This document shows positions 1 to 64,000 of a stretch of 64,000 nt of DNA, in pieces. The number at the start of each line of letters is the position of its first letter. Position 1 is the stretch's first letter. Position numbers and translations under genes: made by a program. Below the pieces are notes generated by a model. The model was not told the DNA's origin. It searched no databases and was given only the letters and a program-made list of their open reading frames with translations. Origin of the DNA: a candidate division FCPU426 bacterium. GTDB lineage: Bacteria > Oederibacteriota > Muellerivitia > Muellerivitales > Muellerivitaceae. Where the stretch lies: assembly GCA_963719085.1 (NCBI GenBank), contig CAVRAL010000001.1, positions 480,001 to 544,000 on the forward strand, in the 5' to 3' direction.

Positions 1-2
1 AA

Positions 3-83
3 TCGGCGCCGGGGACGCCCTTAGGTCTTGAGGATTCGGTCGAAAAACAACCGGAATTAAGCGAACTGGATCTGGGCGGCTAA
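3..83 (+). CDS. 3' end of an upstream gene (partial; ...SAPGTPLGLEDSVEKQPELSELDLGG*)
   Basis: Frame 3 is open from the window edge to TAA at 81-83, followed by an AT-rich intergenic region. Confidence 0.4.
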   Translation, partial: SAPGTPLGLEDSVEKQPELSELDLGG

Positions 84-99
84 AAAAACTGTTTATTTA

Positions 100-128
100 T
101 TGACCTCCTTTGTTCTTGAGATTAATAA
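100..128 (+). promoter_or_regulatory. Putative sigma70 promoter
   Basis: TTGACC (100-105), 17 nt spacer, TAATAA (123-128); imperfect -10. Confidence 0.35.
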
Positions 129-134
129 TATGTA

Positions 135-201
135 AATCGCTTTCCTTCAAACGACGGTTGAAAAAATAAGTAAACCGCTCTTCTAGGAAAGCCACCGATT
201 G
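135..201 (+). promoter_or_regulatory. Candidate structured 5' leader motif (copy 1)
   Basis: Nested pairings AATCG/CGATT, GCTTTCCT/AGGAAAGC, CGGTT/AACCG; sequence similarity to 5222-5266. Confidence 0.4.
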
Positions 202-257
202 GCCGCCTGAACCCCTGGTTTTTTGCCGGGCGCAGTAAGGATGGCAGAGGAGCTACC

Positions 258-2474
258 ATGCAAATCAATTCCCTGGTTCCCGGCTGTTTCCATCTGGAAG
301 GCCCCACCTGCAGCGCGCTGCTCGGCAGTCCGCCTGAGATTTTAAAAGTCCTGATCAAAAACAAAAAGTCCGTCCCCCAAGTCGGTATTTTGCCCGATGT
401 TTCCCATAAAAATGGTGTTTCCCAAATGGCGTTTGAGTTTTTGGGCTACTGGTTTCTTTTCGTGGATCAGGGCTATCAAAAGGGAAAAAAATTCCGCATT
501 TTGGGCACCCCGGCCCTTTGCGAAAGGCTTTACCACATTCTTCGCGTCACGCTTCTGGGCCCCAGCCGCGAGGAGATGAAAGAATGGGGCCTGAGCAAAA
601 GCCGCGTGGACACCCTCGTCAAGATGTCGGAAGGTTTGGCCTTGAAGCGGGGCGAAAAAGTCCTGGCGGTGGAAGAGCTTTTCGAGTTCATCCATTTGCC
701 GGAAGAGGACGACAGCCTTTTCGTGCCGATTTTTTCCGATTCCAAAGATTATATGATTAAGCGTCTGGGGGAAAACCGGTATCAAATTCTGTCCCAGGGC
801 GAAACCCTGGAGTTGGACTTAAACTTCGAGGGCGAACAATCGCCCCCCCTGATTGACTTGACCGGTGAGGTGGAAAAGCCGGAAGCTCTCCGGGTGAAGG
901 TTTTGGGTTGTTACACCGGGTTTGACCCGGAAGGGCCCACCACGGGCATGCTTTTTTGGATCAACGGAAACGGCTTTCTCGTCGATTCGCCGGCGGGAAT
1001 CGGGAAGTATCTTAAACAAGTGGGTGTTTCCAAAGACCGTTTGACCGCCGTCATTCAAACCCACGTGCATGACGACCATTGCGCTTTGAGCGAGCTGCTT
1101 TTGTCCGAGCAGGTTTTAACCATCATCTCCACCCGTGAAATTTATGAGTGCATGGTCTTGAAGGTGGCCAATGTCATCGGGGAATCGACGGAGATGGTGA
1201 AGTCCATGATGCAATTCGTCGAGGTTATTCCGGGAAAAACCTACAACCTTTACGGCGCGGCTTGGGAATTTTTTTACACGGTTCATTCCATCCCCACGGT
1301 GGGATTCCGGGTGACGGTCCCGGACGAGAAGGGAAAAACCCACACGATTCTTCATTCCAGCGATTTGGACCATTTTGAGGGCATGCAGCAGTTGGTGGAC
1401 TCGGGCGCCATCAGCCAGGAACACATGGACCGCATGAAGGGGTTGGTCCGGGGAGATGAAAGGCTGGCCATGATCGACGCCGGCGGCGCGCCGATCCACG
1501 GGAAAACCTCGGATTGGGACGGCATGATCGCCCAATACCCGGACACTGAATTTCTCTTCTATCACGTGAACCCTTCCAAAGTGAACGCTGAAAAATACCA
1601 GGTGGCCCGGCCGGGTTGGGGCAAGACTTTTTTAGCCGAGCGCCAGTTTCCCCAATCGGTTTATAACGGCGTGGTGCAGGCCTTGAGATTATTCGAGATC
1701 AAAGACCAGTCTTGGACCAATATTTTGCTGTCCCAAGGCCAGGTGGTGGAATATCCGGCCAAGCACGAGGTCGTGCGCAAGGGCCAGGAAGGGGATTCTT
1801 TTTATTTTATCCTTTCCGGCAATTTGGACGTTTTGGATCCGGAGAACAAAAAGGAACCGCTTTTGGCCACCTTGGAAAGCGGCGATTTTTTTGGCGAGAT
1901 GTCGATCATCAACCGATCCAAAACGAACGCCACGGTGGTAAGCCGGACGCCGGTCATTCTTTTTAAACTTTCAGGCAGCTTGTTCTTGGAATTCGTGGAG
2001 AAAAACGAGCTCAAGGAAAATTTTTCCAGCCTCTGGAAAAGACGCCCGCTGATTTCCTCGGTGGCCATTTTCAGGGATCTGGATCCCACGGCCAAGCATG
2101 AGATATCCCTTTTGGCCAAGAGCCAGTCGTTTAAAAAAGGCGAATTGATCATGCGGCAGGGAAGCAAGACCGAGGAGTTTTACATCATTTCCTCGGGGAC
2201 CGTGGAGATTGTGCGTAAAAACGAAAACGGCAAAGTGGTGGTTTCCACTGAATTGAGGGCCGGGGAATTTTTCGGGGAAAACGTGGCGATTGGATACGTG
2301 GATAAACGAAACGCGTCGGCTTTGGCTTTAACCGACGTGACCACGCTGGTCATTTCGGGCCGGGAACTGCGCACGCTGGCCAAGCGGATGCCGGTCCTGC
2401 GCCATCAATTGCACGTGATCATGAAGCGGCGCGGAGTGACGGAAGAAGTTTTGGAAAAAGGCGTGGTTTTGTAG
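258..2474 (+). CDS. MBL-fold metallo-hydrolase with two C-terminal cNMP-binding domains (putative cyclic-nucleotide phosphodiesterase)
   Basis: THVHDDH (HxHxDH), HSIPT and later D/H ligands; two cNMP domains (FYFILSG..GDFFGEMS; FYIISSG..GEFFGE..RNAS); SD GAGGAG before ATG. Confidence 0.8.
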   Translation: MQINSLVPGCFHLEGPTCSALLGSPPEILKVLIKNKKSVPQVGILPDVSHKNGVSQMAFEFLGYWFLFVDQGYQKGKKFRILGTPALCERLYHILRVTLLGPSREEMKEWGLSKSRVDTLVKMSEGLALKRGEKVLAVEELFEFIHLPEEDDSLFVPIFSDSKDYMIKRLGENRYQILSQGETLELDLNFEGEQSPPLIDLTGEVEKPEALRVKVLGCYTGFDPEGPTTGMLFWINGNGFLVDSPAGIGKYLKQVGVSKDRLTAVIQTHVHDDHCALSELLLSEQVLTIISTREIYECMVLKVANVIGESTEMVKSMMQFVEVIPGKTYNLYGAAWEFFYTVHSIPTVGFRVTVPDEKGKTHTILHSSDLDHFEGMQQLVDSGAISQEHMDRMKGLVRGDERLAMIDAGGAPIHGKTSDWDGMIAQYPDTEFLFYHVNPSKVNAEKYQVARPGWGKTFLAERQFPQSVYNGVVQALRLFEIKDQSWTNILLSQGQVVEYPAKHEVVRKGQEGDSFYFILSGNLDVLDPENKKEPLLATLESGDFFGEMSIINRSKTNATVVSRTPVILFKLSGSLFLEFVEKNELKENFSSLWKRRPLISSVAIFRDLDPTAKHEISLLAKSQSFKKGELIMRQGSKTEEFYIISSGTVEIVRKNENGKVVVSTELRAGEFFGENVAIGYVDKRNASALALTDVTTLVISGRELRTLAKRMPVLRHQLHVIMKRRGVTEEVLEKGVVL

Positions 2475-2715
2475 GTTTTTTTGTCTGATTTTTTAGTGTC
2501 AGAGGATTATCAAAAAGTCTAAAAATCGAACAAAGATGTCATTTTCCGTTTAACCTGTCCATTTAATCGGTTACTGAAAATACCCGTAATTCCTTAAAGA
2601 GTTTGATAAAGCGATTCACGGAAAAAGGGCATAGAAATTGCCCTTTCTTCCATGGCCGGTGAAATTTTATTGCCCGGATCCCATGTTTAATTTCAGGAAA
2701 AGGTTTTCACGAGCG

Positions 2716-4911
2716 ATGCTAAAAACGATTCAACAAATTATAAATTCACTTTATGCCGCTTTTTATTCGCCGGCTTTGGGAATGATTTTTTTCCTGATGG
2801 TCTGGCCTTCCTTTGGCTTTTCGGCGCCGTCCGCATTGACCGTTTCGGGAAACCGTATCGTTTCGTCCGGTGGTTGTACTTTTTTACTGAGGGGCGTGGA
2901 CGTGGACGGCCTGGAATTTTCGCCCGGCGGATACGGCCCGCCCAGCGGAAATAACGGGAGCACTTTGGCGGTGGTGGGAGAAGCGGTCACGGTTTGGGAT
3001 TCCAACGTCATCCGTCTTCCGCTCAACCAGGATTATTGGTTCGGGTGTAATGGCGCCAACGCCGCTTCCTATCAACAAGCGGTCAGCAATATCGTCAATT
3101 ATTGTTCCGCCCAAAATGTTTACGTTATTTTGGACCTGCACTGGTCGGGAACCTATAGCGGTACTTCCGCCACCAGTCCTTCGGGATGCAGCAGCGGGAA
3201 CGGATGGGGAAGCTCCAACGCGCAACAAGTGATGCCGGACTGGAACTCGGTGACCTTTTGGGGATCGGTGGCCACCGCTTTTTCCAATAATCCCGCCGTT
3301 CTCTTTGACCTCTATAACGAACCGCATCCGGATTCCAGCTTGGGCTCGCCGGGTGATTGGCAAGTTTGGCAAAATGGAGGCGCGACCAGCAGCACCCCCA
3401 GCCAAACGCCCGGGATGAAGAATCTTTTGAACGCCGTTCGGGCCACCGGCGCCAATAACATTTGTTTAGTGGGCGGTTTGCAATACGCCTATGACCTGTC
3501 CCAAGTAGACACCTATCCCGTCACCACTTCCACGAATGTCGGCAACGGGGTGGTTTATTCGGCCCACATCTATATCAACAAGGGAACACCCGGCCAAAGC
3601 ACTTGGGATCCCTATGTGACGACGGCCACCACCAACCATCCGGTCTTTATCGGGGAATATGGGCCCAGCCTGAGCTGCAATACGGATAGTTCGACCTTTG
3701 ATACGACTTTCTTCTCCTGGGCGAATGGTACCAACAGCAAAAGCTATGTTTATGGCGCCACCGCTTGGTCGATGACAACGGGTTCTTGCCCGAACCTGCT
3801 TTCGGATTGGAGCTTTGACACCACCAGCTGGGGTGCGGCGGTTAAAAATTGGCTGGCCACGCCGATTCCCACTTGCGGTTCGAGTCCTGTCAATACGGCC
3901 ACGCCCACGGTGACGCCGACCAAGACCCTTACTCCCACGGTTACGGCGACCGTGACCTCGACGCGGACCCTCACCCCCACCGCGACCTCGACCCCAACGC
4001 GTACCTTGACAGCCACACCTACCAAAACCCTGACCGCGAGCCCGACCTTCACGGCGACCGTGACCAGTACCAACACTTTAGCTTCCACACCGACTCCGAC
4101 CGTGACCGCCTCCCCTACCGCTACGAGGACGATGACCGCTACGGCGTCCGCTACCGCCACAAAGACAATGACCGCCACGGTAACACTGACCCGGACTCCA
4201 ACGGTGACCGCCACCTTGACCGTGACGAATACAATCACTTGGACACCTACCATCACCGACACGCCGAACGCCAGTTTCACCCCCAGCTTTACCCCGACGA
4301 TCACGCTGAGCCCGACCGTGACCGCTTCCGCTACTCCTACGGCGTCCGCTACCTCTACGGGAACAATGACTGCTACGGCAACCCTAACGGTTACGACGAT
4401 CCCGACTTCCACCCCAACCCTGACCGCCTCCGCTACCGCTACCTCGACGGCCACTCAAACCTTAACGCCTCTGTTCACTCCAACCGCTAGTTTCACCTTC
4501 ACCGCGACCCTTGTCCCGACCGCTACGGTGACTTTGACCCCCGTTCCGACGGGAACGGCGACTTTTTCTCCCACCTTGACCCCCACCGTTTATTTGCCGC
4601 CGACCGCCACGGCGACCTCGGCTTTTGGAGGGATGACTTTTGAGCCGCCTTACCCGAACCCCTCTTTTGGAAATCCAGTAACCTTGTTGGTGAATGTGCC
4701 TTCGACCGCCGCGGTGAAATGTTCAGTTTTCACGACGGCCTTCCGAAAAATATATGATGCGAATCAAACCATTATCGGAAATGGGAAGATGGTATGGAAT
4801 TTGTGTGATACGAGCGAAGTGCCGGTTTCAAACGGGGTTTACTATGTTCGTTTGGAAGTGGACTCGAATCATCCGCAGACCCAGATTTGGAAAGTGTTGG
4901 TATTGAAATAG
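2716..4911 (+). CDS. Secreted GH5-family glycoside hydrolase with Thr/Pro-rich stalk and T9SS type-A-like CTD
   Basis: Hydrophobic N-terminus; IRLPL, LDLHW, FDLYNEP (acid/base Glu), FIGEYG (nucleophile Glu); T-rich region ~3890-4620; CTD PYPNP..NGVYY..KVLVLK. Start uncertain (2716 or 2782; ORF track begins 2638). Confidence 0.85.
3890..4620 (+). repeat. Low-complexity coding repeat (T-x)n stalk
   Basis: ACN codon at roughly every second position; degenerate, no exact DNA unit. Confidence 0.85.
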
Positions 4912-5173
4912 CCGACTTTTATCATCGGGTTATTTCCCTTATTTTGTCAAAAGACCTACAGGAAGTAAGAAAGCGAACAGTTTTCCGCCCTGTTTCGCCT
5001 CCGAGGCTCACTTGGTTGTTTCGTTCAAATTCCGGATTTATCGATAAACATAAAAAACTATCAAAAAGGTATGGAAATTGCACTTTCATCTAATAGGATG
5101 AATGCGGGTTTTCGCCTTTCTTCAACTATCACTTCACTTTTCCCGCGATAAGCTCGAGATCTTGGTGACGATG

Positions 5174-5266
5174 TTTCTTGGCTTGACCCCTTGGGGGCCG
5201 TGGTCTTGAAACTTGCCGAGAGACGGACTGAAAAAGTAAATCGTTCCAAGAAAGCTAAAATCGATT
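5174..5266 (+). promoter_or_regulatory. Candidate structured 5' leader motif (copy 2)
   Basis: TTTCTTGG(5174-5181)/CCAAGAAA(5246-5253) encloses CCCC/GGGG and CCGT/ACGG stems; shares GACGG..TGAAAAA..AGTAAAyCG..TTCyArGAAAGC..CGATTG with 153-201. Confidence 0.4.
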
Positions 5267-8200
5267 GAATTTTAAAATTTTAAAATTTAATTACAGCAAA
5301 AACTCCTTCCTTGGCTTGCTTTGCGCCTTGGCGCTTGGGTTTATGGGGGCGAGTTCCGCTTCGGCTCAAAATATCACGATCATCAGCGATAGCATCACGC
5401 CCGCCAATCCGGCGCCGGGGCAAAGTTTCCAACTCAGCGTCACTTACTGTAATAACCAAAATACCCAATCCGAATGGGAAGTCGCCCTCAGCAGCGCGGG
5501 TACGACGGTCTTGGCTTGCCCGACCAAGAACCAAGTGTTTTTGGTCGACAAGAACGGCGTGAATGTGGACGAATCCGATCCTTGCGCCGGCGCCTCAGGT
5601 TGCAATATGGGCTGGCTCATGACGCCGACGGACGCCCAGACCAGCGGTTCTTGCGTGACCTTCACCCATACCTGGAACCTGACCATGCCGAACAACGCTG
5701 TTTATGGCGGAACCTACAACCTGATCCTGGGCGGAGGGGTTTATTACGAACAGTGCGGAGCGACACCCCAGGGCGGCATGGAAGTCACCATTCCCATCAC
5801 GGTTCCGGTTCCCGCCACTTCGATCCTCAGCACCAGTAAAACGGCCGAAGGTGGAAACGCGGCTCCGGGCGATCTCATTCTTTTTACCGTCAATTATGAT
5901 TTTCTCAACGACACCAGTGGCGGAACCATTACGGATACCGTGCCGGCGGGAGTCACCATGGTTGAAATGGGTCCGGGTGCCCCTGTGGGCGATTCGAGTT
6001 CCGGCGTGGCCCCCGGCTCGACCCTGACTTGGACCGTGCCCGGCAGCGGTACTGAAGCGGAGGGACAGGTTTGGTTTTTGGGCCGGGTGTCTTCGACGGC
6101 GACGGCGGGAACCCTAATCAGCAATACGGCGAAGTTGGCGCTCAACGGAACGGGGTTGACGCAAAACACGAATACGGCCACCTCCACGGTCGGCGGAAGC
6201 GGATTTTCGCTCACCAAAACTCAATTTCCCCAGGCGAACCCCTTGGCCGCGGGGCAGAGTATTCTTTATGGTTTAAGCTACGTGGCCAACGGCTATAGTC
6301 TGCAATGGTACGATTCTTATGACAACGATGGGAATGGAACATTAGGGTCGGGATATGACGGAACGGGTTATACCGACGTTCCGGGCCAAACCACCGGCGG
6401 TTATACGGTCGCCACCGATTCCCAAGGCAATCATTATCTGGTGGCCACCTCGACCTACTCGACCTCGGGCGGGGACTATCCGTTGTACCTGCGCGGCAAC
6501 GGCGAAAATTTATGCGCGGGAACCTATGTGGTGGAAGGCGATGTGCAGATTCCCACGACGGCGCCGGGAGCCAGCGGTGCGAGCGCGGGGGCGGACGCCA
6601 GCATGGTTTTAGCTTACGGCGTCAATGGCGGGGTGACCCAGGCCTACATGGCCTCGATTTCCTTGGACAATGGTCCCGGATATCTCTTTGAGCAAGTCAA
6701 CAACGGAACCTCTTATACCTCGAAGGGCGGACTGACCTCTTATCCGCAGCCGGTCACCATCACGGCGGGAGTTTGGTACACGATAAAAGCCGTAATGACG
6801 GTGACGGCCGCCGGTTGCATGACGCTCACCCAATATGTGTGGGACCGCAATAATCCTTCGTTGGTCGACACCTACACCTATCCCCAGGATTGCACTTTCG
6901 GCGCGAACCTTTGCGCGGATAAATGGCAGCAAGGCTGGCAGGCGGACGCCACCTCGGGGATCGACTGGTATTCCAATTTGAAGTTTGAGCAGGCCGATCC
7001 GATCGTCAACGCCAAACTTTGGGACACGATTCCCACTGGCGTAACCTACACCGGCGAGAATACGACGAATTCCAATTCGGTTCCGGCGCCTACATTCAGC
7101 AACTCAGGCGGGGCCTTGACTTGGAGTTTTCCGGCCACCGTTTATAACCTCCAGGGCTCGGTTTCCTGGTGGGGCAACGTCAGCTGCACGGGCGCCGCCC
7201 AAACCATCATCAATTCCTTCTCCATGGGCGCGCAGGGAGTCAGCACGGCCCTTTCGAATTCAGTGACGGCCATCGTCCAATGCGCTTCGCCCACCCCGAC
7301 CCCGACCCCGACCGTCACGAATACCATTACGCCGACCCGCACCCCGACCCCCACGCCGACCATTACTCCCACGTCCACGCCGACCCCTACCCGCACGCCG
7401 ACCCCGACCCCCACGATCACCAATACCAATACCCCCACGTTCACCCCGACCTGGACCCCCACGCCGACCAATACCCGTACTCCCACGCCGACGCCGACGA
7501 TAACGCCGACGATGACGCCTACCAACACTCCGACGATGACACCCACCAAGACTCCGACCATCACGCCGATCTTCACGAATACTTATACGTGGACGCCCAC
7601 GGTGACTAATACCTTTACCCCCACGAACACGCCTACGCCCACCCCCACACGCACCCCCACCTTAAGCCCGACTCCGACAAATACAGTAACGGCTACTTGG
7701 ACCCCCACTTGGACTCCGACGCCGGTTCCTTCCGCCACCGTTACGCCGACCTTTACCCCGACTTTCACCTTCACGCCGACCTTTACGCCGACTGAAACGA
7801 ATACCATTACCCCGACCAATACCTTCACTGTGACGAATACGGACACCTTTACTCAGACACCCGTTCCTTCGGCGACGGACACCTTTACCTTTACGGTCAC
7901 CAATACGCCGACCTTCACCTTTACCTGGACCCAGACCTTTACGCCGACCCCGACGAATACGCCTCCATTTACGCCGACGAATACCTTTACCCCGACCTGG
8001 ACCTCGACCTTTACGAACACCTTCACGCCCACGACCACTTTCACGCCGACCCCGACCCCGACCCAAACCCCGAGCCCGACTCCGGCCACCTCGGTTCTAT
8101 TCACCAAAAAGGTCAATCCGACCACGGTCTCCGGGGGAGGGATATTGACCTATACCTTGAATATCGACGTTCAAAACAGCCCGTCGACGAATCCGGTAGT

Positions 8201-9383
8201 GACCGATCTGCTGCCTTCCAACGTGACTTTTGTTAAATTTTTAACGGGTAATCCGGCGGTGGCCGGCGTGACGCTTTTAAATGGGGGCGTAACCGAATTG
8301 GAATGGAACCTGTCCACTTTAAGTCCGGGTCAATACTCATTGGGCTATGAAACCCAGGTCAATAATTTCGTGACCGGCGGGAGCACCATCGTGAACCAGG
8401 CGGTTTTTGACTCTTCCAACCTGAGCCAACCCTTGACGGCGGTGGCCAAGGCGCTGGTTTCGGGAACCTACACGGTCAGTATCGATATTTATAACGGGGC
8501 CGGTGAAATCGTCAAAACCATCCCCATCCAACAATTCTCCGAGCCCGTTCAAAATATCGCCATTGGCAGCACGAATATCATCGGGAATTCCAGCAATCCG
8601 GTGACGATCTTCTTTGGCACTATCCCGATCGGGATTTGGGACGGGACGAATAACAACCAGGAGCCCGTCTTGAACGGCAATTACTACGTCAAGGTGGACA
8701 GCGTGGATCCCATGGGCAACTTGACCAGTGTCACTCAGATCGTGGCCGTCAGCCGGACGCTCTACACGATCACGGCCAATATCTACAATGAGGCCGGTGA
8801 AATTGTTAAGCACCTTCTCGCCTATTCCACCACCCCCGGGCAGGCCTTGATCACGGGGGCGACTTTGTCCACGCCGATTTTAAAACCCTCGGCGGATCCC
8901 TCGCCAGGCCAGCCCACGCAATTGACCATTACCCTGAATACGGGCGTGACCATGACCTGGGACGGGACTTCGGATTCGGGAAGCCTGGTACAAGGCGGAC
9001 AGTATTACATTGAAATCAGTTCCAACGACGGCAAGGGAAGCTCCAGCGAGTTGACCCAAACCATCGTGGTCACGGGAACCGGGTCCACGGGTATCACGAG
9101 CGTGGCCGCGTCCCCCAATGAATTAACTTTTGCCAATGGCACCACATCCACGACCTTTAAAGTGAAAGCTTCCATGCCGGTGTTCGTGGAGGCGATCATT
9201 TACACGGTGGCGGGCGAGAAGGTGGCCGTGGTCGGGAATGATCCCGCCAATCCAAACCAAAGTTTGCCGTGGGACGCCAGCAACCACGCCAGCGGCCTTT
9301 ACATCGCCGTGGTGACCGTGCGGGACGCGTCCTCCAACGGAATTATCGCCCACAAAACTTGCAAGTTCGTGATTCTTCGATAA
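5265..9383 (+). CDS. Large secreted modular protein: Cys-rich N-domain, DUF11-like Ig repeats, inserted beta-rich domain, Thr/Pro stalk, two FlgD-Ig-like domains, T9SS-like CTD
   Basis: Signal peptide ending ASA-Q; DUF11-type [14 protein letters not shown] motifs; IYNxAGEIVK..WDGT..GxYY twice; terminal [25 protein letters not shown] start. Confidence 0.75.
7287..8090 (+). repeat. Low-complexity coding repeat (TP/TF/TW/TN)n stalk
   Basis: About 265 codons with Thr at alternate positions. Confidence 0.85.
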
Positions 9384-9434
9384 AGGCCGTTTGATGAGTG
9401 ACGGTCATCTTAGGGTTCACGGATTAAAGCCATT

Positions 9435-12400
9435 TTGAAAAAACAAAAATTAAAATCGATTCAATTGTTCGTTTGGGCCGCCGGATTTTGTTTTTTCCTT
9501 TCAGCCGCCGACGCGGCCACCAATATCCCCTCGCAGGCCTGGAGCCGCGACATCAACGCCGGGGGCTATACGGATGGGGCGCCGATCGGCGGTTTTGGCG
9601 CGGGAACCATGACCTGGGATTTTTCGGGGAATTTTTATCTGGGCCGCCTCAACATCGCCACCGCGGCCGTCACCACGGGCAACGCCCCCTACGCGATTGA
9701 CGCCAACGCCCATTTCTATATGTACCAAAAACTTTCGGGCCAAGCCGCGGTCGAGAAAATGCTCAACGCCGCCACCTTGGGATCGGGGGAGGCCACCTAT
9801 TACTCCCTTTTTCCAAAAGCTTGGGTGGATTATTCCGGCCCGACTTTTCCCCTGGAAACCAAAGTCACCCAGTTCTCGCCGATCATTCCCGGGGATTACC
9901 AGCGAACCAGTTATCCTGAGGGGATTTATGAGTGGGACGTCACCAACAGTCAGGCGGTCTCCTGCGATTTCGCGGTGATGCTGACCTTTGACAATACCTT
10001 CGGCGGCACCAACGCGGCCGTCACGACCTCCGGAAGCAATGTGGGATTGGTATTAACCCGCAATACGGGCAACGCCTCCAGCCCCGCCCAGGGTGAGTTT
10101 TCTTTGGCGTCCCAAACCTCCACTGGCGTGACGGTGACCTATGAGTCGGCGGCGGCATTGACCACCCTTCAGACGGCTTTCGCGGCTTCGGGTAACCTGG
10201 CGGATACCACGGGCAACAACACGATCGGCGCGATCGCTTTTAAGGTGACCCTGGCGCCGGGTCAATCGGTGAAAATCCCAATTGTGCTGGCTTGGGATAT
10301 TCCGCAAGCTAAGCCCGGCACGGGAGCCGCTTGGTACCGCGAATACACGAAATACTATGGCGGCGTCGCCACCGGGCGCACCGGGTTTAATTCCGGGGCA
10401 ATCGCTTTTGACGCGCTCAATAATTACGCCACCTGGGAAGCTTCCATCGACAGCTGGCAATCGGGCATCCTCACGGGCAATTATCCCGACTGGCTCAAGC
10501 AAATGCTTTTCAACGAGCTTTACTATTATTTTACCGGCGGAACCATGTGGGAAGCGGGGCAGGTGGGCAGTACGGCTTTCGACGCCAAACCCAGCATGTT
10601 CAGCAGTTTGGAAAGCTACATTTATGATTTTTATGGGACATCGGACGTGCGTTTTTACGGCTCTTGGCCCTTGGCCTTGCTTTGGCCCAATATCGATAAA
10701 CAGGAAGTCCAGCAGTTTTGCGACAGCGTGACCACGGGCACCAGCTTGATCGGGGTGGCCCCGCTTTCGGCCGCCACCTGCGCCCATGACATCGGCGACG
10801 ATAACGGGGTCTTCACCGAATGGAACGCTTACGTCTACCGCGATTCCACCACTTGGAAAGATTTGAACTCGAAATTAGTGCTGATGGTTTACCGGGCCTG
10901 GGAATTGACGGGGAAGACCGACACGACTTTTCTCAATTATTGCTGGCCGGCGGTCCAGGCGGCCATGACCAAGGTCCACGGCGAGTGCGACGCCAACGGG
11001 CTGCCCTACTCCAACGGCATCGACCAAACTTATGATGACATGGGGCTGTATGGCGACACGGCTTATTGCGGAAGCTTGTTTTTAGCCGCTTGCGAGGCGG
11101 CCCAATCCATCGCCACGGCCGAAGGCAATAGCGCCTTGGCCACCACTTACGGAACCTGGCTGACGACGGGACAGACGGGATTCAATACCTTATGGAACGG
11201 AACTTATTACAACATTGATAACGGAGCCACCGACACGGCCCAAAACCGGATCATGGTGGATCAATTGGCCGGGGAATGGTATGCCAAAGCCTTGGGGCTT
11301 CCGGGAATCGTCAGTGACGCGAACGCCAACAGCGCTTGGCAGGTGATCCATGACAATAACTGGAAAAAATTCGATGGGGGCGCCCATGGCGCCGTGAATG
11401 TCATGACGGCGGCCGGCGCGATTGATACGACCTGGCCCCAAAGTCAGGAAGCCTGGGTGGGGGTGAGTTGGGGGGCGGCCGCGGGAATGATCCAACAGGG
11501 AATGTTCACCCAAGGCACGGATTTGGGCTATAGCCTTTACAACAGTATTTGGAATTTGGGGCAGTTCTGGTTTAGAACGCCTGAAGCCTGGGAGACCGGG
11601 CTCGCCAATTTCCGGGCCCCCTATTACATGCGGGCCAACGCCATTTGGGCCGTGAAGCACGCTTACGATATCGCCCCGCCGCCCTGCGGGCTTTTGACCT
11701 GCACGGCCACGCCCACCTTTAGCCCCACCCTCACCCAAACCCCCACCGCCACGGTCAATCCTTGCGCTTATATTTATGAGGCGGTGGATTGCGGTTCGGC
11801 GGCCCAGACGATTATCGGCGGCGTGACTTGGCTGGCGGATAAAGCCTATACGGCGAGCGGCTATGGTTATGTGACGGTGGGAACGACCGCCACCACGGCT
11901 ACCGCGATCACCGGTTCCGGCGCCCAACAGCCTATTTACCAAAGCGAGCGTTACGCCCCGACGTTGGAATATAAATTCACGGTCCCGAACGGGACTTATC
12001 AGGTGACGATTAAAAACGCCGAGCAATATTGGACGGCGCCGGGGAAGCGGGTCTTTAACGTGGCCATCAACGGCGTCACGGTTTTAAACAACTTGGATAT
12101 TTTTTCCCAAGTCGGCGAATTCGCGGCGGATGACCACACCTTCACGGTTTCGGTGACGGGAGGGCTCATTGACTTGGTGGAAGCGGCCAGCGCGGATAAC
12201 GCCGAATTGACCGGCGTTGAGATTGTCAGTGAGGCGCCTTGCTCTCCCACCCCTTCGCCTACTCAAACTTTCACCCCGAGCCCAACGGTTACGCCCACAC
12301 CCACCTGGACGGTGACTAAAACCATGACCATGACGCCCACGGTTTCACCGACCGCCTCCGCTAGCGCTACGGCGTCCGCTACCGCTTCGGCGTCCGCGAC

Positions 12401-13190
12401 TTCGACGCCGACCCTGACCGCTACAGTATCCGCCACGGCTACGATTACCCAGACGCCTCAGTTCTCGCCGACCGCGACCGCTACTTCGACCTTAACGGCG
12501 ACCCTGACCGCGACGGTTTCCGCTACCGGGACCCCTTCCATCACGGCGACTTCCGCCTTTTCGCCAACCGCCACCGTTTCCCCCACGAGGACAATGACCG
12601 CTTCGGCAACCGGCACTCCGTCATTGACGGCTACCCCCACGACGACCCCGTCCTTCACTAAGACGGTTACATTGACGGTGACGCCAAGCGCGACTAAAAC
12701 TCCAACCCTGATCCCCACCGCTTCCCCTACGGGAACAATGGCCGCTTCGGCGACGCCGACCGCTTTGGCGACAGCGACCCCTTCGCCGACGCTCACAATG
12801 ACGCCGATTCCTACCCAAACCGCCTCGGCCACCGCTTCCCCGACGCCCTTGCCGACGAATTCTCCCACGGGGACCCTGACAGCGACCCCGATCCCCACGA
12901 TGTCGTTCACCGATATATCGGCGCCTTATCCCAACCCCACTTCGGGCGGGCCGGTTACGATTCAATTGAATTTATCGGGGTCTTATCAAGTCAAGTGGGA
13001 CATTTTTACGACCGCTTTCAGGAGAATCGCGGGCCAAAGCAGCAATTCCTTGCCGGGGAATACTTTGATTTGGAATTTAAAGGACCCGGAAGGCCAGGAA
13101 GCGGCCAATGGCATTTATTATTGGCGAGTTGAATTAAAAGACGCCGGCGGCAGTCACACCCGTCTGGTCAAGATTCTTGTCCTGCGATAA
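9435..13190 (+). CDS. Secreted GH116 beta-glucosidase-like enzyme + malectin-like domain + Thr stalk + T9SS-like CTD
   Basis: Signal peptide (ADA-A); GH116 motifs APIGGFGAG, FNELY, LESYIY..TSDV, WKDLN, DQTYD, FRTPEAW, YMR; malectin motifs YQSERY, VPNGTY.V...AE, RVFNV.ING, LDIF; CTD PYPNP..FTTAFR..NGIYY..KILVLR. Confidence 0.85.
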   Translation: MKKQKLKSIQLFVWAAGFCFFLSAADAATNIPSQAWSRDINAGGYTDGAPIGGFGAGTMTWDFSGNFYLGRLNIATAAVTTGNAPYAIDANAHFYMYQKLSGQAAVEKMLNAATLGSGEATYYSLFPKAWVDYSGPTFPLETKVTQFSPIIPGDYQRTSYPEGIYEWDVTNSQAVSCDFAVMLTFDNTFGGTNAAVTTSGSNVGLVLTRNTGNASSPAQGEFSLASQTSTGVTVTYESAAALTTLQTAFAASGNLADTTGNNTIGAIAFKVTLAPGQSVKIPIVLAWDIPQAKPGTGAAWYREYTKYYGGVATGRTGFNSGAIAFDALNNYATWEASIDSWQSGILTGNYPDWLKQMLFNELYYYFTGGTMWEAGQVGSTAFDAKPSMFSSLESYIYDFYGTSDVRFYGSWPLALLWPNIDKQEVQQFCDSVTTGTSLIGVAPLSAATCAHDIGDDNGVFTEWNAYVYRDSTTWKDLNSKLVLMVYRAWELTGKTDTTFLNYCWPAVQAAMTKVHGECDANGLPYSNGIDQTYDDMGLYGDTAYCGSLFLAACEAAQSIATAEGNSALATTYGTWLTTGQTGFNTLWNGTYYNIDNGATDTAQNRIMVDQLAGEWYAKALGLPGIVSDANANSAWQVIHDNNWKKFDGGAHGAVNVMTAAGAIDTTWPQSQEAWVGVSWGAAAGMIQQGMFTQGTDLGYSLYNSIWNLGQFWFRTPEAWETGLANFRAPYYMRANAIWAVKHAYDIAPPPCGLLTCTATPTFSPTLTQTPTATVNPCAYIYEAVDCGSAAQTIIGGVTWLADKAYTASGYGYVTVGTTATTATAITGSGAQQPIYQSERYAPTLEYKFTVPNGTYQVTIKNAEQYWTAPGKRVFNVAINGVTVLNNLDIFSQVGEFAADDHTFTVSVTGGLIDLVEAASADNAELTGVEIVSEAPCSPTPSPTQTFTPSPTVTPTPTWTVTKTMTMTPTVSPTASASATASATASASATSTPTLTATVSATATITQTPQFSPTATATSTLTATLTATVSATGTPSITATSAFSPTATVSPTRTMTASATGTPSLTATPTTTPSFTKTVTLTVTPSATKTPTLIPTASPTGTMAASATPTALATATPSPTLTMTPIPTQTASATASPTPLPTNSPTGTLTATPIPTMSFTDISAPYPNPTSGGPVTIQLNLSGSYQVKWDIFTTAFRRIAGQSSNSLPGNTLIWNLKDPEGQEAANGIYYWRVELKDAGGSHTRLVKILVLR
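12243..12900 (+). repeat. Low-complexity coding repeat (T-x)n stalk
   Basis: T/A/S/P-rich alternating pattern. Confidence 0.85.
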
Positions 13191-13215
13191 TTTTTTCACC
13201 GGATGAATTTGACGA

Positions 13216-13221
13216 TATAAT
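13216..13221 (+). promoter_or_regulatory. Consensus -10 box, possible leaderless promoter
   Basis: TATAAT ends 6 nt before ATG 13228; no SD. Confidence 0.45.
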
Positions 13222-13227
13222 AAGCCA

Positions 13228-14250
13228 ATGACCACCCACTCCTCTCCTTTGCGCGTTGGTGTAATCGGCTTAGGCCAAATCGCCCTGAAGGCCCATTTGC
13301 CCGGATACGAAAAAGCCGAAGGCTGCCGCCTTACGGCCCTCTATTCTTCCCGCGAAAACGTCGCCCAAAAAGTGGCGGTTCAGTATGGAATCCCCACTAT
13401 TTTCACCGATTGGAAAAAACTTCTGGCCTCTCCCGAGGTGGACGCGGTCTCCATTTGTACCCCCAATTTCACCCACGCCCCGATTACTTTGGAAGCTTTA
13501 AAAAGGGGAAAGCATGTTTTAGTGGAAAAGCCCATCGCCATTTCAACGCGGGACGCGGAGGCCATGATCCGCTTGGCGGGTAAAAAAAGACGGGTCCTGA
13601 TACCGCACCATAATATGCGGTTTGACCCGGCGGTCCGCACCGCGCGCAAACTCCTCGCGAAGGGAACCATCGGGAATGTTTTCGCTTTCGCTTGTTCCTT
13701 GGCCCATCCGGGCCCCCAAATCTGGAACCCGAACTCCAAATGGTTTTTTAACATCAAATCGGTTGGGGGCGGGGCTTTGATGGATTTGGGCGCCCACATG
13801 TTCGACAGCCTTCGATTTTTGCTTCGGGAGGACCCCAGCGAAATTCACGCCACCGTCCCCAAGTCGGAAAAAGGGAAGGGCGGTGAATCCCATTGCGCCT
13901 GCCTTTTAAAATTCAAGGGCGGCTCCGTGGGAACCATGACCTTGAGCTGGGCCGACACGGATTATCACAACCGTTTTTATTTTTTCGGGTCCAAGGGAAC
14001 CTTGTTCCTGAATTTGGGCAATGGGGAACCTTTGGTTTTGGAACTGAGAAAAGGCTCGGGGCGATTTTTGCCGCCTTTGGCCAAGGACGCTTTTAAACCC
14101 TCCATCTACCAACACTTCGTGGATTGCGCCGTGACCGGGCAAAAGCCTTCGGTCACGGCGGGGGATGGGCTTCGGGCGCTTCAAGTCATTCAGGCCGGTT
14201 ATGAATCCATCCGCCGAGGAATTCCCGTTTCCACCCGGTTTTTAGACTGA
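13228..14250 (+). CDS. Gfo/Idh/MocA family oxidoreductase
   Basis: GVIGLGQIA, VDAV.ICTPN..H, KHVLVEKP, GGGALMDLGAH. Confidence 0.9.
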   Translation: MTTHSSPLRVGVIGLGQIALKAHLPGYEKAEGCRLTALYSSRENVAQKVAVQYGIPTIFTDWKKLLASPEVDAVSICTPNFTHAPITLEALKRGKHVLVEKPIAISTRDAEAMIRLAGKKRRVLIPHHNMRFDPAVRTARKLLAKGTIGNVFAFACSLAHPGPQIWNPNSKWFFNIKSVGGGALMDLGAHMFDSLRFLLREDPSEIHATVPKSEKGKGGESHCACLLKFKGGSVGTMTLSWADTDYHNRFYFFGSKGTLFLNLGNGEPLVLELRKGSGRFLPPLAKDAFKPSIYQHFVDCAVTGQKPSVTAGDGLRALQVIQAGYESIRRGIPVSTRFLD

Positions 14251-14252
14251 AA

Positions 14253-15596
14253 ATGACCGGTGGTTTTTGCCGCAAGACCGCGGTTTTTCAAGCCGGTTTC
14301 TGGCTGCTATTGAGCCTATTTCAGTTAGGGGCCCAATCCGAGCCCGCTCCCGAGGCTCAAGCGGATTTGCTGGCGAAGGCCGACTCGGTTTTGGAGGAGG
14401 TCTCCCGGCTCAGCGGCCTTCCCATCCACGACAATGTTTCCATCGAATTTAAGGACCGGGATTTTTTTGAGAACTATTACGCGCTCCGCCTTCAAGCCCA
14501 ATATCCCCCGGCCCGCCAAGCGGCGGTCGAAAAGGCCTATGTCTTACTGGGCTTTTTGAGGCCGGGCGAGGATTTAATCCAAACTTATTTGGACTCTTTC
14601 TTGAAATCAGTTCAAGGCTATTACGATCCGGACCAGAAGACCTTGGTTTTGGCCGATTGGGCGGATCCCCAAAGCCAAGAAATGACCATGGCCCATGAGT
14701 TGACCCACGCCTTACAAGACCAGTCTTTTCCCCTCAACGCCTATTTTGCCCAGGTCCCGAATGAAACCATGGATTCCCAATTCGCCCAAAGCAGTCTAGT
14801 GGAGGGACAGGCCGTCCTGGTGGCGGCTGAGTATTGGACGCGAAGAAATAGCGAGCCCTTTATCCGTCCTTCGGGGGTGATTGAGCTGGCGGATCCGAGG
14901 TCCCTGGGTAAATCGACGGATGACTCGACTTTGGAGACTATGAGCGCTAAAGGCGCGATTGATTTTCCCTATGTCTACGGTCCGGTTTTTTTTAAGGCTT
15001 GTTTGAAGGGACGGGACAAAAAAGATTTAAGCCGGCTTTTTAAAGATCCGCCCACCACGACCCAACAAATTATGCATCCGGAAGATTTTGTTTCCGGGCG
15101 GCGGGAATCGGAATGGCGGGAGCCCGCCGAATGGGGACGGCCCACCCTCGAGGGTTATTCCAAGTTCTGGGAAGACTCAATGGGGGAATACGGACTTTTT
15201 CTGGTTTTGCGCCAATATCTGGATGACGACGAGGCTTGGAAAGCGGTCGAAGGCTGGAGGGGCGACCGGTTGCGGGCTTATGAAAATCCGGAAAATGAGA
15301 AAAAGGTTTTGGTGGGCAGCGTTTTGATGAAAGACGCGGCTTCGGCGGGGTTGTTTTTTAAATCGTACGGAAAACTTCTGGCCCGCAAGTACGGAAAATT
15401 TAAAGAAACAAATTCGGGCGAATGGGTGGATGGCTTCGATTTGTCCCCGGGCGGGAATCGGGTTTATTTGGAGCGGTTTGGCCGACAAATTATTTTCGCC
15501 GAAGGAATCCCCGCCGCGGATACTCCGGCGGTCCGTCGAGCGCTTTTGAACTTGAAGGCGCCCCCGGATCCAAGCTCCAAGGCCGGGGCGGATTAA
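14253..15596 (+). CDS. Secreted zincin-like putative metallopeptidase
   Basis: Signal peptide; GYYDP, AHELTHALQDQ (HExxH), downstream LVEGQA, FPY.YG, PPTTT.QI.HPE. Confidence 0.65.
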   Translation: MTGGFCRKTAVFQAGFWLLLSLFQLGAQSEPAPEAQADLLAKADSVLEEVSRLSGLPIHDNVSIEFKDRDFFENYYALRLQAQYPPARQAAVEKAYVLLGFLRPGEDLIQTYLDSFLKSVQGYYDPDQKTLVLADWADPQSQEMTMAHELTHALQDQSFPLNAYFAQVPNETMDSQFAQSSLVEGQAVLVAAEYWTRRNSEPFIRPSGVIELADPRSLGKSTDDSTLETMSAKGAIDFPYVYGPVFFKACLKGRDKKDLSRLFKDPPTTTQQIMHPEDFVSGRRESEWREPAEWGRPTLEGYSKFWEDSMGEYGLFLVLRQYLDDDEAWKAVEGWRGDRLRAYENPENEKKVLVGSVLMKDAASAGLFFKSYGKLLARKYGKFKETNSGEWVDGFDLSPGGNRVYLERFGRQIIFAEGIPAADTPAVRRALLNLKAPPDPSSKAGAD

Positions 15597-15617
15597 TGGG
15601 ATGCCGCGGCCGGGCCG

Positions 15618-15646
15618 TTGACAGTGGGTGAGGGGGCTCCTAAACT
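15618..15646 (+). promoter_or_regulatory. sigma70 promoter for trxA
   Basis: TTGACA, 17 nt, TAAACT. Confidence 0.6.
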
Positions 15647-15717
15647 TAATGAGCTTGACGAAAAGGCTGTAACCTTTTGGATCTAAAATCCTTATTGATA
15701 ACTAACCGGAGGCGGTC

Positions 15718-16047
15718 ATGGGCGATACTTTAAAAACAACGGATGCCAGTTTTAAACAGGATGTTTTGCAATCCCCGCTTCCCGTTTTGGTCGACTTTTG
15801 GGCCGAGTGGTGCGGGCCCTGCAAAATGGTGGGACCGGTCTTGGACGAACTGGCCAAGGAATATAACGGGAAAATCAGGATCGCCAAGGTCAATGTGGAT
15901 GAAAATCAGCAGGTCTCCGTGGATTTCCACATTCGAAGCATTCCCACCCTGCTTTTTTTCAAGAACGGCCAAATGGTGAAGCAGCTGATCGGCGCGCATC
16001 CCAAAAGTAAATTGATCAATGAAATCCAGGAAGTCATCGGAGCGTAA
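15718..16047 (+). CDS. trxA: Thioredoxin
   Basis: VDFWAEWCGPCKM, SIPTL; SD GGAGG. Confidence 0.95.
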   Translation: MGDTLKTTDASFKQDVLQSPLPVLVDFWAEWCGPCKMVGPVLDELAKEYNGKIRIAKVNVDENQQVSVDFHIRSIPTLLFFKNGQMVKQLIGAHPKSKLINEIQEVIGA

Positions 16048-16048
16048 A

Positions 16049-16489
16049 ATGAAAGGGAGCCCTCGATTAACGGCGGTTTTATTACTGGGCTTGGCCTGGG
16101 TTTATTTGGGATTGGGACAACTGCGGGCGACCACGGTGTCTCCGGTTCAAATCACCCCGGACAATTTTAAAACCGAGGTTTTGAAATCCAAGTTGCCGGT
16201 GATGGTGGACGTGGGCGCGACTTGGTGCGGGCCCTGCCATTTGCTGGCCCCCACGGTTGAGAAAATGTCGGGTGTTTACGCTGGGAAATTGAAGGTCGCC
16301 GACATGGACGCCGATCAAAATTCTGATTTAGTCGGGCAGCTGGGGGTTCAGGCTTTTCCCACCCTGCTGTTCTTTAAAAATGGGAAAGTCGTTAAAACGC
16401 TGATCGGACTCCAAACGGAAAAAGATTTGAGACTGGAAATCGACCACTTCCTGAAATCGGCCCAAAAAGCGCCTGTTCAGCCTTCTTAA
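16049..16489 (+). CDS. Thioredoxin paralogue with N-terminal signal/anchor
   Basis: MKGSPRLTAVLLLGLAWVYLGLG then ATWCGPCH, AFPTL; ATG 1 nt after trxA stop. Confidence 0.8.
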   Translation: MKGSPRLTAVLLLGLAWVYLGLGQLRATTVSPVQITPDNFKTEVLKSKLPVMVDVGATWCGPCHLLAPTVEKMSGVYAGKLKVADMDADQNSDLVGQLGVQAFPTLLFFKNGKVVKTLIGLQTEKDLRLEIDHFLKSAQKAPVQPS

Positions 16490-16514
16490 AAGCCCCGTCC
16501 GGGGCCCAAATGCA

Positions 16515-16544
16515 TTGACAGCTTTTTATCGTTTTTTCTATACT
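16515..16544 (+). promoter_or_regulatory. sigma70 promoter for secDF
   Basis: TTGACA, 18 nt, TATACT. Confidence 0.6.
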
Positions 16545-16616
16545 GCCCTCCGCTTGTTCCTCGGTTTTCCTTAGTTTTTCGTTCCATCGCACTCTCTTGA
16601 TGACGAAAGGTTTTTT

Positions 16617-17915
16617 GTGACTCTTCAAAGATTCATCGCTTGTGTGGTCCTTCTTTTGGTTTTGGCCTCCGTGTATTACGTCTATCCCCCCTCCCAAAAA
16701 CTGAAATTAGGTTTGGATATCAAGGGCGGCTTGGACATGAACCTGGAAGTGGATACGGATAAGATGCCGGGCAAGACCCAGGCTGAAATCTCGGACGCGG
16801 CGGACCGGGCGCTGGAGATTCTGCGCAACCGCGTGGACGGTTTGGGTGTGAGCGAACCGGTTTTGGAGCGGGAAGGGCCTTCGGGCATCGTCATCCAACT
16901 GCCGGGACTCAGCGACGTTCAGCGGGCGAAAGACATCCTTTTGTCGACAGCGCTTTTAGAGTTCCGTTTGGTTTCCACCGAGGACATCTCTCAATACAAA
17001 AAAGACGGGAAAGTGGACGAGAAGCTTTTGCCCAAGGGCGTCTATTACATGCAGGGCAAGGATAATCAGGATTATTTGGTGGAGGAGCCCCTTTTAACCG
17101 GGGACTCTTTGGTGGACGCCAATGTCCAACCGGATCAATACGGCCGTCCGATTGTTGAGTTTAAGCTCAACGACGCCGGGGGCAAAAAGTTCGGAATCTT
17201 GACAGGCGATAACATTCACCGTCAATTGGCCATTATTTTGGATCAACGGGTTTATTCGGCTCCGACCATTCAAGGCCGCATTCCGGGCGGCTCGGGGATT
17301 ATTACGGGTAGTTTCACCGACGAGGAAGCCAGGGACCTGGCCTTGGTTTTAAGGGCGGGCGCCTTGCCGGCGCCTTTAAAGATAACCAGCCAGTTTGAGG
17401 TGGGTCCGACGTTGGGGGCTGATTCGGTTAAAAAGGGGACCTGGGCGGCGATTTACGGTTTGATTTTGGTTCTTCTTTTTATGGGTATCTATTACGGTCT
17501 TTCCGGATGGATCGCCAATGTGGGGCTTCTCATCAATATGCTTTTCCTTTTGGCCTGCCTGGCGGGCCTTCAAGCGACCCTGACTTTGCCCGGCATCGCC
17601 GGCATCATTCTTACCCTGGGCCTTTCGGTGGATTCCAACGTCCTGATTTTCGAGCGAATCCGGGAAGAATTGCGCTTGGGCAAGACCATTCGGGCGGCCA
17701 TTGAGGCCGGTTACCACCGGGCCCTGGTCGCCATTATCGATACGCACGTGACCACTTTGATTTCCGCCGCCGTTTTGTTCCAGTTCGGAACCGGCCCCAT
17801 CAAGGGATTCGCCGTGACCTTAAGCCTCGGCGTTGCCTTGAGCTTGTTCACGGCGGTCGTGATCACCAAGATGATCTTTGACGCCCGTAAAAATTATAAA
17901 AGCCTCAGCATCTAA
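16617..17915 (+). CDS. secD: Protein translocase subunit SecD
   Basis: LGLDIKGG, RVDGLGVSEP, LRAGALPAPL, VGPTLG, VDSNVLIFERIREE. Confidence 0.95.
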   Translation: MTLQRFIACVVLLLVLASVYYVYPPSQKLKLGLDIKGGLDMNLEVDTDKMPGKTQAEISDAADRALEILRNRVDGLGVSEPVLEREGPSGIVIQLPGLSDVQRAKDILLSTALLEFRLVSTEDISQYKKDGKVDEKLLPKGVYYMQGKDNQDYLVEEPLLTGDSLVDANVQPDQYGRPIVEFKLNDAGGKKFGILTGDNIHRQLAIILDQRVYSAPTIQGRIPGGSGIITGSFTDEEARDLALVLRAGALPAPLKITSQFEVGPTLGADSVKKGTWAAIYGLILVLLFMGIYYGLSGWIANVGLLINMLFLLACLAGLQATLTLPGIAGIILTLGLSVDSNVLIFERIREELRLGKTIRAAIEAGYHRALVAIIDTHVTTLISAAVLFQFGTGPIKGFAVTLSLGVALSLFTAVVITKMIFDARKNYKSLSI

Positions 17916-17931
17916 TTAAGAAAGGCCTAAA

Positions 17932-18867
17932 ATGATTCAATGGTTTAAGGACCCCCAAATCAATTTCATGAAGCCGCGCCGGTTTTTCCTGGCCCTTTCG
18001 GGCCTGGGGATGGCCGCCGGTGTTTACGCCTGCCTCCTCATGGCCCAAGGCAAAGCCAATATGGGGACCGATTTTTCGTCCGGCTCCCTGTTGATCATTT
18101 CCGCTTCCCAAACCATGGATATTGATCCCATCCGCCAATCCCTTGAAAGTGGGGGCTACCAGGGCGCCCAAATCCAACAGGTGACCGGCGTGGGGGAAAC
18201 CGGCTTTAAACTCAACATCAAGTTAAAAAATAACCCGCAAACGGCGGTGGGCTCCACCGGCGACGGGGTCTTGGCCGTCTTGAATAAGGCCTTTCCCCAA
18301 GCCCAGTTTGTTCTGGAGGGGAGCAACGAAGTGGGGCCGGCGGTTTCGGCGAAATTGCGGGACGACGCCTTTAAGGCTTTTGTTTTCGCCATGCTGGGGA
18401 TATTGATCTACATCATTTGGCGCTTTGATTTTCATTTCGGCGTCGCGGCGATCATCACGACCCTCCATGACATCCTTATCATTTTGGCCGTCATTATTTT
18501 GAGCGGACGCGAGTTCAACCTGCTTCAAGTGACGGCGCTTTTAACCCTGGCCGGCTATTCCTTGAACGATACCGTGGTTACTTTTGATCGGATCCGTGAA
18601 AACTTGAAACTTTTAACCCAAGATCATGACTTTATCAGCTTGGTGAATTTAAGCGTGAATGAAACTTTAAGCCGGACCATCAACACCAGCGGCACGGTTT
18701 TTCTGACCCTTCTACCCTTGTGCATCATGGGCGGGGAGATCCTTAAGGATTTCGCCTTTACCCTTCTTTTAGGGGTGGTGGTGGGGACCTACTCGTCGAT
18801 CTTCGTGGCCAGCCCGATCTTGGTGGAATGGAACTTGATCTCAAAACCCAAGAGTTCCCAACCTTAA
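17932..18867 (+). CDS. secF: Protein translocase subunit SecF
   Basis: GTDFSSG, VGP, HD, GYSLNDTVVTFDRIREN, TLSRTINTS, GTYSSIFVA. Confidence 0.95.
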   Translation: MIQWFKDPQINFMKPRRFFLALSGLGMAAGVYACLLMAQGKANMGTDFSSGSLLIISASQTMDIDPIRQSLESGGYQGAQIQQVTGVGETGFKLNIKLKNNPQTAVGSTGDGVLAVLNKAFPQAQFVLEGSNEVGPAVSAKLRDDAFKAFVFAMLGILIYIIWRFDFHFGVAAIITTLHDILIILAVIILSGREFNLLQVTALLTLAGYSLNDTVVTFDRIRENLKLLTQDHDFISLVNLSVNETLSRTINTSGTVFLTLLPLCIMGGEILKDFAFTLLLGVVVGTYSSIFVASPILVEWNLISKPKSSQP

Positions 18868-18915
18868 CCTATTCGGGTTTGTCTTGGCATCCGCTGGACT
18901 TTGAGGAATGACGGG

Positions 18916-19593
18916 ATGGGAATCCAGGCGCGTATTGATGAAGTCCAATCCCGGATCGCCATGGCCGCCCGGCGGGCCGGACGATCGGCCCAAGCCGTTA
19001 CCCTTTTAGCCGCCACCAAAACCCTTCCAGTGGAGATTATCCAAGAAGCCTATGACGCGGGCCTGCGCCAATTCGGCGAAAACCGGGTTCAGGAAGCCCT
19101 TGAGAAACAAGCGCGGCTTCCTAGGGATGTTCATTGGCACCTCATCGGCCAACTTCAAACCAACAAAATCAATAAAGTCGTGGACCGGTTTGAGCTGATC
19201 CATTCGATTGATTCCTTGAAGTTGGCGAAGGGATTATCCGAACGTTTGAGCGGTTCCCAGGAGATCCTTTTGGAAGTCAATAGTTCGGGGGAGGCGACCA
19301 AAGCGGGATTTGCCCCTTTGGAGCTCCAGTCCTTGTTCGCCGAGATCAATCGGCTGCCCAACTTAAAAATCAGGGGACTCATGACGGTCGGGCCCTTGCG
19401 AGGGGATGGGGATGTGAAGCGGGGAGCCTTTAAAATTTTAAAAGAGCTCTTTGAGACTTTGAAACCTCAGGCGGATAGGCCGGGGGATTTTTCCATTTTG
19501 TCCATGGGCATGAGCGGCGATTTTGAGATGGCGATTGAGGAAGGGTCGACCCTGGTCCGGGTGGGGACCGCCTTATTTGGCGAGAGGTCATGA
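18916..19593 (+). CDS. yggS: PLP homeostasis protein YggS/PLPBP
   Basis: ATK, FGENRVQE, WHLIGQLQTNK, GLMT, LSMGMSGDFEMAIEEGSTLVRVGTALFG; SD GAGGA favours ATG 18916. Confidence 0.93.
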   Translation: MGIQARIDEVQSRIAMAARRAGRSAQAVTLLAATKTLPVEIIQEAYDAGLRQFGENRVQEALEKQARLPRDVHWHLIGQLQTNKINKVVDRFELIHSIDSLKLAKGLSERLSGSQEILLEVNSSGEATKAGFAPLELQSLFAEINRLPNLKIRGLMTVGPLRGDGDVKRGAFKILKELFETLKPQADRPGDFSILSMGMSGDFEMAIEEGSTLVRVGTALFGERS

Positions 19594-19623
19594 TCCTATT
19601 AGAACCCCTCACAAAAACCTATC

Positions 19624-19727
19624 TCGCCGCCAAGCTCGCCAAGGTAGGCAAAAACAACGGACGATTTTTTGTTGATTCTTTAAGATATAACCTTTTTTTC
19701 TTGGCGAACTTGGCGTCTTGGCGGTGA
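19624..19727. repeat. REP-like inverted repeat built from CGCCAAG units
   Basis: Left arm TCGCCGCCAAGCTCGCCAAG; right arm CTTGGCGAACTTGGCGTCTTGGCGGTGA; AT-rich spacer. Confidence 0.7.
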
Positions 19728-19765
19728 AAATTGCTTTTGATTATTGTTAGAGATTCTTAGTTTTT

Positions 19766-19794
19766 TTGCCGCCCGGCAAAAATAAACGTAGAAT
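19766..19794 (+). promoter_or_regulatory. Putative sigma70 promoter for proC operon
   Basis: TTGCCG, 17 nt, TAGAAT; -35 lies within palindrome TTTTTGCCGCCCGGCAAAAA. Confidence 0.45.
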
Positions 19795-19811
19795 AAGCGC
19801 GGGAGAATCCA

Positions 19812-20633
19812 TTGGCCTTCAAACCTAAAACCATCTTATTCGGATTCGGCGCCATGGGCGGAGCCTTGGCCAAGGGTTGGATCCAAAAAAAGGTGATGAA
19901 AGCGTCCCAAATCACCGCGGTCAATTTGGACCCGGCGAAACGCGCGGGACTCGCCCGTTCCCTCAAGGTTAAACTGGTCCAGGATCCTTCGGGTTCGCTT
20001 AAAAACGCCGGTTTGATTGTGCTGGCCGTGAAGCCCCAACAAATGAAGGAACTCTTAGGCCGTTATGGCGGCTTGTTTCCCCGCAAGGCGTTAGTTGTTT
20101 CCATCGCCGCTGGAATCGCCGCCCGGCAAATCGAGTCCTGGCTGCCGCAAGGGTGCCCGGTGGTTCGGGTCATGCCCAATACTCCCTTGGTGCTGGGAGA
20201 AGGTATGGCGGCTGTGGCTTCCGGAAGCCGCGCGAAAGAGCCGCAGATCCGGTTGGTTTTGAGCTTAATGGCGGCCGTGGGCAAATCCATTCGGGTGAAT
20301 GAGGATCAAATGGATTTGGTGACCGCCCTTTCGGGAAGCGGGCCGGCTTATCTTTTCCACTTGATCGAGGCCTTGGTCGCGGCCGGAGTCAAGGCGGGGC
20401 TCGACGTTAAGACGGCGTCCCTGTTGGTGTCCCAGACGGTTTATGGCGCCTCCCGGATGGTTTTAGAAACGGGTAAAAGTCCGGAAGCGCTGCGGGTCCA
20501 AGTGACCTCGCCGGGCGGCACCACGCAGGCGGGCTTGGCGGCGATGGATGAGAAGGGTTTTGTGGAATCGATTGAGGCGGCGATTACCGCGGCGACGAGG
20601 CGGGGAGCCGAGCTTCGAAAAATGAACGAATAA
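19812..20633 (+). CDS. proC: Pyrroline-5-carboxylate reductase
   Basis: GFGAMG, LAVKPQ, SIAAG, RVMPNTP, TALSGSGPAY, VTSPGGTT. Confidence 0.95.
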   Translation: MAFKPKTILFGFGAMGGALAKGWIQKKVMKASQITAVNLDPAKRAGLARSLKVKLVQDPSGSLKNAGLIVLAVKPQQMKELLGRYGGLFPRKALVVSIAAGIAARQIESWLPQGCPVVRVMPNTPLVLGEGMAAVASGSRAKEPQIRLVLSLMAAVGKSIRVNEDQMDLVTALSGSGPAYLFHLIEALVAAGVKAGLDVKTASLLVSQTVYGASRMVLETGKSPEALRVQVTSPGGTTQAGLAAMDEKGFVESIEAAITAATRRGAELRKMNE

Positions 20634-20646
20634 GGCAAGGAACGCC

Positions 20647-20937
20647 ATGGGAACTATTTTGTGTGATTTCGCCTACGCTCTCACGATCCTTTTGCACCTG
20701 ATGGCCCTATTGATCGGGTTCGAGTGGGTGGGCCATCAAATCCCGGGGGCGGGACTTAACCCGGCCCGTAAATTTCTTTTTAAAACCACCTATCCTTTTT
20801 TAAAATTGGGAGCGCTTTTAGGATTGCGGCGCACCGCCTTCGATTGGACTCCCGGCGTCATGATCGTTCTTTTATTGCTGGTAAGCCGGTTGGGTTTGCC
20901 TTGGGTGGTGTGGTTTGGTTTTTCGCTTCGCGGCTAG
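20647..20937 (+). CDS. YggT-like small membrane protein
   Basis: Two hydrophobic segments; FLFKTTYPFLK and FDWTP resemble YggT (TEP.L..R, D.SP); yggS-proC-yggT synteny. Confidence 0.6.
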   Translation: MGTILCDFAYALTILLHLMALLIGFEWVGHQIPGAGLNPARKFLFKTTYPFLKLGALLGLRRTAFDWTPGVMIVLLLLVSRLGLPWVVWFGFSLRG

Positions 20938-20978
20938 TTTTTTTGAGCCGGGGTTGAAAATAAATTTAAGGAAATAGC

Positions 20979-21800
20979 GTGGAACTTTTCGATCAAATTC
21001 AAGAATCCGTAAAAGTGATCCAAGGAAAAACCAAATCCATCCCAAAGGTCGGCATCATCCTGGGAACGGGTTTGGGCGCCTTGGCGAAAGAAATAAAAGA
21101 AACCACCGTCATTGCTTACGATCAAATCCCGCATTTTCCGCTTTCCACGGTGGAATCCCACGCGGGGGAGCTGGTCTTTGGAAAATTGGGGAATACCCCG
21201 GTGGTGGCCATGAAGGGGCGTTTTCACCGTTATGAGGGCTATAGCCTTCAACAGGTCACTTTTCCGGTCCGGGTGATGAAGGCGCTGGGAATCCAATATT
21301 TGCTGGTCTCCAACGCTTGCGGCGGGATGAACCGCACCTATGAGCCCGGGGATTTGATGATTATTGAGGATCATGTGAACTTGATGGGGGACAATCCCTT
21401 GATCGGGAAAAATGACGATCGATTGGGGCCCCGGTGGCCTGATATGGCGGAGCCCTACGCCCAAGAACTGATCGCCTTGACTGAAAAAATCGCTTGGGAA
21501 AAGCGCATTCCGGTCCGCAAAGGGGTTTATGTGGCGGTCACCGGCCCTAATTTGGAAACCCGGGCGGAGTACCGTTGGCTGGCGGGTTTCGCCGATGTGG
21601 TGGGAATGTCGACGGTTCCGGAAGTGATTGTGGCGGTTCATGCCGGGCTCAAGGTGCTGGGCATTTCGGTGATCACGGATAAATGCGTGGCCGATACCCT
21701 GGAGCCGGCCGATATTCAAAAAATCATCAAGCACGCCCAACAAGCCGAGCCCAAGCTGACGATTTTGATGAAAGAAGTGGCCATGGCCCTGGAAAAGTGA
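20979..21800 (+). CDS. Purine-nucleoside phosphorylase, trimeric NP-I class (possibly adenosine/MTA-preferring)
   Basis: [42 protein letters not shown]. Confidence 0.9.
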
Positions 21801-22858
21801 TGCGAAACAAGCTCAACCCCATCCGTTGGAAATCCGGAGTCCTTTTTCTTTTAGAGCAGAGGCTTTTGCCCTTGAAAGAAAAATGGGTGCGCTGTGACTC
21901 GGCCGAAAAAGTAGCCCGCGCCATTGAGGACATGACCGTCAGGGGCGCGCCGGCCATTGGCATTACCGCGGCTTATGGTGTGGCGGTGGCGGCCAAGCGG
22001 TCCCGCCAGTTGAAGCCTTCCTTGTTTCAAAAAGAAGTCCTGGCCGCGATTGCCCGCTTGCGAAAGACCCGGCCGACGGCGGTCAATTTGTTTTGGGCCT
22101 TGAACCGCATGGAGCGAAAACTAAAATCCATCGCGTCGGAGCCGGTTTCAACCCAACGAAAGCGGTTGGAACAAGAAGCCCTGCTCATTCATCGGGAGGA
22201 TGAAAAACTCTGCGATCAATTGGGCAAATGGGGGGCCCAGGCCCTGGCCGGCAGCCAAAATGTTTTGACCCATTGCAATACGGGGGCCCTGGCCACCGGC
22301 GGGGCGGGGACGGCCTTGGCCGCCATCACCGAGCTCGGGCGGAAAAATAAAAAACTTCACGTTTGGGTGGATGAGACCCGGCCTTATTTGCAAGGCGCGC
22401 GCTTGACCGCCTATGAAATCGCCCACGCGGGCCTTTCATTCCATTTGATCACGGATAACATGGCCGCGGCCTTGATGGGCCAGGGAAAAGTCGACGCCAT
22501 TATCGTGGGAGCGGACCGGATTGTGGCGAATGGGGACACGGCCAATAAAATCGGCACCTATGGTTTGGCGGTCTTGGCTAAGGCCCACGGCGTCCCTTTT
22601 TATGTCTCCGCCCCGACCACGACGCTGGACTTGACCAAAAAAACGGGAAAAGAAATCGTCATTGAGGAGCGAAGCTCCAAAGAAGTGACCCATCCCCAAG
22701 GCGTGGCCATTACGCGGGGTGATTACCCGGTTTTTAATCCGGCCTTTGACGTGACGCCGGGAAAATTGATCGATGGGATCATTCTAGAAAGCGGCATTGT
22801 GCGTCCGCCTTATGGAAGCGGATTAAAAAAGGCTTTTCGAAGAAAGCCGGCGCCGTGA
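21800..22858 (+). CDS. mtnA: S-methyl-5-thioribose-1-phosphate isomerase
   Basis: VRGAPAIG, TRPTAVNL, LTHCNTGALAT, DETRPYLQGARLT, GADRIVANGDTANKIGTY, NPAFDVTP; ATG overlaps PNP stop (TGATG). Confidence 0.95.
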   Translation: MRNKLNPIRWKSGVLFLLEQRLLPLKEKWVRCDSAEKVARAIEDMTVRGAPAIGITAAYGVAVAAKRSRQLKPSLFQKEVLAAIARLRKTRPTAVNLFWALNRMERKLKSIASEPVSTQRKRLEQEALLIHREDEKLCDQLGKWGAQALAGSQNVLTHCNTGALATGGAGTALAAITELGRKNKKLHVWVDETRPYLQGARLTAYEIAHAGLSFHLITDNMAAALMGQGKVDAIIVGADRIVANGDTANKIGTYGLAVLAKAHGVPFYVSAPTTTLDLTKKTGKEIVIEERSSKEVTHPQGVAITRGDYPVFNPAFDVTPGKLIDGIILESGIVRPPYGSGLKKAFRRKPAP

Positions 22859-23265
22859 GTTCCGCGCCTGAAACCCTTTATCAGGATGATCACTATTGTT
22901 TTTGTTGCGGGGATCAAAATCCCTTGGGGCTCAAGATGAAGTTTTGGTTTGAGGGGGAAAAATTGTTTTCCGAAGTCTCCGTCCCCAAGCCTTATCAAGG
23001 CTTCGCCAATGTGGTTCATGGGGGCATTTTGGGCACCCTTTTGGATGAGGTGATGGTCAATCTTCATTGGCTTCGCGGCGCCAAGATGGTGAGCGCCGAG
23101 TATCAGGTTCGCTTGAAGGCCCCCTGTCCGGTGGATCGGAAAATTTTGTTGTCGGCTTGGCCCTTAGAAACCAAGCGAAATATCCATTTTGTGGCGTCGC
23201 GAGCCCTTTTGGAAGATGGGACCTTAGTGGCGGAGGCCACGGCCAAATGCGTGAAATTGGCCTAA
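22855..23265 (+). CDS. PaaI/hotdog-fold thioesterase
   Basis: CFCCG..NPLGL, YQG...VHGGI..TLLDE. Confidence 0.85.
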   Translation: MSSAPETLYQDDHYCFCCGDQNPLGLKMKFWFEGEKLFSEVSVPKPYQGFANVVHGGILGTLLDEVMVNLHWLRGAKMVSAEYQVRLKAPCPVDRKILLSAWPLETKRNIHFVASRALLEDGTLVAEATAKCVKLA

Positions 23266-23271
23266 TCCGGG

Positions 23272-23299
23272 TTGTCAAAGGCCGTTTTCCTGTTAAACT
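23272..23299 (+). promoter_or_regulatory. sigma70 promoter with extended -10
   Basis: TTGTCA, 16 nt, TGtTAAACT, upstream of the small basic ORF. Confidence 0.55.
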
Positions 23300-23346
23300 G
23301 ATGCCCGCGTTTTAATAAGCTTTAACCTTTTTGGGAGGATCTTCGA

Positions 23347-23451
23347 ATGCCGAATGGCCGTAAACGTCACCGCGCTAAAATTAAGACTCACAAACGTAAA
23401 AAACATCGCCGTAAAATGCGTGCCCTTATGCGTCGGCAGGGCAGGCTTTAG
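23347..23451 (+). CDS. Small basic protein, bS22/AURKAIP1-COX24 (mS38)-like ribosomal protein
   Basis: MPNGRKRHRAKIKTHKRKKHRRKMRALMRRQGRL (34 aa); SD GGGAGGA 23333-23339; own promoter; below ORF-track cut-off. Confidence 0.8.
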   Translation: MPNGRKRHRAKIKTHKRKKHRRKMRALMRRQGRL

Positions 23452-23466
23452 TCTGTCTTTTTTCCG

Positions 23467-25620
23467 GTGAACCCGCCTTTTAACTCACCTCGTAAAAACA
23501 TCACTAAATGGGTTTGGCTGTTTGTCCTGGCGGCCCTCTTTTTGCTGGCCGCCAGCGGCATTTGCGTCCGTCAATCGGCGGATGTCCCTCTGTCCTGGCT
23601 GATTGGAGCCTGGATAGCGGCCTTTCTTTGGCTGTTTTTTCTCGACCGTAAAAAGGTATTTTCCCACCCGAATCGTTTTCTCTTTCTCTTGGGAACGACG
23701 GCCGGGATTAATTTATTGGCTCAATCCACCGGTGCCGACCAATCGCCCCTCATTTTCGCCGTTTTTGTCCTGATGGGGGTGGCGGCATGGAGCGGGGAAG
23801 CCAAATTTGGTTTTTGGGTGGCCATCCTCTTCAGCCTTTTGGAAGCGGTTTCCCTGCGGCATCAAAACAACGCCCAGGGCTGGGTTCTTTATCTTCGCTG
23901 GGCCGCTTTGTTGGTCTTCGCTTTTTTCCTCACCCGCATCGTCAAAACCCGCGCCGAAAAAGAACAATTAGGAAATAAGCTCGAAACCTTAAAGCACGAG
24001 GCCGGACGATTCGCCACCGCCGAACCCTCCTCCTTTCATATCCCCAAGGACAAGCTTTTAAGGGAAGAAAGCCGGTTAACCGCCCGGGTGGGGACCGTGA
24101 TGGGGTTGGAAGAAGCCCTCAACCAGCAGGTTTCCCTGTTTCAAAAATCGCTGAAACTCCACACGGTCTCGATTTTTTTATTGACCACCCTGGAAGAAAA
24201 AAAGGTTTTTCGCCTGCGGGCCTCCTCGACCGTTTCCGAATCCCTGGCGCCGGACGTGACCCTTTTGCCGGGTGAAACCCTGGTGGGGTTGGCGGCCAAA
24301 GAAGGAAAAAGGGTTTTGCTGAATGAGATGTCCCCGGAAAGCGCGAAAGCCCTTCCTTATTACCTGAAATACAACCCGATCGGTTCCTTTTTAGTTCAAC
24401 CCCTCCACGTTAAAAATGTTTTGGGAGTGGAGGAAAATCAAGATTTGGCGGGGCTGGCGGTTTTGGATAGTTTGACCGAGAAGTTTTTTGGCGCCCATGA
24501 ATTGGAATTGGTGGACGGTTTTTGCGCCAATATTGAGGAGGCCATCGAGCATACGAAGGCCCTTCATTTTTCCCAGACCAAGAGCCGAAACTTGCATGCC
24601 TTGTACGAGGTCTCCAAGGCCTTTTCCACTTTGCTGGATTTTAAAAAAGTGCTTCAAACGAGTTTAAAAACCGCCACGGATATTTTTCCCTGCGACTCGG
24701 CTTATATCGCGATGGCCAAGGGAGATGGGAAAAGTTTCGAGGTTTTAGCTTGGTGGGGGCCTTCGTGGGCCGCGGCCCAGCCGGTCCAATTGGACCCGGA
24801 GTTGGCCACTTGGATGCTGGAAAATAAAAAGCCCATCCGCTATACCCGCGGCCAAAAAGACCGGAACCTGGCCGCCTTCACGCGGCGCGACGGCATGCTG
24901 GGGTCGATCCAGTCGTTTCTCATGGTTCCTCTGATGGCGGGCCAGGATATCTTGGGCGTTATCCGGCTCAACAGCAACCAACAGGATACCTATCAGGAAT
25001 ATGACCAAGATGTCTTAAGCACGCTGGCGAACCAATCCGCCATGGCGATTCAAAACGCCCTTAACGTGGAACAAATCCACAATATGGCCACGAAGGACGG
25101 ATTGACCGGCATTTATAACCACCGTTATTTCCAAGAAAAGCTGGAGGAAGAAATCGCGAAGGCCGACCGCTATAACAAGGACCTGAGCTTTTTACTTTTG
25201 GACGTGGATCATTTTAAAAAATTCAATGATACCTACGGCCATCAAGAAGGGGACAAGGTGCTGCGAACCGTGGCCGAGATCGTTCAAGCGACGATCCGGC
25301 AGAAGGCCGATCTATTGGCCCGTTACGGGGGCGAGGAATTCGCCGTGATCCTGCCCGAAACCGACATCAACTCGGCTGCGGATTTGGCCGAGCGGATCCG
25401 CCGTAATATCGCCGATCATGTGTTTGAGGCCGAGGGGAATAAGTCCTATCGGGTTACGGTTTCCATCGGGGTTTCGGCTTATCCTTTTGACGCAAGGGAA
25501 AAAAGTAAACTGATCCAGGCCGCGGACGCGGGACTCTATGAGTCCAAGCATCTGGGCCGCAATCGGGTCACCCTCTTTCAAGCGATCAAAAGAGTCCCTG
25601 ATTTAAATCAGGGAAAATGA
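23467..25620 (+). CDS. Membrane-anchored diguanylate cyclase (TM-GAF-GAF-GGDEF)
   Basis: Multiple N-terminal TM helices, two GAF-like segments, DGLTG, DVDHFKKFNDTYGH..GD, RYGGEEF. Confidence 0.9.
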   Translation: MNPPFNSPRKNITKWVWLFVLAALFLLAASGICVRQSADVPLSWLIGAWIAAFLWLFFLDRKKVFSHPNRFLFLLGTTAGINLLAQSTGADQSPLIFAVFVLMGVAAWSGEAKFGFWVAILFSLLEAVSLRHQNNAQGWVLYLRWAALLVFAFFLTRIVKTRAEKEQLGNKLETLKHEAGRFATAEPSSFHIPKDKLLREESRLTARVGTVMGLEEALNQQVSLFQKSLKLHTVSIFLLTTLEEKKVFRLRASSTVSESLAPDVTLLPGETLVGLAAKEGKRVLLNEMSPESAKALPYYLKYNPIGSFLVQPLHVKNVLGVEENQDLAGLAVLDSLTEKFFGAHELELVDGFCANIEEAIEHTKALHFSQTKSRNLHALYEVSKAFSTLLDFKKVLQTSLKTATDIFPCDSAYIAMAKGDGKSFEVLAWWGPSWAAAQPVQLDPELATWMLENKKPIRYTRGQKDRNLAAFTRRDGMLGSIQSFLMVPLMAGQDILGVIRLNSNQQDTYQEYDQDVLSTLANQSAMAIQNALNVEQIHNMATKDGLTGIYNHRYFQEKLEEEIAKADRYNKDLSFLLLDVDHFKKFNDTYGHQEGDKVLRTVAEIVQATIRQKADLLARYGGEEFAVILPETDINSAADLAERIRRNIADHVFEAEGNKSYRVTVSIGVSAYPFDAREKSKLIQAADAGLYESKHLGRNRVTLFQAIKRVPDLNQGK

Positions 25621-25636
25621 TGGTTTAGACCGGCGA

Positions 25637-25681
25637 ACACCAGTTGTGGTGGTTTTATTTAAGGGGCCACTATATGTGGTT
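25637..25681. promoter_or_regulatory. Tandem NrdR-box-like sites
   Basis: ACACCAGTTGTGGTG (25637) and CCACTATATGTGGTT (25667), starts 30 nt apart. Confidence 0.4.
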
Positions 25682-25809
25682 GTTTTTATCTAAAATCCGC
25701 CCTCCCTTGCTTTTTCAAAGCGCTTCCGCTTTCCAGTTTTTGATGGGCGCTTACAATGAGCCTGTCACCATCCTCAAAGTCTATTATCAACCTTAGTTCG
25801 GGAATCCAA

Positions 25810-26070
25810 ATGATCCTGACGATCCGGGAAATCGCCTCAAAATTGCACGTGCATGAACAGACTTTAAGAAACTGGGAGAAATCCGGTTTGTTGAAGATTT
25901 CCAGAATCGGGGGAAATCGAACCCGCATTTATGACGCGAGCGATCTATCCCGGTGTAAAAAGATTTTAAGCTTTTCTGAAAAGGGAATTAATTTAAGGGG
26001 AATCAAGGCTCTTTTGGGGCGTGAAAAGCAAAATCGTAATAAATTTTTAGCGGCTCCAGGCAAAGATTAA
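25810..26070 (+). CDS. MerR-family HTH protein (short, HspR/GlnR-like)
   Basis: LTIREIASKLHVHEQTLRNWEKSGLL...TRIY...DL...GINLRGI; start 25810 or 25756. Confidence 0.8.
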   Translation: MILTIREIASKLHVHEQTLRNWEKSGLLKISRIGGNRTRIYDASDLSRCKKILSFSEKGINLRGIKALLGREKQNRNKFLAAPGKD

Positions 26071-26161
26071 AACAAAATTTTTGTCCGCGGGAGCGAAGCG
26101 GCGTCGATGTGGAAAAAGGCGAGAAACCCTGGAAAATTAAGGCTTTTTTAACCATTCTTTG

Positions 26162-26193
26162 TTGACAGGAAAAAAAGCTTTGTCATAATGACA
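26162..26193 (+). promoter_or_regulatory. sigma70 promoter of flagellar operon with overlapping palindrome
   Basis: TTGACA, 16 nt, TGtCATAAT; TGTCAT-A-ATGACA (26181-26193) covers the -10. Confidence 0.6.
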
Positions 26194-26299
26194 CTAATTT
26201 TTCGCCTCTGACGAAAATCCGTACATCTACGCCCCTCAACGCCGCCGGTGCCGCACGTTAAGTCGCCCAGTATGATTCAAATTCAATTGGGGAGTTTTT

Positions 26300-26722
26300 G
26301 TGGTCAACCCTGTCAGCGCCATCGATCCTATGACGGTTTTGCAAAAAAGCATGGATGCTTTAGCCATCCAGCATGAAGTGATCGCCAATAATTTGGCCAA
26401 CATCGATACCCCCAATTTTAAACGCTCGGAAGTTTCGTTTCAGGACAAGTTGAAAAACATTTTGACCCAGGACGGGCCGTCGGCCTTGTGGAGGACCAAC
26501 GTCAAACATTTTCCGATCACCCAACCGGTTTCCCTGGATGATTTCAAACCCACCATCACCACGATCACGGATACGATCGGGAGAAATGACGGGAACAATG
26601 TGGACTTGGAAATGGAATCGGCGAAATTGGCCGAGAACAATCTTCTCTATAACAGTTTGGCGGATGTCACCGGCCGCTATATCGCGAACTTGAAGCACGC
26701 GATCACCGAAGGGAAACAATAA
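26300..26722 (+). CDS. flgB: Flagellar basal-body rod protein FlgB
   Basis: IANNLANIDTPNFKR, RNDGNNVDLEME. Confidence 0.95.
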   Translation: MVNPVSAIDPMTVLQKSMDALAIQHEVIANNLANIDTPNFKRSEVSFQDKLKNILTQDGPSALWRTNVKHFPITQPVSLDDFKPTITTITDTIGRNDGNNVDLEMESAKLAENNLLYNSLADVTGRYIANLKHAITEGKQ

Positions 26723-26725
26723 TCC

Positions 26726-27181
26726 ATGGGCGCGCTTTCGGGCTTTTCATCCTCTTTCGCCATCACGGCCTCGGCACTAACGGCTGAGAAGCTCCGTATG
26801 GATGTCATTTCCAACAACATCGCCAACGCGGATACGACCCGAACAATTGAGGGCGGGCCTTATATCCGGGAACGCGTGGTTTTCGCTCCCCGCATTGACG
26901 CAACCCAGACCTTCGCTCCCATGCTGGCCAATATGACGGCGGAGGGCATGCCGATTGGAGTCCGCGTCACGGGGATCATCAAGGATCCGAGCCCGCCGCG
27001 CATGGTTTATGATCCGGGCCATCCGGACGCCAATTCGGAAGGTTATGTGGCCTATCCGAACGTGAACGCCGTCAATGAGATGGTGGATTTGATTTCAGCG
27101 AGCCGGGCTTACGAGGCCAACATTACGGCTTTCAACGCGACAAAGTCGATGGCGCTTCAAGCTTTAACCATTGGAAAATAG
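26726..27181 (+). CDS. flgC: Flagellar basal-body rod protein FlgC
   Basis: ISNNIANADTT, YDPGHPDA..GYV.YPNVN..EMVDLISASRAYEAN. Confidence 0.96.
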   Translation: MGALSGFSSSFAITASALTAEKLRMDVISNNIANADTTRTIEGGPYIRERVVFAPRIDATQTFAPMLANMTAEGMPIGVRVTGIIKDPSPPRMVYDPGHPDANSEGYVAYPNVNAVNEMVDLISASRAYEANITAFNATKSMALQALTIGK

Positions 27182-27229
27182 TTTTTAATTTTGATTTCAA
27201 AAATCGTTTTTAATCGGAGCTTTTGATTC

Positions 27230-27568
27230 ATGATTCCGCTTGAGCCCATACAGCCGATTCAAACAGCGATCGCCCCGATTCAAGCGGTCTTGAATCCCAT
27301 GGGGACGTCGCCGGTGGACCCGATGCCGGCGGTGGCGGAGAACTCCGCGGTTAATTTCAAGGATTTGATGAAGAGCGCTTTGAGCGACTTGAACGCCAGT
27401 CAGGTGAACGCCAGCGACGCCATTCAGAATTTGGCGTCCGGCGGGGACGCTAATTTGCACGATGTGATTATTTCGATGGAACAGGCGGGCATGACGCTTC
27501 AATACGCCATTGAGATTCGTAACAAGCTTCTGGATGCCTATCAATCCGTTATTCAAATGCAGATTTGA
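27230..27568 (+). CDS. fliE: Hook-basal body protein FliE
   Basis: LHDVIISMEQA...EIRNKLLDAYQSVIQMQI. Confidence 0.92.
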   Translation: MIPLEPIQPIQTAIAPIQAVLNPMGTSPVDPMPAVAENSAVNFKDLMKSALSDLNASQVNASDAIQNLASGGDANLHDVIISMEQAGMTLQYAIEIRNKLLDAYQSVIQMQI

Positions 27569-27579
27569 CGTTAGTTGAT

Positions 27580-27607
27580 GGCGTCCCCCAGGGGGGCGCC
27601 TATTTTT
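27580..27607 (+). terminator. Intrinsic terminator-like hairpin between fliE and fliF
   Basis: GGCGTCCC/GGGGCGCC stem followed by TATTTTT. Confidence 0.6.
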
Positions 27608-27626
27608 GCGTGAGGACGAGGAATCC

Positions 27627-29282
27627 TTGAATAATTTTTTCCAACAATTAATTCAACAGCTGCGGGATGTTTGGGGTCGTTTTAACAATACCCAAAGGGC
27701 CCTTTTAATCGCCATTCCCGCCCTGGTTTTGATCCTCTTTTTGTCCCTTATTCTTGTCTCGACCAAGTCGAAATACGAGATCTTATATTCCCATCTTTCC
27801 CAAAAAGACGCGGCGGACGTGACGACGGAGCTGAAGAAAAACAATGTTCCTTACCGGCTGGAGTCCAAGGATGATTCGGTGATTGTCCTGGTTCCGTCCG
27901 AAAAAGTTTATGACTCCCGGTTGGCCTTGGCGGGCGAAGGCTTGCCCAAGGGCAATGGGGTGGGCTACGAGATATTCGATCAGACTAAATGGGGGACCAC
28001 CGATTTTACCCAGAAGGTGAATTATAAGAGGGCGCTCGAAGGGGAATTGCAGCGCACGATCGAAAGCTTGCAAGAAATCGACGCCGCCCGCGTCAATATC
28101 GTGATTCCCGAACCCGAGCTTTTCACCGAACAAGAAAAGCCCACCACGGCTTCGGTGGTGTTGCAACTCAAGCCTGAGGCGGAATTGAAAAAAGAACAGG
28201 TGCGGGGAATCGTTCATTTGGTGGCGGCCAGCGTGGAAGGCTTGAAGCCGGAGAACGTCAATGTGATCGATGGAAATGGCAATATCCTCTCGAACTTCAT
28301 CCAGGAAGAGGCGGAAGACAATAATTCGGATTCGGTGACCGACGGGTCGAACCTCACCCAGCAAGCCAAATTGACTTTGCATCAGATGGAAGTTCAGCAG
28401 AATTTCGAAAAAGACCTGGAACGCAAAATTACCACCATGCTGACCAAGGTTTTGGGCAATGACCGCTTGGCGGTTTCGGTGTCCGCAGAGCTTGATTTTG
28501 ACAAGGCGGAAAACGACTCGGAAATTTATGAGCCTGTGGTGGATGGCCAGGGCATCGCCCGGTCCACCCAAACGAAGAAAGAACAATATGTGGGCGACGG
28601 ATACCCCTCCAATGTGGTGGGCGGGGTTCCGGGCACGGATTCCAATATTCCCGGTTACCAAGCGGTGGTCGGCAACGGCAATAATTCCCAATATTCCCGC
28701 GAGGAGAATACGACCAATTACGAGATCAACCGCACCGTCAAGCATGACGTGGTGGCGCCGGGCTCCCCCAAGCGTATTTCGGTGGGCGTGTTTGTCGATA
28801 ATTTGCAGCCGCAACAAGTGGATGACATTAAGACGGCTGTGGTTGCGGCGGCCGGTTTGGATTTGAATCGGGGAGACCAGGTGGCGGTCGAGAATATGCC
28901 GTTTGATAACTCTCAGGAATTGGCCAGCATGAAGGAGAGCCAGATGGAGACTCAACAAAACTTTTATCTGTCGCTGGGCAAGATCGGATTATTGGTCTTG
29001 ATGGTTTTAGGCATCCTGCTTTTCCTGAGGTCCCTGTTAAAGCCCAAGCGGGAAAAGAAATACGTGGACTCGCCGGATGACCTGGACATGGGCGAGACGA
29101 TGCCCATGCCCCAAGTGGAAGACATTATTACCAATGATATCTCGCCGGAAGAATTGGCCCGAGCGGAAGCCGCCCGGGAAGCCAAAAAGCGCGAGGCGAT
29201 TCGTTTGGAAGTGGCGGATTTGGCGAACAAGCATCCTGAAAATGTGGCTCAAATTATCAAGAAATGGCTCTCTGAGGAGTAG
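27627..29282 (+). CDS. fliF: Flagellar M-ring protein FliF
   Basis: GYEIFD, RALEGELQRTI, PTTASV, NYEI, two TM segments; TTG 27627 after SD GAGGA. Confidence 0.95.
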   Translation: MNNFFQQLIQQLRDVWGRFNNTQRALLIAIPALVLILFLSLILVSTKSKYEILYSHLSQKDAADVTTELKKNNVPYRLESKDDSVIVLVPSEKVYDSRLALAGEGLPKGNGVGYEIFDQTKWGTTDFTQKVNYKRALEGELQRTIESLQEIDAARVNIVIPEPELFTEQEKPTTASVVLQLKPEAELKKEQVRGIVHLVAASVEGLKPENVNVIDGNGNILSNFIQEEAEDNNSDSVTDGSNLTQQAKLTLHQMEVQQNFEKDLERKITTMLTKVLGNDRLAVSVSAELDFDKAENDSEIYEPVVDGQGIARSTQTKKEQYVGDGYPSNVVGGVPGTDSNIPGYQAVVGNGNNSQYSREENTTNYEINRTVKHDVVAPGSPKRISVGVFVDNLQPQQVDDIKTAVVAAAGLDLNRGDQVAVENMPFDNSQELASMKESQMETQQNFYLSLGKIGLLVLMVLGILLFLRSLLKPKREKKYVDSPDDLDMGETMPMPQVEDIITNDISPEELARAEAAREAKKREAIRLEVADLANKHPENVAQIIKKWLSEE

Positions 29283-29287
29283 CTTTC

Positions 29288-30307
29288 ATGGCGAAGTCCG
29301 ATAAAAAAGTCGCGTTAACCGGCGAGCAAAAGGCCGCTGCCCTTTTAATTACACTGGGCCCGGAACTGGCTGCCAAGGTTTATCAGCACTTAAAAGAAGA
29401 GACGGTCGAGCAAGTCACCTTGCAAATCGCCAATCTTCGGCGCATTACGCCCGAGGAAAAAGATTCGGTGATGCAGGAAGTGATGAATATCGCCGCCGCC
29501 CAGGAATATATTTCCCAGGGCGGGGTGGAGTACGCGCATGAGATTCTGGAAAAGGCCTTAGGCGCCAACAAGGCGATGGAAATCATCAACCGTCTGCAGG
29601 GTTCCCTGCAGATGACGCCTTTTGATTACATCAAAAGAACCGATCCCCAACAGCTCCTGAATTTCATCCAGTCCGAGCATCCCCAGACCATCGCCTTGAT
29701 CCTGGCCCATTTAACCCCGGACCATGCCGCGATCATTTTGGGCGCCTTGCCGGCGGAGATTCAAGTGGATGTGGCCACCCGCATCGCGATTCTGGACCGC
29801 GCGGCGCCGGACGTGGTCATGGAAATTGAGCGGGTTCTGGAACGCCGGATTTCGTCCATCTTCACCCAAGAGTTCACCGCCGCTGGCGGCGTGCGGGCCT
29901 TGGCGGAAGTCTTGAACCGGGCCGACCGTTCGACCGAAAAGGCCATTATGGAAAAACTGGAAGAACAGAATCCCGAATTGGCCGAGGAAGTCAAGCGCCT
30001 CATGTTTGTCTTTGACGACTTGATCAATTTGGACAACCGCACCATCCAGCAGGTTCTGCGCGAGGTCGACGCCAAGGACTTGGCTTTGGCCTTGAAGGGC
30101 GCGAAAGAAGAAGTGAAGGACCACCTGCTCAAGAACATGTCCAGCCGCGCGAAGGCCATGATTTTGGAAGACATGGAAGTGATGGGGCCGGTTCGCTTGA
30201 AGCACGCGGAAGAAGCCCAGCAGAAGATCGTGAACGTGGTTCGCCAGCTCGAGGAGATGGGCGAAATTGTCGTCGCCCGCGGCGGCGAAGAAGAAGTGAT
30301 GATTTAA
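29288..30307 (+). CDS. fliG: Flagellar motor switch FliG
   Basis: QKAAALL, GGVEYA, EHPQTIALIL, MFVFDDL, MGPVRL. Confidence 0.97.
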   Translation: MAKSDKKVALTGEQKAAALLITLGPELAAKVYQHLKEETVEQVTLQIANLRRITPEEKDSVMQEVMNIAAAQEYISQGGVEYAHEILEKALGANKAMEIINRLQGSLQMTPFDYIKRTDPQQLLNFIQSEHPQTIALILAHLTPDHAAIILGALPAEIQVDVATRIAILDRAAPDVVMEIERVLERRISSIFTQEFTAAGGVRALAEVLNRADRSTEKAIMEKLEEQNPELAEEVKRLMFVFDDLINLDNRTIQQVLREVDAKDLALALKGAKEEVKDHLLKNMSSRAKAMILEDMEVMGPVRLKHAEEAQQKIVNVVRQLEEMGEIVVARGGEEEVMI

Positions 30308-30341
30308 GTGGCGTTTCCATCGGCAAAGGCGGTTTGAGGTT

Positions 30342-31253
30342 ATGGGCAAAGGTGTTTTATCCGATCGCCAATATCAATATTCGGACCAAGGGTATGTGGT
30401 CGATAACGTTTATTGGCAGGATGAGATCAAGCGCCGTGCCTGGGAAGAGGCGAACCGTCAGCAAGAGGATTTGAAAAGCGCCGGACTGGTGTCGGGCGAT
30501 TTTCAGGCTTTTGTTCCCGAAAGTTTCGAGGGAGCGGTTTCGGCGCCCGTGGCGGCCGAGGAGCCGGCGGTGCCGGTGATCGACGAGGCTGAAGCGACGC
30601 GGCTTCAAGCCGAAGAAACGGCCCGGCAGTTGGAAGCGGCCGCGGCCCTGAAGGCCGCCGAGATTGAGAACGCGGCGAAATTAAACGCCGAAAAAATGAT
30701 TACAGCGGCCACGGAAACGGCCCGGGTTGAGAGTGAGAAAATAAAGGCTGAAGCCGTTGAGGGGGGCCGAAAAGAAGGGCATGAACTGGGCTATCAGGCA
30801 GGCCTTACGGCCGGTCAAGAGGAAGGCAAAAAGACCTATTCCGGCGTGGTCAATGACTTGAACTCGGTTTTTCAAAAGACGGTTGAGGAACGAAAGAAAC
30901 TTTTAGGTGAAATGAAGCCCCTTTTGATTGAGCTCGTGGGCGAGGCTTTGCAAGCCTGTCTTAAAAAAAAGGCGAAGAACGGCGCGATCGTCGTTCACTT
31001 TGTCGAGGAAGCCTTAAAAAAGGCCTTGGGCCGTACCAAATTGATGGTGCATTTAAACCCCGCGGATGTGGAAGCGGTGGAAGCGGAAGTTCAGAATTTG
31101 CAGTTGGCGGTTGGGGCCGGGGAAATCGAGCTGGTGCCGGACGCGCGGATCGAGCAAGGCGGATGCCTGCTGGAAACCGAGGCGGGTTCGGTGGACGCCC
31201 AGATTCCCACGGTGGTTTCGCAGGTGAAGGCCGCTTTAGGCGATGAGGCCTAG
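30342..31253 (+). CDS. fliH: Flagellar assembly protein FliH
   Basis: GxxxG repeats, LNPAD, GGCLLETEAGSVDA; between fliG and fliI. Confidence 0.88.
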   Translation: MGKGVLSDRQYQYSDQGYVVDNVYWQDEIKRRAWEEANRQQEDLKSAGLVSGDFQAFVPESFEGAVSAPVAAEEPAVPVIDEAEATRLQAEETARQLEAAAALKAAEIENAAKLNAEKMITAATETARVESEKIKAEAVEGGRKEGHELGYQAGLTAGQEEGKKTYSGVVNDLNSVFQKTVEERKKLLGEMKPLLIELVGEALQACLKKKAKNGAIVVHFVEEALKKALGRTKLMVHLNPADVEAVEAEVQNLQLAVGAGEIELVPDARIEQGGCLLETEAGSVDAQIPTVVSQVKAALGDEA

Positions 31254-31273
31254 AGCTTGAGGAGGGGGATGGC

Positions 31274-32614
31274 GTGAACTCAGTTTTAAATGATGTCCTT
31301 CCCTCAATGGATGAGTTTAAAGATCGTTTAGGCCGGTTGGAAGTGACCCGGGAAAACGGCCGGGTGGAGCAGATTGTTGGATTGGTCATCGAGTCCGTGG
31401 GGCCGGTGTCCTCCATCGGGGAGGCTTGTTGGATCACGCCGAACGAGGCGGATTGCCCGCCGGTTCTGGCTGAGGTGGTGGGTTTCCGGCAAAACCGGGT
31501 TTTGCTCATGCCGCTGGGTGAGATGCGGGGGCTGGGGCCGGGAAGCCAAGTGGTAAAGACGGGCGCCCCGTTTAAGATCAACGTGGGTTCGGCGCTTTTG
31601 GGAAGGACCTTGGACGCGATGGGGCAGCCCATTGACGGTAAAGGGCCCCTGCCGAAAATGGACGAGCACTACGCGATTCATCGGGAGCCGCCGCCTTCCA
31701 TGGAGCGGCGCCGGATTGAGAAGCCGGTTTCGACGGGAGTGCGGGTTTTGGATGGGTTGGCGACTTTAGGCGAAGGGCAAAGGCTTGGGATTTTCGCCGG
31801 CTCCGGGGTGGGCAAGAGCACGCTTCTGGGAATGGTGGGAAAAAACACCGAAGCGGACATCAATGTGATCGCCTTGATCGGCGAGCGGGGCCGGGAAGTC
31901 CGGGACTTTCTGGAACGGGATTTGGGATCCAAGGGGTTGGAACGAACGGTAGTGGTGGTGGCCACCTCGGACCAATCGTCTCTGCTTCGGATTCAAGCGG
32001 CGCTGGTGGCCACGACGATCGCGGAATATTTCCGGGACCGGGGCAAAAAAGTTTTGCTCATGATGGACTCAATTACCCGTTTCGCGATGGCGCATCGGGA
32101 GGTGGGGTTGGCGATCGGCGAGCCGCCGACCACCAAGGGTTACACACCGTCGGTTTTCGCGGTTTTGCCCAAGCTTTTGGAGCGGGCCGGAAATACCGCC
32201 CACGCGGGCAGTATCACGGGGCTCTACACGGTCTTGGTGGAGGCGGATGATATTAATGAACCGGTGGCGGACGCCTGCCGGGCGATTTTAGACGGACACG
32301 TGGTGTTGTCACGGGAGTTGGCCACGCGCAACCACTATCCCGCGGTGGATGTTTTAAACAGCGTGTCGCGGGTCATGAATGATATTGTGACCCTGGAACA
32401 CCGCCGGGCGGCGGCGAAGGTTCGGACGCTTTTGGCGTCTTTGAAGAATGTCGAGGACTTACTCTCGATTGGGGCTTATGTCCGGGGGACCAACCCCGAA
32501 GTGGATGAGGCGCTCAAACGCAATGATGAGATGAACGGTTTCTTGAGACAGGAACAAAACGAATCCAGTTCGTTTCAAGAAACGACGACGAAATTAAAAG
32601 CTTTTTTGAGCTAA
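31274..32614 (+). CDS. fliI: Flagellar export ATPase FliI
   Basis: GSGVGKS, IGERGREV, DSITRFAMA, GEPP, DGHVVLSR. Confidence 0.97.
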   Translation: MNSVLNDVLPSMDEFKDRLGRLEVTRENGRVEQIVGLVIESVGPVSSIGEACWITPNEADCPPVLAEVVGFRQNRVLLMPLGEMRGLGPGSQVVKTGAPFKINVGSALLGRTLDAMGQPIDGKGPLPKMDEHYAIHREPPPSMERRRIEKPVSTGVRVLDGLATLGEGQRLGIFAGSGVGKSTLLGMVGKNTEADINVIALIGERGREVRDFLERDLGSKGLERTVVVVATSDQSSLLRIQAALVATTIAEYFRDRGKKVLLMMDSITRFAMAHREVGLAIGEPPTTKGYTPSVFAVLPKLLERAGNTAHAGSITGLYTVLVEADDINEPVADACRAILDGHVVLSRELATRNHYPAVDVLNSVSRVMNDIVTLEHRRAAAKVRTLLASLKNVEDLLSIGAYVRGTNPEVDEALKRNDEMNGFLRQEQNESSSFQETTTKLKAFLS

Positions 32615-32621
32615 GGGGACC

Positions 32622-33104
32622 ATGGCGCGCGCTTTTTCGTTTCGTTTAGACCAAGTTTTGGGTTACCGGCGCCAGTTGGAAAATCTTTCGATCCGAAAGA
32701 TGGCCCAGGCGCAGGGCCGCTGGATGAGTGTTCAAACAGCTTTGGAAGAGCGGAAGAATCAAAAGGACGATTTACGCGGTTGGTTTTTGGAAGAAGAGCG
32801 AAAAGGCTCCTTTTTCGTGGAGCAGGCGGCCGGTTACACCGAATATTTAGATTTTCTTTCGGGGCAGGAAAAAAGTTTGCGGACGAAAGAGAAAAAGGCG
32901 AAAGCGGAGATTGAGAAATGCCGTGAAGAGGTGGTGCGGGCCGCGCAAAAGCGCCGCTTGCTGGAGGGCTTGAGGGAAAAGCGCCTGTCGGCCCATCAGG
33001 CGGAAGTGTTGAAGGAAGAACAGGGCTTTTTGGACGAGCTTTCATCGATCGCTTTTATTCGCCGTGATCGGGCATCTCGTGCCCGGCGGGCGTTCGAGGT
33101 TTAA
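32622..33104 (+). CDS. fliJ: Flagellar export protein FliJ
   Basis: FSFRLDQVL..R, coiled coil, EEQ..LDE; follows fliI. Confidence 0.85.
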   Translation: MARAFSFRLDQVLGYRRQLENLSIRKMAQAQGRWMSVQTALEERKNQKDDLRGWFLEEERKGSFFVEQAAGYTEYLDFLSGQEKSLRTKEKKAKAEIEKCREEVVRAAQKRRLLEGLREKRLSAHQAEVLKEEQGFLDELSSIAFIRRDRASRARRAFEV

Positions 33105-33122
33105 TTTCGGGGAGGTGAGATC

Positions 33123-33947
33123 GTGGATTTAGCAACCGTTATCGGACTGGCTTTAGGTTTAATCGGAATTTTGGGCGGCGCCTTTCTGGAAGGCATTCCG
33201 TTTCAGCATCTTTGGGGTTTATCCGCTTTTATGATTGTGACGGTGGGAACCGCCGGCGCCACGATCATGAGCTTCCCGGCTGAGAATATGAAAGAATTTT
33301 TCCCGGTCTTGCGCAAGGCGTTTCAACGCCAAGAGCTGGATCCGGGCGCCATTGTCACCCAATTGGTCGGGTTCGCCACCAAGGCGCGCCGCGAGGGTTT
33401 GCTGGGGCTTGAGGAAGAATCGGAGACGGTCGCCGATCCCTTTTTGAAGAAAGGCCTGCAGTTGGTCGTGGACGGAACCGACATTGAAATGATCCGTAAT
33501 ATCATGGAGACGGACATCGCCTTTTTGGAAGCCCGCCATAAAGTCGGGGAAGCCATGTTCGGGACCTTCGGCGGATTCGCGCCGACCTTAGGGATCATCG
33601 GAACCGTTTTGGGTCTGGTGCACGCCTTAGGCGGTTTGAGCGCCAGCGCCGGGAATAATACGGACGCGATCTTGGAGGTTATCGGCGCTATCGCGACGGC
33701 CTTCATCGCCACTTTTTACGGTATTTCCTTGGCGAACATCTTCTTTTTGCCGATTTCGTTCAAGTTGAAACAAAACAACCAGCAGGAAGTTTTGCTTCGG
33801 GAAGTCATGCTGGAGGGAATTCTCTCGATCTCGGCGGGAGATAATCCCAGGATTGTGGAAGAAAAGCTGAAGGCTTTCTTGCCGCCCAAGCTTAAGATGA
33901 ACATGGAAGCTCAAAAAGACGCGGCCGCTGGGAAGGAACAACAATAA
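33123..33947 (+). CDS. motA: Stator protein MotA
   Basis: ARREGLLGLE, APTLGIIGTVLGL, AFIATFYG, GDNPR. Confidence 0.95.
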   Translation: MDLATVIGLALGLIGILGGAFLEGIPFQHLWGLSAFMIVTVGTAGATIMSFPAENMKEFFPVLRKAFQRQELDPGAIVTQLVGFATKARREGLLGLEEESETVADPFLKKGLQLVVDGTDIEMIRNIMETDIAFLEARHKVGEAMFGTFGGFAPTLGIIGTVLGLVHALGGLSASAGNNTDAILEVIGAIATAFIATFYGISLANIFFLPISFKLKQNNQQEVLLREVMLEGILSISAGDNPRIVEEKLKAFLPPKLKMNMEAQKDAAAGKEQQ

Positions 33948-33983
33948 TGATTTCTCGCGAATCGCGCACACCAGGAGCCCGGC

Positions 33984-34772
33984 ATGCCTAAGCGCCGCAA
34001 AGGAGGGCATGAGGCCGGTTTGGAATTGGAATCCGGCGGTATGATGCGTTGGCTTTTGACTTACGCCGACATGATCACGCTTTTGCTGGCCCTGTTCGTC
34101 GTGCTTTTCGCCTTGTCGACGATCAACAAGGCCACGGTTTTGCGTATTGTGTTTGACCAGTTCCGCGCGGTGTTCGGCCCCATTCAGGGGAACATCACGG
34201 TGCTGCCCGCTCAATCGGCCAATCCGGGCGTTCACTATAAAGTGATTCCGGGGGAGCCGGAAGAAGGCGGCCCGGGCGGACCTAAAAAGCCCAATTCGCC
34301 CCCGACGGGCGATGAGAAGATGAATAAAATAGAAGTTGAGGCGCGTTCCTTGTTACAGCCCCAATTAGGGGCGAAAAAGGTGCTCATTCGCCGGGAAGCC
34401 CGCGGATTAGTGATCAGCTTATTGACGGATAAGGTTTTATTCGATTTAGGGGACTATCATTTAAAGAAAGAGATGCGGGAAGTCCTGAATCAAGTGTCGG
34501 TGGTGTTGAATCATTTCCCTGAAAACCAAATCGCGGTGGAAGGCTATACGGATGATTTGGCGGGGGGATCGGGTGGAATTTCGGATAATTGGCAGCTCTC
34601 GGCTTTGCGGTCGACTTCGGTTGTAGAATATCTAGTGACCGCGCGGGGGATCGATCCGAGCCGGTTATCGGCCGCCGGTTATGGGGAATATAAGCCTTTA
34701 GTCCCTAATATCAGTGAGGCCAATCGAAGGCTGAATCGCCGTGTGGATATTGTCATAATGAAGTTAGACTAA
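33984..34772 (+). CDS. motB: Stator protein MotB
   Basis: WLLTYADMITLLLALFVVL (conserved Asp; Val suggests H+ type); OmpA-like NWQLS..R, NRRVDI. Confidence 0.95.
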   Translation: MPKRRKGGHEAGLELESGGMMRWLLTYADMITLLLALFVVLFALSTINKATVLRIVFDQFRAVFGPIQGNITVLPAQSANPGVHYKVIPGEPEEGGPGGPKKPNSPPTGDEKMNKIEVEARSLLQPQLGAKKVLIRREARGLVISLLTDKVLFDLGDYHLKKEMREVLNQVSVVLNHFPENQIAVEGYTDDLAGGSGGISDNWQLSALRSTSVVEYLVTARGIDPSRLSAAGYGEYKPLVPNISEANRRLNRRVDIVIMKLD

Positions 34773-34803
34773 TTCTTAAATTAATTCACGAGGAGGGATG
34801 AAA

Positions 34804-35277
34804 ATGGCGGATCAAACAGACAAGGGCACCCGGAATTTATTAAACCTGGCGGTGCTTTTAAGCGGCCTCTGCGTACTGGGGATCATCGGGTTGGCGCTCG
34901 GCGAGTACTTTTTATGGGCGGCCAAAGCGAAAAACCAGGAAACCAAGATCATCGAACAAAAACCCGAGCCCGGAAAAATTCTGGATTTGGGAAGCTTCAC
35001 CGTCAACCTGGCGGATGAGGACGCCTCCCGTTATGTGAAGGCGGAAGTTCAGATTGAGTACAGCCCGACGAACTTGGAATTGGATAAAGAGGTCCAATCG
35101 CGTGTTCCCCAGTTTCAGGACATGATCAACAGCCTGTTGGGGGACTATAAGGCCGACGAGTTATCCACCTCGGAAGGCAAAGAAAAATTCCGCCGGGATC
35201 TTCAACTGAAGATCAACGAAACGCTCAAGTTCGGCGCGGTGACCAACATCTTTTTGACTCAGTTCGCGATCCAATAA
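34804..35277 (+). CDS. fliL: Flagellar basal body protein FliL
   Basis: Single TM, FTVNLAD..RYVK, L.T.EGK; SD AGGAGG favours ATG 34804. Confidence 0.9.
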   Translation: MADQTDKGTRNLLNLAVLLSGLCVLGIIGLALGEYFLWAAKAKNQETKIIEQKPEPGKILDLGSFTVNLADEDASRYVKAEVQIEYSPTNLELDKEVQSRVPQFQDMINSLLGDYKADELSTSEGKEKFRRDLQLKINETLKFGAVTNIFLTQFAIQ

Positions 35278-35300
35278 ACTAGTTAGGGAAGAAGGGTGTT

Positions 35301-36326
35301 ATGGATGATCTTTTATCGGACGGCGAAGTAAGCGCGCTGCTTTCTGAATTGGACGCCGGGATGACCGGGTCCGATTCCAGTGAAGCTTCGTCCAGCGGGG
35401 CCCCGGAAGCCGGAGTGACGTTGGATGAGCGCGGCCGCAAGATCAAAACCTATGATTTCAACCGGCCCAACCGGTTTTCCAAAGACCACATGCGCACGCT
35501 GGAAATGCTGCATGAGATCTTTTCCCGCGGGTTCACCGCGGCGGTGGCGGCTTATTTGCGCACGGTGGCCGAAATTAAAGTGGTGTCGGTGACCCAATTG
35601 CCGTTCCGGGAATACACCATGTCGCTTCCCCGGCCCGATTGTATTTTCGTTTTAAAGATGGAGCCTTTGGAAGGCTCCTTCCTCATGGAAATTAATCCGG
35701 AGCTGGTTTTGACTTTGATCGACCGCATCTTGGGCGGTCCGGGAAAAGCCCCAAACGCGGCCCGGGAATTGACCTTGATCGAGCAATCGGTCATTGAGAA
35801 AATCGTCAATCGGGGCATGGAAAACCTTCAGGAGGCTTGGCTCAAGGTCGGGCATTTTCAGCCCAAGCTCACCGGTTATGAAACCACGGCTCAATTCGTC
35901 CAGATCGTGGCGCCCAATGAGATCGCGGCGGTCATTGAATTTGAGGTGAAGATCAACGAAATCACCGGGAAAATGTCGATGTGCATTCCTTACGTGGTTT
36001 TGGAGCCCGTGATCGGGGATCTCTCCGCTCAAAAGTGGTTTACGGTCGGCAAGAAAGAATCCACCACCGAGACGGTCGAGAATTTGACCAAAGTCATGAA
36101 GGGAACGACGATCCCGATCGTGGCCCAAGTGGGCAAGACCCAGATTAATATCCGGGAATTGTTGAACTTGAAAGCCGGGGACGTGATCCGGCTGAACACC
36201 AGCCCGCACGCTGAAATTGAGATATTGATCGAAGGGTTGGTGAAGCTGAGCGGGCGCCCCGGCGTTTCCTCAAAAAAGAAGGCGATTCAAATTACCCGGG
36301 TTCATTCCCGGGAAAATATTTCCTAA
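35301..36326 (+). CDS. fliM: Flagellar motor switch FliM
   Basis: LSDGEVSALL (CheY-binding peptide), YDFNRPNRFSK, DRILGGPG, SpoA C-terminus. Confidence 0.95.
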   Translation: MDDLLSDGEVSALLSELDAGMTGSDSSEASSSGAPEAGVTLDERGRKIKTYDFNRPNRFSKDHMRTLEMLHEIFSRGFTAAVAAYLRTVAEIKVVSVTQLPFREYTMSLPRPDCIFVLKMEPLEGSFLMEINPELVLTLIDRILGGPGKAPNAARELTLIEQSVIEKIVNRGMENLQEAWLKVGHFQPKLTGYETTAQFVQIVAPNEIAAVIEFEVKINEITGKMSMCIPYVVLEPVIGDLSAQKWFTVGKKESTTETVENLTKVMKGTTIPIVAQVGKTQINIRELLNLKAGDVIRLNTSPHAEIEILIEGLVKLSGRPGVSSKKKAIQITRVHSRENIS

Positions 36327-36338
36327 GACAGGAAGACC

Positions 36339-37289
36339 ATGTCGGATGTCCAGAAGCTGCAAGCCGTAGGCGCCTTGGCGGCCCAGGGAATGGGGGAAAC
36401 CCTTAATTCCTTGTTGGGGCGCGAGGTTCAGGTGCATTTTTCCAACGTGGAAGATATGCCGCCGGGGAACATCGCCGCGACTTTGGCGGGTTCTTATTTT
36501 ATGTCCAATTTTTCCGTGACGGGTTTTATCAACGGCTCCGCCGCCTTGATGGTCAAAGAAAAGGACGCCTCGATTATCGCGGACCTTTTGATCGGGCAGG
36601 ATGGAACCAACGCGCCTGAAAAAATGACCGAGCTTCATTTGTCGGCCTTCGGCGAGGTCGTGCATCAATTGGGGGAAGCGTTCGCCCAGGCCGTTCAAAA
36701 ATCCGGCGGGACGAAGATCGCTTTTCAGCCGAACCAAATGTCGTCCCAGGAACCCTCCGGTGTTGAGGCGTGGTTGAATCAGCTGGGCCCCAACGTGACT
36801 GTTTTTTCTTTTGGTCTTTCTTCGCAGGATTTGTTGTCGGGGGATATCTATTTTTATCTCCCTGAATCGACGGCTAGTCGGCTGGGCGATGGAGCAGGGA
36901 AATCGGCGGGTCCAAAACCGGCCGGTTCATTTCAACAAGGTGCGCCTCCGCAGGCCACCCCAACTCGGTCTGGAGGTGTTGTGATGCAACAATTAGAAAA
37001 TGAGTTTTCAGGTTCCGCCAAGGTCGGCGGGAATATCGCTTTGCTCATGGATGTGCCCTTGAAGTTGACGGTGGAATTGGGCCGCACGACCAAGTTGGTG
37101 AAGGAAATCCTGGCTTTGGCGCCGGGCTCGGTGGTGGAACTGGATAAATTGGCGGGGGAAGCCGTTGATATTTTGGTCAACGAGAAATTGATCGCCAAAG
37201 GGGAAGTGGTCGTGATCGACGAGAACTTCGGCGTTCGCATCACTGAAATTATTAATCCAGAGGAACGGTTAAACGCCGTTCAGTCCTGA
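36339..37289 (+). CDS. fliY: FliY-like switch protein (CheC-like domain + FliN/SpoA domain)
   Basis: IADLLIGQDG..MTELHLSA; C-terminal LMDVPLKLTVELG..GEVVVIDENFGVRI. Confidence 0.82.
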   Translation: MSDVQKLQAVGALAAQGMGETLNSLLGREVQVHFSNVEDMPPGNIAATLAGSYFMSNFSVTGFINGSAALMVKEKDASIIADLLIGQDGTNAPEKMTELHLSAFGEVVHQLGEAFAQAVQKSGGTKIAFQPNQMSSQEPSGVEAWLNQLGPNVTVFSFGLSSQDLLSGDIYFYLPESTASRLGDGAGKSAGPKPAGSFQQGAPPQATPTRSGGVVMQQLENEFSGSAKVGGNIALLMDVPLKLTVELGRTTKLVKEILALAPGSVVELDKLAGEAVDILVNEKLIAKGEVVVIDENFGVRITEIINPEERLNAVQS

Positions 37290-37316
37290 TCCGACTGAAA
37301 CCGGTCCGGCTTTAGG

Positions 37317-37988
37317 ATGTCCACTCCTCAGCGTTTTTTTTTATTTCCCGGGTTGGTTTTATGCCTGCTTTTGGGGGGGCTCCAGCCCCGCGCTTGGGCC
37401 ATTGATTCTAACAGCGCTCTTTTTTCCCAAAACTCACCTCAAACCTCCGCCGTTTCCTCGCCGCAAACTTTGGCTTTGCCCGAAGCCACACCGAATCCCG
37501 CGCCAAGTTTTTTTTCCATTTTCGTGCGGCTCGTCTTAGCGCTGGGCATCACCCTGGGGCTTATTTACGCGACCGTTTGGGGTTTGAAGCTTATTTGGGA
37601 AAAACAGGGCTGGAACGTCAAGATTGACGAGGGCAAACCCATCCGGGTCCTGAACTCAATGCATTTGGGGCCCCGAAAAACCGTTCAAGTGGTGGAGGTG
37701 GGCAAACGCCTTTTGGTTTTGGGCGTGGGTCACGAGGAAGTGAATTGCTTGGCGGTCATCACCGAGCCGGAAGAAATTGACTCCATTAAGCAGGCCAGCC
37801 AAACGGCTTTCCCGCATCTGCTGCAGCGCGTGGTTCGCAAGCAAGAGGGAGTGACCCCGGATTCCGCGCCGGAGAAAGTGTTCGAGGAAAGCCGGCAAGT
37901 GATGGATGGCTACTTGAACAAATTGAAGTCGATTTCCAAAAGAAAAAAAGACAAAGACCAAGACGGCGGTGGCGCGGGTGAAAAGTAA
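37317..37988 (+). CDS. fliO: Flagellar biosynthesis protein FliO
   Basis: TM then IRVL...LGPRKTV.VVEVG...LVLGV; between fliY and fliP. Confidence 0.8.
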
Positions 37989-38724
37989 GAAACTGTTTTT
38001 TTACGCGTTTCTATTTTTGATGGCCGCGGCGGGCGCCCAGGCCGCCGATGTTTCTTTCCCGACTATCCGCCTCGGCGTGGATCAGGCGAAGACTCCCCAG
38101 GATGTAGTGTTGAGTTTGCAGATTTTATTGATCCTTACCGTCCTCTCCCTGGCGCCGGCCATCCTGATCATGATGACTTCATTCACCCGGATCGTCATTA
38201 TTCTTTCCTTTTTGCGGCAGGGACTGGGAACCCAACAGGTCCCTCCCAACCAGGTTTTGGTGGGACTGGCCTTGTTTTTGACCTTCTTTACCATGCATCC
38301 CACTTTCGATCAAATCGATAAAACAGCCCTCACGCCTTATCTTCAAGGGAAGCTCAGCACGCCGGACGCTTTCGAGAAGGCGCAGATTCCTTTAAGGCAA
38401 TTCATGTTCAAACAAACGAGGGAAAAGGACCTGGCTTTGTTTGTGGCGCTTTCCAAGTCCAGCCGGCCCCGCACCCCCGATGATGTCTCGACCTGGGTCT
38501 TGGTTCCGGCCTTTGTCATCAGCGAGCTCAAAAAGGCTTTTGAGATGGGTTTTGTGATTTTCATCCCCTTTTTAATCATTGATATGGTGACCGCCTCCGT
38601 CTTGATGTCGATGGGCATGATGATGCTGCCGCCCGTCTTGATATCGCTTCCCTTTAAAATTTTGTTGTTCGTGATGGTGGATGGTTGGAACCTCATTGTT
38701 CGGTCGATTGTTTTAAGTTATTAA
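37969..38724 (+). CDS. fliP: Export gate FliP
   Basis: [33 protein letters not shown]. Confidence 0.97.
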
Positions 38725-38754
38725 GCGGTTCCCGCCGGGGGACAGGAGAAGCCT

Positions 38755-39024
38755 ATGTCCGTTGATTTTATCGCCGACTTGGCGAACCGAGCCCTGTTGG
38801 TGACCCTTCTGGTGTCCGCGCCCATTTTAGGGCTAGGGTTGGTGGTGGGGGTCTTGGTTTCCATTTTCCAGGCGGTCACCCAAATCCAGGAAATGACCCT
38901 TTCGTTTATCCCGAAAATCATCGCGATTTTTGTGGCCATTCTTATTTTTGGAAAATGGATGATGCTCATCCTGATGAATTTCACGTCCGATTTGTGGATC
39001 AACATGCCGACTTATTTTAAGTGA
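38755..39024 (+). CDS. fliQ: Export gate FliQ
   Basis: FQAVTQIQEMTLSFIPK. Confidence 0.96.
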   Translation: MSVDFIADLANRALLVTLLVSAPILGLGLVVGVLVSIFQAVTQIQEMTLSFIPKIIAIFVAILIFGKWMMLILMNFTSDLWINMPTYFK

Positions 39025-39031
39025 GGCTCCA

Positions 39032-39817
39032 TTGCCCTTAAGTCCGTTTGATTTCAACTCGAAAGATGTGGTGGCTTTTATCCTGGTGTTGATGCGGGTG
39101 GCCGGCTTATTTTTGACTTCGCCCATTTTTTCCAGCGCCACGATTCCGGCGCAAGTGAAGGCGGCTTGGACCCTTTTGGTGGCTTTTATCATTTTTCCCC
39201 TGGTGGACACCAGTTCGATCTCCATGCCGGAACTGGGCATGCCTTTCGCGCTGGCCGTGGTGCGGGAGCTGATGGTGGGTTTTGTGGTGGGTTTGGGGGC
39301 CTATTTAATTTTTGTGGGCATCCAAATGGCGGGGCAGCTGATCGACATCCAAATGGGATTTGGATTGGTCAATGTGGTGGACCCCATTACCAGCACCCAG
39401 GTGTCGGTGATGGGCCAATACTATTACATGGTGGCGTTGGTTGTCTTTTTGGCGGTGGACGGCCATCACCTGTTGATTCGGGGGATCGTCCAAAGCTTTG
39501 ATTTGATTCCCTTGGGCCAGGCGCACTTTACGGCGGCTTTGACGGACAAAATGAACGGTCTTTTTTCACAGGTCTTTTTCATCGCTTTCAAGGTGGGGGC
39601 CCCGGTCATCGGCGCGCTTTTTATCACCAACTTGGCCTTGGGCATCATCGCCCGGACGGTCCCGCAAATGAACGTTTTTATCGTGGGGATGCCGCTCAAC
39701 GTGATGGTGGGTTTGACGGTGGTGGCGATGTCGATGAGTTTCTTTGTTTATGTTTTGCAGGACATGTATCACGGTCTTTACCGCGATATGGCGGTTTTAA
39801 TCCAGACGATGCGTTGA
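39032..39817 (+). CDS. fliR: Export gate FliR
   Basis: AGQLIDIQMGF, DGHH, RTVPQMNVF. Confidence 0.95.
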   Translation: MPLSPFDFNSKDVVAFILVLMRVAGLFLTSPIFSSATIPAQVKAAWTLLVAFIIFPLVDTSSISMPELGMPFALAVVRELMVGFVVGLGAYLIFVGIQMAGQLIDIQMGFGLVNVVDPITSTQVSVMGQYYYMVALVVFLAVDGHHLLIRGIVQSFDLIPLGQAHFTAALTDKMNGLFSQVFFIAFKVGAPVIGALFITNLALGIIARTVPQMNVFIVGMPLNVMVGLTVVAMSMSFFVYVLQDMYHGLYRDMAVLIQTMR

Positions 39818-39824
39818 GGTAAGC

Positions 39825-40901
39825 ATGGCGGATCCGGCAAAAACTGAAAGGGCGACGCCCAAAAGGCGGCAAGAGGCGCGGGAACGCGGCCAAGTGGTCC
39901 GGTCCATGGAAGTCAACTCGGTCATCATCCTGATCGCGGCGCTTTTTACTTTTCGCTACGCCGGCCCCTACATGATGAAGACCATCGGCGATGTTTGGAT
40001 TTTTACTTATCAAAACATGATGTTGAGTTTTGGGATGGAAAATGTATACAGCTATGGTTTGTTTTTCGCGGGCCAAATCGTCCTTCTGATCGCCCCCCTT
40101 TTGGCGGTGGTTTTAATCGTCTCCTTGATCTCGAATTATCTGCAAGTGGGAGTCATGTTTAGTTTAAAACCCATGACGCCTAAGCTGAGCAATATCAGCC
40201 CCGCGACCGGGTTTGGCCGCATCTTTTCCCGCCGATCGGGTGTGGAGTTGGTCAAGGCGGTCTTGAAGATTGTCATCATCGGCTGGATCGCCTATGACGG
40301 GATCAAGGGAGCCCTGCCTCAGCTGGTGCCGGCCATGGATATGCCGGGCTCAGTCGCGGTCCAGTTTGTGGGCGGACTGGCCATGTCCATTTTGGACCAC
40401 ATTCTTTTCGCCTTGATCGCCTTGGCGATCTTGGATTATTTTTACCAACGATGGGAATATGAGGAAAGTTTGAAGATGACCAAGCAAGAAATCAGGGATG
40501 AGCTCCGCCAGTCGGAGGGCGACCCCCTGATCAAGGCCCGGATTCGCCAGCTTCAGCGGGAAATGGCCCGGCGGCGCATGTTTGAGGCGATTCCGCGGGC
40601 GGATGTGGTGGTGACCAACCCCACCCACGTGGCGGTGGCCCTGGAATATAAAGACGGCATGGGAGCCCCCGTGGTACTGGCTAAAGGGGAGCGGGTAATC
40701 GCCCAAAAAATCAAGGAAATCGCGCTAAAAAACAAGATTCCGATCGTGGAAAACCCCCCGATCGCCCGGGCCCTATTAAAATCCTGTCCGGTGGGGGCCC
40801 AGATTCCGGGAAACCTTTATGAGGCGGTCGCCGAGATTTTGGCCTTTGTTTATCGTATGAATAAAAAGCGCAATAGTACGACCCTTTCCGCCACGGTTTG
40901 A
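39825..40901 (+). CDS. flhB: Export protein FlhB
   Basis: KTERATPKR, EGDP, NPTH autocleavage site. Confidence 0.97.
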   Translation: MADPAKTERATPKRRQEARERGQVVRSMEVNSVIILIAALFTFRYAGPYMMKTIGDVWIFTYQNMMLSFGMENVYSYGLFFAGQIVLLIAPLLAVVLIVSLISNYLQVGVMFSLKPMTPKLSNISPATGFGRIFSRRSGVELVKAVLKIVIIGWIAYDGIKGALPQLVPAMDMPGSVAVQFVGGLAMSILDHILFALIALAILDYFYQRWEYEESLKMTKQEIRDELRQSEGDPLIKARIRQLQREMARRRMFEAIPRADVVVTNPTHVAVALEYKDGMGAPVVLAKGERVIAQKIKEIALKNKIPIVENPPIARALLKSCPVGAQIPGNLYEAVAEILAFVYRMNKKRNSTTLSATV

Positions 40902-40991
40902 AAGACCGGTGGTTGAAAAAGGTTAAAGAAGAAAGCCGTAAATGACGCTAAAATAGCGGGCCATGTTCATTTAATCTGAACCGAGGAAAAA

Positions 40992-43076
40992 ATGCCGGAA
41001 GCGTTGGCTGCCCCAATTCAAAAGAACAACAGTGACCTGTTTTTCGCTTTCGCGGTGGTCATGGCCATCATCATGGTGGTCATCCCCCTGCCGCCGATTC
41101 TTTTGGATATTCTCATTTCCTTCAACATCACGATGGCTTTGGTCGTGGTGTTGATCACCATGTACACGTTGGAGCCGCTCCACTTTTCGATTTTCCCAAC
41201 CCTTTTGCTGATCACCACCTTGTTCCGTTTGGCCCTGAGCATCTCCGCCACCCGTTTGATCCTTTTGCACGGCAACGACGGGCCCCAGGCCGCTGGCCAT
41301 GTGATTGAGTCGATCGGGGCCGTGGTGGTCGGAGGGAGCTATTGGGTGGGATTCGTGGTTTTCCTCATCCTGATCATCATTCAATTCGTCGTGATCACCA
41401 GCGGTTCCCAGCGCGTGGCCGAAGTGGCGGCCCGTTTTACCTTGGATGCCATGCCGGGAAAACAAATGGCCATCGACGCGGATTTGAATTCCGGCTTGAT
41501 CAGCGATGATCAAGCCCGTCAGCGCCGCAAAGACGTCGAGCGGGAAGCGGATTTTTACGGAGCCATGGACGGAGCGAGCAAGTTCGTCCGCGGGGACGCC
41601 ATCGCGGCCATCATCATTATCATCATCAACGTGATCGGCGGTTTTGGCGTGGGACTCTTCAGCGGGGACATGACTGTCCCGGAAGTTTTGGAACGCTACA
41701 CGCTTTTATCGATCGGGGACGGTTTGGCCACGCAGATTCCGGCGCTGTTTCTTTCCATGGCCACCGGTATCGTGGTGACGCGCGCGGCGTCCGACAGCAA
41801 CTTGGGAACGGACTTGGTCCGTCAAATCACAGCCCAGCCTAAGGCCCTATGGATCGCGGCGGGCGTTTTGTTCGCCCTGTCACTGGTGCCCGGAATGCCT
41901 TTTTTAGCCTTCGCTTTTATCGCGGCGCTGACCGGTTGGCTGGCCTATACCATTGAAGCCACTACCCGCCGGGAAAAGGAGGAAGTGAAGAAAACCGAGG
42001 AACAGGTCGGTCAAGACAAAAGAAAAGAACCTGAAAATGTCTCTTCGCTCTTGCAAGTGGACCACTTAGAAATTGAAATCGGCTACAGCCTGATCCCCCT
42101 GGTCGATGAGGCCCAGGGCGGCGATTTGCTCGAAAGAATTACCGGCATCCGGCGTCAAATGGCGACCGATTTGGGTTTGGTGGTTCCCCCCATCCGCATC
42201 CGGGACAATATGCAATTACCTCCCTCTGAATATGTGATTAAGATTAAAGGGGTGGAAATCTCAAAGTGGAAAGTGATGTCGGGCCATTTATTGGCCATGT
42301 CTACGGGCCCCAATATGCCCGCGATTAAAGGGATTGAGACGAAAGAACCGACCTTTAACCTGACTTCTTATTGGATCACCGATGAGGAAAAAGCCGAGGC
42401 GGAGCAGGCCGGGTATACCGTGGTGGACGCCTCCACCGTCATCGCGACGCACCTCACCGAGATTATCCGCAATCAAGCCCATGAGTTTTTAACCCGGCAG
42501 AGCGTGGCGAAGCTGGTGGAGGGCGTCAAAAAAGAAACCCCGGCGGTGGTGGATGAAATCATCCCCTCGCAGTTGACGATCGGCGACCTGCAAAAAATAC
42601 TTCAAAATTTATTGAAAGAACATCTGCCGATCCGCGACATGGAAAGCATTCTGGAGTCCGTGGCCGATCATGTGCGCGAAACCAAGGACACCCAGCTTTT
42701 GACCGAATTCGCCCGCCGGGCGCTGTCGCGGTCGATCACCAAACTTTACCTTTCACCCGACGGGAAAATTTACTGCCTGACGCTTGACCCTAAGTTTGAG
42801 AAAACCATCCTGGATTCCATCCAAGCGGCTGAGAGCGGGAACGCCGCGGCGCTGGACCCCCGGCTGGTGCAGAAAATGTTCCGAAGCCTTTCCGCCGGAA
42901 TCGAAAAGATGGCCGGCGCCTCCCGGCAGCCTTTGGTTTTATGCTCGCCGGCGGTCCGTCCTTACTTTAAAAAAATGGTCGAGCGGTTCATCCCGCATTT
43001 AACCGTGCTTTCGTTCAGCGAACTTTTGCCCCGGACGGAGATTCAATCCATGGGAACGATTGAGGCCAACGAATGA
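40992..43076 (+). CDS. flhA: Export protein FlhA
   Basis: RVAEVAARFTLDAMPGKQMAIDADL, FYGAMDGASKFVRGDA. Confidence 0.97.
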   Translation: MPEALAAPIQKNNSDLFFAFAVVMAIIMVVIPLPPILLDILISFNITMALVVVLITMYTLEPLHFSIFPTLLLITTLFRLALSISATRLILLHGNDGPQAAGHVIESIGAVVVGGSYWVGFVVFLILIIIQFVVITSGSQRVAEVAARFTLDAMPGKQMAIDADLNSGLISDDQARQRRKDVEREADFYGAMDGASKFVRGDAIAAIIIIIINVIGGFGVGLFSGDMTVPEVLERYTLLSIGDGLATQIPALFLSMATGIVVTRAASDSNLGTDLVRQITAQPKALWIAAGVLFALSLVPGMPFLAFAFIAALTGWLAYTIEATTRREKEEVKKTEEQVGQDKRKEPENVSSLLQVDHLEIEIGYSLIPLVDEAQGGDLLERITGIRRQMATDLGLVVPPIRIRDNMQLPPSEYVIKIKGVEISKWKVMSGHLLAMSTGPNMPAIKGIETKEPTFNLTSYWITDEEKAEAEQAGYTVVDASTVIATHLTEIIRNQAHEFLTRQSVAKLVEGVKKETPAVVDEIIPSQLTIGDLQKILQNLLKEHLPIRDMESILESVADHVRETKDTQLLTEFARRALSRSITKLYLSPDGKIYCLTLDPKFEKTILDSIQAAESGNAAALDPRLVQKMFRSLSAGIEKMAGASRQPLVLCSPAVRPYFKKMVERFIPHLTVLSFSELLPRTEIQSMGTIEANE

Positions 43077-44275
43077 GAATAAAACGATACGAAGCGCCGA
43101 CCATCCAGGAAGCCCTCCAAAAAGTCAAAAAAGACTTGGGGCCGGAAGCCGTGATTCTTTACACCAAAACTTTCCGAAAAGGGGGAGTGCTGGGCATTTT
43201 TGGGAAGCCCATGGCGGAGATCACCGCGGGCATCGATTTGAACCTGATGGATGATGTGGCGAGGCGCAAAACCTCTTCTTCCGCGGGGATGATTGAAAGT
43301 CCGGAAACCATCCTTTTGAAATCGGCTGTCGCGCCTTCGTCTCCTTCGACCACGCCGCCGCTGGGGGGGGGCTTGGATCCGGCCCGCTCCAAGGTGCGCG
43401 CGCTTCAGCGGGAACTCAATGAGATGAAAACCTCGAGTTTGGCCGGGTCTTTGCGTGAGATGAATCCCATGGACAATTTGTCCCTGTTATCCGAGGCCTA
43501 TTCGAAGATCCGCAAAAAAATGGCGAAACAAGAAGTGGAGGATTTTCTCATCCAAAAAATCATCAAAGGAATGATGAGCGAAAAGGTGGATCCGGAAAAC
43601 GCTTCCGAGGTTCAGGATTGGGTTCAGCGGTTTGTGATGGGAACCATGAAAATCGCGGCGCCGGTGACTTTGGGCGGATTCCCCAAGGTTTTGGCCTTTG
43701 TGGGGCCCACGGGCGTGGGAAAAACAACGACTTTGGCCAAGTTGGCGGCCCGATTCAGCCTGATGGAGCGCAAAAAAGTGACCATGGTGACAGCGGATAC
43801 CTATCGAATCGCCGCCACGGAGCAATTAAAAACTTACGGCCGGATCATGGGGATTCCCGTGGAGGTTTGCGGCTCGGCGGAAGAGATTACCGATATTTTG
43901 AACCGTCATAAAAACATGGACCTGATTCTTTTGGATACGGCGGGGCGCAGTCCCTCGAATGAGAGCCAACTGGATGAGTTGAAAAAATTCATCGTGAAAA
44001 GCCAACCGGATGAAATCCATCTCGTTTTATCGGCGACCACCAAGTATTTCGACATGATTAAGATCATCGAGCGTTTTGGACTGGCGGTTCCGATCAACCG
44101 GATGATTTTTACCAAGCTGGATGAGACGAGATATTACGGGGCCTTTTTAAATTTGATGAATAATTTTCAAATCCCATTGTCTTATTGCTCGTTGGGACAA
44201 AATGTTCCGGATGATCTTGAAATTCCCGACGCCAAAACTCTTTCGGAACGGATTGTCAAAGCTTTGCTGGGCTGA
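43073..44275 (+). CDS. flhF: SRP-like GTPase FlhF
   Basis: GPTGVGKTTT, DTYRIAA, DTAGR, TKLDE, GQNVPDD. Confidence 0.95.
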   Translation: MRIKRYEAPTIQEALQKVKKDLGPEAVILYTKTFRKGGVLGIFGKPMAEITAGIDLNLMDDVARRKTSSSAGMIESPETILLKSAVAPSSPSTTPPLGGGLDPARSKVRALQRELNEMKTSSLAGSLREMNPMDNLSLLSEAYSKIRKKMAKQEVEDFLIQKIIKGMMSEKVDPENASEVQDWVQRFVMGTMKIAAPVTLGGFPKVLAFVGPTGVGKTTTLAKLAARFSLMERKKVTMVTADTYRIAATEQLKTYGRIMGIPVEVCGSAEEITDILNRHKNMDLILLDTAGRSPSNESQLDELKKFIVKSQPDEIHLVLSATTKYFDMIKIIERFGLAVPINRMIFTKLDETRYYGAFLNLMNNFQIPLSYCSLGQNVPDDLEIPDAKTLSERIVKALLG

Positions 44276-44291
44276 ACTTTAAGGGGGACTT

Positions 44292-45194
44292 GTGCAGGAT
44301 CAAGCCGAAAAGCTTCGACAATTGATGGGCACGCTTCAACCCAGCGCGCGCCCCGAGAACCCTTCCTTGACTCATGGCCAAGCGCGCGTCATCGCCGTGA
44401 CCAGCGGAAAAGGCGGGGTGGGTAAGAGCAACATCTCGGTCAATTTGGCCTTGCTGATGGCCCTCAAGGGAAAGAAAGTCCTTTTGGTCGACGCGGATAT
44501 GGGATTGGCGAACGTGGATGTTTTGCTCGGCCTAATTCCCCAATTCACCTTGGTCAATGTGTTGAACGGACAAAAAAAGCTTTCGGAGATCATCATTGAG
44601 GGGCCCTTGGGCATCCGTTTGGTGGCTTCGGGCTCCGGCGGGGTGCAGGAATTGGCGGACTTGAATGAGACTCAGCGGAATAATTTTTTACAATCGCTCT
44701 CCGACCTTCAAAGCGACGCCGATATCGTCCTCATCGATACGGGGGCCGGCCTTCACCGCAATGTTCTGGCTTTTGTGCTGGCCGCCGAGGAGGCGTTGGT
44801 GGTCACCACGCCGGAGCCCACCGCGCTTATGGACGCTTATGGCATGATCAAAATCGTTCAACGGGAAAAAAAGAACGCCGCAATCAAGGTGTTTGTCAAT
44901 ATGGCGACCAATCAACTGGAAGCCGATGAGGCGGGGAAGAAGCTGGTGATCCTTTCCAAACGTTTTTTAAATCTGGATATCCAATATCTGGGGTTCGCGC
45001 TTCGGGATATGGGCGTGGTTAAAAGCGTTCGGGCGCAAAAACCCGTGGTTCTTTCCAACCCGCTGAACCCTTTTGCGGTAAGCTTGTCCAGAATCGCCGA
45101 TCTTTTATTGTCCAAAGACGAAAAAGATGAAAATGTGAATTTGATTAATTTTTTCAAGAAAGTCACTCAAATTTTTGGCGGGAAAAACCAATGA
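44292..45194 (+). CDS. flhG: MinD-like ATPase FlhG/FleN
   Basis: MQDQAEKLR, SGKGGVGKS, DADMGLAN, TPEPTA..DAY. Confidence 0.93.
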   Translation: MQDQAEKLRQLMGTLQPSARPENPSLTHGQARVIAVTSGKGGVGKSNISVNLALLMALKGKKVLLVDADMGLANVDVLLGLIPQFTLVNVLNGQKKLSEIIIEGPLGIRLVASGSGGVQELADLNETQRNNFLQSLSDLQSDADIVLIDTGAGLHRNVLAFVLAAEEALVVTTPEPTALMDAYGMIKIVQREKKNAAIKVFVNMATNQLEADEAGKKLVILSKRFLNLDIQYLGFALRDMGVVKSVRAQKPVVLSNPLNPFAVSLSRIADLLLSKDEKDENVNLINFFKKVTQIFGGKNQ

Positions 45195-45610
45195 GCGATA
45201 AACCCAAAGGTCAAAAAAGACGTTTTGTGCGGCTGGACGTGGTTTTGCCGGTGAAATACCGCAAGTACACGGGTAATCCCATTTTCATCAGCAATTTTAA
45301 TGTGGGGCGCACCATCGATCTTTCCAGCGGCGGGATTAAATTGAGCGTCAGCCGGCCGATCCCGGTGGGGTCGAAATTGGATATGGAAATTGAGTTGGAT
45401 GATCAAACCGCTTCCTACGTTGTCGGCAAGGTGCTGGGCGGGGAAGACAAGGTGATTGACGGAATCGGCAGGAGAATCGAGAAAATCAATTTCGTGGAGC
45501 TTGATCCGGAAGCGCAGGACATGATCATGAAATTTATTTTCAACAACCAACGCAAACAAGTGCGGCAAAGCCTGAAGAAACCAGAGGTGGATAATGGCAA
45601 AAAAAGATAA
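45191..45610 (+). CDS. PilZ-domain c-di-GMP receptor
   Basis: RRFVR (RxxxR) and DLSSGG (DxSxxG); C-terminal I.KFIF..QRK. Confidence 0.85.
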   Translation: MSDKPKGQKRRFVRLDVVLPVKYRKYTGNPIFISNFNVGRTIDLSSGGIKLSVSRPIPVGSKLDMEIELDDQTASYVVGKVLGGEDKVIDGIGRRIEKINFVELDPEAQDMIMKFIFNNQRKQVRQSLKKPEVDNGKKR

Positions 45611-46004
45611 TAAGAACACATATGAGATCACCCGTGAAAGACCCACGGGTTCTTTCGGGCTTCTCTTATCCGGCGGCGCGGCCGGAACCGTCTTTTTGTT
45701 TTTAGTCACATTGTTGATCGGCGCCTACGCCGGCATCAGCTTGGATAACCTGATTTTTTACTTTTTGTTGTCCGGTTTCGCCGGATTTATTTTGGGCGCC
45801 GGGGTGACCTGGATCATCATCCGTTATTTTGGGGAGATCATCCATTTTTCAAGCCTGGTGCCTTCGGCTGCGGCCGCGGCAAGCCAGCCCGCCGAACCGG
45901 AGACGCCCATGGAAACCGAGCCGGTGGTAGAAGAGGGGAGCGAAGAAAAGGGGAAATCCGTGGATTATGTTTTCCCCGAATTTTCGCCTGAGAATCAGTC
46001 GTAA
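45594..46004 (+). CDS. Hypothetical membrane protein (2 TM, acidic tail)
   Basis: Two hydrophobic segments; SD GAGGTG; operonic position. Confidence 0.6.
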   Translation: MAKKDNKNTYEITRERPTGSFGLLLSGGAAGTVFLFLVTLLIGAYAGISLDNLIFYFLLSGFAGFILGAGVTWIIIRYFGEIIHFSSLVPSAAAAASQPAEPETPMETEPVVEEGSEEKGKSVDYVFPEFSPENQS

Positions 46005-46010
46005 ACGGAT

Positions 46011-46850
46011 ATGGCCTCGGCTGAAAAGAATGACGCGGTTTGGAAAAAGTTCTTAAAGGACAAAAACGCCAAGGACCGTGATTTTTTAGCCCGCTTTTAT
46101 TTTTTTTTAGTTGAGGCGGAAAGTCGAAGGCTTTTGGCCCGGCTTCCCTTGAAGGCTTATTGGGAAAAGAAGGATGATTTGGTTTCGGCGGGCTCCATCG
46201 GCCTTTTGCAGGCCTTGGATCACTTCGCGCCGCCCCCGGGGAAAGGCGCTTCGCCGGGACGGGCTTTCGAGGCTTATGCCCGATACCGCATCCGCGGGCA
46301 GATGGTGGATGAGCTCCGCCACATGGACTTCGCGAGGAGAAATTTAAGGAAACAAGAAAAAACGATTCAAGAAGCCAGGCGTAAACTGGAGCAAAAATTC
46401 GGGCGCGCGCCGTCGGAAGAGGAAATCGCCAAAAGTTTGGGAATGCCGCTGGACGAGCTTTACGATTTTGTGGCCGAGATCAACATGTTGAACCTTTTGT
46501 CCCTGGACGCCGAATTGGACGGTTCGGGGGGTGAAAAGGGAGCTTGGACCGATATATTGCCGGATCCCAAGGCCGAAAATGCCCTTGATAAAGTGGAGAA
46601 ACAAGAGAGAATTGAAATGGTGACGGAATCCTTGAAAAAGCTGTCGGATTCCGAGCAAAAAGTGCTTCAATTCTATTATTCCGAAAATTTAACCTTCAAA
46701 GAAGTCGGCCGGGTTCTAGGGGTGAGCGAGTCGCGGGTATGTCAAATTCATCATATGGCGGTTTTTAAACTACAGAAGAGTGTCGATGAAAGGCGGGAAC
46801 ATGACGGAGCCCAATATGGACGGCTATATAACCATCACCAACGAAAATGA
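46011..46850 (+). CDS. fliA: RNA polymerase sigma-28 factor
   Basis: DDLVSAG.IGL, FEAYA..RIRG.M.DELR, GRAPSEEEIA, LTFKEVG.VLGVSESRVCQIH. Confidence 0.93.
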   Translation: MASAEKNDAVWKKFLKDKNAKDRDFLARFYFFLVEAESRRLLARLPLKAYWEKKDDLVSAGSIGLLQALDHFAPPPGKGASPGRAFEAYARYRIRGQMVDELRHMDFARRNLRKQEKTIQEARRKLEQKFGRAPSEEEIAKSLGMPLDELYDFVAEINMLNLLSLDAELDGSGGEKGAWTDILPDPKAENALDKVEKQERIEMVTESLKKLSDSEQKVLQFYYSENLTFKEVGRVLGVSESRVCQIHHMAVFKLQKSVDERREHDGAQYGRLYNHHQRK

Positions 46851-48480
46851 CGGTGTGTATTTGACCGTTTTCCCCCCGCAGGGCAAAGGCATTAAGCCGA
46901 CCCTGGAAAGCGTCAAGCAGGAATTATCCAAGTACAAGATCGCGGTCGACAATGAAAGCTTTTTGGCGGCGTTGGTTGAGAAGTCCGCCGGTGTTCCCCA
47001 GAAAATATCCGGGGCCCAGAGCGCTTTGGGCCAAGACCAGATTTTTGTCGAAATTACCGACGACGAGATGATGTCCAAGGTGACCGTGGTTCCGCCCCAA
47101 AATGAAAAAGAGCATTTTGTGACCATTGATGACGTTCGGGAGGCCCTGCGGCGCAAAAATGTCACCTTTGGGATTGACGAGAACAAGATGACGGAATTGT
47201 CGGCGAAACTTTCGGCCATGGCCGCCGATAAAAATTTAAGCGAGCCGGTGGAGATGGAAGTGGCCTTTGGGACCCTGGTGAAGGACGGGGAAGACGGCCG
47301 GATCGATTATTTATATAAAACCGAGACGGCGGCGGTGGAAGCGGCCCCGGCTCCGGAAGAAACCGAGGACGGCCGCATTGATTACCGGGCCGCCCACCAT
47401 ATCGACAATATCGCCAAGGGCACTTTATTGGCGCGGAAAATCTCGGCGACCAAGGGGACGCCGGGAATGACGGTTACCGGTAAGGCCACCGAATCCCATG
47501 ACGGCAAAGAGATTGAGGTGGTGGCGGGCAAAGGCGTGGTGGTTTCCCCTACGAATAAGGATGAGTGGCTCGCCGATACGGATGGCCAGGTGATCGTTAA
47601 AGAGAACAAAATATCGGTCATGGCCTTGTATGAGGTGGCGGGCGACGTGAACTTTTCCACCGGAAACATCGATTTTGTGGGGACCGTCATTGTTCGGGGC
47701 GACGTGAAGGATGGATTTAAGGTTTTTGCCGGCGAGGATCTCATTATCAACGGAGTGGTAGAGGCCGCGGAGCTCAAGGCGAACGGGAAGCTGACCATCG
47801 GCGGTGGGGTCAGCGGAAGCGACCGGGCGAAAATCTCATGCCAGGGAGACGCCAACATCAAATACGTGCGCAACGCCCAAGTGGAAGTCGGCGGTGATTT
47901 ATCCACCGCGCAAGCCATCATGCACAGCAAGGTGACCGTGGGCCGAAAAGTGACGGTGGCGGGAAAAAAAGGCGTGATTGTGGGCGGCCAAGTGATCGCC
48001 GGGCAAGAAGTGAACGCCGCCTCCATCGGGTCCAATTTCGCCACACCAACGGAAATTATTGTGGGGGAAGCCCTGGGATTGCGCGATGAAATCCAAAAAA
48101 CGGAAGCCGAGTTGAAGGCGGCGGTTGAAAATCTTGAGAAAACAAAAAAAGGCCTGCAATTCCTCAAGGATCAACAGGCCAAGCTGGGGGGCAATCTTCC
48201 GCCGGACAAAAAAGAACTTTTAACCAAATTGACCAGGGCTCAATTCAAACTGATGGCGGACACCAAAAATTTCGCTGAAAAGCGCCAGGAACTGGAAAAG
48301 AAAGAACAGGAAGGTTCCGAGGATCGGCGCCGCCACGCCAAAGTCATGTGCCTGGGGGTGATTCATAATGGGGTGAAAATCACCATTAACAAGGCCTCCC
48401 GTCAAATCGCCGAAGAGTTAAAATACTGTACCTTGACTGAGTCCGATGGCGAAATAAGAGTGGGCCCTTATAAAGGTTGA
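46801..48480 (+). CDS. FapA/DUF342 family protein
   Basis: DGRIDYR, G.PG.TV.G, V.GDVNFSTGNIDF.G, IVGG; start 46801 or 46816. Confidence 0.88.
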   Translation: MTEPNMDGYITITNENDGVYLTVFPPQGKGIKPTLESVKQELSKYKIAVDNESFLAALVEKSAGVPQKISGAQSALGQDQIFVEITDDEMMSKVTVVPPQNEKEHFVTIDDVREALRRKNVTFGIDENKMTELSAKLSAMAADKNLSEPVEMEVAFGTLVKDGEDGRIDYLYKTETAAVEAAPAPEETEDGRIDYRAAHHIDNIAKGTLLARKISATKGTPGMTVTGKATESHDGKEIEVVAGKGVVVSPTNKDEWLADTDGQVIVKENKISVMALYEVAGDVNFSTGNIDFVGTVIVRGDVKDGFKVFAGEDLIINGVVEAAELKANGKLTIGGGVSGSDRAKISCQGDANIKYVRNAQVEVGGDLSTAQAIMHSKVTVGRKVTVAGKKGVIVGGQVIAGQEVNAASIGSNFATPTEIIVGEALGLRDEIQKTEAELKAAVENLEKTKKGLQFLKDQQAKLGGNLPPDKKELLTKLTRAQFKLMADTKNFAEKRQELEKKEQEGSEDRRRHAKVMCLGVIHNGVKITINKASRQIAEELKYCTLTESDGEIRVGPYKG

Positions 48481-48607
48481 ACCCGCAATGGAGGGTAACC
48501 CGCTAGGGAGAGTTCGAGCGTGTAAGGCGGGTTAAGACTCGGTTGAGGTTTCGAGGTAGGCCGGAGCGAAGGGTAGGGCGGTTGAAGGCGATCCCAAGGA
48601 ATAAGCC

Positions 48608-49195
48608 ATGTTCTTTTTGATAGTTCAAACTCTTTTTGATGCGGTTCTTCTCGCCGCGATTGTTTTTATTTTTCATTTTACCAACCATGAAATGAGCAAA
48701 AAGAAGGAAGAGGCCGATTTACTCAAAGCCCTCCAAGTTCAGGAAATCAAGGACCAACTCCAAGAGCTTTTGATGACCCTCAAGCAACTGGGGAAGGAAG
48801 TCTCGGACGATATCCAGGCTCAAGTGATGGAGGCGGAATTGAAAACGGACCTCATCCGAAAAAGCACGGTTAAAATTCAACGGGACTTGAAAAAAACATT
48901 GGCGTTGGCCGAGGAAGTGAACATCGAGAAGAAACGGCTTGAGGAAAAAGTCGAGATCATCCGGATGAAGCCGAAAAATGAGCCCCGGGCGCCGTTGACC
49001 GCCAAAGGCGCCGAATCGACGGAAAATAACTTGGGAAACTTGTCCTTGAACGATTCGGATTTGGTCCGCCAAGTTTATCAGTTGGCCGACGCGGAGGTGG
49101 ATGTGGACTCGATTTCTAAAAAGACCCATTTGACCCAAGGCGAGATTCAATTGATATTGAATTTGCGCGGGAATCGTTTTTCGACCCCGAATTAA
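48608..49195 (+). CDS. TM-coiled coil-HTH flagellar-associated protein (SwrB/DUF2802-like)
   Basis: N-terminal TM, coiled coil, C-terminal VYQLA...IS.....GEIQLILNL. Confidence 0.6.
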   Translation: MFFLIVQTLFDAVLLAAIVFIFHFTNHEMSKKKEEADLLKALQVQEIKDQLQELLMTLKQLGKEVSDDIQAQVMEAELKTDLIRKSTVKIQRDLKKTLALAEEVNIEKKRLEEKVEIIRMKPKNEPRAPLTAKGAESTENNLGNLSLNDSDLVRQVYQLADAEVDVDSISKKTHLTQGEIQLILNLRGNRFSTPN

Positions 49196-49846
49196 ATGGA
49201 AAAAGTTGTCGCGGCCGCCGGCGGGAATTTTTCCCCAAATCCCTTGGGCGGGATTAAAAATTTAAGGTCAGTCGCCGCCGTCATCGAGAAAAACATCCGG
49301 CCCGGGCAATTTTGGGCCGCGCTTGAAAATGGGGAGCGAATCAAGGTTCATGGCGCCGCGGAATTGACCGTGGGCCAAAAAGTAACCGTGTTGATGCCGG
49401 GCCCCGCGAATGCGGACAGGGCCAAGGCCGCGACCCTTTTGGCGGAAAGCGGCCCTTTGGCCGACAAAAGCGCGATGGTGTGGACCGCGCTGCTTCCTTT
49501 TGATTTCGCCCCGGGGCCGGGAGGGGGTGTGGCGAAGCTTGAGGTTTTTGTCGAGAAAGTGAAAAGGCATTCCTTGGAAAAGGCGGGCCGGGCCAGCTAT
49601 TTGGTTTTTACGACCGATTTTGAAAATGGGGATACCTTGCAATGGAGTGTTTATCTCAAGGGTAAAAATATATCCTTGCAAATTTATTCCAGTGAAAAAA
49701 CGGCTCAGCGGCATGACATGGACAAGTTGTCGGGGGAACTCGAGAAGCGGCTTAAAAAGTTGGGGTTTGTTTTGACCGCGCCCACGGTGCGGTTAGTGAA
49801 GCCCTTTAAGATTCCCCAGGGGTTTCGCTTGAATGTGAGGGCTTAA
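49196..49846 (+). CDS. Hypothetical protein, possible FliK C-terminal-like domain
   Basis: C-terminal beta-beta-helix ending LEKRLKKLGF; adjacent to FlhB-C-like gene. Confidence 0.45.
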   Translation: MEKVVAAAGGNFSPNPLGGIKNLRSVAAVIEKNIRPGQFWAALENGERIKVHGAAELTVGQKVTVLMPGPANADRAKAATLLAESGPLADKSAMVWTALLPFDFAPGPGGGVAKLEVFVEKVKRHSLEKAGRASYLVFTTDFENGDTLQWSVYLKGKNISLQIYSSEKTAQRHDMDKLSGELEKRLKKLGFVLTAPTVRLVKPFKIPQGFRLNVRA

Positions 49847-49847
49847 G

Positions 49848-50147
49848 TTGGGTCTTTTGGATCGGGCTAAAAAAAGGAAGATCTTTCGCAAAGCCGCGGT
49901 CGCGCTTCGGTACGATAAAAAGGCCATGCCGGCGCCGTTGGTTGTGGCCAAGGGACGCGGGGTAGTCGCTGAAAAATTAATCGAATTGGCCCGAAAAAGC
50001 GGGGTTCCGGTTTTGGAAGACCGTCTTTTAGTGGAGACATTGGACCAATTAAACGTGAATCAGGAGATTCCGCCTGAGCTTTATCAGGTGGTGGCCGAGA
50101 TTTTGGTGACGCTTTATAAAGCTGAAACCGGAATGCGAAAACAGTAA
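49848..50147 (+). CDS. Stand-alone FlhB C-terminal-like protein (EscU/YscU family)
   Basis: AVALRY..APLVVAKG.G..AE.....A...VP..E...IPPELYQVVAEIL. Confidence 0.88.
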   Translation: MGLLDRAKKRKIFRKAAVALRYDKKAMPAPLVVAKGRGVVAEKLIELARKSGVPVLEDRLLVETLDQLNVNQEIPPELYQVVAEILVTLYKAETGMRKQ

Positions 50148-50216
50148 ACTAGTAGATGGTCGTGGCGAGGCGTATCCATTAAACCAATTGTCCAAGGGCT
50201 TGTTTGGGCATGAAGG

Positions 50217-52334
50217 GTGACGAGACCGGTGAAAAAGGCAACTTTCTTGAAAGCTCACGGCAGGCTGTTTTTCCTGGGATTGGCGGTATTCCTTAATTTG
50301 GCCGCTTGGAGCCAGGTTTATGGCCAAGTCACCACCCAGACCCAGCCCATTTTTGGGCGAAAAGAGACTTTTGGCATAGGCCCCCGGGCGATTGGGATGG
50401 GCGGAGCTTTCACGGCTTTATCGGATGACGCTTCGGCGGTTTATTGGAATCCGGCGGGTTTATCCCAGCTTTCGTCTTACGAACTGGAACTTTCCGCCTC
50501 GCCGGTTAACTTCGACAGTCATTTCGGCTTCCCTTACTACTCCTCCATTCAGTTCGTCATGCCCATCGCCAAAGAAAACACCCTGGCCCTTTCCATGTTT
50601 CGCCCTTTTAATCCCCAACGGGACTATTTCGCGGGAAGCGGCTTGGGCTCGGCTGATACGGGGGAAGCCAGCTATATTATGAATCCTTCATTTCAAGAAA
50701 GTGAAATCATCCTGTCTTACGCCGCCCGGTTCACCACGCTTCAAAATTTCGCGGTGGGCGTGAATATCAAAAGGATCACCAATGATCCCTACTACATTAA
50801 ATATTTCGCCAATTCGGACGATTCTCAAGAGCCCGAAGTCGCCCAATCGCTGGCGAACGCCACGAGGGTCATCGGTTATGGAGTTGATATCGGATTACTT
50901 TATCGTATTCCAATCACCAAATATTCCGAGGAATTCCGTTTGGGGTTGGATCTGCGCGATTTGGTCAGCCGGGTGGATTATGTGAACGGTCTCGGGGTGA
51001 CAACGGTGGCTCCGGGCCCCGTTACGACGGTCGCTTATTCCGAGGGCGGCGGTTATGAAACCAATATCCCGACCGAAATTACCTTGGGATTGGCCTTAAC
51101 CAATCATTATTTCTTCCGCGTACGGAATGTCATGGCTTTTGACTATGACCAAATTTCGGATCCGCGGTTTGACGGCTCGGATAACACTTTCATCCGTTTT
51201 GGGACTGAGTTCTGGTTTTTCAACGATGTCCTGGGCGTTCGGGCTGGATACTCAACACCGGTCACCCGTCCGGGAACGATCAGCATGGGCTTGAGCTTCC
51301 GGAGTTTAGGCGGGGATTTTCAGGCGGACTTGGCTTATCTTTTGCCGGTCAGCCCAACCGCCGACGTCGCTTCAGGTTCGGCTATTGGTGTGTATAACGA
51401 GGGCGGGATTAATTTTGAGCCCTTCTACATCGGTCTGGATTACGCTTTTGGGGGCGGGCAAGAGCTTCCGCCGCCCAAGGTCAGCGCTTTCGTGAGGCCG
51501 GCTGCCTTTACGCCCGCGCAAGGGGAAAAGGCCACCTTTTTCTTGGACACGACGGAAGACGTGGACGTGAAAAAATGGAGCGTATTGATTTACGACTCGA
51601 ATAATCATTATGTCCGCGGTCTGCGCGGGGTGGGTTCGCCTCCGACCCAACTGGTTTGGAGCGGGGAAGACGATTCGTATCAACCGCTTCCGCCGGGAGT
51701 TTATACCTGGGCCTTTCAGGTGCAGGATGAGTTGGGCCATATCGGATCCACCGCCATCCAAACGGTTGAGATTTTAGCCGCGCCTCAAGCGCTCACCCGG
51801 GATCCGGCGAAACTTTTGGCGATCCGTCAACAACAGGCGGCATTGTTGGCCCAAGAGCGTCAAACCTTAAGCGCCTTGGCCCAGAAGAATTTAAACGACT
51901 TGCTGGGCGAGCCGACGCCGAACACGGCGACGGCCGCGGGAGTGGAACCCCAGGCCAATACCTTGACGCCGGAGGCCGGAGGGGTCCCCGTGATTGGTTT
52001 TACCAGTATTCCGCCGGAAGATGTTTTGAACGCCCACTTTGACAAGAACGCCAATGGGGAACCGGTGGTGGACGTGAGTTACCAATCCAAGCTCGATTAT
52101 GTGCCTTATATTTACCAAGAGGCCTCGGATGTCATTAAGGCCACGGTTAATTCAGTAGGAACTGGTTTAAAAGACATCCAAACTCGTGTATATTACGGTA
52201 AGAATGAGCTTTCTATCAGCACGCCTAGTGAAGCCGCCGCCAATTACGCTTCGGGAAAAATTAACCAGCTTCAGTTGATGCAGCTTTCGGAAATCGTTAT
52301 TAATGGCCAAAAGGTAGGTCCGAATGGTTATTAA
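50217..52334 (+). CDS. PorV/FadL-like outer-membrane beta-barrel + FlgD-Ig-like domain + unknown C-terminal domain
   Basis: Signal peptide; GIGPRAIGMGGAFTALSDDASAVYWNPAGL; amphipathic strands to IGLDYAFG; AFTP..IYD..WSGED..LPPGVY; Gln-rich helix. Confidence 0.75.
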   Translation: MTRPVKKATFLKAHGRLFFLGLAVFLNLAAWSQVYGQVTTQTQPIFGRKETFGIGPRAIGMGGAFTALSDDASAVYWNPAGLSQLSSYELELSASPVNFDSHFGFPYYSSIQFVMPIAKENTLALSMFRPFNPQRDYFAGSGLGSADTGEASYIMNPSFQESEIILSYAARFTTLQNFAVGVNIKRITNDPYYIKYFANSDDSQEPEVAQSLANATRVIGYGVDIGLLYRIPITKYSEEFRLGLDLRDLVSRVDYVNGLGVTTVAPGPVTTVAYSEGGGYETNIPTEITLGLALTNHYFFRVRNVMAFDYDQISDPRFDGSDNTFIRFGTEFWFFNDVLGVRAGYSTPVTRPGTISMGLSFRSLGGDFQADLAYLLPVSPTADVASGSAIGVYNEGGINFEPFYIGLDYAFGGGQELPPPKVSAFVRPAAFTPAQGEKATFFLDTTEDVDVKKWSVLIYDSNNHYVRGLRGVGSPPTQLVWSGEDDSYQPLPPGVYTWAFQVQDELGHIGSTAIQTVEILAAPQALTRDPAKLLAIRQQQAALLAQERQTLSALAQKNLNDLLGEPTPNTATAAGVEPQANTLTPEAGGVPVIGFTSIPPEDVLNAHFDKNANGEPVVDVSYQSKLDYVPYIYQEASDVIKATVNSVGTGLKDIQTRVYYGKNELSISTPSEAAANYASGKINQLQLMQLSEIVINGQKVGPNGY

Positions 52335-53970
52335 CCAAAAAACACTTGAACTCAAAAATACCTCAAAAGGGTTATTTTTGAGTTCCTCCTTTTTTAAGTG
52401 TTTTGTCTTGTTTTGTTTTTTCTCCTTGCTTCAAAGTCCCGCCTTCGCCGTATTCGACAAGGGGGGGATTTCGGGTATTGGGGCAAGGCCTTTGGGCATG
52501 GGCGGGGCCTTCACGACCGTCGCCGACTCCAGTGACGCGATCTTTTACAATCCCGCCGGGTTGATTCAGGTTTTGCGGCCTGAAGTTTCCGGGATGGGAG
52601 CGGTTCTTTTGAACGGAAAAGAAGACCTATTTGACTTGGCTTATGTTCAACCCTTCGCGGATCAGTTGGCTTGGGCCATTGCCATTCAAGACTTGGACGA
52701 CAATGGAGGCCCCTCGGAAGGCTCGGAAAGAATTTATTACGCCACCTTCGCCGCGCCTTTGGCGGTGGACAAATCATTTTCGTTTGGTTTGAACGTCAAG
52801 TTGTTGACGGTTGATTCTCCCACCCTGCCCAATTATTCCGCCAATGGGATCGGGTTTGACATGGGCTTTTTATATCATCTGCCCATTTTGGATCCGCGTT
52901 ATGGAAAGCGCATTAACATCGGTTTATCGGCCCAGGATTTGGACACCAACATCCAATGGCAGGATGGAAGCCAAACTAAAATTCCATTGGATGTGCGTGG
53001 CGGATTCAGCTACCAGTTCAACGATGATTTAACATTGGCCTGCGAGCTGGAGGATTTTGATGATCCGGATTTATCGACCCAAAGAACTCTTTTGCACGTG
53101 GGGCTGGAAGATTGGTTTTTTCAGGACCAATTGGGTTTACGGACCGGTTACAGCGAATTTGTGACGGAAGACGGCCAGTTTACGCTGGGGATCAGCTATC
53201 GTTCCCGGACCTGGGGAGTGGACTACGCTTTCATCGGTCATCCGCAATTCTTGGGTTCTTCCCACCGTATTTCGGCCAACTGGCGCTTCGGGGACACCTT
53301 TTTCGCCAAAGCCCAAAGTTTTATTCCCGAAGGCGTCGCCTCTTATGTTGAGGGGGACATCATTACGTTGAAATGGCTGGGTTCTCCCAGCGTTTCGGTG
53401 GACGGCTATAACGTTTATTTCAGCAAGACCACGGGCAGCGGCTATGTCAAAATTAACAAGAACCCCATCAAGACGACTTATTACGCGCTTCGGGGTTTGG
53501 AAAAAAACACCCAATATTATTTCGTCGTGACTTCGGTGACGGCCACGGTTCCCCCGGTGGAAAGCCAGTATTCGCGTGAGGTGGTGGCGATCACCACCGC
53601 GGCGCCCGGCGCTCCTGTGGTTGTTCAGAGCGACGTTCAAAACGAAGGGGTGATTGATATCGCCAAGCAATCCCAGATGGGGAATTTCCCCGATCCCGCG
53701 AAAAATGGGTTGCGGGGCTATAACATCTATTTCTCGGAAGTTTCCGGCGGGCGGTTTGACCGGGTTAACAACCAACCCATCGCGAATGTCCCGACCTATC
53801 TGGTCCGAAAGCTGAAAGTGGGCCAGCGTTATTTCTTTAAATTCACTTCCGTCGGAATGGACGGCTCGGAAAGCGTTCCGACGCAAGAGATCAGCTTCAT
53901 CGCCTTGCCTTACAGTACGGTGGTGCAGAGCGGCACCGCGAGCGTTCCCGCGGCGGGCGCGGCGCACTAA
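52324..53970 (+). CDS. PorV/FadL-like outer-membrane beta-barrel + two fibronectin-III-like domains
   Basis: Signal peptide (AFA-V); GIGARPLGMGGAFTTVADSSDAIFYNPAGL; VDYAF..LGSSHRIS..WRF; FN3 motifs LKW..GYNVY..GL..NTQYYFVVT..ES and GYNIY..LKVGQRYFF..ES. Confidence 0.78.
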   Translation: MVINQKTLELKNTSKGLFLSSSFFKCFVLFCFFSLLQSPAFAVFDKGGISGIGARPLGMGGAFTTVADSSDAIFYNPAGLIQVLRPEVSGMGAVLLNGKEDLFDLAYVQPFADQLAWAIAIQDLDDNGGPSEGSERIYYATFAAPLAVDKSFSFGLNVKLLTVDSPTLPNYSANGIGFDMGFLYHLPILDPRYGKRINIGLSAQDLDTNIQWQDGSQTKIPLDVRGGFSYQFNDDLTLACELEDFDDPDLSTQRTLLHVGLEDWFFQDQLGLRTGYSEFVTEDGQFTLGISYRSRTWGVDYAFIGHPQFLGSSHRISANWRFGDTFFAKAQSFIPEGVASYVEGDIITLKWLGSPSVSVDGYNVYFSKTTGSGYVKINKNPIKTTYYALRGLEKNTQYYFVVTSVTATVPPVESQYSREVVAITTAAPGAPVVVQSDVQNEGVIDIAKQSQMGNFPDPAKNGLRGYNIYFSEVSGGRFDRVNNQPIANVPTYLVRKLKVGQRYFFKFTSVGMDGSESVPTQEISFIALPYSTVVQSGTASVPAAGAAH

Positions 53971-54001
53971 AAAGTTGATAAGAATCGAAACGGAGATTTA
54001 A

Positions 54002-54787
54002 ATGCCAAGTGGTTTATACATAGCGGCTTCAGGCATGAACGCGACGATGACACAGCAGGATGTTATCGCCAACAATCTGGCCAACGTCAGCACGGTGGGC
54101 TTTAAGGGCAACCGGGCCATTGACGCCGCTTTTCCGACCTACTTGATCGCCCGGATCAACGACCAGCACCTCAAGACGCCTGAAGGCAGCGTGGAACTTC
54201 GACCCAATATAGGGCTCATGGGCGGCGGGGTGATTCCGGTGGAGACGCCGGTGGATTACAGCCAAGGGTCCCGGGTGGAAACCCAAAATCCCGTGGACTT
54301 CGCCTTGACGGGCCCGGGCTTTTTCACCGTCATGAATCCGGACGGCAAGATTCTCTATACCCGGGATGGAAGTTTTAATCTGGACTCGGACGGCCGATTG
54401 GTGACCAAGGACGGGTTGCCGGTGATGGGCCATAACGGACAAATTTTCGTCGACGGAAAGAACCTGGTCGTGGATCAGCAGGGCAATATCACGGTGGATG
54501 GCAAGGCCGTGGACCAATTGTCAATTGTGCAAATTAAGAACCAAGACCAACTGGTGAAGGTGGGGCATTCCCTGTTTGAGGGCAATTCGGCGCTTCAAGT
54601 GACGAAATGGCCGGATAATATCCAGGTGCAGCAAGGCTTTTTAGAGCAATCGAACGTTAATTCGGTTGAGGAAATGGTTCATATGATCGATGTCACTCGG
54701 TCCTATGAAATGAATTCTCGGGTGGTTTCGACCTATGATAATATCATGGGCCAGGCGGCGTCCGAGATAGGGACGTTGAGGGTTTAG
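54002..54787 (+). CDS. flgF: Flagellar rod protein FlgF (FlgF/G family)
   Basis: GLYIAASGM, ANNLANVST.GFK, YTRDG.F, QGFLEQSNV. Confidence 0.85.
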   Translation: MPSGLYIAASGMNATMTQQDVIANNLANVSTVGFKGNRAIDAAFPTYLIARINDQHLKTPEGSVELRPNIGLMGGGVIPVETPVDYSQGSRVETQNPVDFALTGPGFFTVMNPDGKILYTRDGSFNLDSDGRLVTKDGLPVMGHNGQIFVDGKNLVVDQQGNITVDGKAVDQLSIVQIKNQDQLVKVGHSLFEGNSALQVTKWPDNIQVQQGFLEQSNVNSVEEMVHMIDVTRSYEMNSRVVSTYDNIMGQAASEIGTLRV

Positions 54788-54919
54788 TTTTTTGAGCTGA
54801 GTTGTTGACGGCCGGACTGCTATGCGGAGGCCGTTCTTATCGCTGAACGATTGAGGCGATAAAAACATTCGCGGTTTTCCCGTTTCTTTCGGGAAAGTCG
54901 TGAAAATTTGGGAGGCACT

Positions 54920-55714
54920 ATGCAGTCACTGTACACGGCAGCCACGGGTATGGAAGCCCAGCAGATGAATATCGATACGATCGCCAATAATCTGGCGAAC
55001 GTCAGCACGACGGGCTTCAAAAAACAGCGGATCGATTTCCAAGATCTCCTTTATCTCAATTTGAAACCGGCCGGCACCCCGACTTCCCCGGAAACCAAAA
55101 CCCCGACTCCGATCGAAATAGGCGAAGGCGTGAAATCGGTCGCCACCGACCGCATTTTCACCCAGGGAAGCGTTCAGAACACTAACAATCCGCTGGACTT
55201 GATGATCTCAGGGAATAACGGATTTTTTAAAGTGACCCTGCCCAACGGCGACACGGCTTATACCCGGGATGGAACCTTCCACCAAGACGGTGATGGGAAC
55301 ATCGTCACCAGCAATGGTTATTATTTAGACCCCCAAGTGCAGATTCCCCAGGACACCAGCACAGTGACTATTAATCAGGTCGGCCAGATTTTCGTGACCC
55401 AATCGGGTTCGACGACCCAAACGCAAATCGGCCAGCTGGAAATCAGCAATTTCGTGAATCCGGGTGGTTTGCAATCCTTGGGAAGCAATCTTTATGAGTC
55501 CACTCCCGCTTCAGGGGAGGCCATTGACGGCACCCCCGGTAGCGCGGGATTTGGGAACGTCACCCAAGGGGCCCTTGAGGCCTCCAATGTGGACGTGGTC
55601 TCCGAGATGGTGAATTTGATCACGGCCCAACGGGCTTATGAAATGAACGCGAAAACAGTTTCCACGGCGGACGATATGTTGGCGACGGTCGCTCAGTTGA
55701 AACAGCTTCCGTAA
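54920..55714 (+). CDS. flgG: Distal rod protein FlgG
   Basis: SLYTAATGM.AQQ, FQDLLY, YTRDG, F.NP.GL, LEASNV..EMVNLITAQRAYE.N; SD GGAGG before ATG 54920. Confidence 0.95.
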   Translation: MQSLYTAATGMEAQQMNIDTIANNLANVSTTGFKKQRIDFQDLLYLNLKPAGTPTSPETKTPTPIEIGEGVKSVATDRIFTQGSVQNTNNPLDLMISGNNGFFKVTLPNGDTAYTRDGTFHQDGDGNIVTSNGYYLDPQVQIPQDTSTVTINQVGQIFVTQSGSTTQTQIGQLEISNFVNPGGLQSLGSNLYESTPASGEAIDGTPGSAGFGNVTQGALEASNVDVVSEMVNLITAQRAYEMNAKTVSTADDMLATVAQLKQLP

Positions 55715-55723
55715 GCTAATCCC

Positions 55724-56713
55724 GTGACGCGGTCATTCGCTTGGCTTGTTTTAAGTCTTTTTGTTTTCGGGGCCCCCATGGCGCGGGCCCAGGAAAACCC
55801 GGCTGTTCAAGTTTTGCTGAGGATGCCCGAGAAGGCCTCCGTGATCGGCCCGGATGTGCGGTTGGGGGAGATCGCGGAAATCATCACCGCGGACAAGGCC
55901 CTTTCGGAGCGCTTATTGAGGCTGGTCATCGCCAAGGCGCCGCCGGCGGGCGATAAAATTTCCTTGGCTCAAGCCGCGGTGAAAGTGGCTTTGTACCGGG
56001 AGGGCTACGAACTAAAAACCTTTCAGTTCGCGGGCCCCGCGGTCACTGAAATTATGACCTCCAGCCAGCCTGTTTTGGCCTCTTCGCTGCTTCCGGAAGC
56101 GAAGGCCTTTGTGGCGGGCCAGTTGAAAGAGGATCCGGCGAATGTGGACGTCAAGTTGTCGACGGACGACAAAACCATCGTTCTTCCGTCGGGGGAAGTC
56201 ACGGAGCGCTTTTTACCTTCCTTTTCAGGCCAATATCAGGGGCTGGTGCTTCTGACGGTTCAATTGCAAGTGGATGGGCGGGAAGTGCGGGAACTGCCCT
56301 TGCGGCTGTCCGTGGATGTGATGCACCCGGTGGCGGTGACTAAAACCTCGGTTCAATCGGGGGATAAGTTTTCGACGGATAATGTCTCGCTGACGCGGTG
56401 GCCTCAAGCCAAGACGCCCCCGAACGCGATCCGGGATTTAAACGGGGTTTTGGGGCATACCTCCAGCGCGTATTTGGCCCCGGGCTCGGTGGTGGTGTTG
56501 AATGACTTATATGATCCCCCGGTTGTTCGCCGGGGAACGGAAATCAACGGGGTGATGGAACAAGGAAACGTGGAGCTTTCGGTTTTGGTGCGCGCGATTG
56601 AGGATGGGAAAATGGGGGATGTGATCCGGGTGGAAAACACCGATTCCCACAAGCTTTTGAAGGCGAAAGTTTTGGACGAAAAGACGGTTTTGATCGAGGC
56701 GGATAAATCATGA
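55724..56713 (+). CDS. flgA: P-ring chaperone FlgA
   Basis: Signal peptide; SAF-like region; A.EDG..GDVIRVEN..S. Confidence 0.88.
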   Translation: MTRSFAWLVLSLFVFGAPMARAQENPAVQVLLRMPEKASVIGPDVRLGEIAEIITADKALSERLLRLVIAKAPPAGDKISLAQAAVKVALYREGYELKTFQFAGPAVTEIMTSSQPVLASSLLPEAKAFVAGQLKEDPANVDVKLSTDDKTIVLPSGEVTERFLPSFSGQYQGLVLLTVQLQVDGREVRELPLRLSVDVMHPVAVTKTSVQSGDKFSTDNVSLTRWPQAKTPPNAIRDLNGVLGHTSSAYLAPGSVVVLNDLYDPPVVRRGTEINGVMEQGNVELSVLVRAIEDGKMGDVIRVENTDSHKLLKAKVLDEKTVLIEADKS

Positions 56714-57321
56714 AGGGTTCTGACATGAGGACGATATTTTATTTGGCGGTTTGTCTGGTTTGCTGCGCGTCGGTTTTCGCTGATTCCCTCTATCCCATCG
56801 AGGGGAGCAGCAACTCCATTTACACCGAAAAACGCGCCCGCCGGGTCGGGGATGTGGTGACGGTCATCATCCAAGAGCAGGACAGCGCTTCCCAGGGCGT
56901 GACCAGCAACGACCAAAAGAACGCCAACGTGGGTTTTGGCGCGGGCCTGGGTTTTTTCAGCGGTTACAACAGCATCCCGACCCAAAATCAAGTGGGGGTG
57001 GGGGCCCAAAGCTATAATCAAGGCCAGGGTTCTTCCAGCCGGGCGTCCAACGTGACCGGGCAAATTACGGCTAAGATCATTTCCGTTTTGCCCAACGGTA
57101 ATTACATGATCAGCGGCGATAGCTATGTCGAAGTAAACGACGATAAACAGACCATCGAGCTGACGGGGGAAATCAGGCCGGATGATATCAGCAGCGAAAA
57201 TACCATTCCGTCCTCGCGCATCGCGAACGCTAAAGTGAAATTTACGGGAACGGGTCCGGCCTCCGAAGCGGCCCATCCGGGAATCTTAACGAGGATTTTG
57301 TCGTGGCTGGGTCTCTTTTAA
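56710..57321 (+). CDS. flgH: L-ring protein FlgH
   Basis: RARRVGDVVTVII.E, VLPNGN, G.IRPDDI...NTI.S..IANA; start 56710 or 56725. Confidence 0.92.
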   Translation: MKGSDMRTIFYLAVCLVCCASVFADSLYPIEGSSNSIYTEKRARRVGDVVTVIIQEQDSASQGVTSNDQKNANVGFGAGLGFFSGYNSIPTQNQVGVGAQSYNQGQGSSSRASNVTGQITAKIISVLPNGNYMISGDSYVEVNDDKQTIELTGEIRPDDISSENTIPSSRIANAKVKFTGTGPASEAAHPGILTRILSWLGLF

Positions 57322-57337
57322 TTCAGGGTGGTGAGGT

Positions 57338-58453
57338 GTGGGTGTGATTAAAAAAATAACGGTCTTGTTTTCGATTCTCGCGCTTTTCGGCGCTTCCGCG
57401 GCCCAGGCGGCCCAGGTCCGCTTAAAGTCCATCGCCAGCGTCAAGGGCGTAAGGGAAAACCAGCTCATCGGCTATGGTTTGGTGGTGGGTTTGCAGCAGA
57501 CGGGGGATACCCAGCGGGTGACCGCCACGCTTCAGAGCATCACTAATATGTTGTCCCAGTTCGGGATCGTGGTGAGCCCGGCCCAAATCCGGACTAAAAA
57601 CGTGGCCGCGGTCATGGTCACGGCCCAGCTGCCGGCTTTGGTGAAGTCGGGGGATAAGATTGACGTAACCGTTTCCTCCATTGGGGACGCCCAAAGTTTG
57701 CAGGGCGGCAACCTGCTCCTCACCCCCTTGCAGGGGCCCGATGGACAAGTTTACGCCGCGGCGCAAGGGGCCTTGGCGGTGGGCGGTTATAGCGATAACA
57801 CGGATGAACTTCCGCAGATTCAGGTGGATCAAACCAATGTGGGCCGGGTGCCGAACGGCGCCTTGGTGGAACGGGAAGTGCCTTCTTCTTACGTGGATAA
57901 CAACACGATCTCGATTCTTTTGGGCAAACCCGATTTCGGGCAGGCTTCGTTGGTGGTCCAGGCTTTGAATCAGCAGTTTGGGGAGGCCGTGGCGAAGGCT
58001 TCGGACGCGGACCAGATCGACGTCAAGATTCCTTTCAATTATCAAGACAATGTGGTGGATTTTGTGGCGGCGGTGGAAAACACCCAAGTCATGGCGGACT
58101 CCCCGGCGGATAAAGTCGTGGTGAATGAAAGAACCGGCACGGTTGTTTTAGGCCAGGATGTGCGCATTGACGCGGTGGCCATCGCCCACGGAAATCTTCG
58201 GTTGGTGGTGCGCGACACCACTCAAATCACGCACGACGCCGTTTTCGGCAAGGATGAGTTGACCCATACCACCACGATCACGACGGACAACGCCGATAAA
58301 AAAGGGAACTTGGTTGTTCTTCCGGATGGCGCGACTTTGATGGACGTAGTGACAGCGATCAACGCGGTGGGAGCTACTCCGCGGGATCTCATCTCGATTT
58401 TGCAAGCGGTGAAGGCCGCGGGCGCTTTGCACGCCGATCTTGAGATTATTTAA
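57338..58453 (+). CDS. flgI: P-ring protein FlgI
   Basis: GVRENQLIGYGLVVGL..TGD, KNVAAVMVTA, SIGDA.SL.GG, NERTGT, AGALHA. Confidence 0.96.
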   Translation: MGVIKKITVLFSILALFGASAAQAAQVRLKSIASVKGVRENQLIGYGLVVGLQQTGDTQRVTATLQSITNMLSQFGIVVSPAQIRTKNVAAVMVTAQLPALVKSGDKIDVTVSSIGDAQSLQGGNLLLTPLQGPDGQVYAAAQGALAVGGYSDNTDELPQIQVDQTNVGRVPNGALVEREVPSSYVDNNTISILLGKPDFGQASLVVQALNQQFGEAVAKASDADQIDVKIPFNYQDNVVDFVAAVENTQVMADSPADKVVVNERTGTVVLGQDVRIDAVAIAHGNLRLVVRDTTQITHDAVFGKDELTHTTTITTDNADKKGNLVVLPDGATLMDVVTAINAVGATPRDLISILQAVKAAGALHADLEII

Positions 58454-58468
58454 CGAGGGCCCCTCTAA

Positions 58469-58936
58469 GTGAACAACGCGATCGTACCAACTCAAATGAT
58501 GACTTCCGCGCTTCAAGCGTCTGATCCGGGTTTCAGCCTTTCGGGTTTTGGGAAGGCGTTCTCCATCAACTCGCCGTCGAACTTAGATAACCTTCAAAAT
58601 TATTTGTCGGGCGCTTCTTTGGGACATTCCTCGGTTTCCTTAAATTCGATCCGCCATTTAAACCCTTTGACGGGAACACCGACCTATTCCTCGGCGGATT
58701 TGAAAAAGGTGTCCCAAAACTTTGAGAGTATCTTTATGCGGATGATGTTCAAGGAAATGCGGGATTCGGTTCAAAAGTCCGATTTGTTCCCCGATTCCAA
58801 AACCATGGGTCTTTTCGAATCGATGTCCGATGACCAGCTTTCGGATACTTTATCCGCGGCGGGCGGCATCGGGCTGGGGAAGATGATCTACCAACAACTC
58901 CAACAAGTCACCGGTCCGCATCAAAAGACCGTCTAA
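58469..58936 (+). CDS. flgJ: Rod-binding FlgJ (no muramidase domain)
   Basis: L....FESIF...M.KEMR, GIGL..MIYQQL. Confidence 0.8.
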   Translation: MNNAIVPTQMMTSALQASDPGFSLSGFGKAFSINSPSNLDNLQNYLSGASLGHSSVSLNSIRHLNPLTGTPTYSSADLKKVSQNFESIFMRMMFKEMRDSVQKSDLFPDSKTMGLFESMSDDQLSDTLSAAGGIGLGKMIYQQLQQVTGPHQKTV

Positions 58937-59367
58937 TGAATCTGGCCAATTGCTCCAAATGCGGGAAAGTTTATTCCCCGGTTTCCGTTGACCGGACCCT
59001 CTGCCCGGCTTGCGTCAAAGAAGAGCAAGACAACTTCCTGAAGGTTTTCCATTTTTTAGGCTCCCAGCCCAGCGCCACCGCCCAGGAGATCTCCCAGGCA
59101 ACCGGGGTAGAACTGACTGAAATTTACCGTTATGTCAGGGAAAACAGGCTTCGCCTGGCCAAGACGGATACGGGGCTTCGTTGTGAGACTTGCGGAGTGC
59201 CGATCAGCCAGGGGAAAACCTGCGAAAATTGCAGGAAAAAGCTTTCCGCTGAATTAAGTAATGATATAGACAAATTTAAGCAAAATAGGCTTAAAATGCC
59301 CGAAAAGACCCCCGAAGTCCGTGACCCGAAGTATCTGAAAAAGTATCGTGACAAAGATGGCCGCTAA
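58936..59367 (+). CDS. YvyF-like Zn-finger flagellar operon protein
   Basis: NCSKCG..LCPAC, ISQATGV, CETCG..I..G..CENC; precedes flgM. Confidence 0.82.
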   Translation: MNLANCSKCGKVYSPVSVDRTLCPACVKEEQDNFLKVFHFLGSQPSATAQEISQATGVELTEIYRYVRENRLRLAKTDTGLRCETCGVPISQGKTCENCRKKLSAELSNDIDKFKQNRLKMPEKTPEVRDPKYLKKYRDKDGR

Positions 59368-59426
59368 AATCCAACTCTTTAAACCTTTATAAGCTCCTGC
59401 CTTACCCGCCTTTCCTGAAGGTTTGC

Positions 59427-59453
59427 TCAAGTTTTTGGTTAATGGGTCGTTAG
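59427..59453 (+). promoter_or_regulatory. sigma28-like promoter for flgM
   Basis: TCAAGTTT-N11-GTCGTTAG versus consensus TAAAGTTT-N11-GCCGATAA. Confidence 0.55.
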
Positions 59454-59480
59454 GTTAACCAGCAAACTAAAGGAGTTCCT

Positions 59481-59771
59481 ATGCGTATCGATGGTTTTCA
59501 AAACATTCCGGCCATTCTTCAATCCACGAAGCCGGAAAAATCCGTGGCACCCGCTTCAACTGACGAAAAAAAACCGAGCGCCTCGGTTTCGCTCAGTTCA
59601 TTCGGGGAAGTGCTTCAATCGCTTCAACGCCAATCGGTTCAATCCACGCAAAGCCGTGAAAACCGGGTGGATGAACTTCAAAAACAAGTTCAATCGCCTG
59701 ATTTTAAAATCGACCACTCGGCTTTGGCCAGTCAGTTGATTGATTCGCAAATTCTCAACACGGGTTTGTGA
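59481..59771 (+). CDS. flgM: Anti-sigma28 factor FlgM
   Basis: SVSLS, RENRVDELQKQV....FKID...LA..LI; SD AAGGAG. Confidence 0.82.
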   Translation: MRIDGFQNIPAILQSTKPEKSVAPASTDEKKPSASVSLSSFGEVLQSLQRQSVQSTQSRENRVDELQKQVQSPDFKIDHSALASQLIDSQILNTGL

Positions 59772-60262
59772 TGTCGAGCGATTTGTTTAAAGAGTTGGCG
59801 GATCGGATGAACGAGGAAGCGGAGTGTTACCGTCAACTGGTGGTTTTGGCGGGACGGCAAAAAGAGCTTCTGGTGGCGGCCCAAATTCAAGAGTTGCCCG
59901 TGAATGTTCGGTTGGAAGAAAAACAAGTATTTATCCTGGGGCCATTGGTGTCCCGTCGAAACGAGCTGCTGCAGGAAATCGCGAAGTCCCTGGGGATGAA
60001 AACCATGAGCCTTTCACAAGCGGTGGAAAAAGCGCCCGAGGATGTGGCGAAAAGGTTTCGGGAATCAGTCCTGGCTTTGGTTGACAGCGCGAAGCGCTTG
60101 GAGTCGGTCAATCAGGGAAACGACAAGCTTTTGAAAAACGCTTTGTCATACGTCAATTTTACTTTGAAAGCCATCTCGGCCGGCGGTCGTCCCGCGGTGG
60201 CGGCCCGCATGGACAAGGGCATCGAAAAACCGGCCTCGTCTTTTTTGAATCGAAAGGTTTGA
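59768..60262 (+). CDS. flgN: Export chaperone FlgN
   Basis: Helical, N..N..LL..ALSYVNF; between flgM and flgK. Confidence 0.8.
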   Translation: MMSSDLFKELADRMNEEAECYRQLVVLAGRQKELLVAAQIQELPVNVRLEEKQVFILGPLVSRRNELLQEIAKSLGMKTMSLSQAVEKAPEDVAKRFRESVLALVDSAKRLESVNQGNDKLLKNALSYVNFTLKAISAGGRPAVAARMDKGIEKPASSFLNRKV

Positions 60263-60271
60263 GGAAACAAA

Positions 60272-62737
60272 ATGATTAACAGCTTCTTTGGGATCAACAC
60301 GACGCTCAACGGCCTTTTAACCCAACAGGCCGAGCAAAATGTTTTGGCCGACAATATCGCCAAGACGGGAAGCTACGTGGACGCCAACGGGTATGTGATG
60401 ACCACCGAGCAACAGCTCAATGTCACCCAGGGAGCGCCCTATATCCTCAACAGCTCCAACGGCAACTTGGCCATCGGAACGGGCCCCTTGCTTCAATCCA
60501 TCACGCGGATGCGCGACAGTTTTTTAGACAAACAAATTCAACAACAAAGCCAAATCGTCGGCAAGGAACAGGTGTTGTCGAATACCTTGTCCCAGATCCA
60601 GAATATCCTCAATGGAAGCGCGACTACCACTTTAGGCTACGCCATCACCCAGATGGGAAGCGCATTCTCCTCCTTGGCCGCGGCGTCCGGTACTTTGAAT
60701 ACGGATGTGGCCGCCGGAGCCCCGGCCGCCACCATTACGGCCGATCAAGCCAATGTGGCCGCGGCCCAGCAGGCGGCTGTGAACGCGGGTGTGGCTTTCG
60801 CCGCGATGGCGAACGGGCAATATTCCCAATTGAAAAACCTGCAGACTGATATGAATGATCAAATCCAACAAGACGTGACCAGCGTCAACAGTCTTCTCCA
60901 GCAGATCAACCAGGTCAACCAAGCCCTCTTGAACTCCCCCGGAAGCAACCAGAACGATTTGTTGGACGCCCGGGATTACGATATCACGCTTTTGTCCCGG
61001 CTCATGAATGTCAGCGCCAGCTACAGTGCCAATGGAACGGCTAACGTTTATCTGGGTGGTTTGGCCTTGGTGAATTCGGCGGGCGCCGCGATTCTTTCAA
61101 CTAACGTGGAGAATGGCCATAATCCCGGCCTGACGGACATCACGGTTCAATCGCCCCAAGGCACTTTCACCTTCAGTGATGCGTCCAGTACCATCACCAG
61201 CGGTAAATTGGGAGGGGATTTGCAGGCGCGGGATACGGTCATTGAGTCTTACCTGGAGCAAGTCGACCAGATTTCTTTTTCAGTCAGCCAGTTGGCCAAC
61301 CTCATTTATAGTTCGGGATACGACCCGACCAATAGCGCGACGGCGGCCTCGGGCACCGGAATTAATTTCTTCGTGGGCGGGGCCGTTCAAAGCCCCAACA
61401 CTTCCAATATCGCCCAGACCACCAATCCGGCGAACACGGCCATCGTCAATAATCCGGCGGTAAACCAGCCGCAATTAGGCGCTTCCGCCGCTGATATCAG
61501 CGTGAACGCCGCCTTGATCCAAAATAGCGGACACTTGGCCTATTCCAGCGCTTATGGGGCTTTTGTGAACAACGAAATCGCCCAAGCGATGAGCCAGCTT
61601 CCGAATCTTTTGACCAATAGTTTTGTCGCCAGCAATAAGAAGATTGGGACCAATGTCGACCCGGGAGTGACCCTTTCGACCGATGGGGCGACGGTCGCGA
61701 TGATCGGAACCGGTTCGATCAGTATTAATTCCAACGCCCCGGTTAATTATGACCCGGCCGTGGATACGATTTACAGCGTGTTGGCCGGGATTAATGCCAA
61801 CAATAATAATGTGACGGCTTTGTATAATTATAACGCCCAACAGGTTTTGATCTTTTCTACCGCACCCATCAACTTGAATGATTCGAACAATACGGATGGC
61901 TTTACCATTGGGACCCAGCTCACCGAGATATTGACCAGTTCGATCCGCATGAACAACGGGTTCGCTCCCACTGATCCGCAAATTGACGCGGCCACTCCGA
62001 TGGATTCGGTGCCCGCCAAACTTGGGATTCCGGTGCCTGTCCCTATTCCTTACACGGCTGGAAATCAGGCGGCTTTTCGGGTGACTCCTTCCACGACGGG
62101 TACTTTTGCCATCAACGGAATACCGATTTATACCCAATATCCCCCGCCGCCCACGCCCAACAATAGTCCTTACAGTTTCACCAATATCTCGCAGGCATTG
62201 AGCCCGACTTCAGCGAATACGCTTTCAGGGATTATTAACGAAATTGACGCTGCGGGAGCCGCCTATTTTCCGCTTCCGTTGGCCGCCTCTTTTAACAAAC
62301 AGACTCAGCAGTTTTCTTTGGCCTATGGCGCCGGGAGCAACGTTTTAACTCCCATTCAAGTCACGGATATTTCCGGCAACTTTTCGGTCTTCACCGGACT
62401 TAATGCGACCGTTTCGGCTTCCACCTTGGCTTCAAATCTAACCTCGCAGGTGACCGCTGGCGCACAAAACGCCAATACTTTATTTACCCAATCCAATGAT
62501 TCCTTGACCCAGTTGAACAACGAACAAGCCAATATCGGAACCCTATCCGCGGCTTCCGGATCAGGAACTCCCACGGCGGGAACGCCGGTTTCTTTGGTGG
62601 AGGAACAAGCTATGCAAGCCTTGGTGGCTTATAACGCTTCCTTGGAAATGTTGCAGATTCAGAACCAGATGTTCGCGGATTTATTGAACGTGGTGGCCCC
62701 GGTGCCGCCCTCTGGCGCGACGCCGTTTGTGCTTTAA
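60272..62737 (+). CDS. flgK: Hook-associated protein FlgK (divergent)
   Basis: SFFGINTTLNGL..Q, GTG, RMRDSFLD.Q, NDLLDARD, GKLGG.L.ARD, AYNAS. Confidence 0.8.
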   Translation: MINSFFGINTTLNGLLTQQAEQNVLADNIAKTGSYVDANGYVMTTEQQLNVTQGAPYILNSSNGNLAIGTGPLLQSITRMRDSFLDKQIQQQSQIVGKEQVLSNTLSQIQNILNGSATTTLGYAITQMGSAFSSLAAASGTLNTDVAAGAPAATITADQANVAAAQQAAVNAGVAFAAMANGQYSQLKNLQTDMNDQIQQDVTSVNSLLQQINQVNQALLNSPGSNQNDLLDARDYDITLLSRLMNVSASYSANGTANVYLGGLALVNSAGAAILSTNVENGHNPGLTDITVQSPQGTFTFSDASSTITSGKLGGDLQARDTVIESYLEQVDQISFSVSQLANLIYSSGYDPTNSATAASGTGINFFVGGAVQSPNTSNIAQTTNPANTAIVNNPAVNQPQLGASAADISVNAALIQNSGHLAYSSAYGAFVNNEIAQAMSQLPNLLTNSFVASNKKIGTNVDPGVTLSTDGATVAMIGTGSISINSNAPVNYDPAVDTIYSVLAGINANNNNVTALYNYNAQQVLIFSTAPINLNDSNNTDGFTIGTQLTEILTSSIRMNNGFAPTDPQIDAATPMDSVPAKLGIPVPVPIPYTAGNQAAFRVTPSTTGTFAINGIPIYTQYPPPPTPNNSPYSFTNISQALSPTSANTLSGIINEIDAAGAAYFPLPLAASFNKQTQQFSLAYGAGSNVLTPIQVTDISGNFSVFTGLNATVSASTLASNLTSQVTAGAQNANTLFTQSNDSLTQLNNEQANIGTLSAASGSGTPTAGTPVSLVEEQAMQALVAYNASLEMLQIQNQMFADLLNVVAPVPPSGATPFVL

Positions 62738-62757
62738 AGACGAATAAGGAATAAACA

Positions 62758-64000
62758 GTGAAAAGCATCGCCGACATCCTAAGCGCGCTCTCCCAACCGC
62801 CCCAATCCTTGGGCGCTTCCCAAGGCGTGAAGCCGGTTTCGTCCAATTCGGATTCTTCCCAGAACGGAAGCTTCGCGAATGTGGTGAAGCAATTGAATTC
62901 CCAACCGGCCAATAACGGCTCCACGGTTTCTTCGGGAACGCCGGATAACTCAGGTCAAAATTCGAATGCGGCCCAGACGGCGTCGACATCGACACCGGGA
63001 TCGAGCGTCACCCAGGTGACGGCGTTCGACGCCATTGACATCCAATTTTCCGAAACCATCCAGAAAGGGCCTTCGGCCGATCAAAATCAAGTCCAGCAAT
63101 CCTTGGCGGGTTTGGCGACGGCTTTCCAACAGATGGTGGGTTTCCTGCTGTCCAATCCGGACGCTTCCGCCGATCAGGTCCAAAGCCAGATTGTGTCGGC
63201 GACTCAAGGGGCCATCACGCCCGCCGCGGCCAAGGCTTTGGTGGCCGCGGTGCAAGGATTTTTGCAATCCTTACCGCCGAGCCAAAAGAGCCTGCTTTCA
63301 GGCGAAGCCGCCCAGCAAAACCTTTTTAACCAGCTCTTTCAAGGGTTGGCGGCCGGCGTGGCGGCGGCGGGGAACAATAATAAGTCCAACCCGGGTTCGG
63401 ATGATTCGAGTGTTTCTGAAAACTTCAATTTGCAGATGGCTTTTGGAACCTCATCCTTGATTCAAACCGCCAATAGCGGCGCCTCGAGTTCAACCACCCA
63501 ATCGGGCTCGCAATTCTTTGGCGCGGATGTTTCCATGTCCGAGATCAACGACAACGAGATTCAAACTTCCATCACCAACGCGGTTTTGGACGCGGCGCCG
63601 TTAAGCGGCGGCTTGGCGGACTTGACGCAGCAAGAAGGACAACTTTTAACCAACCAGGCTCCACAAGGTTCGGGGGCGTCGCCGGTGACCGGACAGGACT
63701 TGGCGAATCTTTTAAACCAAGCGCAAGCCGGACAAGTGAGTTTAACTTCGTCCAATCAAAGCCAGCCGGCGCTTTCTTCGGATCAGCTCAATAAGATCGC
63801 CGCCATTGATTTCAACCAGATATTCAATTTGATGACTCAGAACGCCCAAAATCAAAATGCCGCCTTGACGCAGCCGGTGGCCCAAGCCGATACCTTGCAG
63901 GCGCCCACGCCGGGCTTGCCGTCGGTTTTAGGCTCATCCAATAGCCCGGCCATTCAAACGAGCATCTTGTCCACGCCGACCGTGGTGACCCTTCAGAACT
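62758..64000 (+). CDS. Long S/Q/A/N-rich protein, partial; probably hook-length control FliK
   Basis: GTG 62758 after AAGGA; frame 1 open to window end (MKSIADILSALSQPPQ...); low-complexity N-terminus typical of FliK, but diagnostic C-domain is outside the window. Confidence 0.55.
   Translation, partial: MKSIADILSALSQPPQSLGASQGVKPVSSNSDSSQNGSFANVVKQLNSQPANNGSTVSSGTPDNSGQNSNAAQTASTSTPGSSVTQVTAFDAIDIQFSETIQKGPSADQNQVQQSLAGLATAFQQMVGFLLSNPDASADQVQSQIVSATQGAITPAAAKALVAAVQGFLQSLPPSQKSLLSGEAAQQNLFNQLFQGLAAGVAAAGNNNKSNPGSDDSSVSENFNLQMAFGTSSLIQTANSGASSSTTQSGSQFFGADVSMSEINDNEIQTSITNAVLDAAPLSGGLADLTQQEGQLLTNQAPQGSGASPVTGQDLANLLNQAQAGQVSLTSSNQSQPALSSDQLNKIAAIDFNQIFNLMTQNAQNQNAALTQPVAQADTLQAPTPGLPSVLGSSNSPAIQTSILSTPTVVTLQN

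Follow-up and report, generated by a model that had tools for sequence, protein, structure and literature searches.

Three adjacent genes for stalked, predicted secreted proteins

The window (the whole stretch of DNA analyzed here, 64,000 nucleotides from a candidate division FCPU426 bacterium) contains three consecutive open reading frames (ORFs) on the + strand, at 2638-4911 (757 aa), 5265-9383 (1372 aa) and 9435-13190 (1251 aa). Each encodes a protein that consists of a putative signal peptide, a payload region, a Thr-rich stalk of 246-295 aa and a C-terminal tail of about 95 aa. The signal peptides were identified by eye, from the resemblance of the N-termini to Sec signal peptides (GFSA/PSA, SSASA/QN and SAADA/AT, respectively, with the putative cleavage site at the slash). 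The features are the following:

2716-2826, + strand: start of the GH5 protein (Met27 of ORF 2638-4911) and putative Sec signal peptide, cleavage at about FSA/PS, by eye
2947-3777, + strand: GH5 (Cellulase) catalytic domain, aa 104-380 (PF00150, 6e-32, 111.6 bits)
3850-4626, + strand: Thr-rich stalk of the GH5 protein, aa 405-663 (259 aa; 40.5% Thr, 84 TxT)
4627-4908, + strand: tail of the GH5 protein, aa 664-757, FTTAFR subfamily (TIGR04183 19.1-19.3 bits; pLDDT 92.4; PorU CTD, TM 0.77)
5265-5366, + strand: putative signal peptide of the adhesin candidate, aa 1-34, by eye
5367-7253, + strand: N-terminal region of the adhesin candidate, aa 35-663 (no Pfam match at E<=0.1)
7254-8138, + strand: Thr/Pro stalk of the adhesin candidate, aa 664-958 (295 aa; 44% Thr, 117 TxT)
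8091-9089, + strand: DUF11-like segment of the adhesin candidate followed by FlgD-Ig-like repeats, aa 943-1275 (FlgD_ig 3.7e-08)
9090-9380, + strand: tail of the adhesin candidate, aa 1276-1372, YTVAGEKV variant (TIGR04183 15.9-16.0 bits; local HMM)
9435-9515, + strand: putative signal peptide of the GH116 protein, aa 1-27, by eye
9576-11654, + strand: GH116 N-terminal and catalytic (DUF608) domains, aa 48-740 (PF12215 3.9e-47, PF04685 1.7e-89)
11781-12182, + strand: Malectin-type carbohydrate-binding domain of the GH116 protein, aa 783-916 (PF11721 1.1e-23)
12207-12902, + strand: Thr/Ser/Ala/Pro stalk of the GH116 protein, aa 925-1156 (the Thr-rich stretch as counted runs over aa 925-1170, 246 aa; 33% Thr)
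12903-13187, + strand: tail of the GH116 protein, aa 1157-1251, FTTAFR subfamily (TIGR04183 17.3-17.5 bits)

The original prediction of three consecutive genes with unrelated payloads and a common order of signal peptide, payload, stalk and tail agrees with the ORFs, the Pfam matches and the Thr counts, and the start that it proposed for the GH5 gene, 2716, is Met27 of the first ORF. All payload domains with Pfam matches score above the gathering cut-offs (111.6 bits for GH5, 161.8 and 301 bits for GH116, and 84.4 bits for Malectin); judging by sequence, the first protein is a predicted glycanase and the third one a predicted beta-glycosidase with a malectin module. The middle protein, which had been described as a DUF11 adhesin candidate with the same layout, does possess the stalk and the tail, but FlgD_ig is its only Pfam match, with no match to DUF11 (PF01345) at E<=0.1. 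The link to DUF11 is indirect, via the alignment of aa 943-1057 with the DUF11-matching stretch of a paralogue that is 40% identical overall (569 columns). Moreover, the stalk and the tail are separated by DUF11-like and Ig-like repeats spanning about 320 aa, among which the local HMM recognizes three tail-like domains; the layout of this protein is thus payload, stalk, Ig array and tail. The DNA encoding its stalk (7254-8138) contains loose tandem repeats.

The tails of the GH5 and GH116 proteins share the motifs PYPNP, PVT, FTTAFR[KR]I, WNLxD, NG[VI]YY and K[VI]LVL[KR], and the tail of the adhesin candidate is a variant with a different stretch of 15 residues and the ending KFVILR; the alignment contains all these motifs as originally quoted. 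The GH5 and GH116 tails are 38% identical to each other, and the tail of the adhesin candidate is 21% identical to that of the GH5 protein.

The tail family in the genome and the phylum

An HMM built from the three focal tails matched about 50 more ORFs in the genome, so that the likeness among the focal tails is no chance match. The iterated HMM detected 70 ORFs, in 66 of which the domain ends no more than 8 residues from the C-terminus, in accord with the expectation that such tails are mostly terminal; in the remaining four ORFs, the tail-like domain is internal. The FTTAFR motif, which had been regarded as a lineage-specific signature, is present in only 14 of the 66 C-terminal tails, where it occupies the place of Y-x-AGE in the family consensus, and thus marks a subfamily rather than the lineage; the tails that carry it are concentrated on CAZymes. 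A K-hydrophobic-[RKH] strand ends 47 of the 66 tails. The last 90 residues are identical among four genes of the C4 cluster.

The payloads of the tail proteins in this genome are mostly plant-polysaccharide CAZymes, proteases and beta-propellers. A TPS stalk of at least 40 aa adjoins the tail in 35 of the 66 proteins, and, conversely, 50 of the 65 ORFs that have a stalk of at least 60 aa also possess the tail. Under a crude rule, a signal peptide is predicted in 44 of the 66 tail proteins compared to 408 of the 1362 background ORFs (30%); by eye, a signal peptide is nonetheless evident in many of the tail proteins that the rule overlooks. The family extends through the entire phylum: all 99 species representatives, 31 of which belong to the family of the focal genome, encode such tails, from 10 to at least 50 per genome.

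[quoted passage not shown] Scoring against TIGR04183 bore out this assignment for the family, with 48 of the 66 tails matched at E<=0.01 and 14 above the curated cut-off of 23 bits (best score 41.9 bits), but not for the three focal tails taken individually, all of which fall below the cut-off (19.1 bits for the GH5 protein, 15.9 for the adhesin candidate and 17.3 for the GH116 protein). Out of 63 tail proteins that were scanned, 3 reach the gathering score of PF18962. A profile built from 49 tails matches the CTDs of PorU (7e-9) and PorZ (1e-7), as well as those of Flavobacterium johnsoniae substrates (8glk_D, 8e-5; 8glj_D, 5e-4), and for the focal tails the matches to FlgD Ig domains and to CTDs are about equally good. 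The predicted fold is that anticipated for a CTD: the AF2 model of the GH5 tail is a beta-sandwich of 6 strands (pLDDT 92.4), which Foldseek matches best to the PorU CTD in 6za2 (TM 0.77, E 1.9e-4), with the CTDs of PorZ, RgpB and NucA also among the matches.

Like the type-A CTDs of Bacteroidota, for which structures have been solved from P. gingivalis PorU (6za2), PorZ (5m11) and RgpB (5hfs, 7pq4) and from F. johnsoniae NucA (8glk_D), the tails are beta-sandwich domains of about 90 aa located at the extreme C-terminus of predicted Sec-exported proteins, contain PNP, G-x-Y and a terminal K-hydrophobic strand, and are attached to CAZymes, proteases and adhesins. Unlike those CTDs, most of the copies described here, the focal three included, score below the curated cut-off and are usually preceded by a long alternating-Thr stalk, and no PorU that would cleave the tail was found in the genome.

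SprA-like translocon and PorV/PorQ-like barrels

A homologue of SprA/Sov is encoded elsewhere in the genome (1948-aa ORF, G000:C1:943518-949364) and matches TIGR04189 in four colinear stretches with 231.8 bits, above the NCBI cut-off of 200. This protein has no match in Pfam, or in PDB when searched alone or as a 6-sequence profile, with solved SprA entries in the library. SprA is present in 93 of the 99 genomes of the phylum, and the SprA-like gene retains a neighbour encoding a 1499-aa fn3-plus-tail protein in all five relatives with enough flanking sequence.

A local barrel HMM detected 20 PorV/PorQ-like barrels in the genome. The genes for eight of these follow a tail-bearing gene in the same orientation, at 39 bp or less downstream, the tail-bearing partners being a pectate lyase, proteases and PA14/CBM9 proteins; none of the three focal genes adjoins a barrel gene. 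Four of the seven barrels scanned (183.4, 148.7, 132.5 and 123.0 bits) pass the 90-bit cut-off of NF033709 (PorV/PorQ family), and none reaches the equivalog cut-offs, the best scores being 83 vs 250 for PorV (NF033710) and 113 vs 220 for PorQ. Orthologues of the best barrel, 58-69% identical to it, are encoded in 26 of the 30 other genomes of the family, and the sole PDB match of its profile is PorV (6h3i_F, 5.4e-14). Two barrels are encoded in the window:

50217-52334, + strand: 705-aa protein with a PorV/PorQ-like barrel (aa ~6-386) and an internal Ig domain that resembles the tail (NF033709 85.6 bits)
52324-53970, + strand: PorV/PorQ-like barrel (aa ~16-322) with fn3 (2.5e-10), 548 aa (NF033709 85.3 bits)

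These two proteins had been predicted to be PorV-like barrels; they indeed belong to the genome's own barrel family according to the local HMM (4.6e-73 and 1.4e-84, respectively) and resemble PorV/PorQ, but score slightly below the NF033709 cut-off.

Docking of the GH5 tail on the best barrel of the genome, an interaction of the kind envisaged in the original prediction, gave a score of 0.73, against 0.00 for the best of three controls; out of 157 solved complexes, 116 attain this mark, as do 2 of 215 mismatched pairs. At least 82% of the contacts are common to the runs, with a partner pLDDT of at least 83, and the predicted interface involves tail residues 8-14 (EPPYPNP), 69-77 and 89-96. Because a like complex has already been solved (8glk/8glj), the docking result indicates likeness to that complex and is not a measure of binding.

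The combination of a SprA homologue with PorV/PorQ-family barrels resembles the SprA/Sov translocon and PorV shuttle of F. johnsoniae (6h3i, 8gl6-8gln), from which it differs in the length of the SprA-like protein (1948 aa, compared to 2319 positions in the model) and the lack of a match to solved SprA, in the presence of 20 barrel paralogues, some of which carry OmpA, fn3 or Ig domain fusions, and in that PorL/M, PorK/N, PorU, PorP and gliding genes went undetected in the genome. A further difference is that the host is a flagellated bacterium outside Bacteroidota. PorU-PorV and PorZ-PorQ have been described as attachment-complex pairs of P. gingivalis. The eight adjacent gene pairs recall this pairing of a CTD protein with a barrel; the partners here are, however, ordinary cargo and not sortase components, and they would be anchored by the barrel.

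A putative reduced type IX-like route

Taken together, the tail family and its fold, the SprA homologue and the barrels, along with the lack of a detected motor, ring and sortase, support the T9SS-like or reduced CTD/PorV export route that had been proposed from the window, with export itself being what we infer. We consider it fairly probable that the three focal proteins are Sec-exported, surface-displayed cargo that is sorted by the tail via SprA and PorV-like barrels, with the tail left uncleaved, and that the genome encodes at least 66 cargo proteins of this kind, these three among them. Under this scheme, the proteins would be exported to the periplasm by Sec; a PorV/PorQ-family barrel would then recognize the tail through PNP, G-x-Y and the terminal K-hydrophobic strand; and the cargo would cross the outer membrane through the SprA/Sov-like translocon. 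With no PorU sortase, the tail would be retained and would hold the protein non-covalently on the PorV-like barrel, with the stalk projecting the enzyme beyond the LPS layer. The roles of the tail as the export signal and of SprA as the pore for these particular cargos, the retention of the tail and the genuine absence of the motor are the parts of this scheme that we infer; the domain identities, the size of the tail family and its terminal position, the fold, the SprA and barrel homologues and the conservation throughout the phylum are what the analysis shows.

This scheme has to be weighed against a complete ordinary T9SS whose PorL/M motor, PorK/N ring and sortase have diverged beyond the reach of HMMs trained on Bacteroidota, or have been replaced by non-homologous analogues, in which case the tails would be standard, cleaved type-A CTDs. 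That Pfam and PDB searches miss the SprA-like protein itself, which only the family HMM detected, illustrates the divergence of this lineage. Similarly, although GldL, GldM and GldM_1st (at E<=0.1), GldK, GldN and PorP had no hits in the focal genome, which is 99.08% complete, and GldM had none in the 99 genomes of the phylum, the searches for GldL, GldM, GldN, GldK and PorP also yielded nothing over the cut-off in 14 control genomes and thus lack a positive control, so that these negative results are no proof of absence. The only matches to the PorU model NF033707 in the genome cover CTD positions (about 960 to 1095); however, Peptidase_C25 proteins (PF01364) of about 1200 aa are encoded in 8 of the 99 genomes of the phylum, and one of these matches the PorU model with 71.8 bits. 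Precisely because C25 is detectable elsewhere in the phylum, its lack in the focal genome and in all 31 genomes of the family argues against a hidden sortase of this type. The FGE-sulfatase fold (PF03781), on which PorK is built, is missing in the focal genome, yet three of the control genomes and 47 of the 99 genomes of the phylum gave matches in the same search. Given these findings, and the lack of GldM hits throughout the phylum, we regard a concealed complete system as unlikely; as originally anticipated, the genome appears to lack an ordinary complete T9SS, with SprA found and C25/PorU, FGE-fold PorK, GldL/M/N and PorP not found.

Alternatively, the tail might be a FlgD-type Ig domain that binds or anchors proteins at the surface (to glycans, LPS or barrels) and is not a secretion signal; the cargo would then use another route, and the two secretins encoded in the genome make one of the T2SS type available, whereas the SprA-like protein would serve mainly its dedicated, conserved fn3-plus-tail neighbour. 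The equally good matches to FlgD models and the internal copies of the domain in four ORFs and in the repeats of the adhesin candidate are compatible with this possibility, but we consider it quite improbable in view of the strictly terminal position in 66 of the 70 ORFs, the K-hydrophobic-[RKH] end strand of 47 of the 66 tails, the co-occurrence of tails and SprA across the phylum, the eight tight cargo-barrel gene pairs and the contribution of the conserved tail motifs to the predicted interface with a PorV-like barrel. It is highly improbable that the tails lack a common sorting role and are shared only because paralogous CAZyme genes recently shuffled domains or underwent gene conversion. 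The identical ends of the four C4-cluster genes and the gathering of FTTAFR tails on CAZymes could be explained in this way; the low identity among the focal tails, the spread of the family over unrelated payloads and over all 99 genomes, and the phylum-wide maintenance of the tail by purifying selection speak against it.

Compared with these alternatives, sorting of the three focal proteins by an uncleaved tail through SprA and PorV-like barrels accounts better for the data, and it leads to a broader idea that we put forward only tentatively, as possible but doubtful: the phylum as a whole might run a minimal type IX-like pathway that consists of a SprA-type pore and PorV-type barrels, with uncleaved tails docked permanently and no PorLM, PorKN or PorU. 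If so, the 20 barrels would be surface "sockets", dedicated or shared, and the alternating-Thr stalks would be spacers for a CAZyme coat, a cellulosome-like display assembled from T9SS parts. SprA/PorV transport would then work without the rotary motor that, in the current view, powers release from the translocon, or would tap an unknown energy source.

The reviews considered here restrict the T9SS and its CTD cargo to Bacteroidota or the FCB superphylum; they also state that the PorLM rotary motor drives T9SS secretion (PMC10202324, PMC9127263). Against this background, a whole phylum (99 species representatives) with many CTD cargos, SprA and PorV-family barrels, including a family with no detectable motor, ring or sortase, is a natural test of the minimal T9SS core and of how it is energized. 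Kamke et al. (2014, PMC3909097) reported CTD-like tails outside the FCB group, in Poribacteria, which encode TIGR04183-tailed proteins but no Por structural genes; of the route of secretion these authors say that it "remains to be revealed". In the present case, by contrast, an outer-membrane core that consists of SprA and barrels has been identified; it is conserved throughout the phylum and is a candidate answer for these orphan tails. The system is likely to display plant-polymer-degrading enzymes on the surface of an uncultured soil lineage. Goldbacteria (FCPU426) have been described as flagellated, uncultured, CAZyme-rich cellulose degraders in a paper that, in the portions drawn upon here, does not discuss T9SS-type tails (Doud et al. 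2019, PMC7031533). The flagella and the abundance of CAZymes in that account fit the gene content of the focal genome, which encodes the L and P rings of the flagellum.

Three focal genes and the predicted fold of their C-terminal domain

The original prediction described three tandem genes for stalked, tailed secreted proteins, and analysis of the window confirms this observation. The relevant features of the window are the following:

258-2474: protein of 738 aa that combines a metallo-beta-lactamase fold with a pair of cyclic-nucleotide-binding domains, directly upstream of the focal genes
2638-13190, plus strand: three consecutive ORFs of 757, 1372 and 1251 aa, encoding a GH5 protein, an adhesin candidate with an Ig array and a GH116-malectin protein
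50217-53970: two genes for PorV/PorQ-like outer-membrane barrels that overlap by 11 bases; the fusion partner is an Ig domain in one barrel and fn3 in the other

Pfam searches identify GH5 in the first focal protein (6e-32), the N-terminal (3.9e-47) and catalytic (1.7e-89) domains of GH116 and Malectin (1.1e-23) in the third, and FlgD_ig as the sole match in the middle protein. The DUF11 domain previously assigned to the middle protein was not directly detected with Pfam; a DUF11-like segment is inferred solely from 40 % identity to a DUF11-matching paralogue. All three proteins have, as read by eye, a signal-peptide-like N-terminus, which in the GH5 protein begins at Met27 of the ORF, that is, at window position 2716, in agreement with the gene start noted originally. 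The proposed layout of signal peptide, payload, Thr-rich stalk and C-terminal tail is common to all three, except that in the middle protein the stalk is separated from the tail by DUF11-like and FlgD-Ig-like repeats that take up ~320 aa. The stalks of the GH5, middle and GH116 proteins span 259 aa (40.5 % Thr, 84 TxT triplets), 295 aa (44 % Thr, 117 triplets) and 246 aa (33 % Thr, 49 triplets), respectively, and the DNA encoding them is only loosely repetitive. The tail motifs originally quoted are apparent in the alignment of the last ~95 residues of the three proteins.

The GH5 tail, modeled from an alignment of 49 tails, is a predicted beta-sandwich (pLDDT 92.4, pTM 0.83). In a Foldseek search of the PDB, its best match is the PorU CTD (6za2; TM 0.77, E 1.9e-4), with PorZ, FlgD, the RgpB-CTD and the NucA CTD at lower ranks. 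At the sequence level, the tail profile matches, in the PDB, the PorU CTD (7e-9), FlgD (8e-9) and PorZ (1e-7), as well as two F. johnsoniae substrate CTDs from SprA complexes (8e-5 and 5e-4). The tails belong to the T9SS type-A CTD superfamily, as divergent members, and are not sorting signals of the PEP-CTERM or LPXTG type, since they are a folded beta-sandwich and lack a terminal membrane helix.

The tail family in the genome and the phylum

An HMM built from the three focal tails was run genome-wide against six-frame ORFs (3.04 Mb in 5 contigs, completeness 99.08 %), yielding ~50 tail proteins in the first pass and 70 after four rounds; in 66 of the 70, the domain lies within 8 residues of the C-terminus. 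These 66 tails are a lower bound because a 2634-aa ORF of the source genome, G000 (G000:C4:87710-95614), with a T/P/S stalk of ~1600 aa and the terminal residues KLAILH, fell under the HMM threshold. When the last 100 residues of each of the 66 tails were scanned against NCBIfam, TIGR04183 (T9SS type-A sorting domain) was listed for 48 and reached its cut-off of 23 bits in 14 (best score 41.9); the GH5, middle and GH116 tails score 19.1, 15.9 and 17.3 bits against this cut-off. Many of the 66 also match FlgD and the terminal CTD part of the models for PorU, PorZ and M6-like proteins; four have no NCBIfam match in these 100 residues. The gathering score of PF18962 is passed by three of 63 tail proteins, a Pfam count that covers 63 of the 70: the three focal proteins and the neighbor of the SprA-like protein were scanned separately, and three proteins with an internal domain on contig C5 were left out of the full-length scan.

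Only Gly72 and Tyr74 are invariant in the 49 aligned tails. Among the 66 tails, 61 have the G-x-Y-hydrophobic motif, 47 the basic-hydrophobic terminal strand, 29 PNP and 14 TTAFR. The claim that FTTAFR is a lineage-specific signature is rejected given this last count; the motif therefore marks a subfamily, which is found mostly on CAZymes. Four CAZyme genes of one cluster (G000:C4:1000827-1036523) encode identical last 90 residues, which suggests gene conversion or a common stalk-tail cassette.

The tails sit on a Sec-exported repertoire of CAZymes, proteases and adhesins. The enzymes include GH5, GH8, GH16, GH28, GH30, GH44, GH62, GH64, a second GH116, PL1, PL4-like and CE4 proteins, many with accessory malectin, CBM3, CBM9 or CBM11 modules; the other payloads are two subtilases, two pro-kumamolisin proteins, Kelch/NHL propellers and DUF11 proteins. 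Rule-based calling of signal peptides is too crude for a dependable count over the tail proteins. A T/P/S stalk of at least 40 aa abuts the tail in 35 of the 66 proteins, and of the 65 ORFs whose stalk measures at least 60 aa, 50 carry a tail. The tail is represented in all 99 species representatives of the phylum (23 families), the number of matches per genome ranging from 10 to at least 50. With only these 99 representatives the phylum is probably not Bacteroidota, which comprises far more species. The tail-stalk cargo architecture is a standard trait of the lineage, not a peculiarity of the focal locus.

The SprA-like protein and the PorV-like barrels

A 1948-aa ORF on the minus strand (G000:C1:943518-949364) is a homolog of the SprA/Sov translocon: the whole protein reaches 231.8 bits (cut-off 200), with four colinear stretches on the SprA/Sov model. 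Counting against this assignment, it has no Pfam match, and neither the single sequence nor a profile of six orthologs matches PDB sequences. SprA-like proteins are present in 93 of the 99 phylum representatives and in 58 of the 60 high-quality genomes. The gene belongs to a conserved module (G000:C1:939018-951395) that also encodes a histidine kinase, a LytTR response regulator and a 1499-aa protein, and the order LytTR regulator, SprA-like, 1499-aa protein is retained in all five relatives with sufficient flank. In searches of Pfam, NCBIfam, PDB and Atlas, the 1499-aa protein, which could be an accessory component of the system, matched only fn3 and tail-type entries. LPS genes lie near sprA. 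A second locus (G000:C5:152281-157743) encodes a LysM protein of 1103 aa, a short part of which is SprA-like (33 bits), an FlgD_ig-NHL protein with an N-terminal Ig domain and a barrel with a weak match to the PorV family (34 bits).

The genome encodes 20 PorV-like barrels detected with a local HMM, eight of which follow a co-directional tail-bearing gene at a distance of at most 39 bp; no barrel gene lies beside any of the three focal genes. Of the seven barrels scanned with the PorV/PorQ family model (cut-off 90), four pass (183.4, 148.7, 132.5 and 123.0 bits), the two window barrels score 85.6 and 85.3 bits, and all stay below the equivalog cut-offs for PorV and PorQ. The window barrels lie inside the flagellar cluster, with fapA and a pair of unknown ORFs on one side and the rod genes flgF/flgG on the other, an odd site for T9SS-type barrels.

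The best-scoring barrel (322 aa; G000:C1:653131-654099) has an ortholog with 58-69 % identity in 26 of the 30 other genomes of the family, and the sole PDB match of its profile is F. johnsoniae PorV (5.4e-14). Its neighbors (an ABC ATPase, a cNMP-binding protein and a polyprenyl synthase) show no T9SS link; the cNMP-binding protein follows the barrel, and the protein upstream of the focal genes also has cyclic-nucleotide-binding domains. Docking of the GH5 tail on this barrel gave a predicted complex with a score of 0.73 (runs 0.73, 0.74 and 0.65; best of three controls, 0.00), at least 82 % of contacts in common between runs and partner pLDDT of at least 83. Of 157 solved complexes, 116 reach this docking mark, as do 2 of 215 mismatched pairs; these counts are only rough here because custom alignments were used. 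On the tail, the predicted interface is formed by the terminal strand and by the segments with PNP and G-x-Y. Since PorV-CTD complexes have already been solved, the model shows that the pair resembles such complexes, a matter of likeness and not of binding.

Undetected components and the probable export route

The lineage retains the outer-membrane core of T9SS, but the source family has neither the sortase nor the PorK fold, and no motor is recognizable in it. In the source genome, PorU yielded CTD-level matches only, Peptidase_C25 none, and the FGE-sulfatase fold (PorK/GldK/GldJ) none in a search in which three control genomes were positive. Across the phylum, C25 is found in 8 of the 99 genomes and in none of the 31 of the source family, and one of these C25 proteins scores 71.8 bits over the catalytic part of the PorU model, far under the 420-bit cut-off. 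GldM is found in none of the 99, and the FGE-sulfatase domain, present in 47, is generic and not diagnostic of PorK.

GldM, GldL, GldK, GldN, GldM_1st and PorP gave no matches in the source genome, an absence that is not proven because no control genome exceeded the cut-offs either. A divergent full T9SS that escaped detection would accord with this behavior of the searches and, set against the controlled result for the FGE-sulfatase fold, appears unlikely. The genome also encodes two secretins, and its flagellar cluster includes L- and P-ring genes. That the tail is purely an anchoring Ig domain on proteins exported by a different route seems quite improbable next to the co-occurrence of tails and SprA-like proteins across the phylum and the predicted tail-barrel interface. 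Mere domain shuffling, to be weighed against the spread of the tails over unrelated payloads and throughout the phylum, is hardly credible. The reduced T9SS-like export originally proposed is supported, and the most likely route, which we consider reasonably probable, is export via SprA with PorV-type barrels. As PorU is missing, the tail would probably remain attached and tether the cargo to the barrel, and the stalk may be a spacer.

According to reviews, T9SS and its CTDs are limited to Bacteroidota or FCB, and the system includes a PorLM motor (PMC10202324, PMC9127263). Kamke et al. 2014 observed that Poribacteria have TIGR04183 tails but no Por structural genes, and did not settle on a pathway (PMC3909097). 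Goldbacteria/FCPU426 are presented as flagellated cellulose degraders by Doud et al. 2019, and in the portion of that article considered here, type IX secretion occurs only in the reference list (PMC7031533). In the main texts of the literature searched, which covers few subscription journals, we found no description of a motor-less or partial SprA/PorV/CTD T9SS outside FCB.

Two further domain combinations deserve mention. One protein (G000:C1:750663-752438) combines a PorV/PorQ-family barrel with an Ig-like domain and, at its C-terminus, an OmpA-type peptidoglycan-binding domain, and paralogs of ~590 aa recur in relatives. Three small proteins (C1:1275714-1276385, C1:1237578-1238336 and C4:940519-941307) combine a C-terminal FlgD-Ig/tail-like domain with cytoplasmic-looking, anti-sigma-like N-termini; two of the three adjoin cargo-barrel pairs, and these proteins may therefore be envelope sensors instead of cargo.
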